A stretch of 64,000 nt of DNA from a virus, in the UHGV virus genome UHGV-1370579. One strand, 5' to 3'. The position numbers and the translations under genes were made by a program. How positions within the stretch are numbered: position 1 is the first letter of the stretch; each line of letters starts with the position of its first letter. Shown in pieces: positions 1 through 64,000 of this stretch. A model generated the notes under the pieces. The model did no database searches and was not told where the DNA came from. It worked only from the letters and a program-made list of their open reading frames with translations.

Positions 1-338
1 ATTACTTCCCACTTTCCGCTCGTTACTTTATTAATAACTCCTGCATAATGGTATAGACATGAAATGGTTTTAGTTAACATTTCATGATTTCCAGTAAAGA
101 TTTTGCCTGGATGGTCAAGTCTTGACATGAACTGTTCAAGCAGTTCTATTTCTTCTGACGACGGGTCGGCAACATCAAGTATATCACCACCAGCAATATG
201 AAGATCACAGTTATGATTATGGAATATATCATTTAACCGTTCTCCTAGCATCAGGAAGCGACGCTTCTGCCATTCCTTTGGAATTTTATCTTGTCCTAGT
301 TTGATATGATGATCAGCACTAAATAATATTCTCATTGG
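1..338 (-). CDS. SbcD/Mre11-like metallophosphoesterase nuclease subunit, N-terminal part; the gene continues off the left edge of the window
   Basis: The reverse-complement translation begins MRILFSADHHIKLGQDK...DLHIAGGDILD...GNHEM. These are the calcineurin-like phosphoesterase motifs found in SbcD. The position after the D11-like gene matches T5 D12. Confidence 0.6.
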
Positions 339-340
339 TT

Positions 341-364
341 AAAAAGAAAGGGGCCGAAGCCCCT
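341..364 (-). terminator. rho-independent terminator between the D11-like and SbcD-like genes
   Basis: There is a perfect hairpin aggggccgaagcccct. It is followed on the minus strand by TTTCTTTTT. Confidence 0.6.
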
Positions 365-371
365 CTATTTA

Positions 372-1145
372 TTAGTCATCCAGATCGCTTGCAGCTTCGT
401 GGTCAATACCTTTCTGGGAACCAGCATTGCTGTTACCAGATTTGGCATCATCATCTTTATTCTCACGACCTTCCATGAAGGCTTGAATTGCTTCTTTCTG
501 CTCTTCATAGGTAGGAACCGGATAGGTTTGTTCCAGAGAAGGAACTTTTTCGAACTTAATGATGTCGCCATCTTCGTCACACATAGCTTCACCAATCAGA
601 TCTACATCCGCAGCATATTGCTTAGATTCTGCACTGTTAGGATCTTGCAGCTTAATCTGGAACTGCATAGCAGCAATCTGTTGTACATCATACTCAGTAT
701 CGAAACCTTTGCCTTTTTTCTCGATAGAAATATCAATATCAAACGGAGTTGCCAGATTCAACTGCTTCATGATAGACTGGATGCCTTTCAGAATAGTAGC
801 TTTGACTTCCATTACTTTCAGTTTGTTATCAGAACGGTCGATAACAAAAGCGATATAGTTTTTCTTCGGTTTCAGCGGAACACGATTGCCATCTTTATCC
901 AGCTCTTTCTCAAAGAAGCCCATCTCATGGACCGGATCAGCTTTACCACGAACAAAACTCTCTTTGTCGCGGTTAAAACGGAGACATTCGAAAGGAGCTA
1001 CGCTACCCTCTTTATTAGTCAGCCAATAGACATAACGTGGAAGAACACCAGAAACGATACGAACACGAGTGATACCGTTGTTGAACTTCAGGAATTCGAT
1101 TTTATCGTTAGAACCGCCAGTAGTTTCGCCCCAAGACTTAGCCAT
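372..1145 (-). CDS. hypothetical replication-module protein (in the T5 D11 position)
   Basis: This is a 257-aa ORF in the minus-strand operon between the SF2 helicase and the SbcD-like gene. I recognise no motif. Confidence 0.55.
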   Translation of the reverse strand: MAKSWGETTGGSNDKIEFLKFNNGITRVRIVSGVLPRYVYWLTNKEGSVAPFECLRFNRDKESFVRGKADPVHEMGFFEKELDKDGNRVPLKPKKNYIAFVIDRSDNKLKVMEVKATILKGIQSIMKQLNLATPFDIDISIEKKGKGFDTEYDVQQIAAMQFQIKLQDPNSAESKQYAADVDLIGEAMCDEDGDIIKFEKVPSLEQTYPVPTYEEQKEAIQAFMEGRENKDDDAKSGNSNAGSQKGIDHEAASDLDD

Positions 1146-1422
1146 ATTTTATTTCCTCTTTAAAGATTAATTTCGATTTGTTAATTGCGATTAGTGGGTT
1201 AGTGTCGATTACTAAACGTGGTATCCATACTGGAACATATTGTATGTCCAAACTAGGATCGTTTGTAAACTTGTATTCGGCATAATTTCGTAGACTTAAA
1301 ATTCCTAGATATTCTGCCAGTTGTCTATTAGACAATTTATTTGGATTATCAACTATTGTTGATTCATTCAAAATGAATGAGGAACCGACCAGTAATTGGT
1401 GAGCATCAGGCTCTGTAAGCAT
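1138..1422 (-). CDS. hypothetical protein
   Basis: This is a 94-aa ORF downstream of the tandem promoters at 1530-1660. Confidence 0.4.
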   Translation of the reverse strand: MLTEPDAHQLLVGSSFILNESTIVDNPNKLSNRQLAEYLGILSLRNYAEYKFTNDPSLDIQYVPVWIPRLVIDTNPLIAINKSKLIFKEEIKYG

Positions 1423-1529
1423 TCTTTTGAATAGCTTAATAATTAAGTCGGAATTTCCTCTAGCTAGTAAGTATAGCTTTTCATAATCGAAGAATTTAAT
1501 TTTTGTTTTCTCCTCGAATTTATGTATAT

Positions 1530-1559
1530 ATTATACTAGATTTCGAGAGAATTTAGCAA
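1530..1559 (-). promoter_or_regulatory. sigma70-type promoter: TTGCTA -35, 18-nt spacer, TATAAT, then a CATAAATTCGAGGAG box
   Basis: Read on the minus strand, the sequence is aaaattttagTTGCTAaattctctcgaaatctagTATAATatatacataaattcgaggag. Confidence 0.6.
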
Positions 1560-1631
1560 CTAAAATTTTTATTTTTCTGCTTCGGACTTTCTTATCAATC
1601 CGAAACTTTCTCTCTCAAATTTATGTATATA

Positions 1632-1660
1632 TTATACATCATTTATGAGCTGTTGCCAAA
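1632..1660 (-). promoter_or_regulatory. second tandem promoter (TTGGCA, 17 nt, TATAAT) overlapping the 3' end of the helicase gene
   Basis: Read on the minus strand, the sequence is TTGGCAacagctcataaatgatgTATAATatatacataaatttgagagag. It contains a 25-bp near-identical direct repeat of the promoter at 1511-1535. Confidence 0.55.
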
Positions 1661-2995
1661 TGCAATTTTAGCTAATTGAACTGCTTTCTCCGGAGTCATA
1701 GTAATAGTTTTCCACCCGTTGTTACGATATACTGCCATACGTCCAGAAGCCTGTCTTAGTCCAGTACCACCTTTCATGATTAGATCTACAACAATAGGGT
1801 CAAGTTTACCATCGACAATACGTTGAACACGGCCTGCAAGCTGTTCAATGAGAGATTCATTATTAATAAGGCTTCCCATTATTAAACAAGATAGTTCATT
1901 AAGGGAAATACCTTCAGAGAAGATACTTTGAGCTGCTGCAAGTACACAAGGCCCACCTTTTGCTATATCTTCCTGAATTTTTAATCGGTCATCTAAGTGG
2001 GTTGCCCCTATAATTTCATATGTTGTAACACCCCGCTGCGTAAGAGCTTCTAGTACTGTTTGGATTAACTCTGTTCTATCACTTACAATGAGTACTTTAT
2101 GTCCCATATTCACATATAAATGTGCTAGGTTTATAATAGTCTCTCGATATTCAGGATGATTATACACATCGTTAGCACGTAATGCCCACGGCACGTTTTG
2201 GTTTCCTGATAGCTCAACAGGCACGGAGTACCTATGGATTGTAGGTGCAACAGTATTATTAACTGGAGGACTAAAGATTTTATACCCAAAGAAATCTTTG
2301 AACATAACTTGCAAACCATCTTTTCGTTTTAGTGTACCGGATAGTCCAATTTTATAGCGAGCACATGATATTTCTAGGAAGTTAGTGAAAGTTGTAGCTA
2401 CACAATGGTGAACTTCATCAACTATAACAGTACCGAATACTTTAGAAAGATTATTCGCATGTTTATTCACTGTTTGAATATTACTGACTACAATTGGTGG
2501 ATCAATATTGTATTTCCCAGAACCTATGATGCCTGGTTCAAACCCAAACCATTTACGAACTTCTGCTGCCCACATTTCACGAATGGATGTATTCGTACAG
2601 ATTACCAAAGTTTTCTGGCCAAATTTATACGCAAGTGCAAGTGCTAGGATAGTTTTACCAAATCCAGGCTTACCATTAATAATACAGGTATCATCGCATT
2701 CTTCGTATATTGGAAGCTGATCTTCTTCACGCAGCTTGAACTTAGGTTTTGGTATATCTACCGGAGCTAATGTGCGTTTATCGACTAATTCGTATTTTAC
2801 TCCTTTAGCATCTAGTAAGTCCAGACGCGTAATAGGGATCCACTTAATCTCTTTGGCAACAACACCACTATTCTTATACATAATAGGGTATTTACTAGTC
2901 ATTGTCTCTATGTGATAAGTGGTTTGCTTACTACAATAATCCCAAAGTTCATCATCGGGCTTGAAATAGGCTTTATTAGATATAACAACCTTCAT
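1643..2995 (-). CDS. SF2 (DExH-box) DNA helicase, T5 D10-like
   Basis: The Walker A motif is GKPGFGKT and the DExH motif is VIVDEVHH. Motif VI is QLAGRVQR. Confidence 0.85.
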   Translation of the reverse strand: MKVVISNKAYFKPDDELWDYCSKQTTYHIETMTSKYPIMYKNSGVVAKEIKWIPITRLDLLDAKGVKYELVDKRTLAPVDIPKPKFKLREEDQLPIYEECDDTCIINGKPGFGKTILALALAYKFGQKTLVICTNTSIREMWAAEVRKWFGFEPGIIGSGKYNIDPPIVVSNIQTVNKHANNLSKVFGTVIVDEVHHCVATTFTNFLEISCARYKIGLSGTLKRKDGLQVMFKDFFGYKIFSPPVNNTVAPTIHRYSVPVELSGNQNVPWALRANDVYNHPEYRETIINLAHLYVNMGHKVLIVSDRTELIQTVLEALTQRGVTTYEIIGATHLDDRLKIQEDIAKGGPCVLAAAQSIFSEGISLNELSCLIMGSLINNESLIEQLAGRVQRIVDGKLDPIVVDLIMKGGTGLRQASGRMAVYRNNGWKTITMTPEKAVQLAKIAFGNSS

Positions 2996-3489
2996 AATTT
3001 TATTCTAAGTCTAGGAATTTCAGGCTCCTCTTGATGGACTTGGTAAATAACAGGGCTATTATTTACCAGAATATAGCTTATATAAGCTGGAACATAGGAT
3101 AATACAAATGGATAAGGGACTTTAGCCACATAGCATTGGTATTTTCCATTATAAATTCTAGCCGAATGCAAAACTTTAGAGGTGACAACATCATAGAACG
3201 TAGTTTTCTTCCAATTAATAAGATTTCCATCAGAATCTATAAATTGGTTACGCTTTGACCCAACTAATTGAGACAACATTGATATTCTACCCCTAATAGG
3301 ATAGAGCTTGTATGGTAATTCTTTCCGTTTCTCAAATAGAATAAGCCTACGTTGAGAAAACGTGCCAGGCAACTTCCTGTTATCTAGCACATATTTATTA
3401 TATCTTGTTGTAATTACGGAATAATCACCTTCTTGCTCAATTGATACAAACGCCCGTAACGCATAGACGGGCAATTTGAAATTAAGCAC
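2992..3489 (-). CDS. hypothetical protein
   Basis: This is a 165-aa ORF. Its start and stop overlap the flanking pol and helicase genes, which suggests translational coupling. Confidence 0.5.
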   Translation of the reverse strand: MLNFKLPVYALRAFVSIEQEGDYSVITTRYNKYVLDNRKLPGTFSQRRLILFEKRKELPYKLYPIRGRISMLSQLVGSKRNQFIDSDGNLINWKKTTFYDVVTSKVLHSARIYNGKYQCYVAKVPYPFVLSYVPAYISYILVNNSPVIYQVHQEEPEIPRLRIKL

Positions 3490-6049
3490 CGAGAATCCTT
3501 TTCACGTTATCCAGATCTTTACATACAGCAATAAACTTATCCTCCTTGTACTTGCTGTGATCTGGATGCTCTTTATCCATTGCAGCTAATTTCTTATACT
3601 CGAAATCTGCATCAAGTAGCATTTCTTTAACGTAACGAGTATATTCGTCATCATCAATACAAGCAATTGATGGGTGCTGTTTCTTCATCTTACCACAAGA
3701 ATAGTCACGAGAACCTCCAGCTTCAGAATCTGAATCAATACCAATCGGACAGCCAGGAATACTGATACCACGGTCTTTCTGAATATTACGAATCAGAAGT
3801 TCATTGTATTGGTCAATCAAATCCTCACGAACAATAGCAACTACGGAGTCATGAACCAGCATAACAATCTTCATCTCTTGTTCTAAGCCAAGAGAAATGA
3901 TCTCATTATCTGCATCTACAGCACCTAAAAGGAGACTATCCGAAGAAGCAGACTGAATGATTGCGTTAAATCCAGAACGAATTTCTTCACCCTGAACGCC
4001 ACGGTCTTCGGAGTGGATATTATGTAGACGACGTTTACGCCCAAAGTGACTATAGATAAATCCATGATTCTTGATCTGATCGTGGCACTTATCAATCCAA
4101 CGCTTAAGCTGTGGGAATTGACCAAAGTAAGTCTCAATGTACTCTTTAGCATCTGCAACGGTACATTCAACAAACGGTTCTCCAGTTTTGGCTGCTTGTT
4201 CGAGCAATGCTTCGTTAACAGAATGTGCTACTTTAGCCGGGCCAGAACCATACAAAATACCAAAGGTAATTGCCTTAGCTGCCTGACGTAGAGCTGGGAA
4301 CAGCTTCTTAACATCACGAGGTTCACATTGCAATTTAAATACCATGTGGGCGATGTTAGAGTGGAAGTCAGGGTATTTATCAGGTTCATTTCTCATGTTG
4401 ATAAATACTTGTTGCATATTTCTATCACCAGATAGAACAGCAGCATAATAAACTTCCGCAGTTGTTAAGTCCCATGCGATTACACGGTATCCAGGTGGTG
4501 CAACTACACAACCCTTAATGATAGACTCATCACGAGGTAACTGTTGCAGGTTCAGTTTACCAGAAGAACTTAGACGACCAGAAGTAGTCATGTGTTCGTG
4601 GAAACCAGTACGAATGCAACCATCTGCATCAATACTCAGAAGAATCTTCTCAACATAAGTAGAGATTAGCTTAGTCAGCTTACGAATCTCTAGCAGAGTT
4701 TTAGCAATTGGATGCTGCGTAGCCAGTTCATTCAGAGCTTCTGCATCCGTAGAATCTGCACCAGTATCTGTTAATTTACCGGTTGGAGTCAAACCAACAT
4801 AATCGAACAGAAGAACACGAAGTTGCTTAACAGAGTTCGGGTTAAATGCTTCATTCTGATCTTGTTCTAGCTGTTTAACTTCTGGATAAGTGTACAGTTT
4901 CTCGCGGGCTTTATTCAAATTATGAGTCAATTGATACTGAGCTTCTTTCAAACGATCAATAGAGATAGGTACTCCACGATCCTCAACACGTTGCAAGAAT
5001 ACGCAACCAGGCATCAAAACATCATAGTACAGACTGCAAAGTTTTTCATTCTTCTCAATTTTTGGTAAAAAGAAGTTGTGTAAACGTAGGGTAGCATCTG
5101 TATCTTTCGCAGCATACGGCCACATAATATCAAATGGAATTAAATCATAGGTGAAATCTTCTTTCTTGATTTTATGTGCTTTGCAGTAATCATCTTTGAA
5201 CTTATCTAGTTCGAAGTCATAGTCACCCATATCGGTATACTTCATTGCTAGAGATTTCAAGCCATGAGTACCACGACGTTCATCTAGAACATAATGCTGC
5301 AACATGGTATCATGGAGCCTGCGTTCTTTATGTGCTTTATCAAAAGTAAGTCCCAGATGGTACTTATAAAAGTGCATATCAAACTTCAAGTTGTGAAAAA
5401 CAATAGTGTGGTTTTCACTATCCAGAATTTTCTGGAGGTAATATACTGCAACCTCTGTGAGACAATCAGAATCAATGTATACACCCTGATACTCTTGGTG
5501 AGACATAGAAACACCAAGCAGATAACCATCTCGACAGTATAGTGCTGAGGTTTCGGAGTCGAATGCGACAGGTCCGATAACCATATTATACACCATCTTG
5601 ATATATTCTTCCGCCTCATCAGGGTCAGTAATAGGACGGTAATCACCAGCTTTTGCAATCTTCTCACGACCATTGATAATATCGTGGATATTCTCTACTG
5701 TTGCATCAAAAACTGGTTTCATTTCAGGTTTAAAGTGTAGCTGGGCTGGGCTGATACTCGCAATCCAGTTAGCATATCCATTATACTCTACACGTTTACC
5801 GGTATAATCACCAATGCCTTTCTTACCTGCAAAGTACAGGAAAGGTTCGGCACCTACCAGTATAACAAAATCATAATCATTCGGGTCAAATGGGTTTTCC
5901 GGAGTCCCTATAGTAATATGCTTTTTGAGCAAACGACCGGATAACTTCTCGTTACACATATGGAATACATCAACTTCCTCACCGTATAGCTGGAAATGTT
6001 TATCATAACGAGTGTTATTTAGAGCTTTATCAACTACTGCGATTTTCAA
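3482..6049 (-). CDS. DNA polymerase, family A, with an N-terminal 3'-5' exonuclease domain (855 aa, the same length as T5 Pol)
   Basis: Motif B is RQAAKAITFGILYG and motif C is LVHDS. Exonuclease acidic motifs are present. Confidence 0.9.
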   Translation of the reverse strand: MKIAVVDKALNNTRYDKHFQLYGEEVDVFHMCNEKLSGRLLKKHITIGTPENPFDPNDYDFVILVGAEPFLYFAGKKGIGDYTGKRVEYNGYANWIASISPAQLHFKPEMKPVFDATVENIHDIINGREKIAKAGDYRPITDPDEAEEYIKMVYNMVIGPVAFDSETSALYCRDGYLLGVSMSHQEYQGVYIDSDCLTEVAVYYLQKILDSENHTIVFHNLKFDMHFYKYHLGLTFDKAHKERRLHDTMLQHYVLDERRGTHGLKSLAMKYTDMGDYDFELDKFKDDYCKAHKIKKEDFTYDLIPFDIMWPYAAKDTDATLRLHNFFLPKIEKNEKLCSLYYDVLMPGCVFLQRVEDRGVPISIDRLKEAQYQLTHNLNKAREKLYTYPEVKQLEQDQNEAFNPNSVKQLRVLLFDYVGLTPTGKLTDTGADSTDAEALNELATQHPIAKTLLEIRKLTKLISTYVEKILLSIDADGCIRTGFHEHMTTSGRLSSSGKLNLQQLPRDESIIKGCVVAPPGYRVIAWDLTTAEVYYAAVLSGDRNMQQVFINMRNEPDKYPDFHSNIAHMVFKLQCEPRDVKKLFPALRQAAKAITFGILYGSGPAKVAHSVNEALLEQAAKTGEPFVECTVADAKEYIETYFGQFPQLKRWIDKCHDQIKNHGFIYSHFGRKRRLHNIHSEDRGVQGEEIRSGFNAIIQSASSDSLLLGAVDADNEIISLGLEQEMKIVMLVHDSVVAIVREDLIDQYNELLIRNIQKDRGISIPGCPIGIDSDSEAGGSRDYSCGKMKKQHPSIACIDDDEYTRYVKEMLLDADFEYKKLAAMDKEHPDHSKYKEDKFIAVCKDLDNVKRILGA

Positions 6050-6111
6050 ATTTAATCTCCTCTTGGTAAGTAAGTATAACTTCAGTGTTTCTTCTCTAAC
6101 TTACCAATATA

Positions 6112-7002
6112 TTATACCAAATCTTTAAGCGATTCAGCAACTAAAATTTCAATACGTTTTGCTAACATATCAATCTCTTCTTTATTTAAGTCACCAGGGT
6201 CTTTACCTTCAGGAAGAAGAAAGTTAGCAACTACAGGCGTTAAACGCGTTTTTGTACGGATTAGCTTAGCCAGTGCTTGCGCAGCTTTATTACCGGAAGC
6301 ATCATTATCTAGTAAGATAACAACAACTTTTACACCGGCAATAATATAAGGACTGAACTTATCTGCAATGTTATCCGAAGTAAACTGATGTGTACCAAAG
6401 CAACAAGAAGCATAGTCTATACCATTATCCTCTAGGTTCAGCATATCAAAGATGCCTTCAACTAGAATAAGGACTGGAGTATTATATCGTACAGGAAAAA
6501 TTGGCGGTGAAACTTGTTTTGGTTTTACTAAGTATTTAGGAGGGGCAGAACTGTTTATAGAACGACCCAAAAATAGGATATTGCGTCCAACAGCATCTGT
6601 GATTGGGAATACAATTCTGCCTTCCCAGTCTGCTTGGTGTTGGAAAGCAAAATATTTCTTCAAGGTCTTAGAACTTATACCTCGGAAATCACCTTCGAAA
6701 AGGCAAGCAGATTCAGGAATTGCAAGATTCGTTGATCCATTCCTAATCTCTGAAATCTTTTTACGTACTTGCGATAGCCTTGGGGACTGTCGGTACTGAG
6801 TCTCATTAAAATAATGGTAAATGCTCGGTATACCTTTACCGAAGCCACAACTCAAGCAGTGCATAATACCTGTTTCAGGGTCAATACGCAAACTTGGGTG
6901 TTTATCGTCATGATCTGGATTGAGACAACAGATGAGGATGTCCCCACCTGTGTCTTTATATTCAATGCCTTTCAGATCAAGTAGTTCTGTTATTCTACTC
7001 AT
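6112..7002 (-). CDS. DNA primase (CHC2 zinc finger plus Toprim)
   Basis: The zinc-binding segment is CLNPDHDDKHPSLRI...HCLSCGFG. Toprim acidic clusters are EGIFDML and LLDNDASG. Confidence 0.8.
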   Translation of the reverse strand: MSRITELLDLKGIEYKDTGGDILICCLNPDHDDKHPSLRIDPETGIMHCLSCGFGKGIPSIYHYFNETQYRQSPRLSQVRKKISEIRNGSTNLAIPESACLFEGDFRGISSKTLKKYFAFQHQADWEGRIVFPITDAVGRNILFLGRSINSSAPPKYLVKPKQVSPPIFPVRYNTPVLILVEGIFDMLNLEDNGIDYASCCFGTHQFTSDNIADKFSPYIIAGVKVVVILLDNDASGNKAAQALAKLIRTKTRLTPVVANFLLPEGKDPGDLNKEEIDMLAKRIEILVAESLKDLV

Positions 7003-8522
7003 ATATCGCTGGCCTGTTCACCTGTTGAATTTTCAGCTTTGTCTTTCTTAGCACGTTTAGATTGAGCCGGCTTATCCTTCTCAATAGGGATAACGAACTC
7101 AGCTTCCATTTGAGATATATCTTCCATTGCTAGGTTGGTAGTGTTATCCATCCGCAGGGTTTCCCAGTTCATTTTAGGCATAAACTTCACGCTATCAGAA
7201 GAACGAGTCTTAACGAAGTCAAACATAATAGCACCTTGACCATTATCAGCTTTTGCAGCATTAAGATTAGCAGCCATGTCTGCGGAATCAAGAATCCCCT
7301 TTGACATACGTGTTCTACCATCTTGATCAATCTGGTAAGGAGCTACACCAGCCACGTTATGTTTCTGGCAGATAGATTTGAAAGACGAGCTAACAACCAT
7401 CTGTTCTTTCCAGTCATACATATCAATGGTTTTAGAGTCTGGAAGTCGGGTTTGGTTAATATAGTCCAGTAAGGCTACTGTAACTTTATCCCCATATCTA
7501 GCAACTAATTTATTTAATTCTACGTCAACTGTTGTAATAGACAGCTCAGGATCATAAACAATAATCATAGGAGTATGTAGTTCATACCCTTCTATTAGCT
7601 TACTTTCCATATCGTAGAAATCACTCATCTTAGCCATTGTGTACTGTTTAACGAAGTTATCGAAAAGCTCTTCACCACCATTAAACATCCTAGCTCTAGT
7701 TCTGGCTAATCTCAATAGAGCTGCGCCTTCTAGAGTATTATTACGCATTGCTAGTGCTGATACACCAGCTAACATGGCTAGATTACGTCTAAATACTTCA
7801 TGTTCTTTCATCTCAATTGAGAAGTATGGAGCAATATCCCCATTCAAATATTGCTGAACCTGTATGTTTGAACAGATAATGGATTTACCAGTACCACGCC
7901 AACCACCAAGCAGTAACGTTTCTGTGCGAGCTAAACCGATTTGAGCGTCGAACTCATTACAAATACCAAGAGCGATTAAGTTCAGTTTGGTATCTTCTTC
8001 TCTCTGGAAAATACGCATGTTATCTGCGTTGAATACTTTTCCAGTATTCGTTACTTTCTCTTCTAATTTTAAGTGAAGGGAGGCAACTCGGTTAAGAATT
8101 TCTCCCTGATCCAGCATTGTTAAATCTTGAAGCACGTCTGTTTCTAGAAGCTTCAGGAATAAATCCTGTGTATACTCGGCCTCTAGGACTTCAAGTGCCT
8201 GTTCCATGCTAACTTCTGGAATTTGAGTGTTAGCTAAAACGACTAGAGCTTGAGAAAGGCGGGCGTTCCTATTAGCCTCAAGCATCAGTGCGTCAATGGA
8301 CGGCATTGTGTTATATTTTTTATAATAATTCTGGACGGCTTGGTAAATTGAGGAGAAAGCGTCATTAAAATGATCTTTATGCAGTTTTGAGAATGTTTCC
8401 AATGCTATTTGCTTCTGTTCGGAAGCTAGAAGCATCTTCAACACTACAGCTTGCACGTTAAACAAGGTCATTCTCCTTTGCACGCTTTCGTGCCTTCTAA
8501 ATGCAAAAAGGGGAAGGAGCAT
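6999..8522 (-). CDS. DnaB-like/RecA-fold replicative helicase. The true start is probably an internal Met near 8470
   Basis: The P-loop is GGWRGTGKS. The start overlaps the primase stop. The annotated N-terminal 17 aa look like a read-through artefact. Confidence 0.7.
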   Translation of the reverse strand: MLLPLFAFRRHESVQRRMTLFNVQAVVLKMLLASEQKQIALETFSKLHKDHFNDAFSSIYQAVQNYYKKYNTMPSIDALMLEANRNARLSQALVVLANTQIPEVSMEQALEVLEAEYTQDLFLKLLETDVLQDLTMLDQGEILNRVASLHLKLEEKVTNTGKVFNADNMRIFQREEDTKLNLIALGICNEFDAQIGLARTETLLLGGWRGTGKSIICSNIQVQQYLNGDIAPYFSIEMKEHEVFRRNLAMLAGVSALAMRNNTLEGAALLRLARTRARMFNGGEELFDNFVKQYTMAKMSDFYDMESKLIEGYELHTPMIIVYDPELSITTVDVELNKLVARYGDKVTVALLDYINQTRLPDSKTIDMYDWKEQMVVSSSFKSICQKHNVAGVAPYQIDQDGRTRMSKGILDSADMAANLNAAKADNGQGAIMFDFVKTRSSDSVKFMPKMNWETLRMDNTTNLAMEDISQMEAEFVIPIEKDKPAQSKRAKKDKAENSTGEQASDI

Positions 8523-8535
8523 AGCCCCCTCCCCT
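8505..8535 (-). terminator. rho-independent terminator
   Basis: Read on the minus strand, the hairpin is aaggggagggggctatgctccttcccc. It is followed by TTTTT. Confidence 0.55.
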
Positions 8536-8553
8536 TAGGTTTAATTTACCAGA

Positions 8554-9321
8554 TTATTCAGCAGCCGCAGCTTTTGCATCCAGTTTAGCACGCTTAGCGG
8601 CACCATCATAGTCCTTAGCAACCAGACCACGACGAGACAGCATAGATTTAACACCACGCTCAGACTTACCAGTTTTCTCAGCGATCTCAGCAACAGTCAT
8701 GTTAACCAGATCCAGACCTTCTAACAGATCTTCACGAGTTTTAGCACTTGAAGTTTCCTGTACCGGCATAGCAGCAATACGACCTTCACGAAGCAGGCTC
8801 AGAGCTTTACCACGGATCTGCTTAATATTGCGACCGAAGTGAGCAGCGATAGCTTCAATAGTAGCACCAGCAACAACCTGATTAACAAAATCAGTTTCTT
8901 CATCCGGAGTGAAGGAACGAACAGCAGCAGCTTTTTCGGTTGGCTTAACAGAAGCGGTCATTTCCAGACTCAGGATCTTACCCTGTACCTGTTTAGCACC
9001 GAACTGACCACCAGCTACAGCAGCAGCGATTTCAGCATAGGTATACTGACCAGCATGAGCGTTCAGGAAATCAACCAGTTCAGCTTCCTGCTCAGGAGTC
9101 CACGGGGATTTCTGTACTTCGTTAGCTTTCTGTACTTCAAAACCTTCTTTACGCAGTTTAGAGCCAACAGAGCGAGCGGTAACATCTTTGCCAGTTTCAG
9201 CGGCCAGTTCAGCAGCGATAGCAGCTACTTGTTCTTGAGAGATTACAGCAACACCCAGAGCAGTGGCTTTTGCTTTCAGAGACTCGGTTACACCTTCTAC
9301 GTTCCAGTTCAGTTTAGACAT
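8554..9321 (-). CDS. Ala-rich putative DNA-binding protein with two internal repeats (possibly T5 D5-like)
   Basis: The 255-aa product contains two repeated modules: PWTPEQEAELVDFLN... and FTPDEETDFVNQV...GKALSL. The same module occurs in the ORF at 12048-12458. Confidence 0.5.
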   Translation of the reverse strand: MSKLNWNVEGVTESLKAKATALGVAVISQEQVAAIAAELAAETGKDVTARSVGSKLRKEGFEVQKANEVQKSPWTPEQEAELVDFLNAHAGQYTYAEIAAAVAGGQFGAKQVQGKILSLEMTASVKPTEKAAAVRSFTPDEETDFVNQVVAGATIEAIAAHFGRNIKQIRGKALSLLREGRIAAMPVQETSSAKTREDLLEGLDLVNMTVAEIAEKTGKSERGVKSMLSRRGLVAKDYDGAAKRAKLDAKAAAAE

Positions 9322-10096
9322 TATTATTTTTCTCCAATAGTTCTTTAATCGACAGGATTTCTATCCCATTCGTTTCGGCTTTCTTATAAGATGAGGAAGA
9401 ACGCTTAGATTCATCCTCACAGATTAGGTATTTAACGTCTTTGGTAACTGATTTTTTAACAGTATACCCTAGACCTTCTAAATAGTTTGTTGCATCCGTT
9501 CTATTTGCAAAATCTTGCAAAGATCCGGTAATACATACCGTTATTCCGTTTGGTTGGGCTACTAGACCATCAGTAATGATGACCTCAGCTTTAGCACCTT
9601 TAATACCAGTTGTGAATTTCCACGGTAATTCGATAACATCCTTGCCTTGTGGGGAATTTAGCCAGGCTTTATAATTTTCTCCAGCTTTGCCATCAGCTCT
9701 CACATCTTGAAAACTGGTGCAATTTTGGGACAATTTCTTTGCTGCAACCTCCCCAATTAGAGGGATTCCTAAAGAACCGAGAACTGAACCAAAGTCAATG
9801 TCTCCGCGAACTTTAGTATTTAATTCGCTAATTAATTTAGCGGCAACCTTGCTACCCACTGCTCTAACCAAATCTTCTTCGGTTAGGTAAAATAGTTCTG
9901 AAATCTTCGTCAGCTCCAGCTTCTCAATAGTTTTCGGGCCAAAACCCTTTAACTTCATTTTTGTACAGAAGTTCTCAATTAACTTACTTGATTGCGCTGG
10001 ACAGTTGGACTTATTACGACAGAATAATTGTCCGTTGACAAGATCTAGCTTAGAACCACAAGAGGGACATTGTGTTGGAATTTCGATTTTCATCAA
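9314..10096 (-). CDS. ligB: NAD-dependent DNA ligase, C-terminal subunit (Zn finger, HhH, BRCT)
   Basis: A C4 zinc finger CPSCGSKL...C..C is followed by helix-hairpin-helix and BRCT-like segments. It is a separate ORF from the adenylation domain. Confidence 0.8.
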   Translation of the reverse strand: MMKIEIPTQCPSCGSKLDLVNGQLFCRNKSNCPAQSSKLIENFCTKMKLKGFGPKTIEKLELTKISELFYLTEEDLVRAVGSKVAAKLISELNTKVRGDIDFGSVLGSLGIPLIGEVAAKKLSQNCTSFQDVRADGKAGENYKAWLNSPQGKDVIELPWKFTTGIKGAKAEVIITDGLVAQPNGITVCITGSLQDFANRTDATNYLEGLGYTVKKSVTKDVKYLICEDESKRSSSSYKKAETNGIEILSIKELLEKNNNV

Positions 10097-10123
10097 ATTT
10101 CTTCCTTATCAATTTATATAAAT

Positions 10124-10152
10124 ATTATAGCAAGTATTTAAGCATTTAGCAA
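10124..10152 (-). promoter_or_regulatory. stereotyped phage promoter (TTGCTA, 17 nt, TATAAT) driving ligB
   Basis: Read on the minus strand, the sequence is gtagTTGCTAaatgcttaaatacttgcTATAATatttatataaattgataaggaag ATG. Confidence 0.65.
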
Positions 10153-10295
10153 CTACAATTTTAACTAACTTTGCTTACCCTCGCCATAACTTTCTATCCC
10201 TCAACTGAATGATAATAGTATATACCTAAGCGGCGAAAATGTCAATAACCACTTTATAATTCCGATATGGTAGATGGGTAGCAAAGGGTTATGTA

Positions 10296-11267
10296 TTAAT
10301 CGTATACTCGCTCTACTATGCACGGGATTACACCACCAGCACGAATCACTCGAATCTGGCAACCGATCTCTAGATCGAGAGAGTTAATATAATCAACGTT
10401 ATTAAGAGTCGCTTTAACAATTGTAGCATCATCAATAATTACCGGTTCGAAATAACCAACTGGAGTTACTTTACCAGAAGCCCCTACCTGCCATTCAACC
10501 TTAGTAAGAGTTGTAATCTCGCCTTCTTCATCCTCTTTAATGGCGAATGCTCCACGAGGGAATTTATTAGTCCAGCCTTCACGGAAGAATTTGTTGTTGT
10601 CATTAATACGAACAACTTTACCGTCCGTCGGAATCCATTTAAAGAAGGAACGCACGTTAACAACTGTTAAGAAGTTCTCATTCTCTAGCCAAAGCATATC
10701 TTTTAAATATGCTTCTGTAATACCTACAGATTCAGCAGAACACTGGATACCGTATGCAACGAAGATTAAACCACCTTCCCCGATACGTTGTACGAAATCA
10801 TCGCTATCTTTGAGGTTAATAGCACCAGAGGCAAAGTTACGTTTATTTTCTACTTCTTTTGTAATTAAAACTTCACCAGTGATTTGAGTAGGTACTTTTT
10901 GGGAAATCTTTTTAGGGATGTTCAGCAATCTTACGTTGCTTGTGACATCATTTCCCAGAATACCATTACCACGAGTTAGTGCTTGAACAAATTCGCCGTT
11001 AATATATAACAGAGAAATTGCACAGCCATCTAACTTATCAGTTTCTACTTGACCTAACGGGTTAAATGGGGGTTTATCTCCACGATTATAATAAACTTTC
11101 TGTAAAGAATACATACGATATAGGTGTGGAATATCGCCCTTAGGCCCGATCTCTTCTTCTAACGGGAAGCGTTTTACCAGGCAATCATACTCCTCATCAG
11201 AGATTAAAGACATGCCTTGATAATATGCTTCTTGACAGCGTTTAATAAATTCTTTTACATTAGTCAT
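10296..11267 (-). CDS. ligA: NAD-dependent DNA ligase, adenylation (N-terminal) subunit
   Basis: The KxDG adenylation motif is ETDKLDGCAIS. An OB-fold region follows. Confidence 0.8.
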   Translation of the reverse strand: MTNVKEFIKRCQEAYYQGMSLISDEEYDCLVKRFPLEEEIGPKGDIPHLYRMYSLQKVYYNRGDKPPFNPLGQVETDKLDGCAISLLYINGEFVQALTRGNGILGNDVTSNVRLLNIPKKISQKVPTQITGEVLITKEVENKRNFASGAINLKDSDDFVQRIGEGGLIFVAYGIQCSAESVGITEAYLKDMLWLENENFLTVVNVRSFFKWIPTDGKVVRINDNNKFFREGWTNKFPRGAFAIKEDEEGEITTLTKVEWQVGASGKVTPVGYFEPVIIDDATIVKATLNNVDYINSLDLEIGCQIRVIRAGGVIPCIVERVYD

Positions 11268-11297
11268 TTATTTATATCTCTCATTAATTTATGTAAA

Positions 11298-11326
11298 TAT
11301 TATATAACAAAACTGAGTTGAAAGCA
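11298..11326 (-). promoter_or_regulatory. stereotyped phage promoter driving ligA
   Basis: Read on the minus strand, the sequence is tgtatTTGCTTtcaactcagttttgttaTATAATatttacataaattaatgagag. Confidence 0.65.
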
Positions 11327-11341
11327 AATACATTTATAAAG

Positions 11342-11371
11342 AAAAAGCCAAGAACTAGGCATTCTTGGCTT
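11342..11371 (-). terminator. rho-independent terminator overlapping the stop of the 102-aa ORF
   Basis: Read on the minus strand, the hairpin is aagccaagaatgcctagttcttggctt. It is followed by TTTCTTT. Confidence 0.55.
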
Positions 11372-11663
11372 TGAGTTCTTCAGCTCGTTTCTGTACTTCA
11401 TGCAAAACCTCAGATTCGCTAAGAATCTGTGTAAACGCGTAGAAAAGCTGTGATGTTGTTTCTAGGGTGTAAGGAAAAGAGAAGCCAGATTTCGTTGGAA
11501 ACCATTCATCATTAATATCAAGAAGCCAGTAACGAATACCCATGTATAGATTCCCACGAAATTCAGATACTGTTAATCTTACTTGTTCTCCCTCCTTCTC
11601 CCAAAGTATGATGGACTGGTCATCAACGTGTCCTTCATAGTTTTGATTTACCTGTTCGCTCAT
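11355..11663 (-). CDS. hypothetical protein
   Basis: This is a 102-aa ORF in the operon. Confidence 0.5.
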   Translation of the reverse strand: MSEQVNQNYEGHVDDQSIILWEKEGEQVRLTVSEFRGNLYMGIRYWLLDINDEWFPTKSGFSFPYTLETTSQLFYAFTQILSESEVLHEVQKRAEELKAKNA

Positions 11664-11682
11664 TTACATATCCCAAATACAC

Positions 11683-11703
11683 AAAAAGCCCCATATAGGG
11701 GCT
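11683..11703 (-). terminator. rho-independent terminator
   Basis: Read on the minus strand, the hairpin is agcccctatatggggct. It is followed by TTTTTGTG. Confidence 0.6.
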
Positions 11704-11713
11704 AATTGGTTTC

Positions 11714-12010
11714 TTATCGGCCTACTGGAGAAGCACGATCTAACTCTGATTGGAGGCTAGTCACACGACGGACTTTCTCGACAGGAATAAAACGGAAGCT
11801 ATCATTAGTACGAGAGAAGACAAGGATCTCATCATCTTTCGCTTTACGAATACGTTCACGTTTAATACGCTCAGCCAGATATTTATCTTGGGCTGGATCA
11901 AATTCCATTGTACCCTGAAGGTACGTGGTTCCTTTCTGACGAAGTTTCTCGTAATGAAGATAAAACTCACCAAATTTTTCACATTGTGCGATAATTTCAG
12001 CTTTGGTCAT
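11714..12010 (-). CDS. hypothetical protein
   Basis: This is a 98-aa ORF. Confidence 0.5.
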   Translation of the reverse strand: MTKAEIIAQCEKFGEFYLHYEKLRQKGTTYLQGTMEFDPAQDKYLAERIKRERIRKAKDDEILVFSRTNDSFRFIPVEKVRRVTSLQSELDRASPVGR

Positions 12011-12047
12011 AACTGTAGTTCCTTTTGTTGGTGGATTTATCTAAAAA

Positions 12048-12458
12048 TTACTTAGTGATAGCTCGGATTGCTTCTGCCAGATGAGCGGCTGCTTTACCGG
12101 TCAGTTTGTCGATAATTGCATCATCCAGAAAATCTGGTGCTAGGCCAGCATCAGAGAATGCTGAGCGAAGGTCGGCATGAGCTTGGGCTTTGGAAGTACG
12201 AGAACCACCAGAAGCTTTTTCTCCAGTAGATGCGCTAGATTTAGAAGCGGAGCCAGCAGCTTTCTTGATATACACACCTGCTTTAGTTAGCTTCATACGA
12301 AAACCGTTCGGAGTTACACCATTTTCCTGGGCAATTTCGCTAACAATTTCCATACTAACACCCGGACGTTCATCCTCTGGGAATTGCTCCATACGAGCAA
12401 CGTATTCGGAAGACATTTTTTCGAACAGTTCATCAGTCCACTGAGTAGGAGTAGTCAT
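12048..12458 (-). CDS. hypothetical protein sharing a module with the 8554-9321 product
   Basis: The N-terminal segment PTQWTDELFEKMSSEY resembles the repeated module of the 255-aa protein. The C-terminal half is Ala/Ser-rich. Confidence 0.5.
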   Translation of the reverse strand: MTTPTQWTDELFEKMSSEYVARMEQFPEDERPGVSMEIVSEIAQENGVTPNGFRMKLTKAGVYIKKAAGSASKSSASTGEKASGGSRTSKAQAHADLRSAFSDAGLAPDFLDDAIIDKLTGKAAAHLAEAIRAITK

Positions 12459-12515
12459 ATTTTATATTTCCTTAATTAAGAATTAAACAGAATAGTTCTT
12501 TCAAACTATGAGAAT

Positions 12516-12544
12516 ATTATATCAAGAATTATAGGATTAAGCAA
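12516..12544 (-). promoter_or_regulatory. stereotyped phage promoter
   Basis: Read on the minus strand, the sequence is tcagTTGCTTaatcctataattcttgaTATAATattctc. Confidence 0.6.
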
Positions 12545-12564
12545 CTGAAATTTTTCGGTAATTG

Positions 12565-12834
12565 CTACACATCTAGCTCAACAATCTCCCAATCATCCGC
12601 TAGAATTTCTTCTAAAGTTAACTCTACATCTTGCTTATGTGATCGTTTAAAATTTTCAAAAATACCTGTGGGCAATGGTGCAAAACTTTTGATGGTATCA
12701 TTGTCAACATTAAACTCAAAAAGAAGCATAAAGTTTTTATCGTTTTTCCAGCAATCTCGCTGGAGATATTTTACGTCCCCAGCTTTCAGCAAATCTGTTA
12801 GCTTACTCACGGCGTTTTCCTTTTTCTTTATCAA
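12565..12834 (-). CDS. hypothetical protein
   Basis: This is an 89-aa ORF. Confidence 0.45.
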   Translation of the reverse strand: MIKKKENAVSKLTDLLKAGDVKYLQRDCWKNDKNFMLLFEFNVDNDTIKSFAPLPTGIFENFKRSHKQDVELTLEEILADDWEIVELDV

Positions 12835-13507
12835 GTTTCAGGGCAGCCTTAACAGCTTCGTTAATCAACGTAATAATTTCTTCACGAGTCCATTTATACC
12901 CCAGAGATTTTACGTCAACCCCTAACTTTTCTAGATGTTTAACAGAAGCCAGCTCGTAATTCATATAATGGACGTTCTGTTGTTTGCCTTCTGATAGAAG
13001 CCATACACGGTAGCAACCAACAGGATTATCCATTGCTTTTTTGATTTCACCAATACACTGGTATCCAGGAACCCAAACAAGCTCACCAACTGCAAATTCT
13101 TCTGCTACAGCATCATCAGGAATAATCGGAGGATTCAACGGATCTACAATATCGTTCAAACGAAGTAGAGCACCATATCGTTCCAAAACAGATTTAATCA
13201 TTGCTACAGAACGATAATTACGATCTGCAATCTCCTCAAAAGAATCACCAGATAAATACTGTTCAATAACGTTAGCTAACTCGATGCCTTCAATAAGTGT
13301 GCCACGTTTCTTTTTCTTCATTTCGGCAACTTGAATTTGGCGATCTTGCCATTCTTCAATCATCCTTTCCATAGTTGGATTGGATGATACGCCGAGCATT
13401 TCACATGCTGCTTTCTTAGTACCACCGTTCTCCAGATGCTCTATAACCTTTTTAAAGACTTCATCAGGGATTTCATGGATATGTTTCTTTCTGCGAGAAC
13501 CAGCCAT
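12803..13507 (-). CDS. putative HTH DNA-binding/regulatory protein
   Basis: This is a 234-aa ORF. The segment GTKKAACEMLGVSSNPTMERM is helix-turn-helix-like. A PN25-type promoter lies directly upstream. Confidence 0.5.
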   Translation of the reverse strand: MAGSRRKKHIHEIPDEVFKKVIEHLENGGTKKAACEMLGVSSNPTMERMIEEWQDRQIQVAEMKKKKRGTLIEGIELANVIEQYLSGDSFEEIADRNYRSVAMIKSVLERYGALLRLNDIVDPLNPPIIPDDAVAEEFAVGELVWVPGYQCIGEIKKAMDNPVGCYRVWLLSEGKQQNVHYMNYELASVKHLEKLGVDVKSLGYKWTREEIITLINEAVKAALKLDKEKGKRRE

Positions 13508-13538
13508 ATTTAAACTCCTCTCTCAAATTTATGAATCT

Positions 13539-13567
13539 ATTATACAGAAATTTTTTGCACTATGCAA
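13539..13567 (-). promoter_or_regulatory. strong early promoter, essentially the T5 PN25 sequence
   Basis: Read on the minus strand, the sequence is aaaaatttaTTTGCAtagtgcaaaaaatttctgTATAATagattcataaatttgagagaggagtttaaatATG. It matches the T5 N25 promoter as I remember it from expression vectors. Confidence 0.7.
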
Positions 13568-13575
13568 ATAAATTT

Positions 13576-13818
13576 TTACGATTCCTTGAGCAAAGAAGAA
13601 AGTTCAGCATATACTTTATCTAATTCAAACCCTATGCGAAGAGATACGTTAGTCCTCCGTTGTTTAAGTAACCACTCGGATATGTTAGGGATGCCAGCTA
13701 GTCTGTGCGGTACCACCCTACATAGCTTTTCCGAAGTATCGTAAACAGAAACTTTACGTTCTTTTACTGGAAACTTCCTTGTTTCCCATTTTTTATTCTT
13801 CACTGTCATTTCTAGCAC
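13576..13818 (-). CDS. hypothetical protein
   Basis: This is an 80-aa ORF between the 955-aa gene and the PN25-type promoter. Confidence 0.4.
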   Translation of the reverse strand: MLEMTVKNKKWETRKFPVKERKVSVYDTSEKLCRVVPHRLAGIPNISEWLLKQRRTNVSLRIGFELDKVYAELSSLLKES

Positions 13819-16660
13819 CTAGCTCTGACATTGCTTCATCATGCATATGTTTTTCCTCATCAGTCATAAACTTATACGGGATTGGCATACACTCGATTTT
13901 ACAATAGGTTCTGTACCAGTCTACAATATTTTCAGTGTTCATATCCTTACCAATACCCATCATACCAAGATACATTCTAGCATATTTTGGGTTAGCACTC
14001 TGACCTGTTTTAAGGAAGAAGTCTTTCTTCTTACCTTTCAGAGCTTCTATGAATGGTTTAATAGTTACATTTGAACACTTCTTAATATCTTCCCAGAACA
14101 TCTCGTGCATCTTATGGAAGAATGCAGCTCGATCATTCGGCTTATCTTTGATATATTGTTCAACATGCTCAACTGTTACATCTTTAATAGACTCAAGATG
14201 ATAATAGCGAACAAGAAGTAGTTTAGCTTCATACGCATCCGCATGACGTGGAGCACAATAATCTGGAGTTGAATGCAGAATAGCTTTGATTCGCTCTTCT
14301 GTGTACTCTTTACCAGCACCTTCAATAGTTCCCCAGCTTTCGCTGAAAATATCAATAGTTGCACCTTGATCAAGCAAGTAATAACGTAAAGTACTAGTAT
14401 AGTTCCTAGATTCCAGCTCTCTGCGACGTGCGTATAATTGCTGTGCTAACTCCAGCCAACCTTCATCAATATTATATTGTTCAGAACCTGCGGAGAATCC
14501 ACTAGTGGATTTATCAATAAAATAATAGATATTCTGAGCACCACGGTCGCGCCTGATTGCTTGAAAACGCATGTTTGGCGCTTGGTTTGAGGTTCTAGTA
14601 ATAACGAATACGTTATCAAAATAGTTGAAGTCAACACCACTCGTTACGGATGGACTACATAATAAGCAATCAATTTGTTGGTCAATTAACTCATTAGTTG
14701 TGTAATCCAGGATACGTCTAATATCCACATCAGACGTAGAATTTGAATGGATTTCCTTAACTAACGTACCCGTATTACGACGCAACGCCATGCCCTTCTC
14801 ATTCAGTTCATCTGGCCCACAGTCAGATACTAGGATAGATTTCTCACTCATCTCTAGAGAAGTCTGAAGTGCAACCCAAATACTGGATTCATCAGGGAAC
14901 TCATAAGCATGAGCTTTTGACAGCATCTTACGATGATGATTATAAAACGCAACAGGTTTATCAAATTCAATCAAAGAACCATATGCTTCAATTGTTTCTG
15001 CACTAATATCCCCATCAGATAATATAATGATTTTTGCAGTTGCAAGAATATCCCGAAGAACCTGAATACATTCACGACGTTGTTTAACAACCGGGGCGAA
15101 TAATAGGTCATTCATTACAGCATCACATTCATCGATAAAGATTGCATCAATTTGACCAATAAAACTCTTGAACTTATGCAAAGAGTGAATAGTTGTGGAC
15201 ATACGGTCAATAGCACCACGCTTAAAATTAAGCATATCTACAGACTTATCATATTGTCCTGCACTAAATTTCTTAGCATTTGAAGATACCAGTGCTCGAG
15301 TATTAGTAATTGCTAAGAAATTACCTTTAATAACTCCTGAATCCAACCAACGCACAACCGCTGTAGTTTTACCTGTACCTAGACTTGCTTTTACAAAAGT
15401 CATATAACCTTCTGGTGGTACAGTATTTAATTTCAAGAAGTTATCAGTTTCTAGAGAGTTAGTTTCTAGCTTTTTAAGTGGAATACCTTTTAAAACATCA
15501 GGTATATCACGTTTAGAATTATTAACAAATGCTTTCAGAGCCTGCTTACGACCGTTATTAAAGTAATCTTGAATATTGCGACTATTATCTTTAGTTGCAA
15601 TATATTCTGATAAGGCTGGGCGGATTTCTTTTTCTAGCCATGCAAAATCAACACCATCCTCTAAAGCTCTGTGATAGAGTTTAGGAATAATACGTAGATA
15701 CACTCCATCCTCGGCTTCTTCTAACTCGCTGATGGTTTCTTCTACTTTATCAGAGGCAGCTTTTTTACCTTTAATTTGGTCGAGTAAAGAGTAAAACTCC
15801 TCTTTAAACTCACCTCTAGTTGTTTCATAGTCAACCAGATTATTGGGTAAATTTACTTTAGAACCCTTAACAAATACCAGACGTGAAGCACCCTCCGCTT
15901 TAAACGGATCTACTATACCATCGATAAATAACGGATCTGCAAAATAGTGGAGCTGTACGGAAGAGTAATAAGCTAAGTCGGCAATATCAAAGCCATACTT
16001 TTGTCTACTACTTTCGTTGATAGATGTAAATAAGAATTTGATTTGACCCTGAGTTACTTTAACATTAGATTCTAGTATTAAGTGCATTCGGATACCTGGT
16101 TTTAGCCCAGCCGAAGACGATGCATGAGCGATAAACCCTGCATCAAGAGGAAACATATCCTCACTAATACTATTTAACATCCTAATAATATGTCGAGCCA
16201 TGCCAACAAGATCAAACTTGTTACAACCACCTGTATCTACAATACCATCCACGTCCATTGCAATTATATGACTTGGGTTAGATACATTAAAGTTGCCCTT
16301 CTTACGTCGCACATTATTTTTAGGTGCAAGACATCGACCTCGTACCGCAACGATATGAGGGTCAGACGTTAAACGTCTCATAAGGGGAAGCATTTCTACT
16401 AGGGTTTGAGGATCAACTTCATCAATTACATCAAACTTGAAGGGCATTGAAGCTGGTTTACCTTCAGGATGCTTTGAGGAAAATCTTTTAGCAAAAAGAT
16501 AGTCTTCTGCTTTAACTTCTCGCCAATTGCCTGTAGCTAAATCGCGATGAAATCCTGCATGACCTTGTAGGATTGAGAACACAACAATACTCCTGTGTTG
16601 GAAATGAAATAAGTTTTCTTTAGGACTATTCAGAAAGAATAGAACAACTGTTACTGTCAA
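13793..16660 (-). CDS. large P-loop ATPase/helicase-like protein (T5 replication origin-binding-protein-like). The true start is likely internal, around 16450
   Basis: Walker A is LGTGKTTAV and Walker B is IFIDECD. The N-terminal 60-70 aa of the longest ORF are hydrophobic and low-complexity. Confidence 0.6.
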   Translation of the reverse strand: MTVTVVLFFLNSPKENLFHFQHRSIVVFSILQGHAGFHRDLATGNWREVKAEDYLFAKRFSSKHPEGKPASMPFKFDVIDEVDPQTLVEMLPLMRRLTSDPHIVAVRGRCLAPKNNVRRKKGNFNVSNPSHIIAMDVDGIVDTGGCNKFDLVGMARHIIRMLNSISEDMFPLDAGFIAHASSSAGLKPGIRMHLILESNVKVTQGQIKFLFTSINESSRQKYGFDIADLAYYSSVQLHYFADPLFIDGIVDPFKAEGASRLVFVKGSKVNLPNNLVDYETTRGEFKEEFYSLLDQIKGKKAASDKVEETISELEEAEDGVYLRIIPKLYHRALEDGVDFAWLEKEIRPALSEYIATKDNSRNIQDYFNNGRKQALKAFVNNSKRDIPDVLKGIPLKKLETNSLETDNFLKLNTVPPEGYMTFVKASLGTGKTTAVVRWLDSGVIKGNFLAITNTRALVSSNAKKFSAGQYDKSVDMLNFKRGAIDRMSTTIHSLHKFKSFIGQIDAIFIDECDAVMNDLLFAPVVKQRRECIQVLRDILATAKIIILSDGDISAETIEAYGSLIEFDKPVAFYNHHRKMLSKAHAYEFPDESSIWVALQTSLEMSEKSILVSDCGPDELNEKGMALRRNTGTLVKEIHSNSTSDVDIRRILDYTTNELIDQQIDCLLCSPSVTSGVDFNYFDNVFVITRTSNQAPNMRFQAIRRDRGAQNIYYFIDKSTSGFSAGSEQYNIDEGWLELAQQLYARRRELESRNYTSTLRYYLLDQGATIDIFSESWGTIEGAGKEYTEERIKAILHSTPDYCAPRHADAYEAKLLLVRYYHLESIKDVTVEHVEQYIKDKPNDRAAFFHKMHEMFWEDIKKCSNVTIKPFIEALKGKKKDFFLKTGQSANPKYARMYLGMMGIGKDMNTENIVDWYRTYCKIECMPIPYKFMTDEEKHMHDEAMSELGARNDSEE

Positions 16661-17117
16661 TTTCTCAACAAATTAATTGCAAATACTGAAGTGGGGTGGC
16701 AACTTCCACTTTCACGCTGCGCTGCTGCTTTGCTATACCGCACAAATCCTTGAGGATGGCCGCTAAGCCAGATTTGCTCACCTAATGCTTCATATACTAG
16801 CTCATACTAGATGCAATATAACTTACAGAATCACGTCTCGGAGTTTTTCACTCCTCCCGTCTCACTTCACAACCACCTCTATCTAGGTTGCTTCGAGGCC
16901 TTACCAGGGTTCCTACGGGACGCAGATCGCTAAGTATTCTATTAATTATTTGCTTAAAAACTAACACGTAACAGTTAAAACAACCCTTAATGGGGCAGCC
17001 TAACTGTTCCGTATCGCGGATTGTAAACAAGAAAAATTAGCAAAATCAATTTTTACTAATGTCTCTCATTTATGGGAATATTATACTATAAAATAATACT
17101 CCCTTGCAAATGAAATT

Positions 17118-17624
17118 TTACTGGATTGATTCCTTACCGTATAATTGACCTCTAAACATCTTGGCCATAGAACATGCAACCTCATAGTTGTCATATGTTC
17201 CTTTAACTATCCGTTTACGGTTAATAGTAAATACTACTTGCCAGTTCTTACTACCAGAAGGATAAACATGCATTCCTTTCTTATATTTGATATTTCTTAG
17301 ATTACCGGATACTGTCTGCTCTCTAAGATTTTCAATACGATCATCACCTTTTATAGTGTTCACATGATCTACTAAATCAGGTAAGTATCCATGATGCATT
17401 AAAAATATTGCTCTATGCCGAAGCATAGTCCTATTCCCTAGAGATATACGATAATATCCATTACCCGTAGAAACACAACATTCTTTCCCTGCATTTCTTC
17501 CTGTAGTTCTAAATAACTTACCATCTTCATATCGGAAGTTATCTAAAAGTTCTTGCTGTGTGAATGACATCCTCACCTCCAATACATATATTATTACATA
17601 ATCCATCCAAATTGTCAACGACAA
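17118..17624 (-). CDS. HNH homing-type endonuclease
   Basis: The HNH motif is HHGYLPDLVDHVNTIKGDDRIENLREQT, preceded by an AP2-like N-terminal region. Confidence 0.8.
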   Translation of the reverse strand: MSLTIWMDYVIIYVLEVRMSFTQQELLDNFRYEDGKLFRTTGRNAGKECCVSTGNGYYRISLGNRTMLRHRAIFLMHHGYLPDLVDHVNTIKGDDRIENLREQTVSGNLRNIKYKKGMHVYPSGSKNWQVVFTINRKRIVKGTYDNYEVACSMAKMFRGQLYGKESIQ

Positions 17625-17712
17625 TTTATTTTGACTGTCAATCGACTGGAAAGATTATGTAATAATCCGAGCAATAATAGCCCGGATTACAAATTTCAGC
17701 TAATAAAAATCA

Positions 17713-18102
17713 CTAGTCATTTAATCCCGGAACATAAATCCCAACACGATTTAATTGTTCTTTGGCTTCTTTGAGAATATCTGGAGTGTACTCCCAAATA
17801 TCATCTTCCACCTGTAAAAGATGGGGCGAACAACCGTCATCAGGCACACGACATATAGCCAAACCACGTGGATGGAACAAAGAGAAATTTAGTGCAACAA
17901 TTAAACCCATAGCAGATAACTCATTCCAATCCAATTCCCATTCCCTAGCGTAGCCTGATAGGAAAACACCAATACAGGGATCGTCTATTTGCTGCTCCGG
18001 AAAAGTGAAGGAGGCTTGTCTTACCCCCAACCAACGTTGTAGCAGCTTCTCCGCACGCTTCACCAAACTAGGATCAATCTGACGCCAATATACTTGTTCC
18101 AT
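17713..18102 (-). CDS. hypothetical protein, tandem paralog A
   Basis: The 129-aa product shares a CIG...W.EL.EMGL...ALN..LF.P motif with the adjacent ORF. Confidence 0.5.
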   Translation of the reverse strand: MEQVYWRQIDPSLVKRAEKLLQRWLGVRQASFTFPEQQIDDPCIGVFLSGYAREWELDWNELSAMGLIVALNFSLFHPRGLAICRVPDDGCSPHLLQVEDDIWEYTPDILKEAKEQLNRVGIYVPGLND

Positions 18103-18111
18103 TGTGCCCCC

Positions 18112-18540
18112 TTAGGCAGTTAAGCCAGGAATCTGATAACCAAAACGACGAAGTTTCTGGATACCATCATTTACCTCTTCCGGTGAGTAAGACCAACCAT
18201 AACGTTCATTAACCTGAAAACCAGGAGATTCACTAGTTTTATGGTTAACAACGAGGCGATGCTTAGCAGGCATAAACAGCTTATAATTTAACGCAAAAAC
18301 CAAGCCCATTTCATCTAACTCTTTCCAGCCCACAATCTCTTCAAGACCCTCCTCTACCTGCACAATTAAACCAATACAGGGAGCCTCACCAATATCATCT
18401 TTAAAAGCAAAGGAGATTTCGTTATTCTCACACCATATTTTCAAGGAGTTAATAGCCTCATTATACAGGCTAGCTGGGAGAGTACGCCAAAAGTTAACCA
18501 AAATTGGGTTAGCCTCTTTAGAGAATACATTATTGAACAT
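18112..18540 (-). CDS. hypothetical protein, tandem paralog B
   Basis: This 142-aa ORF is paralogous to 17713-18102. Confidence 0.5.
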   Translation of the reverse strand: MFNNVFSKEANPILVNFWRTLPASLYNEAINSLKIWCENNEISFAFKDDIGEAPCIGLIVQVEEGLEEIVGWKELDEMGLVFALNYKLFMPAKHRLVVNHKTSESPGFQVNERYGWSYSPEEVNDGIQKLRRFGYQIPGLTA

Positions 18541-18542
18541 AT

Positions 18543-19055
18543 TTACACCTTAAATTGTTGTAGGGCTTTACACATTTCAAGATCTGGACTAAATTCTAAC
18601 ATATAGCTAACAGCTCTTAAATCTTGAAGATTTATTCCAGTTCTACCATTGACTATAACCGTTGGATACTGATACATCATAGCACCGGCGTCATCCAGCA
18701 CACACCAATGTTTGAGCTTATGCTTTTCAACGAAGCGAAGAACAGAATTACCCCTAGATAATCCACCCCCAGTAAAATCTGTTGTACCAAGAAAACGATC
18801 GATAAGACCTAATCCGGTCATAATCTGAACGTTCTCCATCTCATTTCTGACAGAGAACCAAGATGATACTCCAACAATCATTATCGGAGAAGGACGAATA
18901 AAATCCTGAAAAGCCTTGAGAAGCGGTTTGAAAACCCAGTCACTTCCAAAGAAAATCTTTTCATCATCAGGTGCGTGATGGTGGGAGATGCTCGAATTGA
19001 GCACCCCATCAATGTCTAGAAAAATAATTGGAGTATTACTTATTTCCGGACACAT
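18543..19055 (-). CDS. HAD-superfamily phosphatase-like protein
   Basis: The N-terminal segment IIFLDIDGVLNS is HAD motif I (DxDGV). Confidence 0.55.
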   Translation of the reverse strand: MCPEISNTPIIFLDIDGVLNSSISHHHAPDDEKIFFGSDWVFKPLLKAFQDFIRPSPIMIVGVSSWFSVRNEMENVQIMTGLGLIDRFLGTTDFTGGGLSRGNSVLRFVEKHKLKHWCVLDDAGAMMYQYPTVIVNGRTGINLQDLRAVSYMLEFSPDLEMCKALQQFKV

Positions 19056-19851
19056 AAGGTCTACCCTCTAAATGAGCTTCTACACGAGCAATAAAATCAG
19101 GATCGCTGAAAGCATCTACCGCACCTTTACTCCAGTAAGGGATACCGCGTTCTTCCAACTGGTACATCTCACTACGAGTCATACCTTGATAGCCCGGTTC
19201 CGCCGCTAGGGCACTATCATAGTAGTTAACAACCATAAGTTTCGCAGCAGTCAAATTAAGAACAGGAAATAATTCCCAGTAGAAGTTAATTACTTGGTTA
19301 GAGCAACCAACCACAATGATCATATCTTGACTGGTAATACCATCAAAAACATTGTACATCTCCGCATATGCTGGAGCATGCTCTCCAAAGAAGATTACAT
19401 TAGGTTTAACCCATTTATAATCATCTGGATCAATAGAATTGTATCCTACATCAATAATCCGTTTATTACTACTATTGTAGTTATCCGCTACAACAACCTC
19501 TTTTAAATATCCATGAATGTGCAGAATGTCACTATGTGGAACGCCAGCACGCTCAATAAGGTCATCAACGTTGGTGGTCAAGTTTACTACTTGACCGGGA
19601 TATTGTTTATACCATTCACCAATACGCAAATGCGCAAGATTAGGTTCAACAGTTTTTAGCTCTTCACGACGCTTGTTGTAAAACATATGGGTTTTATGAT
19701 AAAAATTACCACGAAAGGCATGAATATTACATACTTCTTCTAGATCATAATCATCCCACAGTGCTTTACCACTAGCAGTATCAGTACGAAAAGCTCGTAC
19801 ACCACTTTCAACACTCAAACCCGCACCGCTAACAATAATTAATCTACGCAC
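19036..19851 (-). CDS. Sir2-family (sirtuin-like) NAD-binding protein
   Basis: The segment VSGAGLSVESGVRAFRTD...LWDDYD matches the sirtuin GAGIS.ESGI.TFR NAD-binding signature. Confidence 0.7.
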   Translation of the reverse strand: MRRLIIVSGAGLSVESGVRAFRTDTASGKALWDDYDLEEVCNIHAFRGNFYHKTHMFYNKRREELKTVEPNLAHLRIGEWYKQYPGQVVNLTTNVDDLIERAGVPHSDILHIHGYLKEVVVADNYNSSNKRIIDVGYNSIDPDDYKWVKPNVIFFGEHAPAYAEMYNVFDGITSQDMIIVVGCSNQVINFYWELFPVLNLTAAKLMVVNYYDSALAAEPGYQGMTRSEMYQLEERGIPYWSKGAVDAFSDPDFIARVEAHLEGRPYVSGNK

Positions 19852-20045
19852 TATACGATTCCTTGCTTAAATCCTTCGATAATATTTCGGAGTAAAATTG
19901 CTTCCTCCGGGCGTACCTTTTCTTGCTTAATAAGCATATCCAATCTAGCAATACAAGTAGCTACACCAGCATTATAACCAAAGTTCCATTGCTCAATAAG
20001 CATGTTTTCTGGATTACTTTTTAGATTCTGATTCAAGAAGTCCAT
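19851..20045 (-). CDS. hypothetical small protein
   Basis: This is a 64-aa ORF. Confidence 0.4.
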   Translation of the reverse strand: MDFLNQNLKSNPENMLIEQWNFGYNAGVATCIARLDMLIKQEKVRPEEAILLRNIIEGFKQGIV

Positions 20046-20217
20046 AAATTTTCTCCTCTAGTTCCATAACACGATTTTCATAAGAAGCACGCAACTTTTC
20101 AATTGCCAGCGCACGCACTGTAACCTCATTAGAATTAATAGCTAACTGGGCCAGGTCTTCTGTTTCCATACGTCCGTTGTAAATTAAGCGGTATTTAAGA
20201 TGTTTTACGTTTTTCAT
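20014..20217 (-). CDS. hypothetical small protein
   Basis: This is a 67-aa ORF. Confidence 0.4.
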   Translation of the reverse strand: MKNVKHLKYRLIYNGRMETEDLAQLAINSNEVTVRALAIEKLRASYENRVMELEEKIYGLLESESKK

Positions 20218-20426
20218 TCTTGTTCCTCAAACATTTCAATTTCTGCATTAGCAATAGAAAGGGCGGGCTCAGATAAGCACAATCCCATCCTAGGATCGAT
20301 CTTCCCTTCGCCAATCCAAGTATTTACTAAACATAATTTAGTTATATCCTCACGGAGAATCGAACCATATGCCCCAGAATCCATAATAAAATAGATACGT
20401 TCTTTATCTACCTTGTGAACTCTCAT
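20214..20426 (-). CDS. hypothetical small protein
   Basis: This is a 70-aa ORF. A stereotyped promoter lies upstream at 20455-20483. Confidence 0.45.
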   Translation of the reverse strand: MRVHKVDKERIYFIMDSGAYGSILREDITKLCLVNTWIGEGKIDPRMGLCLSEPALSIANAEIEMFEEQE

Positions 20427-20454
20427 ATCTTTCTCCTCTCAAATTTATAAATCT

Positions 20455-20483
20455 ATTATACATATATTTTTAGCTGAAAGCAA
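20455..20483 (-). promoter_or_regulatory. stereotyped phage promoter
   Basis: Read on the minus strand, the sequence is attttaTTTGCTTtcagctaaaaatatatgTATAATagatttataaatttgagaggag. Confidence 0.65.
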
Positions 20484-20484
20484 A

Positions 20485-20512
20485 TAAAATAAAAGCCAGG
20501 TCGACTAGCAAC
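20485..20512 (-). terminator. rho-independent terminator after nrdD
   Basis: Read on the minus strand, the hairpin is agccgggttgctagtcgacctggct. It is followed by TTTATTTTATTT. Confidence 0.5.
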
Positions 20513-20525
20513 CCGGCTGATTAGC

Positions 20526-22400
20526 TTATTTAGCTCGAATATCCTGATGTTTCACCCTGCCCATAACCTCGTGCTGTTTGCCAGGGTTAAATGGACGAGC
20601 ACCTGGATTTCCAAGATACCCACAAACTCGACGAGTTACTTCAAGAGTTTCAGAGTCATGATTACCACAGATAGGGCACTTGAATCCATCTTCGGATGCT
20701 ACTGTTTCACCTAAGAATCCACATTTACCACAGGAATCCACTGGAGTATTAATACCGAAGTAATGAACCTTACTAGCAGCATAATTAATAACCCATTCCA
20801 GTGCATCTGGGAATCGTTTCATATCTGGTAGTTCTACATAAGAGATACACCCACCAGAAGCAATCGGAGTAAAGTTTGATTCATAATCAAACTTCACGTT
20901 AGGAGCAACTTTACGTTCCACATCAAGGTGGTGAGAGTTAGTGTAGTATCCTTTGGACAGAATATCTTCATGCTCCGGGAAATATTCACGGTCTAGACGA
21001 CAAAAGCGATCACATAGGGACTCTGATGGTGTAGCATACAGGCTATAACCTAACTTAGTCTCTTCCTTCTTCTGATCGACCCTATCTCGCATGTATTGCA
21101 GCACACGCTGAACAAACTTGATGCAGGTCTCAGACATTGTATCTACATCTTTACCAAACATGAACTGTAGCATTTCATGGCAACCAATATACCCCAGAGA
21201 TACAGAAGCACGGTTATAGAAATGATCAAATACATATTCATCAGGCCCTAAGCGTAATCCAAAGGCTCCTGACATATAGAGGATGGGTGCGGCTTTAGCT
21301 TGAATGTACTTTAAGCGATCAACTCTCCACTCCAATGCTTTTAACGCTGTATCCACACGTAGCTCAAGCAAGTCAAAGAATAGATCAATATTCCCTTCAG
21401 CTTCGATAGCAATTCTAGGTAAGTTTACAGAAACAACACCTAAGTTATTACGACCGGCAGTTTCACCATCTTCTGTAGCAGCTAGGAATGAACGGCAGCC
21501 CATAGAAACTTTATAGTCCCCAGTAACTTCCACAACCTTATCATAGCTGATATAATCTGGATACATACGTTCAGCAGTACATTTCATAGCTAACTTCTTG
21601 ACGTCATAATTAACATCTCCTGGCTTCATATTTACGCCATCACGCAGAACAAACACCAGTTTCGGAAAGATAGCTGTACGTTTATTGATGCCTAAGCCAT
21701 CCATACGTACTTTCAGTATTGCTTTCTGTACTAGACGTGCTTCCCAAGAAGTTCCTAGACCAAAACCAAAGGTAATAAATGGACTCTGACCATTAGAGTT
21801 GAACATCGTATTGATTTCATACTCTAGACCCTGACAAGCATCATAGACTTCTTTTTCAGTCATCTCCGTAGCCATTACTGATGCTTTGGCTTCATCCTTA
21901 GTCCAACGTTTTGCAAACGCATGATTCTTATCATAAGACTTACGAACATAAGGAGCCAATACTTCATCTAATCGGTCTACAGAAGTACCACCATACTGAT
22001 GGGAACTAACTTGAGTGATAATCTGAGCAGTGATAGCCGCCGCAGTAGTGATAGAGTTTGGAGTGCTAATTTCAGCATTACCAACCTTCATACCATTCTT
22101 CAACATATCTTCCAGAGCTACCAGGCAACAGTTAGTCATGCCTAATGCAGCATAATCAGCATCATGGAAATGAATATCCCCAATCATATGAGCATTTCGA
22201 ATCTGAATTGGCATTTCTTCTAGAATCAGATACTTACTCAATTCACCTGCAAGCATATCCCTTTGTGTAGGGAAACGTTCTGAGGGTTTATTGGCATTAT
22301 TAAACAGCAGCTCTTCATCTGCTGACCCTTCGATAATCTCTTTGCAGTTTCTAATTAACGCCTGCATTTCTTTATACTTTAGTTCTTCATTGCGATTCAT
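20526..22400 (-). CDS. nrdD: anaerobic (class III) ribonucleoside-triphosphate reductase
   Basis: The 624-aa product has a C-terminal Zn-ribbon CGKCG...CPICG and the glycyl-radical motif TRRVCGYLG. Confidence 0.9.
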   Translation of the reverse strand: MNRNEELKYKEMQALIRNCKEIIEGSADEELLFNNANKPSERFPTQRDMLAGELSKYLILEEMPIQIRNAHMIGDIHFHDADYAALGMTNCCLVALEDMLKNGMKVGNAEISTPNSITTAAAITAQIITQVSSHQYGGTSVDRLDEVLAPYVRKSYDKNHAFAKRWTKDEAKASVMATEMTEKEVYDACQGLEYEINTMFNSNGQSPFITFGFGLGTSWEARLVQKAILKVRMDGLGINKRTAIFPKLVFVLRDGVNMKPGDVNYDVKKLAMKCTAERMYPDYISYDKVVEVTGDYKVSMGCRSFLAATEDGETAGRNNLGVVSVNLPRIAIEAEGNIDLFFDLLELRVDTALKALEWRVDRLKYIQAKAAPILYMSGAFGLRLGPDEYVFDHFYNRASVSLGYIGCHEMLQFMFGKDVDTMSETCIKFVQRVLQYMRDRVDQKKEETKLGYSLYATPSESLCDRFCRLDREYFPEHEDILSKGYYTNSHHLDVERKVAPNVKFDYESNFTPIASGGCISYVELPDMKRFPDALEWVINYAASKVHYFGINTPVDSCGKCGFLGETVASEDGFKCPICGNHDSETLEVTRRVCGYLGNPGARPFNPGKQHEVMGRVKHQDIRAK

Positions 22401-22429
22401 TATACTCTCCTTCTCTAACTAAGACTACT

Positions 22430-22458
22430 ATTATAACTCATTCGAGGGCGGATGTCAA
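22430..22458 (-). promoter_or_regulatory. consensus sigma70 promoter for nrdD (TTGACA, 17 nt, TATAAT)
   Basis: Read on the minus strand, the sequence is TTGACAtccgccctcgaatgagtTATAATag. An SD sequence gaaggagag and the ATG follow. Confidence 0.65.
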
Positions 22459-22509
22459 CAATATTTTACTATAAAGTTCTGTAACATGATCTGAGTCAAA
22501 AAATTTTAT

Positions 22510-22538
22510 TTGCCAATCTCTATTAAAAATTGTATAAT
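22510..22538 (+). promoter_or_regulatory. sigma70 promoter with an extended -10 (TTGCCA, 17 nt, TGTATAAT)
   Basis: The sequence is ttatTTGCCAatctctattaaaaatTGTATAATcacg. Confidence 0.6.
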
Positions 22539-22650
22539 CACGCACTCGTGCACGCGATATAAAATGATTATCTAGTATCACACATCTCACGTTAAAAGCA
22601 AGCAAATTTTTTATTTAAATGCAATATCATAGGCTTATTTAAAATTGTAG

Positions 22651-22679
22651 TTGCTTTTTACTGTATATATTGGTATAAT
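22651..22679 (+). promoter_or_regulatory. stereotyped phage promoter upstream of phoH
   Basis: The sequence is aaaattgtagTTGCTTtttactgtatatattggTATAATatat. Confidence 0.6.
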
Positions 22680-22752
22680 ATATTTGTAAGTTGATAAACA
22701 AGATCTTTTTGTTGATCCTCTGTTAGAGAAGTACACTATAGGAGTGTTATTT

Positions 22753-23505
22753 ATGGGAAAAGCACGTCAAAAAAGAGAGAACCGCAATGGTTCAAGAAAG
22801 CGTGGCAACAAGTATGAGAATAACGTAATTCAGGCTGATTTTTCTAATGATTACGCTAACCCAGTTGCTAAATCCCTAGTAGGTAAAAACCGCGAGCAAA
22901 AATCATATATCAATATGATCAAGAACAACACAGTGACTGTGGGTATTGGTGAGCCAGGTACAGGTAAAACCTTTATTCCGTCTGTTCTTGCAGCTCAGGA
23001 ACTCGTAGACATTCACTCAGATATTGAGCAAGTGATCCTCGTACGTCCTAATGAACCTCTAGGTAAGTCTCTTGGTATGCTTCCTGGTGATCTAGCGGAA
23101 AAGCTAGAGCCTTGGTTAGAGCCAATAGCTGATGGTATGAAATGGGCCATCGGTGATCATGCCTATAAGGGATATGTCGAACGTCAGAAAATTAAATTTT
23201 TGGCTGTAGAACATGCTCGTGGCAGAACTTTCAACAACTCCTATGTAATTGTCGATGAAGCTCAGAATATTTCCGTTGAGGCAATGATTTGTCTCCTAAC
23301 TCGTGTAGGACAAGACTGCCGTTTAATTATCTGCGGAGATATAGCTCAGAAAGACATTAAAGGTGACTCAGGTCTAGCACTCCTTATGGAGGTCTATGAG
23401 AAATACGAAAATGCCCCCTTCTCAATGATCGAATTGATTGATAACGTTCGTTCTGTTGAGTCTAAAGCATTCTATGATATTTTTAAAGACATGGGGAAGG
23501 TGTAA
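22753..23505 (+). CDS. phoH: PhoH-like ATPase
   Basis: The P-loop is GEPGTGKT and the DEAQN motif is present. The SD sequence aggag lies before the Met at 22753, whereas the ORF track starts at 22744. Confidence 0.85.
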   Translation: MGKARQKRENRNGSRKRGNKYENNVIQADFSNDYANPVAKSLVGKNREQKSYINMIKNNTVTVGIGEPGTGKTFIPSVLAAQELVDIHSDIEQVILVRPNEPLGKSLGMLPGDLAEKLEPWLEPIADGMKWAIGDHAYKGYVERQKIKFLAVEHARGRTFNNSYVIVDEAQNISVEAMICLLTRVGQDCRLIICGDIAQKDIKGDSGLALLMEVYEKYENAPFSMIELIDNVRSVESKAFYDIFKDMGKV

Positions 23506-23506
23506 T

Positions 23507-23749
23507 ATGGGAAACGTCGTTCATCTGAGCCGTAAAACTAAAATACATCGTACTTCACTGAGTGCTGCTAATATGATTACACGTAAGGAAGGGGAAGAAA
23601 GTCCTAAGACAACCCTAGCGTGGAAAATTGTAACCTCAAATCCAAATAAACCATTCAATTATAATGAGCTAAGCACCTCTATAGATATTCTATTAAAAGA
23701 AGTAGCTAGAGCTAAAGTAATTGAACAAGCTAAAAAGCTAGACTGGTAA
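23507..23749 (+). CDS. hypothetical protein
   Basis: An 80-aa product results if the start is the ATG immediately after the phoH stop. The track ORF 23438-23749 overlaps phoH. Confidence 0.45.
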   Translation: MGNVVHLSRKTKIHRTSLSAANMITRKEGEESPKTTLAWKIVTSNPNKPFNYNELSTSIDILLKEVARAKVIEQAKKLDW

Positions 23750-23870
23750 TATACAGGGCCTGGGTATGAAAATACTCGGGCCTTTTCTATCAGAAAATTT
23801 TATTTGCCTAATGACCGATAATAAAGTAGAATATTCCTTAAATCCTGATAACTATAAAAAGGAAAGCCAA

Positions 23871-26201
23871 ATGAGCCATCGCATTGAAAAAGTAATTAAA
23901 CGTGACGGTACTGTAGAAGACTTTGCTCCTGAAAAACTCAATGGTTGGGCAGAGTATGGTTGCAAAACAGTTGATGTAAGTTGGTCAGCCATTACTATGG
24001 CTGCTCAAAAAACTCTACCTAAAGGGGTTGTAGATTCCGATACTCTGATGGACGCATTAATTAAGGCTGCTGAAAGTCTTATCAAAGATAACCCAGCATA
24101 TGATGTGCCCGCAAAGGAATTACGTCTTGCGCAAATGCGTAAACGTCTTTATGACTCTTTCGAACCGCCTTCTCTGCGCTTCTTCCACGACCATATGGTT
24201 AGCGTAGGTGCATGGGAAGACATGAGTGCATGGATTACCGATGAGCAATTTGAAGCTCTGAATCAGGTTATCAACCATGATCGTGACCGTCTTTTTACTA
24301 GTGGTGGACTGAAGCAGTTCTTTGATAAGTATTCCCGTCGTAACATAGCCACTGGTGAAATTTATGAAACTCCGCAGTTTGCCTACATGGGTATGGCAAT
24401 GGCGATGCTATCTCAACCTAACTGGACAATTCTAGATGCAATCGACCTCTACAACGCAATGTCACTCCACAAAATCAACGTTCCTACGCCGCCACTGGTT
24501 GGTCTGCGCTCTAGTGACCGTGGATTTGCTAGTTGCTGCCTCGTGGATTCCACTGACACGTTGGATTCAATCGACACCGCCGAGCACATCGTCTTCAAAA
24601 TGGTCGCAGCCAGAGCGGGAATCGGGTATCATCTTGAAAGCCGATCAATTGCTGATCCGGTGCGAAATGGGGCATTCCCGCATTCCGGAAAACTGCCATA
24701 TTATCGACACATTGACCGCTCAGTAAAGGCCAATACTCAGCAAACTCGTGGTGGTTCTGCTACAGTGTCTTATCCATACTTCGACCCTGAAATCATTCAA
24801 TTGATGCAGGTTAAGCAACAACGTGCTACAGATGAGAATAAAATCGATAAGATGGATTATTCTCTGAGCTTTAACAATCTTTTGTTAAAACGTTATCTGA
24901 AAAACGAAGATATTACGCTAATGTCATACTTCTATGCTCCAGAAGTTCATGAAGCGTTTTATAGTGATGACGAGGCTAAATTTGAAGAAATCTACGTGGC
25001 AGCGGAGAAACGTGTGGCATCTCTTACAAAGATCGACCACGAAGGAAAAACAGTTCCAGCAGCTCCTAAAGTCTCTGCAAAAGAAATCCTAGATACTTGG
25101 CTACGTATCCGAATGGAAACAGGACGTATGTATGCTCATCACATCGGGGAATCTAATCGTCACGGTAACTTCCTTGATCCGATCCGTATGACAAACCTTT
25201 GTGTTGAAATTACTCAGCCTACACGCCCGTTCCATCACATTACAGAGCTGTACAAGACAAAAGAGCAGCTTGATCAAATGAAGCCGGAGGATATTGGTGA
25301 AGTATCTCTGTGTAACTTAGGGGGTGTTGTACTTGGGCGCATGGAATCTCTGGCTGAGTGGGAAAAAACTTGCTACATCCTCCTGAAATTCGTTGATACA
25401 ATTATTGAAATTCAGGATTATCCGTTCCCAACTATGGAATATACGGCTAAGAAACGTCGTAATGTTGGTATTGGCCTAATGAACGCAGCGGGTGCAATGG
25501 CAGCAGAAGGTCTGGCTTATGAAGGTATTGAAGCCCGTAACTGGATTCATCGTGAAGCTGAAAAATTGTCCTACTTCCTGCATAAAGCCTCTGTACGTCT
25601 AGCCAAAGAGCAGGGTGCATGTGAATGGTTCGATCGTACTAAACCATCTAAAGGAACTCTGGTAATCGACACATACAAGAAAACTGTTGATGAACTGGTA
25701 TCAGTAGGCCTAGAAATGGATTGGGAATCTCTGCGTGCAGATATTCTGAAATACGGTATGCGTAACTCTGTTCTGACTGCACAGATGCCGGGAGAAAGTT
25801 CCTCCGTTCTGTTAGGGGTTACTAACTCTATTGAACCACCTCGTAAGATTGTATCTATCAAGGGTAGTGCAGTGAATAAAGTAATTGCAATTGCCCCGGG
25901 TGCAACCGATTGGGATACTCTCATGAGCTATAAACTGGCCTATGATATTGATCGCACTGAGTGGATCAAGTGGAACGCCGTTTACCAAAAATTCTTGAAT
26001 CAGTCATCGAGTTTCCAGATGTATTATGATTACTCTAAATTCGAGAATGAGATCATCCCTGGCCCAGTAGTAGTTCGTGACTTTATGACTGCGGTTAAGT
26101 ATGGCATAAAAACCTGGTATTACGCTAACTTTAACACTGCGAATGGTGGAGGAGCTGGTGAAGAAGCAGCCGGTTGTGCATCCGGTGGTTGTACTATTTA
26201 A
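23871..26201 (+). CDS. nrdA: ribonucleotide reductase class Ia large subunit with an ATP-cone
   Basis: The ATP-cone is RIEKVIKRDGTVEDF. The active-site segment is TNLCVEI. The C-terminal segment is CASGGC. The SD sequence aaggaaag precedes the Met at 23871, whereas the track ORF starts at 23766. Confidence 0.9.
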   Translation: MSHRIEKVIKRDGTVEDFAPEKLNGWAEYGCKTVDVSWSAITMAAQKTLPKGVVDSDTLMDALIKAAESLIKDNPAYDVPAKELRLAQMRKRLYDSFEPPSLRFFHDHMVSVGAWEDMSAWITDEQFEALNQVINHDRDRLFTSGGLKQFFDKYSRRNIATGEIYETPQFAYMGMAMAMLSQPNWTILDAIDLYNAMSLHKINVPTPPLVGLRSSDRGFASCCLVDSTDTLDSIDTAEHIVFKMVAARAGIGYHLESRSIADPVRNGAFPHSGKLPYYRHIDRSVKANTQQTRGGSATVSYPYFDPEIIQLMQVKQQRATDENKIDKMDYSLSFNNLLLKRYLKNEDITLMSYFYAPEVHEAFYSDDEAKFEEIYVAAEKRVASLTKIDHEGKTVPAAPKVSAKEILDTWLRIRMETGRMYAHHIGESNRHGNFLDPIRMTNLCVEITQPTRPFHHITELYKTKEQLDQMKPEDIGEVSLCNLGGVVLGRMESLAEWEKTCYILLKFVDTIIEIQDYPFPTMEYTAKKRRNVGIGLMNAAGAMAAEGLAYEGIEARNWIHREAEKLSYFLHKASVRLAKEQGACEWFDRTKPSKGTLVIDTYKKTVDELVSVGLEMDWESLRADILKYGMRNSVLTAQMPGESSSVLLGVTNSIEPPRKIVSIKGSAVNKVIAIAPGATDWDTLMSYKLAYDIDRTEWIKWNAVYQKFLNQSSSFQMYYDYSKFENEIIPGPVVVRDFMTAVKYGIKTWYYANFNTANGGGAGEEAAGCASGGCTI

Positions 26202-26228
26202 TAAAAACAAGGAGATCTTCGGGTCTCC
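26202..26228 (+). terminator. rho-independent terminator after nrdA
   Basis: The hairpin ggagatcttcgggtctcc is followed by TTTTTCTTT. Confidence 0.65.
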
Positions 26229-26247
26229 TTTTTCTTTGAAATTTTAC

Positions 26248-26276
26248 TTGCTAATCGCTACCAGATTTGCTATAAT
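26248..26276 (+). promoter_or_regulatory. stereotyped phage promoter for nrdB
   Basis: The sequence is tttacTTGCTAatcgctaccagatttgcTATAATattcc. Confidence 0.6.
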
Positions 26277-26307
26277 ATTCCTGAAATAGTGAGAAAGAGG
26301 AAAATCA

Positions 26308-27453
26308 ATGACTACTTTACTAAACCTGAATTGGGATCATACTAACGCTGATCTTTTCCTGGGCGATTCTCTCGGTATCGCAGATTATGTACGTGTAGCA
26401 CATCCAGAACTAGAACGTCTGGCACTTCTGCAACGCTCTCAATTTTGGACTGAAACTGAAATCAGTCTGGAAGCAGATAAGAAACAATGGCCTAATCTCC
26501 CACGTGAAATTCAGGAAATTACACTCCTGAACTTAGCATGGCAGACTCAAACTGATTCCTTTATCAGTCGTGCCCCGGAAGCAGCTATTATGCCGCTTGT
26601 AAGTCGTCCAGAACTAGAAGGTATGCTCAAACAGTGGAGCTACTTCGAAGATCTGCATAGTCGTGCTTATAGCAATATTATTCGTAATGTGCTAACTGAT
26701 CCAGCAGAATTTATTGATTCTGTAACCAAAAACCAAGAAGCATTCGCACGCATCGCTGATTCTGTTGAACTATTCGATGAACTGTACCAGTTAGGTCAGT
26801 ATTTCATCGCAGTACGCGATCATCGTGGCGACAATACATATCCAGAAACTGAGTTCCCTGAAGTTAAACGTGAAACTCAGGCTAAGCTATTAGATGCTTA
26901 CTTTGCGATCTACGGTCTGGAAGCAATGCAGTTTTACGCATCCTTTGCATGTACCTTTGCATTAGCAGAGAACGATATTCTGCAAGGTATTGCTAAAAAT
27001 CTGCAATTAATCGCTAAAGATGAAGCTCTGCACACTCAGATGTCCAAAGCAATCATCCAGATTATGTTCCAGCAGTTTGACAAAGATCTGGTGGATGAAG
27101 CAGTGGCTAAAGCACCAGCACAGCTCCTGAAAACTCTGAAAACTGAAATTGAATGGGGTCATTTCATTTTCAAAGGTCGTAGTCTGATTGGCTTGAATGC
27201 AGAACTTCTAGAAGAATATCTGTACTTTGTGGGGCGTAATGCATTTATGCACATCGGTGTAGAATGGCCAAGTAATCTGCCGGTAATCACCAAAAACCCT
27301 ATTCCGTGGATCATGAACTGGTTGGATACTACTTCTCTACAGCCTGCTCCACAAGAAATCCAGATTGGTGCAGCTTACCGTGTAGGTCAGGTAACTGAGA
27401 CCTCTACTGATACTCTGAAAGATCTGGGCAATGAATTTGGAGATTTCCTATGA
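26308..27453 (+). CDS. nrdB: ribonucleotide reductase small subunit
   Basis: The 381-aa product has ferritin-like E..H diiron motifs such as EALHTQ. Its stop overlaps the next start (ATGA). Confidence 0.85.
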   Translation: MTTLLNLNWDHTNADLFLGDSLGIADYVRVAHPELERLALLQRSQFWTETEISLEADKKQWPNLPREIQEITLLNLAWQTQTDSFISRAPEAAIMPLVSRPELEGMLKQWSYFEDLHSRAYSNIIRNVLTDPAEFIDSVTKNQEAFARIADSVELFDELYQLGQYFIAVRDHRGDNTYPETEFPEVKRETQAKLLDAYFAIYGLEAMQFYASFACTFALAENDILQGIAKNLQLIAKDEALHTQMSKAIIQIMFQQFDKDLVDEAVAKAPAQLLKTLKTEIEWGHFIFKGRSLIGLNAELLEEYLYFVGRNAFMHIGVEWPSNLPVITKNPIPWIMNWLDTTSLQPAPQEIQIGAAYRVGQVTETSTDTLKDLGNEFGDFL

Positions 27454-27983
27454 TTACAGCAATGTATGCAGTTGGGCCGAATGGGGAGTTCGGCCTCCGA
27501 GGTAAGCTTCCCTGGGGTTCTTTTAAAGAAGAACTGAATGCTTTCTATTCTCAACTGGACGTGTTGAATCCAGATAACATCATCATTGGTGCTGGTACTT
27601 ATTTAGCTCTTCCATACGCCGTTAGGGAACGTATGATTGGAGCTTCTGACCTATTTATTCGTGCTGATCGTCCACTACCAGACGATATTACACATGATAT
27701 TTACACTCCCATATCAATGATAGGTGATACATTACCTACTTTCCTAAAAGATCAGCAAACAGTAGTTCTAGGCGGAGCTAATCTTCTTCTAGAAATGTAC
27801 CAGCATGGACATATAGAAAGTGCTTTTGTATCTACAATCTTTAGCGAACAGAAGCTAGAGGCAGATATACACCTAGATAGTATGATACTGGATTATAACT
27901 ATGAATCCACTCGATTAGTCTATGCAGTTGGCGCAAACAGTGATAACAGCCTGCGATTTGTACAGGAATTGGTTACTTATTAA
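27450..27983 (+). CDS. dihydrofolate reductase-like protein
   Basis: The 177-aa product has an N-terminal segment MYAVGPNGEFGLRGKLPW that resembles the DHFR G..LPW motif. It lies between nrdB and thy. Confidence 0.6.
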   Translation: MITAMYAVGPNGEFGLRGKLPWGSFKEELNAFYSQLDVLNPDNIIIGAGTYLALPYAVRERMIGASDLFIRADRPLPDDITHDIYTPISMIGDTLPTFLKDQQTVVLGGANLLLEMYQHGHIESAFVSTIFSEQKLEADIHLDSMILDYNYESTRLVYAVGANSDNSLRFVQELVTY

Positions 27984-28822
27984 TGCAACAATACTTAAAA
28001 ATTTTGACAGATGTAATTTTACTAGGTGAACCCCGTAATGACCGTACAGGAACAGGCACAGTTTCAATTTTTGATTCCTACGCTAAGTTCGATCTACGTG
28101 AAGGGTTCCCGGCTGTAACTACTAAACGCCTGGCCTGGAAATCAGTAGTAGGAGAACTATTATGGTTCCTATCTGGATCTACAAATCTTCATGATCTACG
28201 TGTATTCACATTTGGTCGTGACGAAGGACAGTGGACCATCTGGACTCCAAATTATGAAGACCAAGCTATAAGTATGGGGTATGATAAGGGTAATCTAGGA
28301 CCAGTATATGGTAAACAGTGGCGTAACTTTGGTGGGCGAGATCAGATTCTAGAACTTATTGAAGGACTCAAGAATAATCCTCATGGCCGCAGACATCTAG
28401 TTTCTGCGTGGAACGTAGCTGAACTTGATAAAATGGCATTACCACCTTGTCACTACGGCTTCCAGTGCTATGTAAGTAACGATGGATACCTAGATCTTAA
28501 ATGGACACAACGCTCTGTGGATTGTTTCCTCGGTTTACCTTTCAATATTGCTAGTTATGCTTTATTAACGCATATATTAGCAAAACTGACAGGATTAAGA
28601 CCTCGTTATCTTATCTTTAGTGGTGGTGATACTCATATCTATAATGACCACATGGAACAGGTAGAAGAACAGGTAAAACGCAAGCCACGCCCTCTGCCAA
28701 CTCTAGTAATGCCAGAGTTTGTAGATCTTTACGATTTATTAGAAAATAATACAGCAGCTTGGTCATTCCATTTAGAGGGGTACGATCCTCACCCAGCTCT
28801 TAAAGCTAAGATGTCTTCTTAA
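27983..28822 (+). CDS. thyA: thymidylate synthase
   Basis: The active-site segment is LPPCHYGFQCYV. The length is 279 aa. Confidence 0.9.
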   Translation: MQQYLKILTDVILLGEPRNDRTGTGTVSIFDSYAKFDLREGFPAVTTKRLAWKSVVGELLWFLSGSTNLHDLRVFTFGRDEGQWTIWTPNYEDQAISMGYDKGNLGPVYGKQWRNFGGRDQILELIEGLKNNPHGRRHLVSAWNVAELDKMALPPCHYGFQCYVSNDGYLDLKWTQRSVDCFLGLPFNIASYALLTHILAKLTGLRPRYLIFSGGDTHIYNDHMEQVEEQVKRKPRPLPTLVMPEFVDLYDLLENNTAAWSFHLEGYDPHPALKAKMSS

Positions 28823-28827
28823 CTTAA

Positions 28828-28858
28828 ATAGCCCTTCGGGGCTATTATATTTAAATTT
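28828..28858 (+). terminator. rho-independent terminator after thy
   Basis: The hairpin atagcccttcggggctat is followed by a T-rich run. Confidence 0.6.
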
Positions 28859-28861
28859 CAT

Positions 28862-28890
28862 TTGCTAATTTAGTGAAATTTAAATATAAT
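28862..28890 (+). promoter_or_regulatory. stereotyped phage promoter
   Basis: The sequence is catTTGCTAatttagtgaaatttaaaTATAATatattttataaattggagat. Confidence 0.6.
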
Positions 28891-28916
28891 ATATTTTATA
28901 AATTGGAGATACACAT

Positions 28917-29117
28917 ATGGGACTCTTTAGAAAGAAAGTTTATTTGACAGAAAAGCAGGAACTTAAACTTCTTACTCTATCAGAATATTATCATTTACCG
29001 TATGATTATTTTGTAGATAGAGCAATAGAGGAATTTCTGGATAGGGAGTTAGAGGCTATAAAACCCAAGCCTCCTACCCAGTCAAAAACTAAAGATATAA
29101 CAGAAGGTGAAAAATAA
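28917..29117 (+). CDS. hypothetical small protein
   Basis: This is a 66-aa ORF overlapping the rnh start (ATAATG). Confidence 0.45.
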   Translation: MGLFRKKVYLTEKQELKLLTLSEYYHLPYDYFVDRAIEEFLDRELEAIKPKPPTQSKTKDITEGEK

Positions 29118-29596
29118 TGTCGGTTTTCCACATTTACACAGATGGCGCTTGTAAGTCCAACCCTGGCCCAGGTGCTTGGGGATTTATTGTCTATGATGAT
29201 AATGATGATCGTTTAGGTTCTAAATCTGGATATAATCCTAAAACCACAAATAACGAGATGGAACTCACAGCTATTGTAGAAGCTCTTCGCTGGTCAGTTA
29301 AAAAAGATAATAGACCAATTGTTATCTATACTGATTCTGCTTATTGCAAAAATGGTATGGAAAGTTGGATGTTTTCTTGGCAAAGGAAAGGCTGGAAGAA
29401 AGCAGATGGTGAAGTTCCTCTTAATCTAGAACTTTGGCAGGAAGCATTTAAATTAACACAGCAGTATATCAACTTCCATAATACTAATCCTACCTTTATT
29501 AAGGTTAAAGGACATTCTGGTATTAGTGGTAATGAAGCTGTAGATGCATTGTGTAACACAGTTATTACTGAAGCTGAAATGGCTGAGATGCAATAA
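29117..29596 (+). CDS. rnhA: ribonuclease H (RNase HI-like)
   Basis: The N-terminal segment is MSVFHIYTDGACKSNPGPGAWGF. C-terminal catalytic D/H residues are present. Confidence 0.85.
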   Translation: MSVFHIYTDGACKSNPGPGAWGFIVYDDNDDRLGSKSGYNPKTTNNEMELTAIVEALRWSVKKDNRPIVIYTDSAYCKNGMESWMFSWQRKGWKKADGEVPLNLELWQEAFKLTQQYINFHNTNPTFIKVKGHSGISGNEAVDALCNTVITEAEMAEMQ

Positions 29597-29613
29597 ATAA
29601 TTTAAAAATTCAT

Positions 29614-29642
29614 TTGCTCAAAGCCCACTAATTTAGTATAAT
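29614..29642 (+). promoter_or_regulatory. stereotyped phage promoter
   Basis: The sequence is aaaaattcatTTGCTCaaagcccactaatttagTATAATattcat. Confidence 0.6.
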
Positions 29643-29669
29643 ATTCATATTGAAAGTGAGGAGGGCTTT

Positions 29670-29948
29670 ATGCGAATTTATAACTCAAATTCATTAGGAT
29701 TTAAACCATTGAGAAAACGTGCACAATCACCTCGTCAAATAAGAAAGGCTAATATTGGTGAGCCAGAAACACGTCTTCCACCTCCTCCAGAACAACGTTT
29801 AGTTTATCTGGATGAAGAATTAGCTGAACGCGAAAGAAAAGCTCAAGAAGAGATTGAGCGTAAGAAAATGTGTACTGCTCCAGCGTATAATAAAGGAGCG
29901 TATCAATATGTTTCCGATGCAGAACAAGCCAAGATGGTTGGTAGATAA
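29670..29948 (+). CDS. hypothetical protein
   Basis: This is a 92-aa ORF with an SD sequence gaggagg. Confidence 0.45.
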   Translation: MRIYNSNSLGFKPLRKRAQSPRQIRKANIGEPETRLPPPPEQRLVYLDEELAERERKAQEEIERKKMCTAPAYNKGAYQYVSDAEQAKMVGR

Positions 29949-29964
29949 TTTTTAAAAAATTCAG

Positions 29965-29993
29965 TTGCTAAACGCTTCAAATTACCGTATAAT
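29965..29993 (+). promoter_or_regulatory. stereotyped phage promoter
   Basis: The sequence is aaaaaattcagTTGCTAaacgcttcaaattaccgTATAATatacttcataaattgata. Confidence 0.6.
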
Positions 29994-30031
29994 ATACTTC
30001 ATAAATTGATAAACAAAAAGGAAAACAAATA

Positions 30032-30547
30032 ATGGCTAAGCAGAAAAACGCAAAAACTCAAGCAGCTACTACAGTAAAAACTTTCCCGCAGACTGAGGCT
30101 AACCGCAAAGCTCGTCTGGAACGCCACCTGCGCAAGCACCCTACTGATGCTCAAGCTGCACAGGCACTGAATCGTCCGGCTCCGATTCGTCAAAAGCCGA
30201 AGGCTAAGAATGCTACTCGTTCTGTAGCCCGCCTTGTGACCTATGTACAGGGTTATGGTCACAAATCTGTTCCAGTAGCACTGAGTTTCAATGCTGGAGC
30301 AGAATTGTTCCCTCGTAATGGCATGGCCATGAAAGATTACGAGAAAGCAGTTAACCAGAAACGCAAACCAACGGCAGATGTACTGCGTGATGCTCGTGGA
30401 CAGTTTGGTTCTGTTAAGCCAAATATCTTTGGTGTAGAGTATAGCAAAGATAACGTTCGCGCTCTGTGCTACGGTGTAGGGATTAAATTCACGGGCGATT
30501 CTGCTCGTAAATCTGCTAAACCAGCTCGCAAGCGTAAAGCGAAGTAA
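30032..30547 (+). CDS. basic Lys/Arg/Ala-rich protein (possible nucleic-acid-binding protein)
   Basis: The 171-aa product has high K/R/A content and the codon usage of a highly expressed gene. Confidence 0.5.
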   Translation: MAKQKNAKTQAATTVKTFPQTEANRKARLERHLRKHPTDAQAAQALNRPAPIRQKPKAKNATRSVARLVTYVQGYGHKSVPVALSFNAGAELFPRNGMAMKDYEKAVNQKRKPTADVLRDARGQFGSVKPNIFGVEYSKDNVRALCYGVGIKFTGDSARKSAKPARKRKAK

Positions 30548-30610
30548 TAGATAAATAGGGGCAGAAGCCCCTACAATCTACTAATTCTCTAACTAATCAA
30601 GGATATTTTT

Positions 30611-30826
30611 ATGTTCTCTAAGAAACCACGTTCCGTTACTGAAATCGTTGCTTCCTTTACCACTATCACTGATGAGCTTCAAGCTCGTATTGAGGCTGAT
30701 CAAAAAATTGCTGCGGATATTCAGAAACAACAGGAAGAACTCGCTTTAAAGTTGGCTGAAACCAACAAGAGTGAAAAGTCTGCCCAAACTATTATGGAAA
30801 ATATCCTTAAACTGCTGGGCAAGTGA
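30611..30826 (+). CDS. hypothetical small protein
   Basis: This is a 71-aa ORF with a terminator downstream. Confidence 0.45.
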   Translation: MFSKKPRSVTEIVASFTTITDELQARIEADQKIAADIQKQQEELALKLAETNKSEKSAQTIMENILKLLGK

Positions 30827-30834
30827 TTTAAATC

Positions 30835-30858
30835 AGGGGGCGAAAGCCCCTCTTATTT
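30835..30858 (+). terminator. rho-independent terminator
   Basis: The hairpin agggggcgaaagcccct is followed by CTTATTT. Confidence 0.55.
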
Positions 30859-30867
30859 GGAGAAACT

Positions 30868-31104
30868 ATGCGTAATTTTGTAGCAAAGAATGATTTTAAC
30901 CGTGCTAGCACTCATAAGTCCGCTAGAGATTATACACGACTTTCTAGTCATCAGGTAATGGATACCTGCTACGAAGAACTGGAAGATAACTGGAATGAAT
31001 GGCCAGACTTTTCTATGGAAGAAAACTGGGATGTTAGTGAAGATATGCTTCCTGGTTTTAAAGACCCCAAGAAGTGGGAGTCTATTAAAGAGACAGCTCT
31101 TTAA
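30868..31104 (+). CDS. hypothetical acidic small protein
   Basis: This is a 78-aa ORF. Confidence 0.45.
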   Translation: MRNFVAKNDFNRASTHKSARDYTRLSSHQVMDTCYEELEDNWNEWPDFSMEENWDVSEDMLPGFKDPKKWESIKETAL

Positions 31105-31132
31105 TAGTTTTCTACACAATAAAGGATAAGTT

Positions 31133-31834
31133 ATGAAAGTAAAACCATTTGGTATGCTAGATATTGAATCTCTAGGAACTCCAGGAGATTGTGGTACTAC
31201 TCATATCGCAATGCCTTCTTTCGCTTTTGTGGCTATGCATGGGATTGATAAAGACCCTGATCTAGTATTTGTTACTTTGGATGTGCAAGATCAGTTTAAC
31301 TCTGGTGCTAAAGTTACAGCATCTACTCTAGCATTCTGGATGGGTCAAGCTAAGAATAGTCCGTCTGCCCTCCACATTATGGAAGCTATGAACGATCGTA
31401 ATCCAAAGCTGATTGCATTCCAAAACGGTAAACATCATTGTACTAATAAACTCGGCTCTAACTATGCTGCTTACGCTATGGCTCAAAATATTATGGAGTT
31501 GGCTCTAGGAGAGAATGCTTTGTATTATGGCAACGGCCCAGAGTTTGATATGACTATCTACTCTGCAAACACTTTCCATGCTGGAACCAATGAAGAAATA
31601 GTTCCGTGGAAATTCTGGAACTTGGGTAATGTTCGATCTCTTCGTAATCTCTGGATGCAAGCTGGATATAGTTATAAAGCTCTAGAGACCGAAGGTATTA
31701 GCTGGGCAATAGCTAAAATGGAGAAGATGGACACCATTCGTTATGGGATCTATCCGGTTAAGCACGACCCAGCATTTGATGCCTTAGTTGAGAGCTATTG
31801 TGTTGCAGCTATGGTCGAAAAAATCAAAATTTGA
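31133..31834 (+). CDS. hypothetical protein (possible DEDD-type exonuclease fold)
   Basis: The 233-aa product has the segment MLDIESLG, which resembles the Exo I D-x-E motif. This is weak evidence. Confidence 0.45.
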   Translation: MKVKPFGMLDIESLGTPGDCGTTHIAMPSFAFVAMHGIDKDPDLVFVTLDVQDQFNSGAKVTASTLAFWMGQAKNSPSALHIMEAMNDRNPKLIAFQNGKHHCTNKLGSNYAAYAMAQNIMELALGENALYYGNGPEFDMTIYSANTFHAGTNEEIVPWKFWNLGNVRSLRNLWMQAGYSYKALETEGISWAIAKMEKMDTIRYGIYPVKHDPAFDALVESYCVAAMVEKIKI

Positions 31835-31835
31835 T

Positions 31836-31864
31836 TTGCTTCCGGCTCCAAAATTCTGTATAAT
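31836..31864 (+). promoter_or_regulatory. stereotyped phage promoter
   Basis: The sequence is aaaatttgatTTGCTTccggctccaaaattctgTATAATatattcataaatttgag. Confidence 0.6.
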
Positions 31865-31904
31865 ATATTCATAAATTTGAGAAAACAATAAAAGGAAAAC
31901 AAAT

Positions 31905-32087
31905 ATGCCAGTATCTAAAAATGTTCGTAAAAATGCTAAGAAAGCTACTCGTAATCTGGGTATTCGTCGTATGGCTGAACGTCAATCAGGTGTCCAGAAA
32001 ATCCTTGATCTGCTAAATCGTGCTAATCCTAAAATTGATAACAGTAAAGATACTGTTCTGCGTACCTTACTGGCAATGGGTCTGTAA
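31905..32087 (+). CDS. hypothetical small basic protein
   Basis: This is a 60-aa ORF. Confidence 0.4.
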   Translation: MPVSKNVRKNAKKATRNLGIRRMAERQSGVQKILDLLNRANPKIDNSKDTVLRTLLAMGL

Positions 32088-32139
32088 TAGACCAACTTTA
32101 AACAAATTCAAATCTTAAACTTCATATAAGGAAGAAACA

Positions 32140-32778
32140 ATGACCACTCGTATTTCTAAAACTCGTGCTCTGGCAACCATCAAATCTCTGGAAGCTAAAA
32201 TCCGTAAAGCTACTGAACAACAGCTTCTGATCGCTGTTGGTGAAGGTAAGGATAAAAACCAGGTTGTAGTTGGCGCTGCAATCGAAGTAGCTGATCTGTC
32301 TACTCGTATTAAGACTGATTTCCAGTCTCTGCTGGATATGATGTCCCAGCGTGACCGAATCAAAGCAGCTTTGATTAAGAGCAATGCGGAAACAATCGTT
32401 GAGATTGGTTCTCGTAAAATGACTGTTGCAGAAGCAATTGAAGCTAAGCGTTCTATGGAGCTTAAAGCTCAGTTGCTGGCTAATATGCGTAAGCAGTTCC
32501 ATGCCGCTACGGTTAAGTTTAATACGCAGAAAGCACAGTTTGATGCTAAATATGAGCGTTTGCAGGATAGCATGGCTACCCGCGATAAGAAAACTTCCGA
32601 AGATGAAGTTAAAATGCAGCTCAACCTGCTGGAACTCAAGAATACCCCATTCTTGATTGACCCGCTGGAGCTGGAAAAGCTGATCAAGCAGCACGACGAA
32701 GAATATCAGGACTTTGCAACTAATGTTGACTTTGTTCTGTCTGAGTCTAATGCCTCTACTTTCATTGAAGTAGAGTAA
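32140..32778 (+). CDS. hypothetical protein (coiled-coil rich)
   Basis: The 212-aa product has codon usage consistent with the neighbouring plus-strand genes. The overlapping antisense 265-aa ORF is rejected. Confidence 0.5.
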   Translation: MTTRISKTRALATIKSLEAKIRKATEQQLLIAVGEGKDKNQVVVGAAIEVADLSTRIKTDFQSLLDMMSQRDRIKAALIKSNAETIVEIGSRKMTVAEAIEAKRSMELKAQLLANMRKQFHAATVKFNTQKAQFDAKYERLQDSMATRDKKTSEDEVKMQLNLLELKNTPFLIDPLELEKLIKQHDEEYQDFATNVDFVLSESNASTFIEVE

Positions 32779-33161
32779 TAATTTAAAAGCTAGTAAATCG
32801 GTAGACGAAAGCCCAAGCATCTTACCTCGCAGCAGCGGTTGAAATACGAGGTTAAATAAGACCGCTGACCATACTATAAAGTATAATCTATTGGAGATTA
32901 TGTTTATTACATCAGACATTTAATCTGACACGTAAAAACAAAGCGTCGTTGATATTACCGACACAACTTCAAAGATCAACATTTAAGTATGAAAGCTGAA
33001 AAGTTTAAAGAACTCAAACTTCTAAACTTCTAAAGCTAAAAGATGCAAAGTATTCGTTGATGATTCAAACCCTAGATCAAAGGTACATGGCTCATAAGAT
33101 ATGGCCTGTGGCGCCTCTAGGCTGTTTATCGGTTTACTAGTTTCACAATTTAAAAATGTAT

Positions 33162-33190
33162 TTGCTAATTTATTAAGTTATCTGTATAAT
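33162..33190 (+). promoter_or_regulatory. stereotyped phage promoter
   Basis: The sequence is aaaaatgtatTTGCTAatttattaagttatctgTATAATatatttttaaattgatg. Confidence 0.6.
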
Positions 33191-33220
33191 ATATTTTTAA
33201 ATTGATGAAACGAGGCTATT

Positions 33221-33538
33221 ATGACTTTTCATATTTTGATTGATGATGTGCGTAATCTTCACGGAATGGACATTATCATTCGAACCCCAGAAGCCGCTGT
33301 AGAGTTTCTGAATAAAACTGATACCACAGGCCATTTCGTTTATATGGATAATGACTTGGCTGTAGATGGTATGGAAGGTTATCAAATTCTTCGTTTACTC
33401 TTAGAATTTGGGCAGAGACCAAAGAAAGTGGTACTAGTAACCTCGAACCCAGTAGCTAAGCAAAATATGCGTAATGATTTGCTTGACTTAGGGTATAAAG
33501 AAAATCCCAATCGTGTTGAATATGATTGGCAGGAGTAA
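33221..33538 (+). CDS. hypothetical protein
   Basis: This is a 105-aa ORF. Confidence 0.45.
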   Translation: MTFHILIDDVRNLHGMDIIIRTPEAAVEFLNKTDTTGHFVYMDNDLAVDGMEGYQILRLLLEFGQRPKKVVLVTSNPVAKQNMRNDLLDLGYKENPNRVEYDWQE

Positions 33539-33993
33539 AAAGAATGAAGGCAGCTTTGCTTTTAGTAGCTGCCCTTACCTTCAGCTTTAGTAGTCAGGCA
33601 TCGCACGATGCAAAAGAAATAGATTGCATTGCTAAAAATATCTATTTCGAAAGTCGTGGTGAGGGCATAAAGGGAATGACGGCGATTGCACATGTTACTA
33701 AAAACCGTGTAAACTCCGGTAAATTCCCAGATTCCTACTGTAAAGTAGTATATCAGTCTAACCAGTTCTCTTGGGTATCTAAGAGACCAAAAGTTGATAA
33801 AACTGATGAGGCTTGGCAAACCGCCAAGAATTTAGCTAGAGTGATATACTACGTTGATTTACCACAAGATCCTACACATGGAGCTTTATACTTCCATAGT
33901 GGTAAAGATAAACCATACTGGACAAAGAAGTTTAAGAAAACAACTAAGATTAAGGGACATACATTTTATAAGCCTGTTGTCACTAAAACTTAA
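33526..33993 (+). CDS. secreted cell-wall hydrolase (SleB/Hydrolase_2-like)
   Basis: A signal peptide MKAALLLVAALTFSFSSQA is followed by the motif IAKNIYFESRGEG...AIAHVTKNRV. Confidence 0.65.
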   Translation: MAGVKRMKAALLLVAALTFSFSSQASHDAKEIDCIAKNIYFESRGEGIKGMTAIAHVTKNRVNSGKFPDSYCKVVYQSNQFSWVSKRPKVDKTDEAWQTAKNLARVIYYVDLPQDPTHGALYFHSGKDKPYWTKKFKKTTKIKGHTFYKPVVTKT

Positions 33994-34001
33994 AAATTTA
34001 T

Positions 34002-34030
34002 TTGCTTAAATACTTAAACTTCTGTATAAT
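34002..34030 (+). promoter_or_regulatory. stereotyped phage promoter
   Basis: The sequence is aaaaatttaTTTGCTTaaatacttaaacttctgTATAATactttcataaattaatgagagg. Confidence 0.6.
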
Positions 34031-34062
34031 ACTTTCATAAATTAATGAGAGGAAGCGAAATA

Positions 34063-34233
34063 TGAAATCAGTTGTAATTATTGGTGTTAATACTCGCGGT
34101 ATTCGTACTACGAAAACTGTTAAAACTTCCAACGTTGCTGAGATCACTACGAACCCTAAAAAGTTTGATTTCGCCAAAGTCTCAGCAGTTATGACAGAAC
34201 AATCTTTTAACCAAGCGTTAGGAATGAAATAAT
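34063..34233 (+). CDS. hypothetical small protein (56 aa, below the ORF-track cutoff)
   Basis: The ATG lies 8 nt after the SD sequence gagaggaag. The ORF ends with TAATG, which overlaps the next start. Confidence 0.35.
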
Positions 34234-34675
34234 GGAAGAGAATATTTTAGATGTTTTGCGTAGAGCTTTGCAGGATTCTAAGTTTAATGGTTCTGATAAA
34301 GAAGTCGCTAAAAGCTACCAGACCATAATCGGGGATCTTCAGCGTATTGATAAAGATTTCATCACTTCTGAACAATTTGTGTCTTATCTCAAAGCTCAAC
34401 TAAAAAGCATTAACCAGATGAAAGCTAAACTTCATGGTCAAGATCTTGATAGTTATAGCTTGCAGTCCGCTCAGTATGAATACATTCTAAATAAGTGGTT
34501 GCAGGAGTATCTGCCTCCCCAGTTATCTGATACTGAGATTCGTAAATACTTTGCAGAATTAGTTAAGCTAAACCCTGGAATTACAAAAGGTATGCTGATG
34601 AAAGCGATTAAGGAAGAATTTCCTGGGCGTTATGATGGTGGTACTGCTGCTCAGATTGCTGGCGAATTTAATTAA
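34232..34675 (+). CDS. YqeY/GatB C-terminal-domain-like protein
   Basis: The 147-aa product has a C-terminal segment GITKGMLMKAIKEEFPGRYDGGTAAQIAGEF that resembles the YqeY family. Confidence 0.45.
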   Translation: MEENILDVLRRALQDSKFNGSDKEVAKSYQTIIGDLQRIDKDFITSEQFVSYLKAQLKSINQMKAKLHGQDLDSYSLQSAQYEYILNKWLQEYLPPQLSDTEIRKYFAELVKLNPGITKGMLMKAIKEEFPGRYDGGTAAQIAGEFN

Positions 34676-34683
34676 AAATTTAT

Positions 34684-34712
34684 TTGCTAAATGCCTATAA
34701 ATTCTGTATAAT
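34684..34712 (+). promoter_or_regulatory. stereotyped phage promoter feeding the ORF-free leader and the first tRNAs
   Basis: The sequence is aaaaatttaTTTGCTAaatgcctataaattctgTATAATatattcataaattagagaac. Confidence 0.6.
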
Positions 34713-34935
34713 ATATTCATAAATTAGAGAACAGCGAGCCGATTACGCTGAGTGCAGAATCCCAACCGGAGCGCATTGAATAGAGTCGGTGGGTTAGTTG
34801 GAAAACTAGTACACAGGGGGCGGCAATCCCGGTTAGTGGCTAGAACGTGTAAAATGGGGCGTCTGAAACCTCTCCCCTAAACTCTTCTCTAATTTACTGA
34901 TAGTGGGGTGTGGAAATCACTTATGTAGTAACACT

Positions 34936-35008
34936 GCCGATCTAGTATAAAACGGTATTATCAAGCCGTAACTGGTGGAAGATGTAGGTTCGAATCCTAC
35001 GGTCGGTA
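34936..35008 (+). tRNA. tRNA-like gene; anticodon uncertain (possibly CGU)
   Basis: The acceptor is gccgatc/ggtcggt and the T-arm is gtagg-ttcgaat-cctac. The D and anticodon stems are poor. Confidence 0.4.
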
Positions 35009-35510
35009 AGAACTGGATAACTGGTGCTTTTAATGTAAAAGCTTCCGAGGTTAGTTGCGCACTGCCTAAACCACGCGGTAGTTGGTTCCAGACTAACCAA
35101 CCAGTCTGCTGAATAGTTTTATTACGATTTAACTATGTCCAGGCTAAAGAAGAACTTTAGAAGGTATTCTAGGATAGTGAAGTTCTTTCTCCATATCGGA
35201 GTAGTTTTTCAAACTATCCACAAAGTGGGAAATGCTGGCATGAGAGATGCCACTAATGGTGCACAATAGCACAGGTAATTCGCGATAACTCCTGTTGAGT
35301 AGCAGCAAAAAGGTGGGGAGTCATGACCCTAACCTAACCGAGTCCTCAGTATACCGCAGGACATAACCACTAAGTCACCTTGACTTAAACTGGAAAATAA
35401 TAGACGTTACTGTATTTTGTCTTGAAATACTTAATGAGTGAGACTTATGACTCTCCCGGTATCGTCTGTATTTTTAAGAGTTTTTACGAGAGTTCTTAAA
35501 AATACTTAAA

Positions 35511-35585
35511 CGGGGTGTAGTCTAAGGGAGAGGCAGGAGTCTTCTAAATTCCTTTATGCAGGTTCGAATCCTGTCACCTCGGCCA
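35511..35585 (+). tRNA. tRNA-Arg (anticodon UCU), CCA encoded
   Basis: The acceptor is cggggtg/cacctcg and the anticodon loop is cttctaa. The T-arm is gcagg-ttcgaat-cctgt, followed by gcca. Confidence 0.65.
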
Positions 35586-35619
35586 ATTTTATTAACTGTA
35601 ACTAAAACAAAGGAAATAT

Positions 35620-36567
35620 ATGTCTAATACTAAAAATATGAAAGAACTGACTTCTGAGCAAAAAGTAATTCGCACTATTAAACGTTGGAGTATTGGTGCT
35701 GTAGTTGGTTTAGCAGGTTTAATCCTAGCTTTTAATTCATATACTATTGTTTCTGATGGTACGGTTAAAACCCAAACATTTCTAGGTAAAGTAGATCCTA
35801 ACCCAGTATTACCTGGTTTCCATCTTGTAAACCCATTTGCATCTTTCGATACTTTTAGTACAAAAGATATTGCTGTAAAATTAGATAAACTTCAGGTTCC
35901 TAGCCAGGATAAGTTTAAATCCACTGTTGACCTGACTGTTATGTTACAGTTTGATGGTTCTAAGGCACCGATTAACCGTATTAACGCAGGCACCCAGGAT
36001 CAAGCACTAGACAAATATGTAACTGAAAAATTACTGTCTACTATTCGTGAGTTTGGTAAGTCTGTACCTAAAGCACAAGATTTGTTTGACGCTAAAATTC
36101 AGGCTCAATTACAAACCGCAATTCAACAGGAAGTTGAAGAGTATGCACGCCCCTATGGTTACACAGTTAAGCAAGTGTTCCTTCAGGATATTACATTGCC
36201 ACCGGTAATCATGGAACAGGTACAGAATACCAAAGTTCGTGAAGAACAAGTTAATGCTGCGAAAGCTGAATTGGCTCGTGTTGAACAAGAAGCACAGCAG
36301 AAGGTTAAACAAGCAGAAGCAGATCGTGAAGCTCGTAACAACCAAGCTATTGCAAACGAACGTGATGCGGACGCTAAACTGTACGCAGCTAAGAAAGAAG
36401 CTGAAGCTAACGCCGCTCTGCAACGTACTATTACTCCTGAGATGATTCGCTGGAAGCAACTAGAGGTTGAAATGATTCGTGCCCAGAAGTATCAAGGTGG
36501 CGTACCGCAGACTGTGGTTGGCACTGGTTATGATGGCCAGATGATTATGGATATGCGTAATAAGTAA
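35620..36567 (+). CDS. SPFH/band-7 (prohibitin/HflK-like) membrane protein
   Basis: An N-terminal TM helix is followed by an SPFH-like core and a C-terminal coiled-coil rich in Q, A and E. Confidence 0.65.
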   Translation: MSNTKNMKELTSEQKVIRTIKRWSIGAVVGLAGLILAFNSYTIVSDGTVKTQTFLGKVDPNPVLPGFHLVNPFASFDTFSTKDIAVKLDKLQVPSQDKFKSTVDLTVMLQFDGSKAPINRINAGTQDQALDKYVTEKLLSTIREFGKSVPKAQDLFDAKIQAQLQTAIQQEVEEYARPYGYTVKQVFLQDITLPPVIMEQVQNTKVREEQVNAAKAELARVEQEAQQKVKQAEADREARNNQAIANERDADAKLYAAKKEAEANAALQRTITPEMIRWKQLEVEMIRAQKYQGGVPQTVVGTGYDGQMIMDMRNK

Positions 36568-36591
36568 TACCCACACGTAATATTCGAAGTA

Positions 36592-36627
36592 AGCCCTGCG
36601 TTCCCTGGAGAGCGCAGGGCTTTTCTG
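36592..36627 (+). terminator. rho-independent terminator
   Basis: The hairpin agccctgcg...cgcagggct is followed by TTTTCT. Confidence 0.65.
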
Positions 36628-36635
36628 TACTTAAG

Positions 36636-36680
36636 ATAAAAGAAAAGCCCCTAAGTCTTTCGACTAGGGGCTTTTTATTA
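36636..36680. terminator. bidirectional rho-independent terminator
   Basis: The hairpin agcccctaagtctttcgactaggggct is flanked by an A-run on the 5' side and a T-run on the 3' side. Confidence 0.65.
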
Positions 36681-36892
36681 TTGGTTCTTTAGAACCATAT
36701 ACTCTTGTTACAGCAACCACCCATACGGGAGGCCAATCTTGACTGAAAATCTACTCTAGGGGGCAGGATAAGAGTAGGCTTAAAGGCAAAGGGATTGAAC
36801 GCCGGTATTTGTGTAAACATTGCTGGAGAGCAACAACGTGCTACAGGCATTGGGCAGCACGAAACAGATTTTCTGCAACACATAATTCCTCC

Positions 36893-37309
36893 TTAGGAGT
36901 TATTACCGCTATTTTGAGCTTTTGCAATTTGGCTTTGGCAGAAGCTATTAAACTTACCCATAAGTGATACAAGCTGCTTTCCATCCTCTGTCTTTGCGAA
37001 GTCTTCGAAAAGGGCTAGTACTGCCTGTCCTTCCGCAGAAACCTGCGGTTGTTGGGTTTGCTGCTGAACTTGCTGCTGAGCCACCTGTTGATGCATTTGT
37101 TGAGGCATTTGCGACTGCCCACTCATTTGCTGCATCATTTGCATAGGACTCACACTTCCAGGGTTTTGCTGGAGTTGTTGCTGCATCTGTTGCGCTTCTG
37201 CTAAACGCTGTTGCAACTGTTGTAGGTAAGGATTATCCAGACCCGGAACGGGCTGCTGGGAGCCCATTGGTTGATTAAATCCGTTGTTCACAAAACCATA
37301 TTTACTCAT
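36893..37309 (-). CDS. Gln-rich low-complexity protein
   Basis: The 138-aa product is made of QQ/MQ repeats with a structured C-terminal tail. Confidence 0.5.
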   Translation of the reverse strand: MSKYGFVNNGFNQPMGSQQPVPGLDNPYLQQLQQRLAEAQQMQQQLQQNPGSVSPMQMMQQMSGQSQMPQQMHQQVAQQQVQQQTQQPQVSAEGQAVLALFEDFAKTEDGKQLVSLMGKFNSFCQSQIAKAQNSGNNS

Positions 37310-37330
37310 AATGGGCTCCTCCCCTTAATT

Positions 37331-38311
37331 TTAAGCCGGCAGTTTAGCCTGCAGACCAGCCAGAGTCTGAGTGATAGCACCAAGACTTACAGCGATTTGG
37401 TTGATTACCTGACCATTTGCACCGCTACCTGCAGCGATTGCTTCGCGCAGACGGCATTCATTCAGTTCGTCCTGGATACGTGCAGTAGTTACACCAGCGA
37501 TCGCAGTCTGAAGCTCACAGCAACATTCAGCAAGCTGACGTTCGATAGCGTTCTGGTTAGCGCACATCTGAGCCTGAACAGCGGCAAACTGGTTGTTGGT
37601 CTGAATAGACTGCTGGAAAGCAATCTGAGCAGAGTCAAACTTATCTTGAGCACGTGCTATCTGGTTAGCAGCGAAAGATTGATCCATCTGACGAGAAAGA
37701 TCGAACTGACCCTGAATAACGTTACGAGTTTCAGCACAGATCTGGTTTGACAGATTAGCACCTGTACCGTAGATAGTAGTCAGAACTTGCTGAGTGCTAG
37801 CAGCTTGAGCAGCTCCCACACCGTTTACTGCACTTAGAACAGCCCCAGTGCCCTGGTTAGCTTCTGTACGAGTAGTATTGATTGCAGCTAGAATACTTGC
37901 AGTATCCTGGTTAGAAAGGATCGCGTCCACAGCGGTTCCTTCAGCGGCAACGCCAGCACCACGACCAAAACCACCAAAACCACCAAATCCGCCGGTTAAT
38001 AGAGCACCGATTAGGATAGCTCCGAATAGACCCATACCTTCTCCACCGAAAGCACTTGCGTTAGCTGGGAATGCACCCATGCCAGGGAAGCCGTTAGTAA
38101 ATACGTTTACTGGTTCTTGCATTTTATATTTTCCATATTTATGACAACGTACATCATCGTCATCTTCTTCATCTTTATCATCGTGTTCACGATGTTCTTC
38201 TTCGTAGGCTCTGACCTTCTCCCACTTTTTCTTATCTGATTCCTCGTGACGATGCAGTTCTGCTGCTACGCTAGCGACGGTTTCAGGACTCTTAGCTACT
38301 TCTTCTGTCAT
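37331..38311 (-). CDS. Gly/Ala/Gln-rich putative membrane protein
   Basis: An SD sequence taggaggtg lies 8 nt before MTEEV, and the track ORF is extended on its 5' side. The product has an acidic DKDEEDDDD block, a TM segment LFGAILIGALLTGG, GGFGGFGGFG repeats and an Ala/Gln-rich coiled tail. Confidence 0.5.
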   Translation of the reverse strand: MTEEVAKSPETVASVAAELHRHEESDKKKWEKVRAYEEEHREHDDKDEEDDDDVRCHKYGKYKMQEPVNVFTNGFPGMGAFPANASAFGGEGMGLFGAILIGALLTGGFGGFGGFGRGAGVAAEGTAVDAILSNQDTASILAAINTTRTEANQGTGAVLSAVNGVGAAQAASTQQVLTTIYGTGANLSNQICAETRNVIQGQFDLSRQMDQSFAANQIARAQDKFDSAQIAFQQSIQTNNQFAAVQAQMCANQNAIERQLAECCCELQTAIAGVTTARIQDELNECRLREAIAAGSGANGQVINQIAVSLGAITQTLAGLQAKLPA

Positions 38312-38373
38312 TTTTTGACACCTCCTAGTATATAGAAAATGTGTGTCTCTTTGATCACTCATCCATAACATAT

Positions 38374-38402
38374 ACTTTACACTACCCCAGCAAAAATGTC
38401 AA
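38374..38402 (-). promoter_or_regulatory. host-like sigma70 promoter (TTGACA, about 17 nt, TAAAGT) for the minus-strand island
   Basis: Read on the minus strand, the sequence is TTGACAtttttgctggggtagtgTAAAGTatatg. The -10 element is weak. Confidence 0.4.
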
Positions 38403-38518
38403 GGGGTCTTTAAAAATTACCCACAGATTTTTAGTGGGGTCACAAATTTTGGTCCTCACCACTTATCTGCTACCCTTAAGTGCCCTATGATTTTCCTCTA
38501 AAAAGTTAAAAAATTTGA

Positions 38519-38547
38519 TTGCTTGAATGCTAAATTCTCTGTATAAT
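38519..38547 (+). promoter_or_regulatory. stereotyped phage promoter
   Basis: The sequence is aaaaaatttgaTTGCTTgaatgctaaattctctgTATAATatatctataaatttgagagagg. Confidence 0.6.
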
Positions 38548-38577
38548 ATATCTATAAATTTGAGAGAGGAACCAAAT

Positions 38578-39096
38578 ATGAATGTTGATGAGCTAACACA
38601 GCACCTCTTATCTAGAGGATTTGATACAGAAAAATATCATTGCTGGTTAAGTCCGGAAGGATGGCTAACAGTCCCGTTATATGATTTCTCTGGGATGTTG
38701 AGGGGCTATCAAACTTATAATCCTTCTGCTCCAAAAGGTCATGGTAAGTGTCCCTTTGAAGCTAAATATTTTACTTATTCTACTACCCAGTGTGTATGGG
38801 GACTAGAAACTCTCAATGGAGATGAAAAAGTAGTATTGATCGCTGAATCTGTATTTAAGGCAGTTGCGTTACATAACGCTGGTTATCCAGCGCTAGCAAT
38901 GTTGGGCTCTTCTCCAGGAAAAGCGTTATTAAAGCAACTGAAATTATTACCTTTTAAATTGGTAGCTGTCGGGGATAATGATCCTGCGGGTGAAAAATTT
39001 GCTAGAAAATTAAACGGCTTTGTTTCTCCTGTAGATGTAGATGAGATGTCTACCGAAAACTTGAAAAATTTTCTTGCTATGAAGCTAAATTTCTAA
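38578..39096 (+). CDS. Toprim-domain protein
   Basis: The Toprim-like acidic motifs are VVLIAESVFKAV and LVAVGDNDPAGEKFA. The Met at 38578 follows the SD sequence gagagagg. Confidence 0.5.
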   Translation: MNVDELTQHLLSRGFDTEKYHCWLSPEGWLTVPLYDFSGMLRGYQTYNPSAPKGHGKCPFEAKYFTYSTTQCVWGLETLNGDEKVVLIAESVFKAVALHNAGYPALAMLGSSPGKALLKQLKLLPFKLVAVGDNDPAGEKFARKLNGFVSPVDVDEMSTENLKNFLAMKLNF

Positions 39097-39102
39097 TATA
39101 AT
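39074..39102 (+). promoter_or_regulatory. stereotyped phage promoter overlapping the end of the Toprim ORF and driving tRNAs
   Basis: The sequence is tcTTGCTAtgaagctaaatttctaaTATAATatatcttataaattcggaag. Confidence 0.55.
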
Positions 39103-39117
39103 ATATCTTATAAATTC

Positions 39118-39206
39118 GGAAGAATAGCATAACGGTATTGCAGCAGATTGCTAATCTGTCGGTTTGAAATATAGCCTTGTGGGTTCGATTCCCACTTCTT
39201 CCGCCA
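39118..39206 (+). tRNA. tRNA-Ser (anticodon GCU), class II, CCA encoded
   Basis: The acceptor is ggaagaa/ttcttcc and the anticodon loop is ttgctaa. It has a long variable arm. The T-arm is gtggg-ttcgatt-cccac. Confidence 0.65.
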
Positions 39207-39212
39207 AATTCT

Positions 39213-39290
39213 GGTTCTCAAGCTCATATGGTATGAGCACCCAGCTCATAACTGGAAGGTACGTAGGTTCGAATCCTCGGGGAGCCACCA
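39213..39290 (+). tRNA. tRNA-like with anticodon CAU (Met or Ile2); weak T-stem
   Basis: The acceptor is ggttctc/gggagcc with wobble pairs. The anticodon loop is ctcataa. Only 3 of 5 T-stem base pairs form. Confidence 0.4.
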
Positions 39291-39506
39291 ACTTAATTAG
39301 GGGATTACAAGTGGAATTATACATAGTTTATGTTGTGTTTATTCAAGATAGAGAATACCCTGATGAATATAAAAAAGGATATAGGTTAGCCAGAGCCACC
39401 TCTGAAGCCCAAGCTATGGATAAAGTGGCAGATTATATGATTACGGTAGAAAACGTACACTATATCGACTACCTTGAGGCCTCAAAAGTAATTGACTAAG
39501 TTACAC

Positions 39507-39583
39507 GGGGGTGTAATCGAATTGGCATAGGTACTGGACTTAAAATTCAGGTTTTGTGGGTTCGAATCCCACCACCCCTACCA
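39507..39583 (+). tRNA. tRNA, anticodon probably UAA; poor D-stem
   Basis: The acceptor is gggggtg/cacccct and the anticodon loop is cttaaaa. The T-arm is gtggg-ttcgaat-cccac, followed by acca. Confidence 0.45.
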
Positions 39584-39758
39584 AATTAAGGAAATAAGAT
39601 GTATAGACATCCACCTCCGCCAACACGTCGTTCTAGGGAAATCATCCTCATGGAATTGACGAAAAACTTCAAGGCGACCCTTGAGGATAGAGACTTAGGC
39701 ACAGATGAAGACGTTGATTTCATCTGTAAACTATTAAAAATGAAACTGGAGAAATAAC

Positions 39759-39965
39759 ATGGCTAATCCTGAAATTACCATGCAACGATTCATGGCTAAA
39801 GGCATGATAGCCGAGGCAGGCATTGAACAAGAAGTAAAAAGTTATTACGAACAGATTAAGGATATTATAGACTCTGCTAAAAACACCGGAGAAAAAGAAC
39901 ACGGTGCAGCAATTATGGCTATAACTCTTATTAGTCTAGACTTGGCCGAAAAATCTGGAGTTTAG
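39759..39965 (+). CDS. hypothetical small protein
   Basis: This is a 68-aa ORF. Confidence 0.45.
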   Translation: MANPEITMQRFMAKGMIAEAGIEQEVKSYYEQIKDIIDSAKNTGEKEHGAAIMAITLISLDLAEKSGV

Positions 39966-39995
39966 CTCCTCCAAACAGAATTTTTAAAAATGTAC

Positions 39996-40025
39996 TTGCC
40001 TTTTACTTTAAATTTCTGGTATAAT
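39996..40025 (+). promoter_or_regulatory. stereotyped phage promoter (18-nt spacer)
   Basis: The sequence is aaaaatgtacTTGCCTtttactttaaatttctggTATAATagtt. Confidence 0.55.
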
Positions 40026-40055
40026 AGTTATATAGATTGATGAAGGAGTTAATTA

Positions 40056-40331
40056 ATGCAAAATCGTGTTGTAGCAACTGGTATTGAAAGTGCAATCTGC
40101 AAATCCTGGGAAGACTGGGAAGGTGAGATTGAGTGGCTCTATCTCTATAACGTAGAGCTTTTACCGGAAGTTAAAGCTAAATGTATTGAAGCTGGCATGG
40201 CTCCAGATGCAAAAGCTGATATTGATATTTTAATGTCTGAACTTAAAGGTCGTGTAGTTACCGTTAGTAATGAGGGCGAAGAAGTTTTCGAACTTCCGTT
40301 CTCCTTAACTGTCACTCCTAAGTTCGACTAA
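40056..40331 (+). CDS. hypothetical protein
   Basis: This is a 91-aa ORF. Confidence 0.5.
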   Translation: MQNRVVATGIESAICKSWEDWEGEIEWLYLYNVELLPEVKAKCIEAGMAPDAKADIDILMSELKGRVVTVSNEGEEVFELPFSLTVTPKFD

Positions 40332-40367
40332 CTAATACAGCACTGAGCAAGTTCTTTAAAATTTGAC

Positions 40368-40396
40368 TTGCTCAGTGCCTTAAAACTTGGTATAAT
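40368..40396 (+). promoter_or_regulatory. stereotyped phage promoter whose -35 lies inside an 11-bp hairpin
   Basis: The sequence is atttgacTTGCTCagtgccttaaaacttggTATAATagtt. The stem cactgagcaag/cttgctcagtg spans 40346-40382. Confidence 0.55.
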
Positions 40397-40459
40397 AGTT
40401 ATCTAATTCGGAAACATATTTAAAAGTGTTTAAACTAGTATTTGAATACTTTTAAATAT

Positions 40460-40550
40460 GTTGGATTAGTATCGTAGAGGTAGCGAAGCAGACTGTAAAT
40501 CTGCCGACTCGGAAGGGTCTCGGGTGGTTCGACTCCATCATCCAACACCA
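40460..40550 (+). tRNA. tRNA-Tyr (anticodon GUA), class II
   Basis: The acceptor is gttggat/atccaac and the anticodon loop is ctgtaaa. It has a long variable arm. The T-arm is ggtgg-ttcgact-ccatc, followed by acca. Confidence 0.65.
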
Positions 40551-40557
40551 AATTTAA

Positions 40558-40634
40558 GTCCTGTTAGACAAACTGGTAAAGTCACTACCCTTTCAAGGTA
40601 GGATTTGCGGGTTCGATCCCCGCACAGGACGCCA
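40558..40634 (+). tRNA. tRNA-Glu (anticodon UUC)
   Basis: The acceptor is gtcctgt/acaggac. The anticodon stem is ctacc/ggtag with loop ctttcaa. The T-arm is gcggg-ttcgatc-cccgc, followed by gcca. Confidence 0.7.
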
Positions 40635-40642
40635 ATTTCTGC

Positions 40643-40719
40643 ATTCCTAGAGTGTTACTGGACAGCATGTCGGTCTCCAAAACCGTACGGTCTAGGTTCG
40701 AGTCCTAGTAGGTTTGCCA
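40643..40719 (+). tRNA. tRNA-Trp-like (anticodon CCA); the acceptor stem has two U-U mismatches
   Basis: The anticodon loop is ctccaaa. The T-arm is ctagg-ttcgagt-cctag. The acceptor is attccta/taggttt, followed by gcca. Confidence 0.4.
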
Positions 40720-40725
40720 AAATTT

Positions 40726-40800
40726 GCACCTTTAGCTGAGATGGATTAGCGCTTGCCTGAAGAGCTTGAGAGGTTCGTTCGATACGAACAGGGTGCACCA
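40726..40800 (+). tRNA. tRNA-Phe (anticodon GAA); the anticodon stem has two mismatches
   Basis: The acceptor is gcacctt/agggtgc. The D-arm is gctg...tagc. The anticodon loop is ctgaaga. The T-arm is gttcg-ttcgata-cgaac, followed by acca. Confidence 0.55.
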
Positions 40801-40802
40801 AA

Positions 40803-41090
40803 TTGAAGGAGATGCTGATGCATCCTGAAAACTTCTTTATTTACTGCGCGGATAAGTCGCTGAAACGTAGAATTAACAAAGTCTATCATTATCGTGCTAG
40901 TCAACAGCCTTATGTATATGCTTTTGATGGTGATCACATTCCATTAGAACAATTATCTTGTGACTACATGATATTGAAGAACTTTGACGAGACAAAGATC
41001 TCAAGCGTTCATAATCGACAGAATCCCTTAACGTGGAAATATAGGAAGAAAAAGAAAGGCATCAAATTCTTAAAAAATGTAGTTGCTTAG
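40803..41090 (+). CDS. hypothetical protein
   Basis: This 95-aa ORF starts 3 nt after tRNA-Phe. Confidence 0.45.
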   Translation: MKEMLMHPENFFIYCADKSLKRRINKVYHYRASQQPYVYAFDGDHIPLEQLSCDYMILKNFDETKISSVHNRQNPLTWKYRKKKKGIKFLKNVVA

Positions 41091-41111
41091 TTTCCAAAAG
41101 TTCTGTATAAT
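41083..41111 (+). promoter_or_regulatory. stereotyped phage promoter
   Basis: The sequence is aaaaaatgtagTTGCTTagtttccaaaagttctgTATAATaattacataaattgaactggag. Confidence 0.6.
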
Positions 41112-41159
41112 AATTACATAAATTGAACTGGAGAAGCAACATGACAGAACAAGATAAAC

Positions 41160-41235
41160 CGACCGTTGGCTGAATGGCTTAGGCGAAGGATTGCAAATCC
41201 TTTTTATGTGAGTTCAAATCTCATGCGGTCGTCCA
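41160..41235 (+). tRNA. tRNA-Cys (anticodon GCA)
   Basis: The acceptor is cgaccgt/gcggtcg. The anticodon stem is aagga/tcctt with loop ttgcaaa. The T-arm is gtgag-ttcaaat-ctcat, followed by tcca. Confidence 0.7.
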
Positions 41236-41256
41236 ATTTGCTAAAGGAAAGAAGTA

Positions 41257-41775
41257 GTGCATACAAAAGTTTTTGATAGTTTGGTAAAGAAAGGCGTTGT
41301 TACTAATGAGCCCTTCTATATAACCGCAGAACTAATCCAAAGATTTATGGAAGAATATATAAATCTTTCAGGAACCAATGGTAATACCAAAAAGAATACG
41401 AATACTATGTATTCGAGAAAACTTGCTGCACTTTCCTTTATAAAGTTTAAGCAGGAAAATAAACTTCCTATTTCTGAAGGTTTTGTATACTGTATTAGTA
41501 ACCCTGCATGGAAAAATCAGTATAAAATAGGTATGAGTCAAAATCCAAAAGAGAGATTAGCTCAATATCAGACTTATTCCCCTTATAGGGATTATAAGTT
41601 AGAGCATTGGTCTTTTTGGTTTGACAAACGAAAAGGTGAAAAACTAATTCACCAGTATTTCAAAGATTTAAAAGAACATGAGTGGTTTAGTATAAATTCT
41701 AGGGATCTTAGTAAATATCTAGAACGTATTAACTCTAGTTCTGACTTATATGGTTCCTTAGCTCTAATTGGTTAG
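41257..41775 (+). CDS. T5orf172-domain (GIY-YIG-like) protein
   Basis: The GIY-YIG-like motif is EGFVYCISNPAWKNQYKIGMS...RLAQYQTYSPYRDYKL. It is paralogous to 43529-44002. Confidence 0.65.
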   Translation: MHTKVFDSLVKKGVVTNEPFYITAELIQRFMEEYINLSGTNGNTKKNTNTMYSRKLAALSFIKFKQENKLPISEGFVYCISNPAWKNQYKIGMSQNPKERLAQYQTYSPYRDYKLEHWSFWFDKRKGEKLIHQYFKDLKEHEWFSINSRDLSKYLERINSSSDLYGSLALIG

Positions 41776-41829
41776 AGCGGCATCTTGTTAAGTTGAGGGT
41801 TGCTGGTTCGAATCCAGCAGGAACCGCCA
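41752..41829 (+). tRNA. tRNA-Asn (anticodon GUU); weak anticodon stem; its 5' end lies inside the T5orf172 ORF
   Basis: The acceptor is ggttcct/aggaacc. The D-arm is gctc...gagc. The anticodon loop is ttgttaa. The T-arm is gctgg-ttcgaat-ccagc, followed by gcca. Confidence 0.55.
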
Positions 41830-41831
41830 AA

Positions 41832-41907
41832 TTCTGTGTAGAGTTAAGTAAACCGGTAGCCAACCAGCTATCATTGCTGACATCGAACTCAGCCACAGGT
41901 ACCATTT
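41832..41907 (+). tRNA. degenerate tRNA-like element (8-nt T-loop, no clean D or anticodon arms)
   Basis: The acceptor-like pairing is ttctgtg/cacaggt followed by acca. The T-like arm is gctga-catcgaac-tcagc. Confidence 0.3.
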
Positions 41908-41931
41908 TCATTAATAACTGAGGAAACAAGC

Positions 41932-42117
41932 ATGTCCAAGAATGTGATTGCGCAACTAGAAGTTCATCGTGATAGCACTATCAACAATATTGAAGTTGAG
42001 AAGAAATACATCGAAGAACTTAAACATGATATACTAGTAAGTCTCAATCGTCTTAATGTACGAAAAGAGTTTCTTAAAGAACTTAATGCAGCTATTGAAA
42101 AACTCAAAGCTGAGTAA
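41932..42117 (+). CDS. hypothetical small coiled-coil protein
   Basis: This is a 61-aa ORF. Confidence 0.45.
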   Translation: MSKNVIAQLEVHRDSTINNIEVEKKYIEELKHDILVSLNRLNVRKEFLKELNAAIEKLKAE

Positions 42118-42126
42118 ATAAATTAT

Positions 42127-42203
42127 GCGACCGGGGCTGGCTTGGTAATGGTACTCCCCTGTCACGGGAGGGAATGTGGGTTCAAATCCCATCGGTCGCG
42201 CCA
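42127..42203 (+). tRNA. tRNA-Asp (anticodon GUC)
   Basis: The acceptor is gcgaccg/cggtcgc. The anticodon stem is ctccc/gggag with loop ctgtcac. The T-arm is gtggg-ttcaaat-cccat, followed by gcca. Confidence 0.7.
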
Positions 42204-42228
42204 ACTTAATTCAGTATGAGAATATACT

Positions 42229-42576
42229 ATGCGTAATGCTAAAGAAGAGCTGTTACTCGCCTTAAAAAATACCAATTCTAAAGTTAAGTGTATTAAAATA
42301 GAATTTGGGTATTATGGGGATAAAAAAGTCTGGGTATTACCTTTAGGCTATACAGAAGAAGATATTGAGAATTTTCTTAATAATCTAGACTTTGAGTATG
42401 ATTCTGGATACGGTGGACAATTACTTTATGGTAATGTATGGTTTGCCGATGGAACTTGGCTAGAACGTGGGGAATATGATGGTGCTGAGTGGTGGGAATA
42501 CAAGGCCACCCCAGCAATCCCAGAGGATTGCCGAACAATTAATGGTGAAGTAGATAATACTTTACGGTTAAACTAA
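42229..42576 (+). CDS. hypothetical protein
   Basis: This is a 115-aa ORF. Confidence 0.5.
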   Translation: MRNAKEELLLALKNTNSKVKCIKIEFGYYGDKKVWVLPLGYTEEDIENFLNNLDFEYDSGYGGQLLYGNVWFADGTWLERGEYDGAEWWEYKATPAIPEDCRTINGEVDNTLRLN

Positions 42577-42698
42577 CAGAATTTCAGTGCAGAACACGGA
42601 GCTAGCAATTCGGAAGTGCTGACTCATGATAAGCTGCCTATGTACTTGCGAAGCGGTCGTGTCCAAGACTCGGACTCTTGCACTGAAAACAATCAAAC

Positions 42699-42822
42699 AT
42701 TCTAGCGTGGTTGATGGGGAAACCAGCTTGGCGAGGGCAGAAGCTCGTTCGATTCGAGTGAAAGAATGGTTCTCGTAAGTCCGCACAAGTGATAACAGGT
42801 TCGAGTCCTGTCTAGAATGACA
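42699..42822 (+). ncRNA. 124-nt tRNA-like structured RNA closed by a 7-bp acceptor-like stem
   Basis: The stem attctag/ctagaat encloses four internal hairpins, including two ttcgaNt T-arm-like loops. No ORF covers this span. Confidence 0.3.
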
Positions 42823-42968
42823 CTATAAAGTCTACTTATTATGTAGGTTCCGATAGATCGGCGGGTCTATTCTGGCATTTAAGAGAGGTCTCGCAAACTT
42901 CTTTGTCAGCCGTGGGGTTGGTAGCCTCCAGGTAGCCTACACAATAAGTAAATTTATTAAAAATTCAT

Positions 42969-42997
42969 TTGCTATTCAGCTTAATTATCTTTATAAT
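42969..42997 (+). promoter_or_regulatory. stereotyped phage promoter
   Basis: The sequence is aaaaattcatTTGCTAttcagcttaattatcttTATAATatattttataaagtgaagag. Confidence 0.6.
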
Positions 42998-43029
42998 ATA
43001 TTTTATAAAGTGAAGAGAAGGAAAGCAAA

Positions 43030-43188
43030 ATGAAACACAAGATAGCTCAAGTTTTTATGGCATTATGGTGTATGCCCATAGCTATAACAGCATTTAATCT
43101 AGATACTTTTACTATAGAAGAAAAATGTATCGGATTAGTTAGCGGCTTTAGTATGCTGGGCTTATCTTTGTTGTGGTTGAAGAAATAA
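43030..43188 (+). CDS. hypothetical small hydrophobic peptide (52 aa)
   Basis: The product is MKHKIAQVFMALWCMPIAITAF...LSLLWLKK, with an SD sequence agaaggaaag. It is below the ORF-track cutoff. Confidence 0.3.
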   Translation: MKHKIAQVFMALWCMPIAITAFNLDTFTIEEKCIGLVSGFSMLGLSLLWLKK

Positions 43189-43204
43189 TATTCTCCGTGT
43201 AGCT

Positions 43205-43282
43205 CAGTTTGGCCAGAGCGTTTCGTTTGGGGCGATAGGGTCGGGGGTTCAAATCCTCCCACGGAGACCAAACAATTGCGGG
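43205..43282 (+). tRNA. tRNA-Pro (anticodon UGG)
   Basis: The acceptor is ctccgtg/cacggag. The D-arm is gctc...gagc. The anticodon loop is tttgggg. The T-arm is ggggg-ttcaaat-cctcc, followed by acca. Confidence 0.7.
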
Positions 43283-43288
43283 TTAGAT

Positions 43289-43366
43289 CTCTGGTAGAGA
43301 TCGCTAGTCTCATAAGCTAGAAAGAGGTAGGTTCGATTCCTGCACCCGCTTCCATTTTAATAGAGG
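43289..43366 (+). tRNA. tRNA with anticodon CAU (Met/fMet/Ile2); 1:72 mismatch
   Basis: The acceptor is tgcgggt/acccgct. The D-arm is gatc...gatc. The anticodon stem is ctagt/gctag with loop ctcataa. The T-arm is gtagg-ttcgatt-cctgc, followed by tcca. Confidence 0.6.
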
Positions 43367-43374
43367 ATTTCGAA

Positions 43375-43538
43375 ATGAAAGTATTTCGATTAGTAGTAAG
43401 TGACAAACGTTTAGGTAATAATACCTCAAGATCCTTACTTGCACATTATGGAAAAGATGAAAAAGAAGTAATGGCGGAGTTTGGGATTAATCATTCTTAC
43501 TTAAAAGTCCATTCTATTAAGGAAGTTTATGCTTATTA
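43375..43538 (+). CDS. hypothetical small protein (54 aa)
   Basis: The product runs MKVFRLVVSDKRLG...KEVYAY. Its stop overlaps the start of the next T5orf172 ORF. Confidence 0.3.
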
Positions 43539-44002
43539 ACCGTGTACTTCAAGCCCTGGATCTTCCAAAGCACTTTACTATTACTGACTCCTTAATACGT
43601 AGGTATATGGAGAAGTATAACGAAATATCCGGTAAAGAAGGTAAACTAAAATCCTCAGAGTTTAAGTTCTGTTATAGAATGGCAGCGTTAAACTTACTGA
43701 AGTATAAAAGGGAGCATAAAATCCCTATAACAGAAGGGTTTGTATATGTAATAGGTAACCCAGCGTGGCCTGGACTCTATAAGATAGGTATGACAGTAGA
43801 CGTAAATGAAAGACTGTCTAGTTATCAAACATATTCGCCCTATCGTGATTACAAGTTATACCATTTTAGATTCTCCTCGGACAAGAGAAGAACTGAAAAA
43901 GCATTACATAATCTTCTGAAAGACTACAAAGTATCAGGAGAATGGTTTGAAGTACCTCTGTTAGACGCTTTTAAACTATTAGTAGAGAATTTGGATTGCT
44001 AG
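43529..44002 (+). CDS. T5orf172-domain (GIY-YIG-like) protein, second paralog
   Basis: The motif is EGFVYVIGNPAWPGLYKIGMT...RLSSYQTYSPYRDYKL. Confidence 0.65.
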   Translation: MLINRVLQALDLPKHFTITDSLIRRYMEKYNEISGKEGKLKSSEFKFCYRMAALNLLKYKREHKIPITEGFVYVIGNPAWPGLYKIGMTVDVNERLSSYQTYSPYRDYKLYHFRFSSDKRRTEKALHNLLKDYKVSGEWFEVPLLDAFKLLVENLDC

Positions 44003-44070
44003 CTCAACTGGATAAGAGTAGCGGACCTTTAATCCGTCAGTTCTGGGTTCGAATCCCAGGCAATCCACCA
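43993..44070 (+). tRNA. tRNA-Lys (anticodon UUU); its 5' end overlaps the stop codon of the T5orf172 ORF
   Basis: The acceptor is ggattgc/gcaatcc. The anticodon stem is gcgga/tccgt with loop cctttaa. The T-arm is ctggg-ttcgaat-cccag, followed by acca. Confidence 0.65.
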
Positions 44071-44077
44071 AATTTTT

Positions 44078-44160
44078 GCTCGGTTAGTTTAATGAGAGAA
44101 CCCCGTCTTTACACGGCGGTAGCGATAGTTAGATTCTATCACCGAGTACCAAGTCCAAGA
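44078..44160 (+). tRNA. degenerate tRNA-like element (non-canonical T-loop ttagatt, irregular anticodon arm)
   Basis: The acceptor-like pairing is gctcggt/accgagt followed by acca. The T-like arm is gatag-ttagatt-ctatc. Confidence 0.3.
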
Positions 44161-44176
44161 AATTTCAAAAACGCAT

Positions 44177-44205
44177 TTGCTTAATGCTTAATTTCTTGTT
44201 ATAAT
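44177..44205 (+). promoter_or_regulatory. stereotyped phage promoter
   Basis: The sequence is aaaaacgcaTTTGCTTaatgcttaatttcttgtTATAATatttatataaattgatgaggag. Confidence 0.6.
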
Positions 44206-44442
44206 ATTTATATAAATTGATGAGGAGAAATCCTCATCTTAGTTCACTAAGGTATTAGCTCGACCTAGGACTGGCTGCCAAAAAGCACGATCCCTACGAT
44301 TTGGGAGAAGTTCTAGATTAGTCCACTAGATTCATGGCAACTGAATAGTGTATCGGGTTTGCGAGATGACGCGGTTCCTTCCGCTCGAAGCGAAGGTGCT
44401 GTAGTTACGCCGAGCTAATAGCCTTAGTAAACTAAAGAATTT

Positions 44443-44516
44443 GGGGATATAGTTTAATGGTAGAACATCTGCTTTGCACGCAGAAGACGAGGGTTCAACT
44501 CCCTCTTTCTCCACCA
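44443..44516 (+). tRNA. tRNA-Ala (anticodon UGC)
   Basis: The acceptor is ggggata/tttctcc. The anticodon stem is tctgc/gcaga with loop tttgcac. The T-arm is gaggg-ttcaact-ccctc, followed by acca. Confidence 0.65.
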
Positions 44517-44521
44517 AATTC

Positions 44522-44606
44522 GGGGCTATGCTGGAACTGGTAGACAATACGGCCTTAGATTCCGTAGCTTAAATGCGTGGGAGTTCGAGTCTCCCTAGCC
44601 CCACCA
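44522..44606 (+). tRNA. tRNA-Leu (anticodon UAG), class II
   Basis: The acceptor is ggggcta/tagcccc. The anticodon loop is cttagat. It has a 12-nt variable arm. The T-arm is gggag-ttcgagt-ctccc, followed by acca. Confidence 0.65.
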
Positions 44607-44718
44607 AATTTGATGGTCAGAGTAAATTAAACCTACTATCTCGGTTGAGCTGTTTTAATGGGTTCGAATCCCAGCGAGGCGTAACTGCCTGGTGTGATAG
44701 AGGCATCATCTTATTATT

Positions 44719-44809
44719 GGAAGAGCAAATCGAATTGGCGACGAAAACCGCTTGGAAAGTGGCTGACTGGTAAAACGGCTTGAGAGTTCAAATCTCTCCT
44801 CTTCCGCCA
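44719..44809 (+). tRNA. tRNA-Ser (anticodon GGA), class II
   Basis: The acceptor is ggaagag/ctcttcc. The anticodon loop is ttggaaa. It has a long variable arm. The T-arm is gagag-ttcaaat-ctctc, followed by gcca. Confidence 0.55.
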
Positions 44810-44816
44810 AACAAAT

Positions 44817-44906
44817 GGAAGGTAGGGCGTAGTGGTACGCAACTAGTCTTGAAAACTAGCCCGCTGTAGTGATACGGTGATGGTTCGACTCCATTACCTT
44901 CCTCCA
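44817..44906 (+). tRNA. tRNA-Ser (anticodon UGA), class II
   Basis: The acceptor is ggaaggt/accttcc. The anticodon stem is ctagt/actag with loop cttgaaa. It has a long variable arm. The T-arm is gatgg-ttcgact-ccatt, followed by tcca. Confidence 0.65.
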
Positions 44907-44926
44907 ATTAACTATAAGGAATCCTT

Positions 44927-45100
44927 ATGAGCAAAACAGTTACTGTAACAATGAAGGACGGTAAAAAATTTAAAGCATGCCTTCATGAAACAGATAATGG
45001 ATGGGCAGCCTATTTGCCTCACCTAGACTCCACCGGGTATGGAATGACCCAGCGTGAAGCTATTGTTGATGCTTTAAATGAGGCTTCTGCTGGTTTATAA
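44927..45100 (+). CDS. hypothetical small protein (57 aa)
   Basis: The product runs MSKTVTVTMKDGKKFKACLHETDNGWAAYLPHLDSTGYGMTQREAIVDALNEASAGL. The SD sequence aaggaat precedes it. Confidence 0.4.
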   Translation: MSKTVTVTMKDGKKFKACLHETDNGWAAYLPHLDSTGYGMTQREAIVDALNEASAGL

Positions 45101-45153
45101 AAATTCTTGGAATATGCCGGAATTGGTAGACGGGACTGCCGAATAGGTTTACT

Positions 45154-45238
45154 AGGAACATCCACTCCTAGAAATATACCTTAAAAGCGGTTGAGATAAA
45201 TGGTCTATCTCGTGAAGGTTCAACTCCTTCTGTTCCTT
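45154..45238 (+). tRNA. degenerate class-II-like tRNA element; no resolvable anticodon arm
   Basis: The acceptor-like pairing is aggaaca/tgttcct. The T-arm is gaagg-ttcaact-ccttc. A variable-arm-like hairpin gagata/tatctc is present. No CCA is encoded. Confidence 0.3.
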
Positions 45239-45467
45239 GATATATCAATGGCTCAAAGTGTAACGGTGCTATTTGATGCGCTTGGAAAGACTTTCCCGAC
45301 ATGCGTTCGGGGGTAAGCTTCTGGGGCTAGAATAGAAGAGTTTCTGAGAGCCGCCACAATTGAAAATTCGTACTCGTCTTGAGCTGCGTGCAATAGGAGA
45401 TAACTTGATTAGTATTCTAGAACATGCTAATTGAGGATGGTTTCGCTAACCCTGCGAGTTTTCAATT

Positions 45468-45544
45468 GTGGCTATATCATAATTGGTTAATGATCCTGAT
45501 TGTGAATCAGGCCTATGTGGATTCGAATTCCACTAGCCACCCCA
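45468..45544 (+). tRNA. tRNA-His (anticodon GUG)
   Basis: The acceptor is gtggcta/tagccac. The D-arm is tcat...atga. The anticodon stem is cctga/tcagg with loop ttgtgaa. The T-arm is gtgga-ttcgaat-tccac, followed by ccca. Confidence 0.75.
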
Positions 45545-45569
45545 AATTAACTTAAATAGGAAATAAAAT

Positions 45570-45764
45570 ATGGCTGATTTCTGCAAGCAATGCTCCCTTG
45601 ATATGTGGGGCAGAGATACTGGTGACTTATCTGGTCTGATTACAGAAGCCGAAGTCAAAGAAGGTTATGGTGCAGTTGTGGTTTGCGAAGGATGCGGAGT
45701 CATTCGAGTAGATCATGAAGGTAAGCGCCTTGAAGAACCTGAGCCAATTACTCTACTTCCGTAG
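45570..45764 (+). CDS. hypothetical small Cys-containing protein
   Basis: This 64-aa ORF has paired CxxC motifs: CKQC...CEGCG. Confidence 0.5.
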   Translation: MADFCKQCSLDMWGRDTGDLSGLITEAEVKEGYGAVVVCEGCGVIRVDHEGKRLEEPEPITLLP

Positions 45765-45777
45765 AGTAAAGAATTAT

Positions 45778-45853
45778 TGGGATGTAGATCAATTGGCAGA
45801 TCGTCGGCCTCTGACTCCGAAGGTTCCACGTTCGATCCGTGGCATCCCAGCCA
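45778..45853 (+). tRNA. tRNA-Gln (anticodon CUG)
   Basis: The acceptor is tgggatg/catccca. The D-arm is gatc...gatc. The anticodon loop is ctctgac. The T-arm is ccacg-ttcgatc-cgtgg, followed by gcca. Confidence 0.65.
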
Positions 45854-45859
45854 AATTAT

Positions 45860-45935
45860 TGGAGAGTAGTGTAACGGTTAGCACAACGGCCTTTGACTCC
45901 GTTAATGGTAGGTTCGATTCCTCCTTCTCCAGCCA
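45860..45935 (+). tRNA. tRNA-Gln (anticodon UUG)
   Basis: The acceptor is tggagag/ttctcca. The anticodon loop is ctttgac. The T-arm is gtagg-ttcgatt-cctcc, followed by gcca. Confidence 0.6.
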
Positions 45936-45942
45936 AATTAAT

Positions 45943-46018
45943 GCGTGATTAGTTCAGTGGCTAGAATAACTGGCTTCCAACCAGTAGACACGAGTTCGAC
46001 TCTCGTATCCCGCACCAA
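45943..46018 (+). tRNA. tRNA-Gly (anticodon UCC)
   Basis: The acceptor is gcgtgat/atcccgc. The anticodon stem is actgg/ccagt with loop cttccaa. The T-arm is acgag-ttcgact-ctcgt, followed by acca. Confidence 0.7.
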
Positions 46019-46031
46019 ATAAGGAATCTCT

Positions 46032-46253
46032 ATGCACGTTTTTGAGTTTCGTAATAAAAGTACCGATAAACGAGTTATCATTATTGGGGAAACATACCGA
46101 GCTTATGAACAAACTGACGGCTCTGTTATCTTGAATGATGAGAAAGGAGGTTTTAGCTTTTACCCAGAAGAAACGTATGAAGAGTTTCGTACTAAGTTTC
46201 TTTTACCAGACTGGCTAGCAGTAGCCAAGCAACGAGAATCCGAAGATGGCTGA
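46032..46253 (+). CDS. hypothetical protein
   Basis: This is a 73-aa ORF. Confidence 0.5.
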   Translation: MHVFEFRNKSTDKRVIIIGETYRAYEQTDGSVILNDEKGGFSFYPEETYEEFRTKFLLPDWLAVAKQRESEDG

Positions 46254-46411
46254 TAACCTAAAATTAAAGGTTGACAAACAAAAGAAATACGTTGAGATTG
46301 AATTAGGCGAAGAACGTTTAAAGCTAACTTTCGAGTTTCTTCAGCAGTTGGCAATGACAGTAATGTCAGATAAATCCCCTGTATTTGAAAAAGAAATCCC
46401 ATTGAAATAAT
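46247..46411 (+). CDS. hypothetical small protein (54 aa)
   Basis: The product runs MADNLKLKVDKQKKYVEIELGEERLKLTFEFLQQLAMTVMSDKSPVFEKEIPLK. It overlaps the previous stop (ATGGCTGA). A 9-bp hairpin aatcccatt/aatgggatt lies at its 3' end. Confidence 0.35.
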
Positions 46412-46420
46412 GGGATTATC

Positions 46421-46495
46421 GCTCCTAAAGCATTGCTGGCGATGCAGTTGCCTTGTAAGCATCTGAACCGGGTTCGATTCCTGGTGGGAGCACCA
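46421..46495 (+). tRNA. tRNA-Thr (anticodon UGU)
   Basis: The acceptor is gctccta/tgggagc. The D-arm is gcat...atgc. The anticodon loop is cttgtaa. The T-arm is ccggg-ttcgatt-cctgg, followed by acca. Confidence 0.65.
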
Positions 46496-46510
46496 AATTT
46501 AAAAATTCAT

Positions 46511-46539
46511 TTGCCTTCTCTCTTATTTCTTGTTATAAT
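46511..46539 (+). promoter_or_regulatory. stereotyped phage promoter
   Basis: The sequence is aaaaattcaTTTGCCTtctctcttatttcttgtTATAATatttatataaattaatgagagg. Confidence 0.6.
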
Positions 46540-46569
46540 ATTTATATAAATTAATGAGAGGGAAACCAA

Positions 46570-46863
46570 ATGAAGCGTTATCTTTCTGTAGTATTCCAAA
46601 CTGGTGGCCAAAGATATACCTATGAATTTCCATCTTCTTGGAAAATCAAAGAAGGTGATCAAGTAGTTGTGTTAACACCGCGTGAAGAGTATAAAGTAGT
46701 AACGGTTAAACAGGTATTTCCAAAAGATCATGAACCAGCTAAAGGCATTCGCTATAAGATGATTCATGGTGTAGTTCGTCAAGTACCACGAACTGAGGTA
46801 GAAATAGATAAGACTGGAGAAGCTAAATTCCATTATACTTCTTACCTAAACGAGATACGATAA
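46570..46863 (+). CDS. hypothetical protein
   Basis: This is a 97-aa ORF. Confidence 0.5.
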   Translation: MKRYLSVVFQTGGQRYTYEFPSSWKIKEGDQVVVLTPREEYKVVTVKQVFPKDHEPAKGIRYKMIHGVVRQVPRTEVEIDKTGEAKFHYTSYLNEIR

Positions 46864-47069
46864 TGAGAATTTCTTTTACAGAAAAGATTATGTGTAGCGG
46901 CGTAATGATCATTACAGCATGGGAGGGTAAACTATGGTGTAATGTATCTGGCCTAAAACCAGAAGATCAAACACCTGAAAACATCCGCAAAATAAAAAGA
47001 AAAATGGTGGAATGTGCCCGACTTCCCGGTGCGCCTAGAAATGGTAAACGTTCTGCAACCAAATATTAA
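46863..47069 (+). CDS. hypothetical small protein
   Basis: This is a 68-aa ORF overlapping the previous stop (TAATG). Confidence 0.45.
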   Translation: MRISFTEKIMCSGVMIITAWEGKLWCNVSGLKPEDQTPENIRKIKRKMVECARLPGAPRNGKRSATKY

Positions 47070-47070
47070 T

Positions 47071-47146
47071 GCTTCGGTAGCTTAGCGATCTAAAGCACTC
47101 GGCTGATAACCGAGAGATCGGGGGTTTAAATCCCTCCCGGAGTACC
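47071..47146 (+). tRNA. tRNA-Ile (anticodon GAU)
   Basis: The acceptor is gcttcgg/ccggagt. The D-arm is gctt...aagc. The anticodon stem is ctcgg/ccgag with loop ctgataa. The T-arm is ggggg-tttaaat-ccctc, followed by acca. Confidence 0.7.
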
Positions 47147-47243
47147 AAATTTAGGAATTAAGACTATGCGTCCAGGAAAGTTTAAAAAAGCTAATTGGTC
47201 TAAAGAGTACAAAGAATACTTACTTAGTCTAGTAAAACATAAT

Positions 47244-47319
47244 AGTTAGTTGGCAGAGTGGTTATGCACCTCCTTCATACGGAGCGACTACAGTGGTTCA
47301 AATCCACTACTAACTACCA
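47244..47319 (+). tRNA. tRNA with anticodon CAU (third CAU species)
   Basis: The acceptor is agttagt/actaact. The anticodon loop is ttcatac. The T-arm is agtgg-ttcaaat-ccact, followed by acca. Confidence 0.6.
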
Positions 47320-47356
47320 TTAAAAGAGCTAGAGATAGCTAAATATAGGAGCAATT

Positions 47357-47551
47357 ATGTTAACAGTTAAAATAATGTCCACTGATGGTGGTGAGCAGAT
47401 TCATGTTGGTAAAAGCGTAGGGTTTAATCCCAGAAATAAAAGCATAGCTATTTCTGGAATAGATCAAGCAATCTTCTTAAAAGAAGATGAAGTAGCATAC
47501 GTTATGAACCAAACTGGTAAGACAGTTTCTGTATATCGTGGTAAACTATAG
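47357..47551 (+). CDS. hypothetical small protein
   Basis: This is a 64-aa ORF. Confidence 0.5.
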   Translation: MLTVKIMSTDGGEQIHVGKSVGFNPRNKSIAISGIDQAIFLKEDEVAYVMNQTGKTVSVYRGKL

Positions 47552-47593
47552 AGAATAAAGAGCTGAGCCAATTTCTAACATCGGGGAGAGCTA

Positions 47594-47962
47594 ATGAAAG
47601 CATATCAAAATCTTAAGTCTGGCGTAATTAATCTTGTTCATGATAATCAGATTATTCAACTGTACTCTAAAGATGGTGAACTTAAACAAAAAGTTCTGGT
47701 TGAGGATCTAGAAGGTATCACACCACATTTTGACCCAGAATCCTTCCGTGAAGTCAAGGTGGAAGTAGTTCCTCAAATCGAGGGAGGTCAGCACCTAAAT
47801 GTCAATGTGTTAAGTCGTGATCAGCTTTTGGATGCACAGAAACATCCTGAAAAATACCCTCAATTAACTATCCGTGTTTCAGGGTATGCTGTACGTTTTA
47901 ACTCACTGACGCGTGAACAGCAGAACGACGTTATTAGTCGTACATTTACTCAGGCGATGTAA
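47594..47962 (+). CDS. grcA: GrcA/YfiD-like autonomous glycyl-radical cofactor
   Basis: The C-terminal half [10 protein letters not shown]...[35 protein letters not shown] closely matches the E. coli GrcA glycyl-radical domain (RVSGYAV) as I recall it. Confidence 0.75.
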
Positions 47963-48043
47963 TGGGGCTTGGATACGGTTTCTACGAACTACGTAAGGTA
48001 GTCGAGCAAACTCCATTTATCTCCCAAGTTTTAGGAGAAATGT

Positions 48044-48358
48044 GTGGATCGAGCATTAAGACGTCATCACCGGCAACGTGTAAAGAACAACCGCAAGAAG
48101 TATTGGACAGTCTTCCCACATGAAGAAAGCCCTAAACGGTTAGGTATTATCACTACTACTCCTTGTATCTGTTCTTGTTGGATGTGCGGGAATCCTCGCA
48201 AACACTTTAAGAATAGTAAAGCAGGGATGAAAACCTCGGAGATTAGGAAAATGGAAGCAATGATTACGGATATTTCAAATGATGAATTTGATGGCTTCGT
48301 AGGATTCGGAGAAGGAATTAGCTCAGGCTGTTTCGAAGATGAACGCCCCGATCTGTAA
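48044..48358 (+). CDS. hypothetical Cys-rich protein
   Basis: The 104-aa product has a basic N-terminus and a CICSCWMCGNPRKH cluster. Confidence 0.5.
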   Translation: MDRALRRHHRQRVKNNRKKYWTVFPHEESPKRLGIITTTPCICSCWMCGNPRKHFKNSKAGMKTSEIRKMEAMITDISNDEFDGFVGFGEGISSGCFEDERPDL

Positions 48359-48366
48359 TTAATAAC

Positions 48367-48406
48367 AAACCCCAGCTATTGAATAAGTAGTCTGGGGTTT
48401 TTCTGT
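48367..48406 (+). terminator. rho-independent terminator
   Basis: The stem aaccccag/ctggggtt is followed by TTTTCTG. Confidence 0.6.
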
Positions 48407-48479
48407 ATACAGGTAGATAATTTATGTATAATAAAATTCATCCACATTAGGTTAATTCAAAAGACTTAATGGAGGTAAT

Positions 48480-48827
48480 ATGAGCCGTACTTATCGTAGA
48501 CAAACTGGTGATCAGTGGTGGAAGTCTAAAGCTAATTACACCCAGGGATATACTTTCCTCAAAGCAAGTGGCTACTACATTCGTGTTATTTATGCTAAAT
48601 CCTGGGATGAGGTAGAACAGGAAATGGAAGAAGCAACCATTCGTAATGAGAAAAAAGATGGTTATAGCTGGAATTCTGTTAGTAAGAATGTTAAGTGGCA
48701 TTCTAATAAAATGGTTCGTCAAGGAAATCGTCAAGAACTCCACCGCGTGATGAAAGATCCAGAAAATTACGACTATAATCGCGATCATGACATGCGTAAG
48801 CGTGGATTATGGTGGTGCTATGATTGA
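48480..48827 (+). CDS. hypothetical basic protein
   Basis: This is a 115-aa ORF. Confidence 0.5.
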   Translation: MSRTYRRQTGDQWWKSKANYTQGYTFLKASGYYIRVIYAKSWDEVEQEMEEATIRNEKKDGYSWNSVSKNVKWHSNKMVRQGNRQELHRVMKDPENYDYNRDHDMRKRGLWWCYD

Positions 48828-49341
48828 GAACAAAATGGAAGAATGGAAAATCATCGAGAATTTTCCATCTTATGAGGTTTCTAGCTTAGGTAGGGTTAGA
48901 AACTTAAAAACAGGAAAAATCCGAAAACCAGTAGTCCATCACAGTGGATACTTACAACTAAACCTAGTAAAGGAAGATGGGTCTAAAAAGACTGTGTATA
49001 TCCATAGGGTAGTGGCCTTTGCTTTCTGCAATCCTCCTAAAAACTGGAAAGAATTAACTGTCAATCATAAAGATGGAAATAAGGAAAATGTAGAGGCTAC
49101 TAACCTAGAGTGGATTAGTATGTCAGATAATTTAAAACACGCAAGACTTACGGGTTTAAATCCTATAGATGGTGAAATGAACGGTAGGGCTTTATTAACA
49201 GCAGAACAGGTTCTTTGGATACGGAATGTTTATATACCCAGGGACAAGGAATTTGGGCAGAAAGCCCTTGCAGAAAAATTCAATGTTAGCAAAGCCACTA
49301 TAAGCCATATAATAACACGTAGGACTTGGACAGAAATTTAA
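48787..49341 (+). CDS. HNH homing endonuclease (NUMOD4/HNH_3-like)
   Basis: The N-terminal segment is IENFPSYEVSSLGRVRNLKTGKI. The HNH motif is VNHKDGNKENVEATNLEW. A C-terminal helix-turn-helix region follows. Confidence 0.8.
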   Translation: MTCVSVDYGGAMIENKMEEWKIIENFPSYEVSSLGRVRNLKTGKIRKPVVHHSGYLQLNLVKEDGSKKTVYIHRVVAFAFCNPPKNWKELTVNHKDGNKENVEATNLEWISMSDNLKHARLTGLNPIDGEMNGRALLTAEQVLWIRNVYIPRDKEFGQKALAEKFNVSKATISHIITRRTWTEI

Positions 49342-49350
49342 ATAATTCAT

Positions 49351-49379
49351 TTGCTAAACCTCTCTCATCAATTTATAAT
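49351..49379 (+). promoter_or_regulatory. stereotyped phage promoter embedded in a 17-bp perfect palindrome
   Basis: The sequence is attcaTTTGCTAaacctctctcatcaatttTATAATatatttataaattgatgagagaggt. Confidence 0.6.
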
Positions 49380-49409
49380 ATATTTATAAATTGATGAGAG
49401 AGGTTTGAA

Positions 49410-49691
49410 ATGAAAAATCGCCTAGACTGTGCCATTCATGTTCTTGAACATGATGTTGTGGGAACCTGTATGTCTTACCACGAAGCAGGTCGTTTAATTA
49501 AAGAACGTGTGGCAGATGTGTGTGGATTGAAGATTACTGCTGAGGAAGCTGATGGTCTTTTAGGTCAAGCACTGGAAAAAACCGAGATGTTCCTCTGCGA
49601 TTCTTGTTCTTGGTGGTGTGAAGCTCACGAACGTTCTTTCAACGATTATGATGTATGTCGTGATTGTAGTGGGGAGGATGAAGATGAATAA
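49410..49691 (+). CDS. hypothetical Cys-rich acidic protein
   Basis: This is a 93-aa ORF whose C-terminal tail is GEDEDE. Confidence 0.5.
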   Translation: MKNRLDCAIHVLEHDVVGTCMSYHEAGRLIKERVADVCGLKITAEEADGLLGQALEKTEMFLCDSCSWWCEAHERSFNDYDVCRDCSGEDEDE

Positions 49692-49983
49692 GTTTATTAT
49701 TGCACTGATGATCTCCGCAGTTAGTTTCGGTTCTCTGGCATCTACCAAAGTTTCTATGAAAAATGGGAATGTTAGGGTACAACAGAATGGCATTATTACC
49801 GAGTATGGTAAAGTTCGTGATGTTAAGGAACGTAATGGCAAAGTAGAGGTATACACTAACAAAAATTTCTCTACTCCGGCTGTTACTGTTAGCAAACGTG
49901 GTGAGATAACTACTCAACGTACTAATAGCTCTAGTTCTTTTACTTGTCGTTATGATTGCGACTTTGAAGGTGAAGATGAATAA
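49684..49983 (+). CDS. secreted small protein with a signal peptide
   Basis: The signal peptide is MNKFIIALMISAVSFGSLA. The C-terminus is CRYDCDFEGEDE. The track ORF starts earlier, at 49618. Confidence 0.45.
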   Translation: MNKFIIALMISAVSFGSLASTKVSMKNGNVRVQQNGIITEYGKVRDVKERNGKVEVYTNKNFSTPAVTVSKRGEITTQRTNSSSSFTCRYDCDFEGEDE

Positions 49984-50368
49984 TTTAGATCCTAGAATTA
50001 AATTTGCAATTACAGAAATCCAAGATCAAATTGATGAAGACTTCACTATTTGGTCAAGATCTGGTAATGGGGAATACTGCCAGCTTTACAGCATGAAAAT
50101 GGGTATCTCAATTGAGCTTAATATCAACTCTGAAGGTAGGGTAGAAGCCCAACCCATGTTCAGTGTTCCAGGCTTCTCTGGGTTTGTTGCGGGTATGAAA
50201 TTATGCCTACCAAATAACCATCTTCATCGAGTTATTTGTCAGCTAGAGACTATTAAGCATTTCTTGCCAGAAGATAATATTAATGACTACTACCATGAAG
50301 TTGTAGCAGCTCATATGATGAAAGAACGCAAACGTAGGAGAGAAGAACGTGAAAAGACTAAATATTAA
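49952..50368 (+). CDS. hypothetical protein
   Basis: This is a 138-aa ORF. Confidence 0.45.
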   Translation: MIATLKVKMNNLDPRIKFAITEIQDQIDEDFTIWSRSGNGEYCQLYSMKMGISIELNINSEGRVEAQPMFSVPGFSGFVAGMKLCLPNNHLHRVICQLETIKHFLPEDNINDYYHEVVAAHMMKERKRRREEREKTKY

Positions 50369-50645
50369 TAGCACAGTGCAGATCCCAGCAACTAAGGATA
50401 TTTTAACATTCCTACGTAGTGAGAATGCCCAGTTTTGGCATGACTATATCCAGAAAAATAAAAATAACCCAGATGTAGTTGCCTTTGCCAAAAAACGTAT
50501 CGAAGAATATAAAGATCCAGAGATTAAAGATGGGATGATCACTATGCAATTGTGGGTAGCCATGAATACGTTTGGACCTACTATGAGTCTAGGATTTACT
50601 CCACTGTTTACAAATATTCTAATTAATGAAAAGGATCTGAAATGA
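50349..50645 (+). CDS. hypothetical protein
   Basis: This is a 98-aa ORF. Confidence 0.45.
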   Translation: MKRLNINSTVQIPATKDILTFLRSENAQFWHDYIQKNKNNPDVVAFAKKRIEEYKDPEIKDGMITMQLWVAMNTFGPTMSLGFTPLFTNILINEKDLK

Positions 50646-50926
50646 TTATCTCTCCCTTTGCTCTTTGGTTCGTCATTGGATCCATAGTAGCTATTTATAG
50701 CTTGGTTGATGATCTGTATATTTCTAAGAACAAAGATGTAATATTATATGTTATACATAAAACCCGACCGTTAGACCTACCACCTCTTGATGATAAAACA
50801 TTACTCAGATGTGCTAGATCTGCGATATTTATTATGGATATTCTTCTAGGCCCAACATCTGTGTTTTTCTTTTATAGAAAAACTCGTAATATGAGAAAGT
50901 TTAAAGCTGATATGCGGAATATTTAA
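50642..50926 (+). CDS. hypothetical membrane protein
   Basis: This is a 94-aa ORF with two predicted TM segments. Confidence 0.45.
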   Translation: MIISPFALWFVIGSIVAIYSLVDDLYISKNKDVILYVIHKTRPLDLPPLDDKTLLRCARSAIFIMDILLGPTSVFFFYRKTRNMRKFKADMRNI

Positions 50927-51000
50927 AGAACTCGCGTAGGACCGAGTTGCGTCACCTGCAACTGTTACGGATAAGGGAGTCGTGCCCCTTAGTGCGGTAA

Positions 51001-51336
51001 GTGGTGAGGTGGCTGCTAGCCCTAACTGGAGATAATATGACTATATTACTAATTCTTGTTACAACTTGGTTTTTAATCGGTGCTGGATACGCGATAGCTA
51101 TTATTAGACATTTGGACGAACATTCTGCTGAATGGTTTGTTAAGTATCTACGTATTGATGGTCAAGAACATGAGTTTAAAGATGAAAGACAGAAAAAAGT
51201 AGTAAATAATATGACAGCCAAAGAATGCTTGTTCTACATGCGTATTGTAGGGTTCTTTGGACTATTAGTTGCTGACATCAAATTGTGGAGAAATGCAGGG
51301 GTACTGCGTAAAGCTAGAGAAACTAATATTACATAA
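51001..51336 (+). CDS. hypothetical membrane protein
   Basis: This is a 111-aa ORF with TM segments. Confidence 0.45.
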   Translation: MVRWLLALTGDNMTILLILVTTWFLIGAGYAIAIIRHLDEHSAEWFVKYLRIDGQEHEFKDERQKKVVNNMTAKECLFYMRIVGFFGLLVADIKLWRNAGVLRKARETNIT

Positions 51337-51381
51337 GATTGATACTAAATCAACTTACTAGCAAAAGCAAATAATGACAAA

Positions 51382-51418
51382 GCCCAGCCTGCACTTTTGC
51401 GACTGGGCTATTTTTATA
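51382..51418 (+). terminator. rho-independent terminator
   Basis: The stem agcccag/ctgggct is followed by ATTTTTATA. Confidence 0.55.
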
Positions 51419-51429
51419 ATAAAATTTTA

Positions 51430-51458
51430 GTTGCTTAGATGCCCAAACTTTTGTATAA
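51430..51458 (+). promoter_or_regulatory. stereotyped phage promoter
   Basis: The sequence is aaaattttagTTGCTTagatgcccaaacttttgTATAATatgtttatagattgaggcaagagg. Confidence 0.6.
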
Positions 51459-51490
51459 TATGTTTATAGATTGAGGCAAGAGGATTAAAT

Positions 51491-52189
51491 ATGAGGATTA
51501 TTTCTAAGTTCGCCGATGTGTATGATTTGCAGAACAGTTTGTTCGACCCAGATCGTGTGTGGGAACGTAAAACTGAGGAGTTACTGGTTAAAGTAACCGA
51601 TGATGCAGAAAAGAACATTGTGCATACTCGCCAGGTATTTCGTGATGGTTCGCTATCTTTCCGTGGTGATTTCGAATACTTCGTAAACCCCCTATTTGTT
51701 GCAGGTGAAGTTTACTGGTTACACGAGCTGTACTGCTGGCATCCAGCATTTAGCTTCAAAACGTTTAATCTCGACACTATGTTCGATAAAATGGAAGAGA
51801 TGGGATTACATGCTCGCTCTTACTTAATGGATAAGAGTCGTGGAGATGTTCGTGAAACAATGCGTGATCTGCTAGCTGAAGCAAAACCTAAAGCAGAACG
51901 TATCTTATCCGAACTGCGTGTACCGATTGCATATGTGAAAGGTATTAAAAAGAACGATAACGATGATGTTCGTAACTTCGTAATTCAGACTAACATTCGT
52001 TTCCATCAGTCCGGTATTCCGTGGCAGGAAATTGAAAGTAACTTATACCGTTTACACCAAGTTCTCGAACAGTATATCTTCGGTGTACTAGGAACTGGTG
52101 AGCCTGATATGATTAAAGTATCAGATAAAGACAGGTTAGCAGCGCATGGATTTGATACAAAAACTTCTTTCAGGAATATGGCGCGGTAA
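51491..52189 (+). CDS. hypothetical protein
   Basis: This is a 232-aa ORF. Confidence 0.5.
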   Translation: MRIISKFADVYDLQNSLFDPDRVWERKTEELLVKVTDDAEKNIVHTRQVFRDGSLSFRGDFEYFVNPLFVAGEVYWLHELYCWHPAFSFKTFNLDTMFDKMEEMGLHARSYLMDKSRGDVRETMRDLLAEAKPKAERILSELRVPIAYVKGIKKNDNDDVRNFVIQTNIRFHQSGIPWQEIESNLYRLHQVLEQYIFGVLGTGEPDMIKVSDKDRLAAHGFDTKTSFRNMAR

Positions 52190-52595
52190 GTGGTATATCC
52201 TGGGAGCAGGTCTAGCGATAGGCATCGGGTTCGGTGCTTATCACTTAATAAATAAAGTGGAGACTTTGGCGGGAGATCTTGCGGTAGCTACTAAAAAGAT
52301 CTCTTCTCTAGAGACTTCCCTTAACAAGGTGAAAGCTGAGAGTGAACTTCGTGAGACTCGTATGAATCAGTATTTCACAATGAATAATGTTTCCCAAGCA
52401 GATCTAGATAAGAAAATTAGTCAGCTTGATAAAGCACTTAGTCGTCAAGACATTATAGCTGCAAAGCCTGGATTGGTAACATTAATTGCTAAAAAGCAGA
52501 GTAAGGAGTTCGAGGAAAGATTAGCATGTTTAACTGGAAACTTGGAATACTGCTCGCAGCCGCAATCACAATCACAGGCTGTGCACAAGAAATAA
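52146..52595 (+). CDS. membrane-anchored coiled-coil protein (i-spanin-like)
   Basis: An N-terminal TM segment WYILGAGLAIGIGFGAY is followed by a coiled coil. The gene overlaps the next lipoprotein gene, as in Rz/Rz1-like pairs. Confidence 0.4.
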   Translation: MDLIQKLLSGIWRGKWYILGAGLAIGIGFGAYHLINKVETLAGDLAVATKKISSLETSLNKVKAESELRETRMNQYFTMNNVSQADLDKKISQLDKALSRQDIIAAKPGLVTLIAKKQSKEFEERLACLTGNLEYCSQPQSQSQAVHKK

Positions 52596-52879
52596 AGACA
52601 GAATCTACACATGAGCTACCAACAGCTCATGTAGACTGGCCCAAAGGACTTCAACCTTGTAGCTTTGACTTTAAGTTTGAAAAGAAATTAGCTACAAATG
52701 GAGAAGATGGTGTAGTAGTTGTTGTACCATATAAAGATTGGAATATGTTGGCAAAATGCCGTGAGGCAGAATATTCATATATTTCACGGCTGACAAGTAT
52801 GGTTTGCTTCTATCGCCAAGATTTACAAGAAAAACGTTGCTTAGTTTACTATCCACCCATTAACAATAGGAAAGATTAA
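52526..52879 (+). CDS. lipoprotein (o-spanin-like)
   Basis: A signal peptide carries the lipobox ITGC. The gene is embedded in and overlaps the 3' end of the previous gene. Confidence 0.45.
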   Translation: MFNWKLGILLAAAITITGCAQEIKTESTHELPTAHVDWPKGLQPCSFDFKFEKKLATNGEDGVVVVVPYKDWNMLAKCREAEYSYISRLTSMVCFYRQDLQEKRCLVYYPPINNRKD

Positions 52880-53631
52880 TGTCAGTATTAGTAGGTCTGC
52901 ATGGTGAGGCTGGTTCTGGAAAAGACACTGTTGCAAAATTAATTATCGATTGGTGTAATGACACGTATCCAACGTGTTTACCCCGTCGTTACAGTTTTGC
53001 TAAGCCCGTTTATGAACTTGCATCCGTAATCCTCGGTGTAACTCCAGAGTTTCTAGGAGAGCGCAGGGGGAAAGAGATTGACCAATGGTTTACGGTCACA
53101 CAATCTCAATTGGAGCGAGCTAGAGATGTATGGTTTAAATACGGTATCGATAAGTTTGAAGACTTCTCGTACGTTTGGCCAATTTTTGAGGAAAAATATC
53201 TTAATCCTCAACAACTTATCTCAGAGAATAAAGAAGACGGACTTTATAGTTTGTTTATTTCTCCGAGAAAAATGTTACAGCTCGTAGGAACAGAGCTAGG
53301 AAGGCAGCTGGTGCATGAACGCATTTGGCTCATAATTCTGGAGCAATCCATCGCTAAAGACGACCCAGATGTCGCCGTAATAACAGATGTTAGATTCCCC
53401 AATGAAGGAGAGTTACTCAGAGAAACAAACCATTTAGATATGGATTCTTTGATAGTAAATGTAGTACCCGCTGAGCAGAAGTTCACTATTAAATCAGATC
53501 ATCCATCTGAAAGTGGTATTCCTGCAAAATATATCACTCACGAATTAGTTAATAAATTCGATGGTATCAATAACCTTAAACTAGAAGTGTATAACTTCTG
53601 TGACTTAGAGCTAGAACCACTAGTTGGATAA
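52879..53631 (+). CDS. dnk: deoxynucleoside monophosphate kinase
   Basis: The P-loop is LVGLHGEAGSGKDTVAKLI, as in T4 gp1-type dNMP kinases. The length is 250 aa. Confidence 0.75.
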   Translation: MSVLVGLHGEAGSGKDTVAKLIIDWCNDTYPTCLPRRYSFAKPVYELASVILGVTPEFLGERRGKEIDQWFTVTQSQLERARDVWFKYGIDKFEDFSYVWPIFEEKYLNPQQLISENKEDGLYSLFISPRKMLQLVGTELGRQLVHERIWLIILEQSIAKDDPDVAVITDVRFPNEGELLRETNHLDMDSLIVNVVPAEQKFTIKSDHPSESGIPAKYITHELVNKFDGINNLKLEVYNFCDLELEPLVG

Positions 53632-53643
53632 TCAAGGATCGCT

Positions 53644-54243
53644 ATGACTAATAAAAAAGAAGAAAAGACTAACCTGTTTCACTCCATTCGCCAATCTAAC
53701 GAGTATACCTTTTTCTTTGATGAAGAACTTGGTCCGCCGGATGAATACCGTGATTTATCAATGGTACTTATGCAGGCAAATGAGGATGACGAAATTAATC
53801 TGATGATTAATGGCCCGGGTGGTTATGTTGATACTGCCGCACAGTTATCTAACTTAATTGCTAATTGCCGTGGAACAGTTATAGGACATCTGATTGGTCC
53901 TAGTGCTTCTGCTTACTGCACAATTTTCCTATCCTGTCATGGATGGGTAGTACATCCACATGCTACGTTAATGGGACACACGTTCTCTGGCGGATTCTGT
54001 GAGAAGGGCCAAGAAATCAAGAAAGCCTATGAATCTTACAACAAGTTCGTAGAAGATATGATGCTAGATGTCTACTATCCGTTCTTCTCTATAGACGAAA
54101 TCGACGAGATGGTAAAAGACAACAAAAATATCTATCTAGATAGCAAAGAAATCCATAAGCGTATTGAAATCTTGGCAAAATATCGATCTGAGCAATATAA
54201 TAAAGCCCAGTTACCTCAATCCGAGGAGCATAACGAAGAGTAA
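53644..54243 (+). CDS. ClpP/S14-like peptidase
   Basis: The segment LMINGPGGYV resembles the ClpP INSPGG motif. Confidence 0.55.
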   Translation: MTNKKEEKTNLFHSIRQSNEYTFFFDEELGPPDEYRDLSMVLMQANEDDEINLMINGPGGYVDTAAQLSNLIANCRGTVIGHLIGPSASAYCTIFLSCHGWVVHPHATLMGHTFSGGFCEKGQEIKKAYESYNKFVEDMMLDVYYPFFSIDEIDEMVKDNKNIYLDSKEIHKRIEILAKYRSEQYNKAQLPQSEEHNEE

Positions 54244-54252
54244 GTAATTTTA

Positions 54253-54286
54253 AGCCAGGGTTTAACGACCCTGGCTTTTCTTTTAT
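54253..54286 (+). terminator. rho-independent terminator
   Basis: The stem agccaggg/ccctggct is followed by TTTTCTTTT. Confidence 0.65.
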
Positions 54287-54399
54287 CTAAAATTCTTCTT
54301 GACAACGACAAAATTTTATGCTCCAGAAGTGATCTTTAAAAACACATTGTAATTTTCCTCCAAAATTAGTATAATGGTACTGGTTAGAGGAGGTTACAA

Positions 54400-55056
54400 T
54401 TGGAAAAGTTCTTACAATTATTAACGGTACTGCTCCAAGAAGCGAAAGATCCAGCATCGCTTCTTAAACGTCTGCTAACTATCTTAGTTGCTGTCATTAT
54501 TTTCTTATTTGTTAGTAATACTAGTGAGGTGATGTCATTCTTAAAGACTTTCTCCACGTCTGCAGTTTTACAAGATTTACAAACCCAGAGGATAGATAAC
54601 TTCCCTAATGTGGCGAGGGAAAAGAGCATGGTTCTCTTCTCTCAGACGGGTGCAGATGCTGTTTTTGTAGTCAAGTATAAACCAGATGCTATCAATGATT
54701 ATTCCAATATTATTGCATGGGAAAGTAATGCGCAATTAGATAGGGCTGACTTGGCCGATAAAGCGGTAAATAAAACGTCTGAATTATACAGACGTCATTT
54801 AGAGGGCTTTAACTACGTATCGGATTTAAGTGTAAGAGTAAATAAATATATGGGGTTAAATATACCTGCGTTTAAAAACGTTACTTTTAATTACATATAC
54901 ACTTGTCCATATTTCAATCTAAAAAATATCTATGCTGGGTACATTGGTATTGCTTGGAAAGATAATCCAGTAGATACAGCTGATTCTGAACAGTTCAAGG
55001 AATATTTAGCAAAGCTCTGTTCCCCACAACAGAGATCTTTAGGTAGGTCAATATGA
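54400..55056 (+). CDS. hol: holin (218 aa, TTG start)
   Basis: The SD sequence gaggagg lies 7 nt before the TTG start. An N-terminal TM segment is present. The gene immediately precedes the endolysin with an ATGA overlap. The length matches the T5 holin. Confidence 0.65.
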   Translation: MEKFLQLLTVLLQEAKDPASLLKRLLTILVAVIIFLFVSNTSEVMSFLKTFSTSAVLQDLQTQRIDNFPNVAREKSMVLFSQTGADAVFVVKYKPDAINDYSNIIAWESNAQLDRADLADKAVNKTSELYRRHLEGFNYVSDLSVRVNKYMGLNIPAFKNVTFNYIYTCPYFNLKNIYAGYIGIAWKDNPVDTADSEQFKEYLAKLCSPQQRSLGRSI

Positions 55057-55466
55057 GTTTTAAATTTGGTAAAAATAGCGAAAAACAATTAGCTACCGTT
55101 AAGCCCGAGCTACAAAAAGTAGCTCGTAGGGCTTTAGAATTATCTCCGTATGATTTCACAATCGTGCAGGGTATTCGTACAGTAGCACAAAGTGCCCAGA
55201 ATATTGCTAATGGTACTTCATTTTTAAAAGATCCTAGTAAAAGCAAACATATTACTGGGGATGCTATTGATTTTGCTCCATATATTAATGGCAAAATTGA
55301 TTGGAATGACTTAGAAGCATTTTGGGCAGTTAAAAAGGCTTTTGAACAAGCTGGTAAAGAGCTAGGCATTAAACTTCGTTTTGGTGCTGATTGGAATGCT
55401 TCGGGAGACTATCACGATGAAATAAAACGTGGTACCTATGATGGCGGTCATGTCGAACTAGTTTAA
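55053..55466 (+). CDS. lys: endolysin, L-alanoyl-D-glutamate peptidase (M15-like)
   Basis: The 137-aa product has the Zn-binding motifs HITGDAIDF and DGGHVE. The size matches the T5 endolysin. Confidence 0.85.
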   Translation: MSFKFGKNSEKQLATVKPELQKVARRALELSPYDFTIVQGIRTVAQSAQNIANGTSFLKDPSKSKHITGDAIDFAPYINGKIDWNDLEAFWAVKKAFEQAGKELGIKLRFGADWNASGDYHDEIKRGTYDGGHVELV

Positions 55467-55476
55467 TTAATAACTT

Positions 55477-55501
55477 AGGCGGGAATATTCCCGCCTTTTT
55501 A
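55477..55501 (+). terminator. rho-independent terminator
   Basis: The hairpin aggcgggaatattcccgcct is followed by TTTTT. Confidence 0.7.
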
Positions 55502-55543
55502 GGCAAAGGGGGCTTTAATAATTTTTGAAGATAGGAGAAAGCC

Positions 55544-55960
55544 ATGTTTGCAGAACTATTCACTATGATGCTGCTAGGTATCTGGAAAATAAGTCTAGTA
55601 GTATTCGTTTTAATGATAGTCTTTACTATCATTGCATTAACTACCCGAAATAGCTTATTAATAAAGGTTATTCACGGACTAGAGTATATAATTATGGGTT
55701 CATTCGGCGTTTGTAAATGCAATTGCCATAGAGATACGAAATATTGTTGGTTATGGATGGAACTAGAGAATCCTATATCCATAGCTTTGGCTGTTTCATT
55801 CGGTATGATTCTTATGGCCCTTACTCTAGCATTAATACCTTTGATGTTAGCTGGGGGAGTTACAGCGTATTTCACCCTTTTCTCCCCGATACTTATGTAC
55901 TCAATTTACCCAATAACTATGTATCTAGTTAGGAAAAGATTTATACATGCAGTAGATTAA
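55544..55960 (+). CDS. hypothetical multi-pass membrane protein
   Basis: This is a 138-aa ORF with about four TM segments. Confidence 0.45.
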   Translation: MFAELFTMMLLGIWKISLVVFVLMIVFTIIALTTRNSLLIKVIHGLEYIIMGSFGVCKCNCHRDTKYCWLWMELENPISIALAVSFGMILMALTLALIPLMLAGGVTAYFTLFSPILMYSIYPITMYLVRKRFIHAVD

Positions 55961-55973
55961 GATAAAAAAGTAG

Positions 55974-56002
55974 TTGACTTTCCGCTGAAATTTTTATATA
56001 AT
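55974..56002 (+). promoter_or_regulatory. stereotyped phage promoter
   Basis: The sequence is aaaaaagtagTTGACTttccgctgaaatttttaTATAATatttgtataaattgaatcagaggag. Confidence 0.6.
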
Positions 56003-56035
56003 ATTTGTATAAATTGAATCAGAGGAGTTTCACAA

Positions 56036-56446
56036 ATGTCAGATCGTTACTATACTCAGATGGCTAACCATTACAATATGGCTCCGTATGAATTGAACAT
56101 CGCATTACGTGACCTCGATTCACCAGAGCGTGCAAAACTTGAGAAAAAGGCGGGAATTCGTATGTCTAGCAAGGGCAAGAAACTTACTCGTATTGACTTA
56201 AATACCATGCTAATGGAAGAGCTTGGCGTGAATATTGAAGGTCAGAAGTTGCCTCTCAATGTTCTTGAAACGATGCTGGATAAAGTCAAAAAGAAAACCT
56301 ATAAGAAAGTACAAGTACCGGAAGGCAGGCTAAAAGCCCCTTATCAGGCTGCTGTATCTGAGTGCTTAGGTGCTACCTTAGATCTTAGCACTGCAACTGT
56401 TAAAGTGATGAAGGCATTTTTGGAGGCCATTAATAAACATGAGTAA
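56036..56446 (+). CDS. hypothetical protein
   Basis: This is a 136-aa ORF. Confidence 0.5.
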   Translation: MSDRYYTQMANHYNMAPYELNIALRDLDSPERAKLEKKAGIRMSSKGKKLTRIDLNTMLMEELGVNIEGQKLPLNVLETMLDKVKKKTYKKVQVPEGRLKAPYQAAVSECLGATLDLSTATVKVMKAFLEAINKHE

Positions 56447-56729
56447 ATTAGTATATCTATTAAAGGGATCTACCTGCAATCCGTGCAAAATGTTCGAGCC
56501 TGTATTCGATAAAGTAGTACAGGACTACAGTCTAGAAGTTCATAAAGAGACTGATAACACAGAACTTATGCAGAAATTTGGCGTTCGTCAGGTTCCTGTA
56601 GTAGTTCTAGCAGATCGTCTCCCTAATGGTCGTGTGGAAGCCAACCACATTCTGATTGGTCGTCAGCTTCGTAAAGAAACTATGCACGATGCAATCAAAA
56701 ACTTCCTGGAAGATAATCCAGAAGATTAA
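56439..56729 (+). CDS. thioredoxin/glutaredoxin-like protein
   Basis: The 96-aa product has the CxxC motif STCNPCKMF near the N-terminus of a thioredoxin-fold-sized ORF. Confidence 0.5.
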   Translation: MSKLVYLLKGSTCNPCKMFEPVFDKVVQDYSLEVHKETDNTELMQKFGVRQVPVVVLADRLPNGRVEANHILIGRQLRKETMHDAIKNFLEDNPED

Positions 56730-56736
56730 TAAATCC

Positions 56737-56768
56737 AACCCAGATCTTAGCTGATCTGGGTTTTTTAT
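56737..56768 (+). terminator. rho-independent terminator
   Basis: The stem aacccagatc/gatctgggtt is followed by TTTTTTATT. Confidence 0.7.
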
Positions 56769-56771
56769 TAC

Positions 56772-56800
56772 TTGCTTTCTGCTAAAAATTTTGATATAAT
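56772..56800 (+). promoter_or_regulatory. stereotyped phage promoter
   Basis: The sequence is tttattacTTGCTTtctgctaaaaattttgaTATAATatatgtataaattgatgagaggag. Confidence 0.6.
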
Positions 56801-56831
56801 ATATGTATAAATTGATGAGAGGAGTATCACA

Positions 56832-57212
56832 TTGAATTACGCATATCTTATAATACATAACAACGTAGTTTGTGGTACTCGCGCTGTTGAGATGGGTATT
56901 ACAGAAGAAAAGTATAACTCTTTGTCTAAATCGGAGCAAGAATACTATGTTGAGCAAGCTGCTTGGGAATATGCTGATGTATATCCCAAAGAACGTGAAG
57001 GTCGCATTACTATTGTTGTATCTTTGGGCTTGGTTGGCGCTGATACCGAAGTTGATACAGATTTAGAAACGCTTGAAGAGTGGGAAGAATTAGATATTGG
57101 TGAACAAAACGCTATTATCAAAACATCTTTCTGGGAAGCAGTAGCCTGCCATGTAGTCTTTGAGCCTAACGATAACGAAGCTGAAAAGCACACTAATTGG
57201 ATGACTCGATAA
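56832..57212 (+). CDS. hypothetical protein
   Basis: This is a 126-aa ORF. Confidence 0.5.
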   Translation: MNYAYLIIHNNVVCGTRAVEMGITEEKYNSLSKSEQEYYVEQAAWEYADVYPKEREGRITIVVSLGLVGADTEVDTDLETLEEWEELDIGEQNAIIKTSFWEAVACHVVFEPNDNEAEKHTNWMTR

Positions 57213-58075
57213 TGAAAAAAGAATTTAACCTGCACGAAATGTTAGTAGTACCAGACGATGTTAACCTGTTCTTCGTAGGTGATATTCATGGTTGCCATGA
57301 TATGCTGGAAGATGCTCTCAAACTGGCTGATTATAAAGATCGTCGTGATTATGTTATCTGTGTTGGCGATCTAATTGACCGTGGTAAGCAGAACTTACAG
57401 GTTCTAGCGAAGTTTCTTTATAATCCACGCTTCCGCAGCGTTCGTGGTAATCATGATCAGTTCATGATTGGTGGTGATTATGCCAACTGGATGTATAATG
57501 GTGGTAGCTGGGCCATGAATGATATGGATACCGATACTATTAAAGGTATCGCAGCAGATATGGATGAAAAACTTCCAGTATTCCTGACTGTCCTGCACCG
57601 TGGTAAGAAATATGGTGTTGTTCATGGTGGTATCCCTTTCCAGTATAAGGATAATGGGAATGCTGTATGTACACCTAACTGGAATACTATTATTCAAACT
57701 ATCGAAGCAAGCAAATTTGATAAGAATGATCATCCAGCGTACTACATTGAGCCTTATCTGTGGGATCGTGACGTAATTCAGGAAATTGGGTTCAATCTGG
57801 CACGTCAAGGTGCTACAGATGAATATTTCCAGCGTTTTGCTAGCTTTAAGGCAGAATTAGTGATGGAAGTGCCTCCGGTTAATGGCGTGGATTTTGTATT
57901 CCACGGCCATACGGGTGTTCCTTATCCAATTCTGTATCAGAACCGTGTTTACCTCGATACTGGCGGTGTTTTCAACGGCAAGTTGACGGTTGCGCAAGTT
58001 AGTGATGATGCTAACAAAATTATAACATTCACTACAGACCGTGATGATAGCTGTGGTGTACAGAGGATTCTATAA
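57197..58075 (+). CDS. Ser/Thr protein phosphatase (calcineurin-like metallophosphatase)
   Basis: The metallophosphatase motifs are GDIHGCHDML, GDLIDRG and GNHD. Confidence 0.85.
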   Translation: MDDSIMKKEFNLHEMLVVPDDVNLFFVGDIHGCHDMLEDALKLADYKDRRDYVICVGDLIDRGKQNLQVLAKFLYNPRFRSVRGNHDQFMIGGDYANWMYNGGSWAMNDMDTDTIKGIAADMDEKLPVFLTVLHRGKKYGVVHGGIPFQYKDNGNAVCTPNWNTIIQTIEASKFDKNDHPAYYIEPYLWDRDVIQEIGFNLARQGATDEYFQRFASFKAELVMEVPPVNGVDFVFHGHTGVPYPILYQNRVYLDTGGVFNGKLTVAQVSDDANKIITFTTDRDDSCGVQRIL

Positions 58076-58431
58076 TGAAACGTGATTTTGATAGATATGT
58101 ATGTGTAAAGAACTCCCACGCTAAAGAAGCTCTCACCAAAGAAGAGCACAAAGAGCTTTACATACTAGCTATGAAGGTTGCTGCTTGGCGTAAACAAGTA
58201 GGAAAAACCCCATTTGAGTGTGTAGTAGTAGAGCATGATTGGCCTGAGTATGAAGAAGTATGGAAGATGATTGAGAATCGTGTTGAATTTGAACAAGCAC
58301 GACATGAAGAACTTGACAAAGGATACCAAGAGGCGAAAGAGCATCATGAGGTTTATGATGAAATATTCAAACTTCGTGGTATCAGTAGCTACTGTCAAGG
58401 GTGGAACAAATATGCAGAGGAAGTTCTATAA
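58075..58431 (+). CDS. hypothetical protein
   Basis: This is a 118-aa ORF with an ATAATG overlap. Confidence 0.5.
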   Translation: MKRDFDRYVCVKNSHAKEALTKEEHKELYILAMKVAAWRKQVGKTPFECVVVEHDWPEYEEVWKMIENRVEFEQARHEELDKGYQEAKEHHEVYDEIFKLRGISSYCQGWNKYAEEVL

Positions 58432-58568
58432 CGAAAGTTATATTCTGGTTGTATCTAAAATTGATGCTGGAGATTTAGCGATGGGAGTTCATAATGTTTG
58501 ATTTTGATGGAATGGCTCGTGAAGTATTTATTGCGATAGCAATAGTAGTTATTATCTCTTTCTTTATA

Positions 58569-58593
58569 GGCCTAGGCTTAGGCCTTTTATTTT
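58569..58593 (+). terminator. rho-independent terminator
   Basis: The hairpin ggccta-ggct-taggcc is followed by TTTTATTTT. Confidence 0.6.
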
Positions 58594-58603
58594 AAAACTT
58601 CAT

Positions 58604-58632
58604 TTGCTAAAACGCTTAGTTTTCTGTATAAT
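58604..58632 (+). promoter_or_regulatory. stereotyped phage promoter
   Basis: The sequence is aacttcaTTTGCTAaaacgcttagttttctgTATAATtactttataaattgatgagaagg. Confidence 0.6.
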
Positions 58633-58662
58633 TACTTTATAAATTGATGAGAAGGAAACAAA

Positions 58663-59094
58663 ATGAACAAAGTTGATAAAGCTCTAGTTTTCGCAGCAGC
58701 AGATAAGTTTGAACAAGTTAAGGCAACTTTCCGAACCTTGTTCCAGTCTTACGTTCAAGATAAGTCTAATCCTATCTCTGAACGTTTGATGGTCTGGGAA
58801 TGTCATGCTTGCAATGCCCTATTAATTGCGGACTATCGTAGCGATATAGATAAAGATCTGTGCGAAATTCTTATCGCTGAGGAGGCAGAACGTTATCAGT
58901 TAATCTCTTTCCAAGATTTGGCGGAGCATATCATTCCTGATGATCTTTGGGATAAATACTATGGTGATCCTGAAGATGAAGGAATGACTCCAGAAGCCTG
59001 TATTGAGCTGATCTGCAAAAATCATCCTGAAATTGCAGAGAAATTTGAAAAAGTTTTTGCTTCTGAGTTCTCCGGCGTTGTTAACGATTGGTAA
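58663..59094 (+). CDS. hypothetical protein
   Basis: This is a 143-aa ORF. Confidence 0.5.
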   Translation: MNKVDKALVFAAADKFEQVKATFRTLFQSYVQDKSNPISERLMVWECHACNALLIADYRSDIDKDLCEILIAEEAERYQLISFQDLAEHIIPDDLWDKYYGDPEDEGMTPEACIELICKNHPEIAEKFEKVFASEFSGVVNDW

Positions 59095-59111
59095 ATAATT
59101 AAAAAATTCAG

Positions 59112-59140
59112 TTGCTTTAAACCTTAAAATTCTGTATAAT
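59112..59140 (+). promoter_or_regulatory. stereotyped phage promoter
   Basis: The sequence is aaaaaattcagTTGCTTtaaaccttaaaattctgTATAATaagttcataaattaatgagagagg. Confidence 0.6.
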
Positions 59141-59172
59141 AAGTTCATAAATTAATGAGAGAGGAAATTCTA

Positions 59173-59424
59173 ATGGAAAACATGACTAAAACTGAAATGG
59201 CTAACGTTCTGGCAATTCTCCTCGACATGCAGGGTTTTGAGGGTCAGCTCATGAAGATGTCTATTCCGGCAATGAAAAAGATGTATGATTCTCTGAATAA
59301 GAATGCTATGGCATTCAACCTCGCTAAACAGGAAGCACGTTTTGCGAAAGAACATCAGGCAACTGCCGAACGTCGTGCAGCATCTTTTGAGCGTGAAGTT
59401 AAGCAACTGAAAGGTAAGAAATAA
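59173..59424 (+). CDS. hypothetical protein
   Basis: The Met follows the SD sequence gagagagg. The track ORF starts upstream, at 59155. Confidence 0.5.
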   Translation: MENMTKTEMANVLAILLDMQGFEGQLMKMSIPAMKKMYDSLNKNAMAFNLAKQEARFAKEHQATAERRAASFEREVKQLKGKK

Positions 59425-59587
59425 TGGAAAGGGTATCAATTTCAATACTGTCATTCCTTATAGGAATACTAATATATAATATAGTTGCTCTTAACGTACA
59501 CTTAACTGAGGTAGACAAATCTCTCCATGAGTTAAATGTAGAAATGTGTAAATTAGTCCCGGATAACGAAAAATGTAGGGGTATTTA

Positions 59588-59869
59588 ATGTTAATTGAAA
59601 TTCTCATTGGACTACTAGTTCTTATGACACTAGCAGCGATTGGTGGGATTATTGGTATTGTAAGCATGCGAAAAAATATAGAGAGTATGCTTACCACTAA
59701 TAGTGGACTTCACTGCCGCTTAATAGAACAAGAACAAGATATTGAACTAGCACAAAGACGCTCAGATATTCTAAAAGAAAAACTAAACAATATTGAAGCA
59801 ATAGCTGGGAATACAAAATTACCTAATAAAGTAATGCGTGCACAGATAATTACGGAGATTAAAAAATGA
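59588..59869 (+). CDS. small protein with an N-terminal TM helix and a coiled coil
   Basis: This is a 93-aa ORF. A TM segment LIEILIGLLVLMTLAAIGGIIGIV is followed by a charged coil. Confidence 0.45.
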   Translation: MLIEILIGLLVLMTLAAIGGIIGIVSMRKNIESMLTTNSGLHCRLIEQEQDIELAQRRSDILKEKLNNIEAIAGNTKLPNKVMRAQIITEIKK

Positions 59870-60111
59870 TGATGTTTATTCTCGCATTTTATTTGATTGT
59901 GGTTGGTGTACTAGTCACTAAGTACCACACATGGATGCCAAAGAATGTTGTTAAGGTAGCTTTATTTGTTATTCCAGTTCCACTTATTATCTTTTCTATG
60001 TTACTGGTGATGTTAGTTGGTAAAGTAACAAAAACCGATATTAAACGAATTGCGGATGAATTGCAACAGTCTTGTGATATGGTAGAGGACATTCTTAAAG
60101 ATGAAGCTTAA
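59866..60111 (+). CDS. small two-TM membrane protein
   Basis: This is an 81-aa ORF. Confidence 0.45.
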   Translation: MMMFILAFYLIVVGVLVTKYHTWMPKNVVKVALFVIPVPLIIFSMLLVMLVGKVTKTDIKRIADELQQSCDMVEDILKDEA

Positions 60112-60427
60112 TTTTAATGAATTAAATACCTTACATGAGATATTACAGTTTGTGAATAATAATATTAGTATTCCAGATGATACACTAGAAGTTCTCATGT
60201 TAATCGAGAAAAAGGTAGGGGTTGAAATTGAGGATTCTTGGAAACCACTTTCTGTATTAACACCTCTTAATATGAAAGTGATTGTTAAAAATATTGAAAC
60301 TGGTGAAGAGTGTGAAATGACTCGTAAAGAATTAGCTAACAGCTATTCACCAGAGTCTGTAGTAATGCACCACAGTGATACCTCTACGGTTCTACAGACA
60401 GCTAATTATGTATGGCGTCTCCCATGA
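60101..60427 (+). CDS. hypothetical protein
   Basis: This is a 108-aa ORF. Confidence 0.45.
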   Translation: MKLNFNELNTLHEILQFVNNNISIPDDTLEVLMLIEKKVGVEIEDSWKPLSVLTPLNMKVIVKNIETGEECEMTRKELANSYSPESVVMHHSDTSTVLQTANYVWRLP

Positions 60428-60526
60428 TTGATTTAGTACCGATTACTGCGGGGCTAATAGCACTATTAGTGCTCGCAGTTTTCATTATTGTGGAGCAGGC
60501 CAAAGTAATAAGGAGACTTAAAAACA

Positions 60527-60727
60527 ATGATAAAACGTCTTGTTTATCAGGCACCAAAGATTGTAACTGAGTATTTTGTATTACTTCCTCAGATTGTATT
60601 TCTAACAGCATTATTTAATATACTTTTTCGACATCTAGGAATAACGGAAAATATATTCTACACTTCTGGGTTACTTCCTTTTATGTACGAAGGCATCATT
60701 ATGGCAATTAACGGGGTTCGTAAATGA
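60527..60727 (+). CDS. hypothetical small membrane protein
   Basis: This is a 66-aa ORF. Confidence 0.4.
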   Translation: MIKRLVYQAPKIVTEYFVLLPQIVFLTALFNILFRHLGITENIFYTSGLLPFMYEGIIMAINGVRK

Positions 60728-61185
60728 CAGCACTACAACAACTACAGAATTATTGGTTTGATAACCAATTTAACGATCTCTTCATCCAGTTATTTGTCGA
60801 AACGAATGGACGCTTCAATTACCGATTCTTTAATAAGTTTCATGAAACAAAGTTCTCACATACAGAAATTAATGCAGCGATTCAAGACTTAACAGGTTCT
60901 AAAGTAATTCAATATCGCGAAGTAGACTTTACACCAGATTGTTTTGGATTTGAATTGTTTAAGAAAGCGTATAAATTTGGTAAGTTTGAAGATGCTCGTC
61001 AATGGGTTCACGATTTTTGGTATAACACCGATATTGTTCCTAGTCGCGTGCTGATTCTTAACTGGATTGCTAAGCAACATCCACCTAAAACGCAATCATC
61101 CTTCTTACCCACAGATACAGGAAACCTCTACCATGACAGAAAAGAAAAATCCATTATTGGAGCAGATGAAGGAGTGGGAGAGTAA
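60724..61185 (+). CDS. hypothetical protein
   Basis: This is a 153-aa ORF. Confidence 0.45.
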   Translation: MTALQQLQNYWFDNQFNDLFIQLFVETNGRFNYRFFNKFHETKFSHTEINAAIQDLTGSKVIQYREVDFTPDCFGFELFKKAYKFGKFEDARQWVHDFWYNTDIVPSRVLILNWIAKQHPPKTQSSFLPTDTGNLYHDRKEKSIIGADEGVGE

Positions 61186-61504
61186 TATTGAAACTGGTCT
61201 AATAGACGGTGAAGATATTGTTAACTCCATGCTAGAAGTAACAGTAGATAATATTAATCCTATTTTGGCTGGAGAAACCTCAGATCTTATAGGACTCTCT
61301 AGCACATTTGATTCTTTGGCTAAATTAGCTTTAGACGATGAAGAGATAACCAAAGAAGATCTCGCTACAGCTATGAATATGGCTATTAATGCTTACATCA
61401 GTAAACGTACTGATGAACTTGGTAAACAGATCAATAAGCGTGATACTACGCTAGGTCTTATGGAAATGGCCACTATGTTAAGAAGTGGTAAACAACTTCA
61501 TTAA
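61133..61504 (+). CDS. hypothetical acidic protein
   Basis: I chose an internal Met, MTEKKNPLLEQ. The track ORF starts at 61067 but overlaps the previous gene. Confidence 0.4.
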   Translation: MTEKKNPLLEQMKEWESNIETGLIDGEDIVNSMLEVTVDNINPILAGETSDLIGLSSTFDSLAKLALDDEEITKEDLATAMNMAINAYISKRTDELGKQINKRDTTLGLMEMATMLRSGKQLH

Positions 61505-61512
61505 TTTTAGGA

Positions 61513-61547
61513 GGCCAGGACTTAATTGTTCTGGCCTTTTATGTTTT
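61513..61547 (+). terminator. rho-independent terminator
   Basis: The stem ggccag/ctggcc is followed by TTTTATGTTTT. Confidence 0.6.
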
Positions 61548-61560
61548 CAAGGAACTTCAA

Positions 61561-61764
61561 ATGCAAGTATATGTCCTTACTAGAGATATAAATGAATATA
61601 ATCAGGATGGTGAGTATTTTGTAAAAGTATTCGCTGAAAAGCCAAGTAAACAACAATTATTAGATGCTGGAGTACCGGAAGACCAGGCTAAGTGTTTACT
61701 ACAAGATAAAGAGTTTACTGGGGATGCTTACGAATGTTTCCACCTTAGTTGTGAGAGTATCTAA
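61561..61764 (+). CDS. hypothetical small protein
   Basis: This is a 67-aa ORF. Confidence 0.45.
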   Translation: MQVYVLTRDINEYNQDGEYFVKVFAEKPSKQQLLDAGVPEDQAKCLLQDKEFTGDAYECFHLSCESI

Positions 61765-61765
61765 T

Positions 61766-62212
61766 ATGAGAGAGAAAGTAAATGAACTATTAATCGAGGA
61801 AGCTAACAACTTTCCAATAAATAGGTTCATCAAATCGGATGGATCTATTAATAGAACTAAGATTAAGCAACTACACCCCGACTTTCAACAAGAAGCCTTA
61901 AACCTTATATTTATCAAGAAAGCTATTGCAGCTCATGGAGCTTTCTTCGGGTATGAGCGTGTAAATTATAAAACAATGCAGCAGCAAGTCGAGATCTATT
62001 GTCCAGACCACGATGGTTATTACTGGCAAACTGCTAGATCTCATTTAGAAGGGCATGGTTGTCGACTGTGTGCACACAAGGTTGTGCAGCGTGTCACGGA
62101 TTATGGAACTTATACCGTACCAGCATGTTACCATAAATTTGTAATTGACGATAATCATATAGTTTGGTATAATAAGTTTTCAAAGCTAAGAATGGAGATA
62201 AGTAGTGAGTAG
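61766..62212 (+). CDS. hypothetical protein
   Basis: The Met MREKVNELL follows the previous stop (TAATATG). The track start at 61664 overlaps the upstream gene. The product contains a HGCRLCAHK cluster. Confidence 0.45.
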   Translation: MREKVNELLIEEANNFPINRFIKSDGSINRTKIKQLHPDFQQEALNLIFIKKAIAAHGAFFGYERVNYKTMQQQVEIYCPDHDGYYWQTARSHLEGHGCRLCAHKVVQRVTDYGTYTVPACYHKFVIDDNHIVWYNKFSKLRMEISSE

Positions 62213-62495
62213 CTATATTGTATGGTCAAACCCACTAGCAGCACTTAGCAACAGACTGTTTAAAACAGAGTGGGGTAAAAACGAAATAGACTTAGGTAGT
62301 CGTCCAATACCAAACAAACATCCCTTAGTTCCAGAGCTGTATATGGTAGTGATAAATGGCGCGGAGTATTTGGTTGATAAATTTGACAGAAAACGTTTAC
62401 TAGAGGGTATCTACGATAATTCTACATCAATAAATGAATTAGTAGAACATGCCCAAATATATGATAAAAGCTGGATGTTAATATGGAGATCATAG
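62205..62495 (+). CDS. hypothetical protein
   Basis: This is a 96-aa ORF. Confidence 0.45.
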   Translation: MSSYIVWSNPLAALSNRLFKTEWGKNEIDLGSRPIPNKHPLVPELYMVVINGAEYLVDKFDRKRLLEGIYDNSTSINELVEHAQIYDKSWMLIWRS

Positions 62496-62716
62496 TAATT
62501 ATTTTAGCAGTTATGTTATTTATTGCAACATTTGTATCATTTGCTATTATACGCAGAGCTAGAGAACTAGCGGAAGATATAACAAAATTACGTGGTGAGT
62601 TAGCTGCTCTTAAATTACAGCGTGAGGCTTTAAAGTTGTTTGTAGCTCAAGGTAGCCTAGAACATACAACAGAAGACTTCATCACGTATCTCAAACGTTA
62701 CATGGGAATTAAATAA
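62483..62716 (+). CDS. small protein with an N-terminal TM helix and a coiled coil
   Basis: This is a 77-aa ORF. Confidence 0.45.
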   Translation: MEIIVIILAVMLFIATFVSFAIIRRARELAEDITKLRGELAALKLQREALKLFVAQGSLEHTTEDFITYLKRYMGIK

Positions 62717-62901
62717 TGGAAACTCTTTTTCTTTTAATGCTTGTAGGTTCCCTGCTAGTTATACTAGCACTTCTACTAATCTGTAATATTCTTAATAATA
62801 AGAATTTAGAGTTAAAGTGTGAAAACCAAATTCTTAATCGTGAACTTAAACAATATAATCTAGCAGCGAATAAGCTGTTAGACAAACTGGAGAATAAATA
62901 A
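62716..62901 (+). CDS. small protein with an N-terminal TM helix and a coiled coil
   Basis: This is a 61-aa ORF. Confidence 0.4.
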   Translation: METLFLLMLVGSLLVILALLLICNILNNKNLELKCENQILNRELKQYNLAANKLLDKLENK

Positions 62902-63455
62902 TGACTTTATATGCACAACAATCTATTCAAGTAGTACCAGATCATGAACTGAATACGTGGGATTATAGCTTTAAAGATTTAACTGCCACTGTACAATTCA
63001 AATCTATGAAGCTAACCTTTGCACACACTAGTATTAAAGCATGTAAAGATTTTGAAGGTAGGCTCAACAACGCTCGTAAGATTTTTGGCAAGGCTCGCAT
63101 TCCAGCTGACAACCTTATTAATGCATTAATAGATGCTGGTTATAAACTCGTGAAGACTGAGGTTAACCGTCCTAGTACTCCTGTGACTATTCGAGATCCG
63201 TGGCAGTCAGGGCCAATTACAATGTGGAACAGTCCTAAAATAACGTCGGATTTGCACAATGTTCCATGTGGTGGCGTTATAGAAAATAATTCCTCATATC
63301 GAGTTGGTGAAGATTATGGGCCTTCTGTACAGTTGAAACATACTCAAGAAGCTTTTGAATCTGATATGAAAAGCGTAGCACCGGGGGACTCTGGAGTTTT
63401 TAATAAGTCTGTTTATACTATTCCTATGAACAATCCTGTAAGAGTGGAAGTCTAG
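62901..63455 (+). CDS. hypothetical protein
   Basis: This is a 184-aa ORF. Confidence 0.5.
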   Translation: MTLYAQQSIQVVPDHELNTWDYSFKDLTATVQFKSMKLTFAHTSIKACKDFEGRLNNARKIFGKARIPADNLINALIDAGYKLVKTEVNRPSTPVTIRDPWQSGPITMWNSPKITSDLHNVPCGGVIENNSSYRVGEDYGPSVQLKHTQEAFESDMKSVAPGDSGVFNKSVYTIPMNNPVRVEV

Positions 63456-63590
63456 AAGATGCAATTATGGAAGCATTGGGAGATGCTCTTAATGAGAGTA
63501 AAAAGGATTAATAATTCCTAATACACGAGCCTCTACGGAGGCTCTAAAATAAAAAGAGGGTCATCCAGACCTTAAAAATGGGAGATAATA

Positions 63591-64000
63591 ATGTATAACT
63601 TTAAAGATAAACTAAGACAAAATGCTGGCAAAGGAAAGGCAAAGGAGAATAATAGTGTTCCTAATGCTAAAGTACTTCCGTTTCCTGAACTATCTCAAGA
63701 AGAAAAAGATAAGTTAGCATTTATGTTTGATGCCCTTCTAGGGCTAAATGGACGTTTATATTCCTCACTCAATATTAATGAGAAACGTCTAGTAGAGATG
63801 TTCTGTAAGCGTTATCAAGTTACTTCAAAGGGCAATTCCTACAAAGAAGGTGAAAAAGCATTCACAGTCTTAAAAATCAGTGCATATGCACATCGTTTCT
63901 TAGTTTATGGATTACAGATGGAATACTTCACCATTCCACCCTTTAAGTCATTTCACATTTTTGAAGATGAACGAATGAATATTGATGATCTCTATGGAGA
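63591..64000 (+). CDS. hypothetical protein, 5' part; the gene continues beyond the window
   Basis: The ATG follows the SD sequence gggagataat. The frame stays open to the window end: MYNFKDKLRQNAGKGKAKENN.... Confidence 0.4.
   Translation, partial: MYNFKDKLRQNAGKGKAKENNSVPNAKVLPFPELSQEEKDKLAFMFDALLGLNGRLYSSLNINEKRLVEMFCKRYQVTSKGNSYKEGEKAFTVLKISAYAHRFLVYGLQMEYFTIPPFKSFHIFEDERMNIDDLYG

What the first reader, a model, noticed from the sequence alone, without database searches (positions are those of the whole stretch)
42582..42822. A 240-nt ORF-free block contains a 10-bp long-range stem-closed domain and a 124-nt, four-armed tRNA-like RNA
Right after the stop of the 115-aa ORF, tttcagtgca (42582-42591) pairs perfectly with tgcactgaaa (42679-42688). 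The pair encloses about 85 nt that contain smaller hairpins. Directly downstream, attctag (42699-42705) pairs perfectly with ctagaat (42816-42822), like a tRNA acceptor stem. However, it closes 124 nt that hold four hairpins: tggtt/aacca, agctt/aagct, and two T-arm-like ttcgaNt loops (gctcg-ttcgatt-cgagt and acagg-ttcgagt-cctgt). That is too long for a tRNA, even a class II one. Alternatives include a tRNA-like structure with an inserted domain, a permuted or intron-containing tRNA, a tmRNA-like or other structured ncRNA, or one of the T5 small stable RNAs.
Basis: seen in the sequence. Interest (0 to 1): 0.65.

Follow-up and report, generated by a model that had tools for sequence, protein, structure and literature searches.

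The report
T5 tRNA-like RNA2 and neighbour
The 124-nt element is phage T5's long-annotated 'RNA2', a tRNA look-alike of unknown function whose anticodon loop is replaced by a conserved folded insert and which many large phages share. The stem-closed block in front of it is a separate, very conserved module whose RNA fold is not proven.

Summary
The window is a T5-like phage, and the finding lies in its tRNA cluster. The '124-nt tRNA-like RNA' (42699-42822) is the ortholog of T5/BF23 gene rna2, annotated 'tRNA-like stable RNA with unknown functions'. It is therefore already known, though never explained.

I found about 59 distinct homologs:
- in T5-like phages;
- in T4-like Acinetobacter phages;
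- in uncultured phage contigs up to several hundred kb;
- almost none in cellular genomes, and no match in Rfam.

Covariation strongly supports a tRNA body (acceptor, D and T arms, anticodon-like stem) carrying a conserved insert of about 55 nt. The insert has a GGGY/RUCC helix, a GUAA bulge, a 2-bp helix, a second T-arm-like hairpin and a strand with an invariant UGG.

It has no usable anticodon. Only 2 of 59 members encode a CCA end, against 88% of neighbouring tRNAs. I read it as a non-decoding tRNA mimic; its function is still unknown.

The upstream domain (42582-42688) is real and unannotated. It is the most conserved stretch locally and behaves as a cassette bounded by its 10-bp stem. 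Its fold is not statistically supported and shows no compensatory changes.

The parts
42229..42576 (+). 115-aa ORF, ortholog of T5.067 (context only; not part of the RNA elements)
   Evidence: ORF list. T5 annotation. Matches phrog_3972, unknown function, E 3e-42, with no Pfam hit. In TrudiGerster, atrejo and SB9 this ORF is absent while domain 1 is kept.
42582..42688 (+). Domain 1: a 107-nt conserved noncoding cassette closed by a 10-bp stem (42582-42591 with 42679-42688). Not annotated in T5 or BF23.
   Evidence: Stem read directly from the sequence and seen in the folds. Found in 220 phage records at >=93% identity, 140 of them >=99%. Pairwise diversity is 0.011, against 0.168 at ORF third codon positions, 0.088 in the spacer and 0.019 in RNA2. 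Its presence/absence boundaries coincide with the feet of the stem. No compensatory changes. Fold z-score -1.18.
42699..42822 (+). RNA2: tRNA-like stable RNA. The T5 annotation maps to 42698-42822.
   Evidence: T5 NC_005859 rna2 and BF23 rna2 map here. Model R1 scores it 137.7 bits, against at most 36.5 bits for true tRNAs. Covariation.
42699..42705 (+). Acceptor stem, 5' strand; pairs with 42812-42818
   Evidence: All 7 pairs show compensatory changes; 91.4% of cells paired.
42708..42725 (+). D arm: stem 42708-42711 with 42722-42725; loop contains GGGG
   Evidence: All 4 pairs covary; 89.4% paired.
42726..42730 (+). Anticodon-like stem, 5' strand (gcttg); pairs with caagt at 42786-42790
   Evidence: All 5 pairs covary; 93.1% paired. 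The rival MFE pairing with taagt is no better than shuffles.
42735..42738 (+). P_a, 5' strand GGGC; pairs with GUCC at 42779-42782. This sequesters the 'UCC' of the pseudo-anticodon.
   Evidence: G-C in 52/59, G-C in 58/59 and G-U in 58/59 sequences. The fourth pair is U-A 24, C-G 15, other 20, of which 17 are U-U. Support is moderate.
42740..42741 (+). P_b, 5' strand GA; pairs with UC at 42773-42774
   Evidence: First pair G-C in 50/59. Second pair U-A 18, A-U 16, G-C 11, U-G 3, C-G 2, G-U 1. Mutual information 1.04, the highest for any pair outside the model structure.
42743..42759 (+). Inner T-arm-like hairpin gctcg-UUCGAUU-cgagu (loop 42748-42754)
   Evidence: Of 5 pairs, 4 covary and 1 is invariant; 93.5% paired. 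The loop GUUCGAUUC is nearly invariant.
42760..42778 (+). Conserved strand GAAAGAAUGGUUC (invariant GG at 42768-42769, within the UGG at 42767-42769), then the P_b 3' strand, then the GUAA bulge (42775-42778)
   Evidence: Column conservation across 59 distinct sequences. Any role as a partner of the T-loop or of a CCA end is inference only.
42795..42811 (+). Canonical T arm acagg-UUCGAGU-ccugu
   Evidence: Of 5 pairs, 4 covary; 95.2% paired.
42841..42943 (+). RNAIV, an annotated T5 stable RNA of unknown function (context, same ORF-free block)
   Evidence: T5 and BF23 annotation. Contributes to the fold z-score of -2.86 for 42577-43030.
42969..42997 (+). Promoter P13a (TTGCTA-17-TATAAT), which ends the block
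   Evidence: Consensus scan. T5 annotation of P13a.

Best explanation
The block holds two separate RNA-level modules of a T5-like tRNA operon.

(1) RNA2, 42699-42822. This is the ortholog of T5/BF23 RNA2 and a member of a phage-specific family of non-decoding tRNA mimics.
- It keeps a normal tRNA top half: a 7-bp acceptor stem, a D arm with GG, and a T arm.
- The 7-nt anticodon loop is replaced by a conserved module of about 55 nt. That module extends the anticodon-like stem through the GGGY/RUCC helix P_a, a GUAA bulge and the 2-bp helix P_b. It ends in a second T-loop hairpin plus a single strand with an invariant UGG.
- Inferred biogenesis: it is co-transcribed with the neighbouring tRNAs, since no promoter or terminator lies nearby. 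It is then cut out by the tRNA-processing enzymes (RNase P at 42698/42699 and 3' trimming), because only the tRNA-like top half is needed for that.
- Inferred function: it has no free anticodon and almost never an encoded CCA, so it is not an amino-acid adaptor. The most likely mechanism is action in trans as a tRNA-shaped ligand or decoy. The tRNA half would recruit a tRNA-recognising host or phage factor, and the conserved distal module (a second 'elbow', or a CCA-end-binding UGG) would provide the specific activity. The partner is unknown.

(2) Domain 1, 42582-42688. This is an independent cassette sitting in the array like a tRNA gene. Processing of its neighbours would release an RNA of about 107 nt whose ends are protected by the 10-bp stem, as in T5 RNAIII and RNAIV. 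That such an RNA accumulates is inferred, not shown.
For: Identity:
- 95.8% identity and synteny with T5 NC_005859, where rna2 is annotated 'tRNA-like stable RNA with unknown functions'. BF23 carries the same annotation.

Family and structure:
- Model R1 finds 68 homologs (59 distinct) at 46.7-139 bits, while ordinary tRNAs score at most 36.5 bits. There is one copy in the window.
- The 7 helices give 91.7% paired cells against 58.3% in shuffles. There are 641 cells with changes on both sides, against 195 in shuffles. The covariation score is 0.773 against 0.175. No shuffle of 500 reached these values, and the slid controls gave 31-49% paired.
- P_b and P_a were found by a mutual-information scan.

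Not a tRNA:
- No ARAGORN or Rfam call.
- Permissive ARAGORN needs a 48-nt 'intron' and yields a loop with C at position 37.
- Encoded CCA in 2/59 family members, against 432/492 neighbouring tRNAs.

Phage-specific and always in tRNA arrays:
- Same strand as neighbouring tRNAs and 3-6 nt from them.
- Present in T5-like genera, in T4-like Acinetobacter phages and in contigs up to hundreds of kb.
- Only 2 true hits in representatives of 185,579 bacterial and archaeal species. Both are on MAG contigs of 330 and 167 kb.

Co-transcription:
- No promoter or terminator between tRNA-Asp and P13a.

Domain 1:
- Lowest diversity in the region.
- Found in 220 records at >=93% identity.
- Its boundaries equal the feet of the stem. 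In TrudiGerster it lies 2 nt after a CCA-ending tRNA-like gene and 10 nt before RNA2.
Against: - No expression, end-mapping or interaction data could be examined here. 'Stable RNA' rests on the GenBank annotation of T5 and BF23, and I could not read the primary papers.
- The function is wholly inferred. No conserved neighbouring protein points to a partner.
- RNA2 and domain 1 are dispensable in at least one isolate. PQ002169 carries a 7.2-kb deletion joining the T arm of tRNA-Arg(TCT) to the T arm of RNA2.
- P_a rests on three invariant pairs and one covarying pair, which is U-U in 17 sequences.
- An alternative helix specific to the T5 clade (CGAGGGC/GUUCUCG) is available in this window.
- Domain 1 has a non-significant fold energy and no compensatory change, and some substitutions break predicted inner hairpins.
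- Domain 1 is absent from many relatives that keep RNA2.
- Domain 1 was not annotated among the T5 stable RNAs.
Confidence: 0.6

Rival explanations
1. RNA2 is an intron-containing tRNA gene (tRNA-Arg CCG). The 48-nt insert is spliced out to give a working tRNA.
For: ARAGORN in permissive mode with introns calls tRNA-Arg(CCG) at 42699-42819, with a 48-nt intron after position 33. The window otherwise has only tRNA-Arg(TCT).
Against: - The call appears only at a lowered threshold.
- The resulting loop has G32 and C37. In the family, position 37 is always a pyrimidine (CCGCA or CCAUA).
- The UCC is paired with the conserved GGG.
- The insert is the most conserved part of the molecule, while the 'exons' vary freely.
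- 48 nt is far below the size of self-splicing introns, and no Rfam intron or ribozyme hit appears.
- CCA is encoded in 2/59 members, against 88% of neighbouring tRNAs.
- The T5 annotation describes the full-length 125-nt species as the stable RNA.
Confidence: 0.05
2. Domain 1 is not a gene. It is either a chance inverted repeat or just a protective or processing hairpin at the 3' end of the T5.067 mRNA (the 5' leader of RNA2).
For: - 83 comparable inverted repeats occur in the window.
- Fold z-scores are -1.18 and -1.90, similar on both strands.
- No compensatory change in 36 predicted pairs.
- It starts 5 nt after the ORF stop codon.
- It is absent from many relatives.
Against: - It is the most conserved stretch locally: diversity 0.011, against 0.042 for codon positions 1+2 of the adjacent ORF. 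That is far more than a generic hairpin needs.
- It is kept at 93-97% identity in phages where the upstream ORF is replaced by tRNA genes, so it is not tied to that mRNA.
- Its indel boundaries match the stem.
Confidence: 0.3
3. The block is protein-coding on the minus strand, as some GenBank records annotate: the 72-aa ORF at 42568-42786, or other small ORFs.
For: the ORF listing finds a 72-aa GTG ORF on the minus strand and several shorter ones. Many records place a 'hypothetical protein', or even an 'Rz-like spanin', over the region.
Against: - RNA-type covariation on the + strand, with compensatory pair changes, across 59 sequences.
- Only 1 of 7 variable sites in domain 1 (the sites listed) falls on a third codon position of that frame, by my own count.
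- The T5 and BF23 curated annotation has no CDS here.
Confidence: 0.02
4. RNA2 is a decaying pseudogene or recombination scar of a tRNA, with no function of its own.
For: tRNA clusters in these phages recombine through shared T arms, as in the chimeric tRNA-Arg/RNA2 of PQ002169. RNA2 is dispensable in that isolate.
Against: Helices are maintained by compensatory change, and insert motifs are nearly invariant, across very distant phages: Demerecviridae, T4-like Acinetobacter phages and contigs of jumbo-phage size.
Confidence: 0.02

Closest known systems
Phage T5 / BF23 RNA2 (gene rna2, T5s06; GenBank NC_005859 32959-33083, NC_042564 5701-5825)
   Same: Orthologous. It occupies the same position between the T5.067 ORF and RNAIV/P13a. 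The block (window 42580-43029) is 95.8% identical to T5, and the annotated length of 125 nt matches.
   Different: Nothing substantive. The window copy differs from T5 by a few substitutions, for example G/A at 42726 and A/G in the T arm. T5 starts the feature one base earlier, at 42698.
Phage T4 species 1 and species 2 RNAs (rnaC, rnaD)
   Same: Small stable RNAs of unknown function encoded at the end of a phage tRNA cluster and co-processed with tRNAs. rnaC has a T arm and an acceptor-like end.
   Different: Not homologous. Model R1 gives rnaC 19.1 bits (E 0.025), below ordinary tRNAs, and gives rnaD nothing. Neither has the AGGGYAG...GUAANUCCGCA insert.
Bacterial Y RNA-like YrlA (Rfam RF02553; Chen et al. 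2014, PMC4201824)
   Same: A non-decoding RNA that mimics the tRNA D arm, T arm and acceptor, and is handled by tRNA enzymes (RNase P, the CCA-adding enzyme, TruB and DusA in that paper). It is also found in phages.
   Different: [quoted passage not shown] RNA2 has its ends in the acceptor stem and no Ro60 gene nearby. RF02553 gives no hit at RNA2 positions.
Bacterial tRNA genes with group I introns in the anticodon loop
   Same: An insertion inside the anticodon loop of a tRNA-shaped gene.
   Different: Those introns are typically about 200 nt or more and self-splicing, and they leave a canonical 7-nt loop (my own knowledge). Here the insert is 48-55 nt, matches no Rfam intron model, and the flanks cannot form a canonical loop.
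tmRNA tRNA-like domain
   Same: A tRNA-like acceptor and T arm with a large non-tRNA body between them.
   Different: ARAGORN makes no tmRNA call and the Rfam tmRNA model does not match at RNA2 positions. There is no tag reading frame. RNA2 keeps a normal D arm and an anticodon-like stem. There is no G3-U70 pair and no encoded CCA.

Membership tests
T5 RNA2 (orthology) | Sequence identity and conserved position in the T5 tRNA region | tested here: met
   The block (window 42580-43029) is 95.8% identical to NC_005859. rna2 maps to 42698-42822, flanked by the T5.067 ORF and RNAIV/P13a. BF23 is the same.
T5 RNA2 (orthology) | Accumulates as a stable RNA of about 125 nt in infected cells | not testable with these tools
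   Known only from the GenBank note 'tRNA-like stable RNA with unknown functions'. No primary paper was found in the library.
Canonical tRNA (Rfam RF00005) | 7-bp acceptor stem, D arm with GG, T arm with a GTTCRANYC loop | tested here: met
   All three are present and covary.
Canonical tRNA (Rfam RF00005) | 7-nt anticodon loop with U33 and a purine at position 37 | tested here: not met
   The loop is replaced by about 55 nt. The best pseudo-loop is G-U-CCG-C-A, with C37 (a pyrimidine across the whole family), and its UCC is paired.
Canonical tRNA (Rfam RF00005) | Detected by tRNA models; 3' CCA as in the phage's other tRNAs | tested here: not met
   No hit from default ARAGORN or from Rfam at gathering threshold or at E<=10. 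CCA is encoded in 2/59 members, against 432/492 neighbouring tRNAs.
tmRNA | tRNA-Ala-like domain plus a tag-peptide reading frame | tested here: not met
   ARAGORN's tmRNA search is negative. RF00023 gives no match at the locus.
Group I intron in a tRNA | Match to an intron covariance model; size sufficient for a catalytic core | tested here: not met
   No Rfam hit at E<=10. The insert is 48 nt.
YrlA / bacterial Y RNA | Match to RF02553; Ro60-binding stem; rsr gene adjacent | tested here: not met
   No RF02553 hit at RNA2 positions in the window or in 4 homolog loci. No shared neighbouring protein family. No Ro60 gene among the few neighbouring ORFs scanned, but a systematic search for Ro60 was not run.
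T4 rnaC / rnaD | Sequence and structure homology | tested here: not met
   Model R1 gives 19.1 bits (E 0.025) on rnaC and nothing on rnaD. The insert motifs are absent.
T5 stable RNAs (RNAI, RNAIII, RNAIV) as a class, for domain 1 | RNA of about 103-107 nt in the tRNA operon with its 5' and 3' ends paired in a terminal stem | tested here: inconclusive
   Length (107 nt), terminal stem and position fit. There is no sequence similarity to those RNAs or to anything else in the window. The fold is not significant. Expression is untested.

The most novel reading that the evidence does not exclude
RNA2 is the founding member of a widespread, phage-restricted class of non-decoding tRNA mimics that is absent from Rfam. 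Its conserved anticodon-arm module (GGGY/RUCC helix, GUAA bulge, second T-loop, invariant UGG) acts in trans on a tRNA-recognising factor. Candidate roles are a decoy against tRNA-targeting host defence and a binder of tRNA elbows or CCA ends. The adjacent domain 1 would then be an additional, so far unannotated, stable RNA of T5-like phages.
Probability: 0.3. Interest if true: 0.7.

Novelty: already known. Interest (0 to 1): 0.4.

Why it matters
On its own the finding rediscovers an annotated T5 gene.

It matters because the small stable RNAs of T5 and T4 have had no assigned function since they were first described decades ago (my own knowledge). This analysis adds several things:
- RNA2 is not a T5 oddity. 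It is a conserved family in many large phages that carry tRNA clusters.
- It has a covariation-proven architecture, no anticodon and no encoded CCA end.
- This yields a concrete model, an alignment and mutational targets (P_a, P_b, the GUAA bulge, the inner T-loop, the UGG) for testing whether phages deploy tRNA mimics against tRNA-directed defences or to manipulate tRNA-handling enzymes.

It also flags likely mis-annotations. Many GenBank records place a 'hypothetical protein' or a 'spanin' over these RNA genes.

Tried and rejected
- **Default detectors.** ARAGORN and Rfam, at gathering threshold and at E<=10, find nothing at the locus. The same holds at homolog loci.
- **Single-sequence MFE model of RNA2**. 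Its pairing gcttg/taagt (45.7% paired, equal to shuffles) and its helix CGAGGGC/GUUCUCG (66.0% against 66.8% in shuffles) are not conserved. I rejected both in favour of the covariation model.
53.6% paired, so rejected.
- **Paralogy of RNA2 with other T5 RNAs in the window** (RNA1, RNA2H, RNA3, RNAIV) or with T4 rnaC/rnaD. Model R1 gives no significant hits.
- **Domain 1 as a decayed tRNA-Lys, or as a homolog of the My1 upstream hairpin.** Alignment scores are no better than shuffles: 94/500, 48/500 and 221/500 shuffles reached the observed score.
- **Paralogs of domain 1 in the window.** None convincing; the best has E 0.014 over 36 nt.
- **A conserved protein neighbour of RNA2 across 32 diverse loci.** None found. 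The only recurring items are homing endonucleases and a YqeY-like protein in 4 loci. A tblastn search with the T5-type YqeY protein reaches only T5-like phages, so co-occurrence could not be tested.
- **Literature.** I found no open paper describing T5 RNA2 or this family.

Full report
**Origin and context**

The window is a T5-like phage (Demerecviridae). The 1-kb region around the finding is 98.3% identical to Salmonella phage VSe12 and matches 431 phage records. It lies in a + strand tRNA cluster of 25 ARAGORN tRNAs.

At a 60-aa threshold, the ORF-free block runs from the stop codon of a 115-aa ORF (42229-42576) to a 52-aa ORF starting at 43030.

The curated T5 record NC_005859 aligns at 95.8% over the block. 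It annotates two features here:
- rna2, 'tRNA-like stable RNA with unknown functions', which maps to window 42698-42822;
- rnaIV, which maps to 42841-42943, followed by promoter P13a.

BF23 carries the same annotation. T5 lists further stable RNAs elsewhere in the cluster: RNAI, RNAIII, RNA1, RNA2H, RNA3 and RNAX. Nothing is annotated over 42577-42697.

**Checking the observation**

Both long-range stems exist. The 3' acceptor strand ctagaat is at 42812-42818, not 42816-42822; position 42822 is the end of the 4-nt tail.

Default ARAGORN, Rfam at gathering threshold and Rfam at E<=10 report nothing here. The single-sequence fold of 42577-42830 is unremarkable, with z = -0.34.

**What the tRNA-like unit is**

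This places the anticodon-like stem as gcttg/caagt, not the gcttg/taagt of the MFE fold.

Distant BLAST hits in Pectobacterium phage My1, Klebsiella phage KPN4 and an Acinetobacter phage showed the same layout with different stem sequences. I then collected more homologs:
- pattern scans of IMG/VR, metagenomes and genome representatives, built on the conserved insert motifs;
- a covariance model, R1.

These gave 68 homologs, 59 of them distinct, scoring 46.7-139 bits. Ordinary tRNAs reach at most 36.5 bits by skipping the insert. The window has exactly one copy.

The five starting helices are strongly supported:

| Measure | Observed | Shuffled |
|---|---|---|
| Cells paired, first set of 37 distinct sequences | 93.0% | 54.4% |

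A mutual-information scan then revealed two further helices inside the insert:
- **P_b**: G42740-C42774 and A42741-U42773. The second pair occurs as U-A 18, A-U 16, G-C 11.
- **P_a**: GGGC 42735-42738 with GUCC 42779-42782. Three pairs are near-invariant and complementary. The fourth is U-A 24, C-G 15, U-U 17.

With all seven helices on 59 distinct sequences:

| Measure | Observed | Shuffled |
|---|---|---|
| Cells paired | 91.7% | 58.3% |
| Cells with changes on both sides | 641 | 195 |
| Covariation score | 0.773 | 0.175 |
| Shuffles reaching the observed value | 0 of 500 | |
| Cells paired in slid controls | | 31-49% |

The family consensus of the insert is:

N-C-N-AGGGYAG-N-[5-bp hairpin with GUUCGAUUC loop]-GAAAG-NAUGGUN-NC-GUAA-NUCCGCA

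It lies between the two strands of the anticodon-like stem.

**Why it is not a working tRNA**

- The only possible 7-nt loop has a pyrimidine at position 37 in every member.
- Its UCC is paired in P_a.
- Only 2 of 59 members encode CCA after the discriminator base. Of the ARAGORN tRNAs in the same loci, 432 of 492 do.
- The insert is more conserved than the tRNA body, which is the opposite of what is expected of an intron.
- No intron, ribozyme, tmRNA or YrlA model matches, either in the window or at homolog loci.

**Distribution**

The family occurs in:
- Tequintavirus, Epseptimavirus, Myunavirus and Sugarlandvirus, and Serratia phage Slocum;
- T4-like Acinetobacter phages (Acj9, 133, AB1I1M-1);
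- uncultured phage contigs of 14-363 kb in IMG/VR, and larger ones in metagenomes.

Among representatives of 185,579 bacterial and archaeal species only two true hits appear. Both are on MAG contigs of 330 and 167 kb, sizes that suggest mis-binned phage DNA (my inference).

In every case I examined, the gene lies in a tRNA array on the same strand, a few nucleotides from its neighbours. No promoter or terminator separates it from them in the window. Only the T5 and BF23 records annotate it. Many others place hypothetical proteins over it.

**Mechanism: what is shown and what is inferred**

Shown:
- a tRNA-shaped top half;
- an extended, structured anticodon arm ending in a second T-loop hairpin;
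- no anticodon and no encoded CCA;
- restriction to phages;
- a position inside tRNA operons.

Inferred:
- release by RNase P and 3' trimming, like a tRNA;
- action in trans as a tRNA-shaped ligand or decoy, with specificity residing in the conserved distal module.

The invariant GG at 42768-42769 could play the role of G18-G19 for the inner T-loop, creating a second 'elbow'. Alternatively, as part of a UGG, it could pair with a CCA end as in T-box leaders and RNase P RNA. Both readings rest on analogy with established tRNA biology and were not tested.

No neighbouring protein is conserved across the family. A YqeY-like ('tRNA amidotransferase') gene recurs near it in four loci, and one exists in T5 and in the window (34232-34675). 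This is only a lead.

RNA2 is dispensable for at least one isolate. In PQ002169, a 7.2-kb deletion joins the T arm of tRNA-Arg(TCT) (window 35575) to the T arm of RNA2 (window 42796).

**Domain 1 (42582-42688)**

On structural grounds the stem is not significant:
- 83 inverted repeats of at least 10 bp occur within 130 nt in the window;
- the fold z-score is -1.18 on the + strand and -1.90 on the - strand;
- RNAalifold on 10 variants finds 36 pairs with no compensatory change;
- some substitutions break the predicted inner hairpins.

Yet the element is real:
- It is present in 220 phage records at >=93% identity, 140 of them >=99%.
- In 23 distinct sequences of T5-like phages it has the lowest diversity of the region:

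| Segment | Pairwise diversity |
|---|---|
| Domain 1 | 0.011 |
| RNA2 | 0.019 |
| ORF codon positions 1+2 | 0.042 |
| Spacer | 0.088 |
| ORF codon position 3 | 0.168 |

- It behaves as a cassette whose boundaries coincide with the stem. In TrudiGerster, atrejo and SB9 everything upstream of 42580 is unrelated, while domain 1 is kept. In TrudiGerster it starts 2 nt after a CCA-ending tRNA-like gene.
- In other Epseptimavirus genomes it is missing and similarity resumes at about 42690.
- It has no paralog in the window and no detectable relation to tRNAs.
- Its size and terminal stem resemble T5 RNAIII, RNAIV and RNAI.

I therefore think it most likely gives a discrete stem-protected RNA (about 0.55). 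The main rival is that it is merely a stabilising or processing hairpin (about 0.3).

**Comparison with known systems and verdict**

The tRNA-like RNA is already known as T5 RNA2. It works like other tRNA mimics (YrlA, the tmRNA tRNA-like domain, T4 species 1 RNA) but fails the membership tests for each of them. It is not in Rfam 15.

New here:
- the breadth of the family;
- the covariation-based architecture of the insert;
- the lack of an encoded CCA end;
- the recognition of domain 1 as a conserved unannotated module.

Function remains unknown.

Noticed in passing
window 45108-45238: T5 RNA1 ('tRNA-like stable RNA', 144 nt in T5) is called by permissive ARAGORN as tRNA-Leu(TAA) with a 40-nt insert in the anticodon loop. 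It is a second insert-bearing tRNA-like RNA in the same cluster. Its insert is unrelated to that of RNA2, and model R1 gives no hit.
   Followed up: partly
L004 (PQ002169) 510-700, equal to window 35468-35575 joined to 42796-42895: Salmonella phage vB_Sen_SG_WM_RUS_R2 carries a deletion of about 7.2 kb made by recombination between the near-identical T arms of tRNA-Arg(TCT) and RNA2. The result is a chimeric 'tRNA-Arg'. The deletion removes domain 1, most of RNA2 and about ten tRNA genes.
   Followed up: yes
L246 (TrudiGerster NC_105114) ~809-900; L006 (My1) ~1017-1095: An unannotated tRNA-like RNA of about 92 nt (GGGGTCTTAGCTAATCGGTTAAGCG...AGACTCCACCA). It has a 7-bp acceptor stem and an encoded CCA but a non-canonical body, and it sits between tRNA-Lys(CTT) and domain 1. 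A similar sequence occurs in My1.
   Followed up: no
window 42841-42943 (RNAIV); BF23 L002 1750-1823: RNAIV folds into a strong stem-closed structure; the whole 42577-43030 block has z = -2.86. In BF23 and many Epseptimavirus genomes a tRNA-Gly gene is inserted between RNA2 and RNAIV.
   Followed up: partly
window 34232-34675; L068 10551-11000; L041, L031, L032: A YqeY/GatB-tail-like protein (PF09424, phrog_1460 'tRNA amidotransferase') recurs within 4 kb of RNA2 homologs in four unrelated contigs. It is also encoded at the edge of the tRNA region in T5-like phages. It is a possible tRNA-binding partner, but this was not tested.
   Followed up: partly
window 39213-39290: A tRNA found by Rfam (38.2 bits) and by permissive ARAGORN (tRNA-Met CAT) is missed by default ARAGORN. 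By its position next to tRNA-Ser(GCU) it appears to be T5 tRNA-Ile2(CAU); I inferred this from gene order and did not align it.
   Followed up: partly
window 34935-35009: ARAGORN calls this tRNA-Ser with anticodon ACT. By my coordinate mapping, the T5 record annotates the corresponding gene (T5t25) simply as tRNA-Arg. The identity is unclear.
   Followed up: no
GenBank records matching window 42577-43030 (e.g. PV016700, NC_024139, MN022787): Many automated annotations place a 'hypothetical protein', or even an 'Rz-like spanin', over domain 1, RNA2 and RNAIV. Given the RNA covariation these are probably miscalls.
   Followed up: partly
L201 (CAZFPB010000002, 330 kb), L233 (CAVJPU010000002, 167 kb), L095 (RCUK01000002, 882 kb): RNA2 homologs lie on contigs binned as bacterial MAGs (a Pseudobdellovibrionaceae MAG and an unclassified 'bacterium') and on a very large metagenome contig. 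The first two are probably mis-binned large phages. The 882-kb contig was not examined.
   Followed up: no
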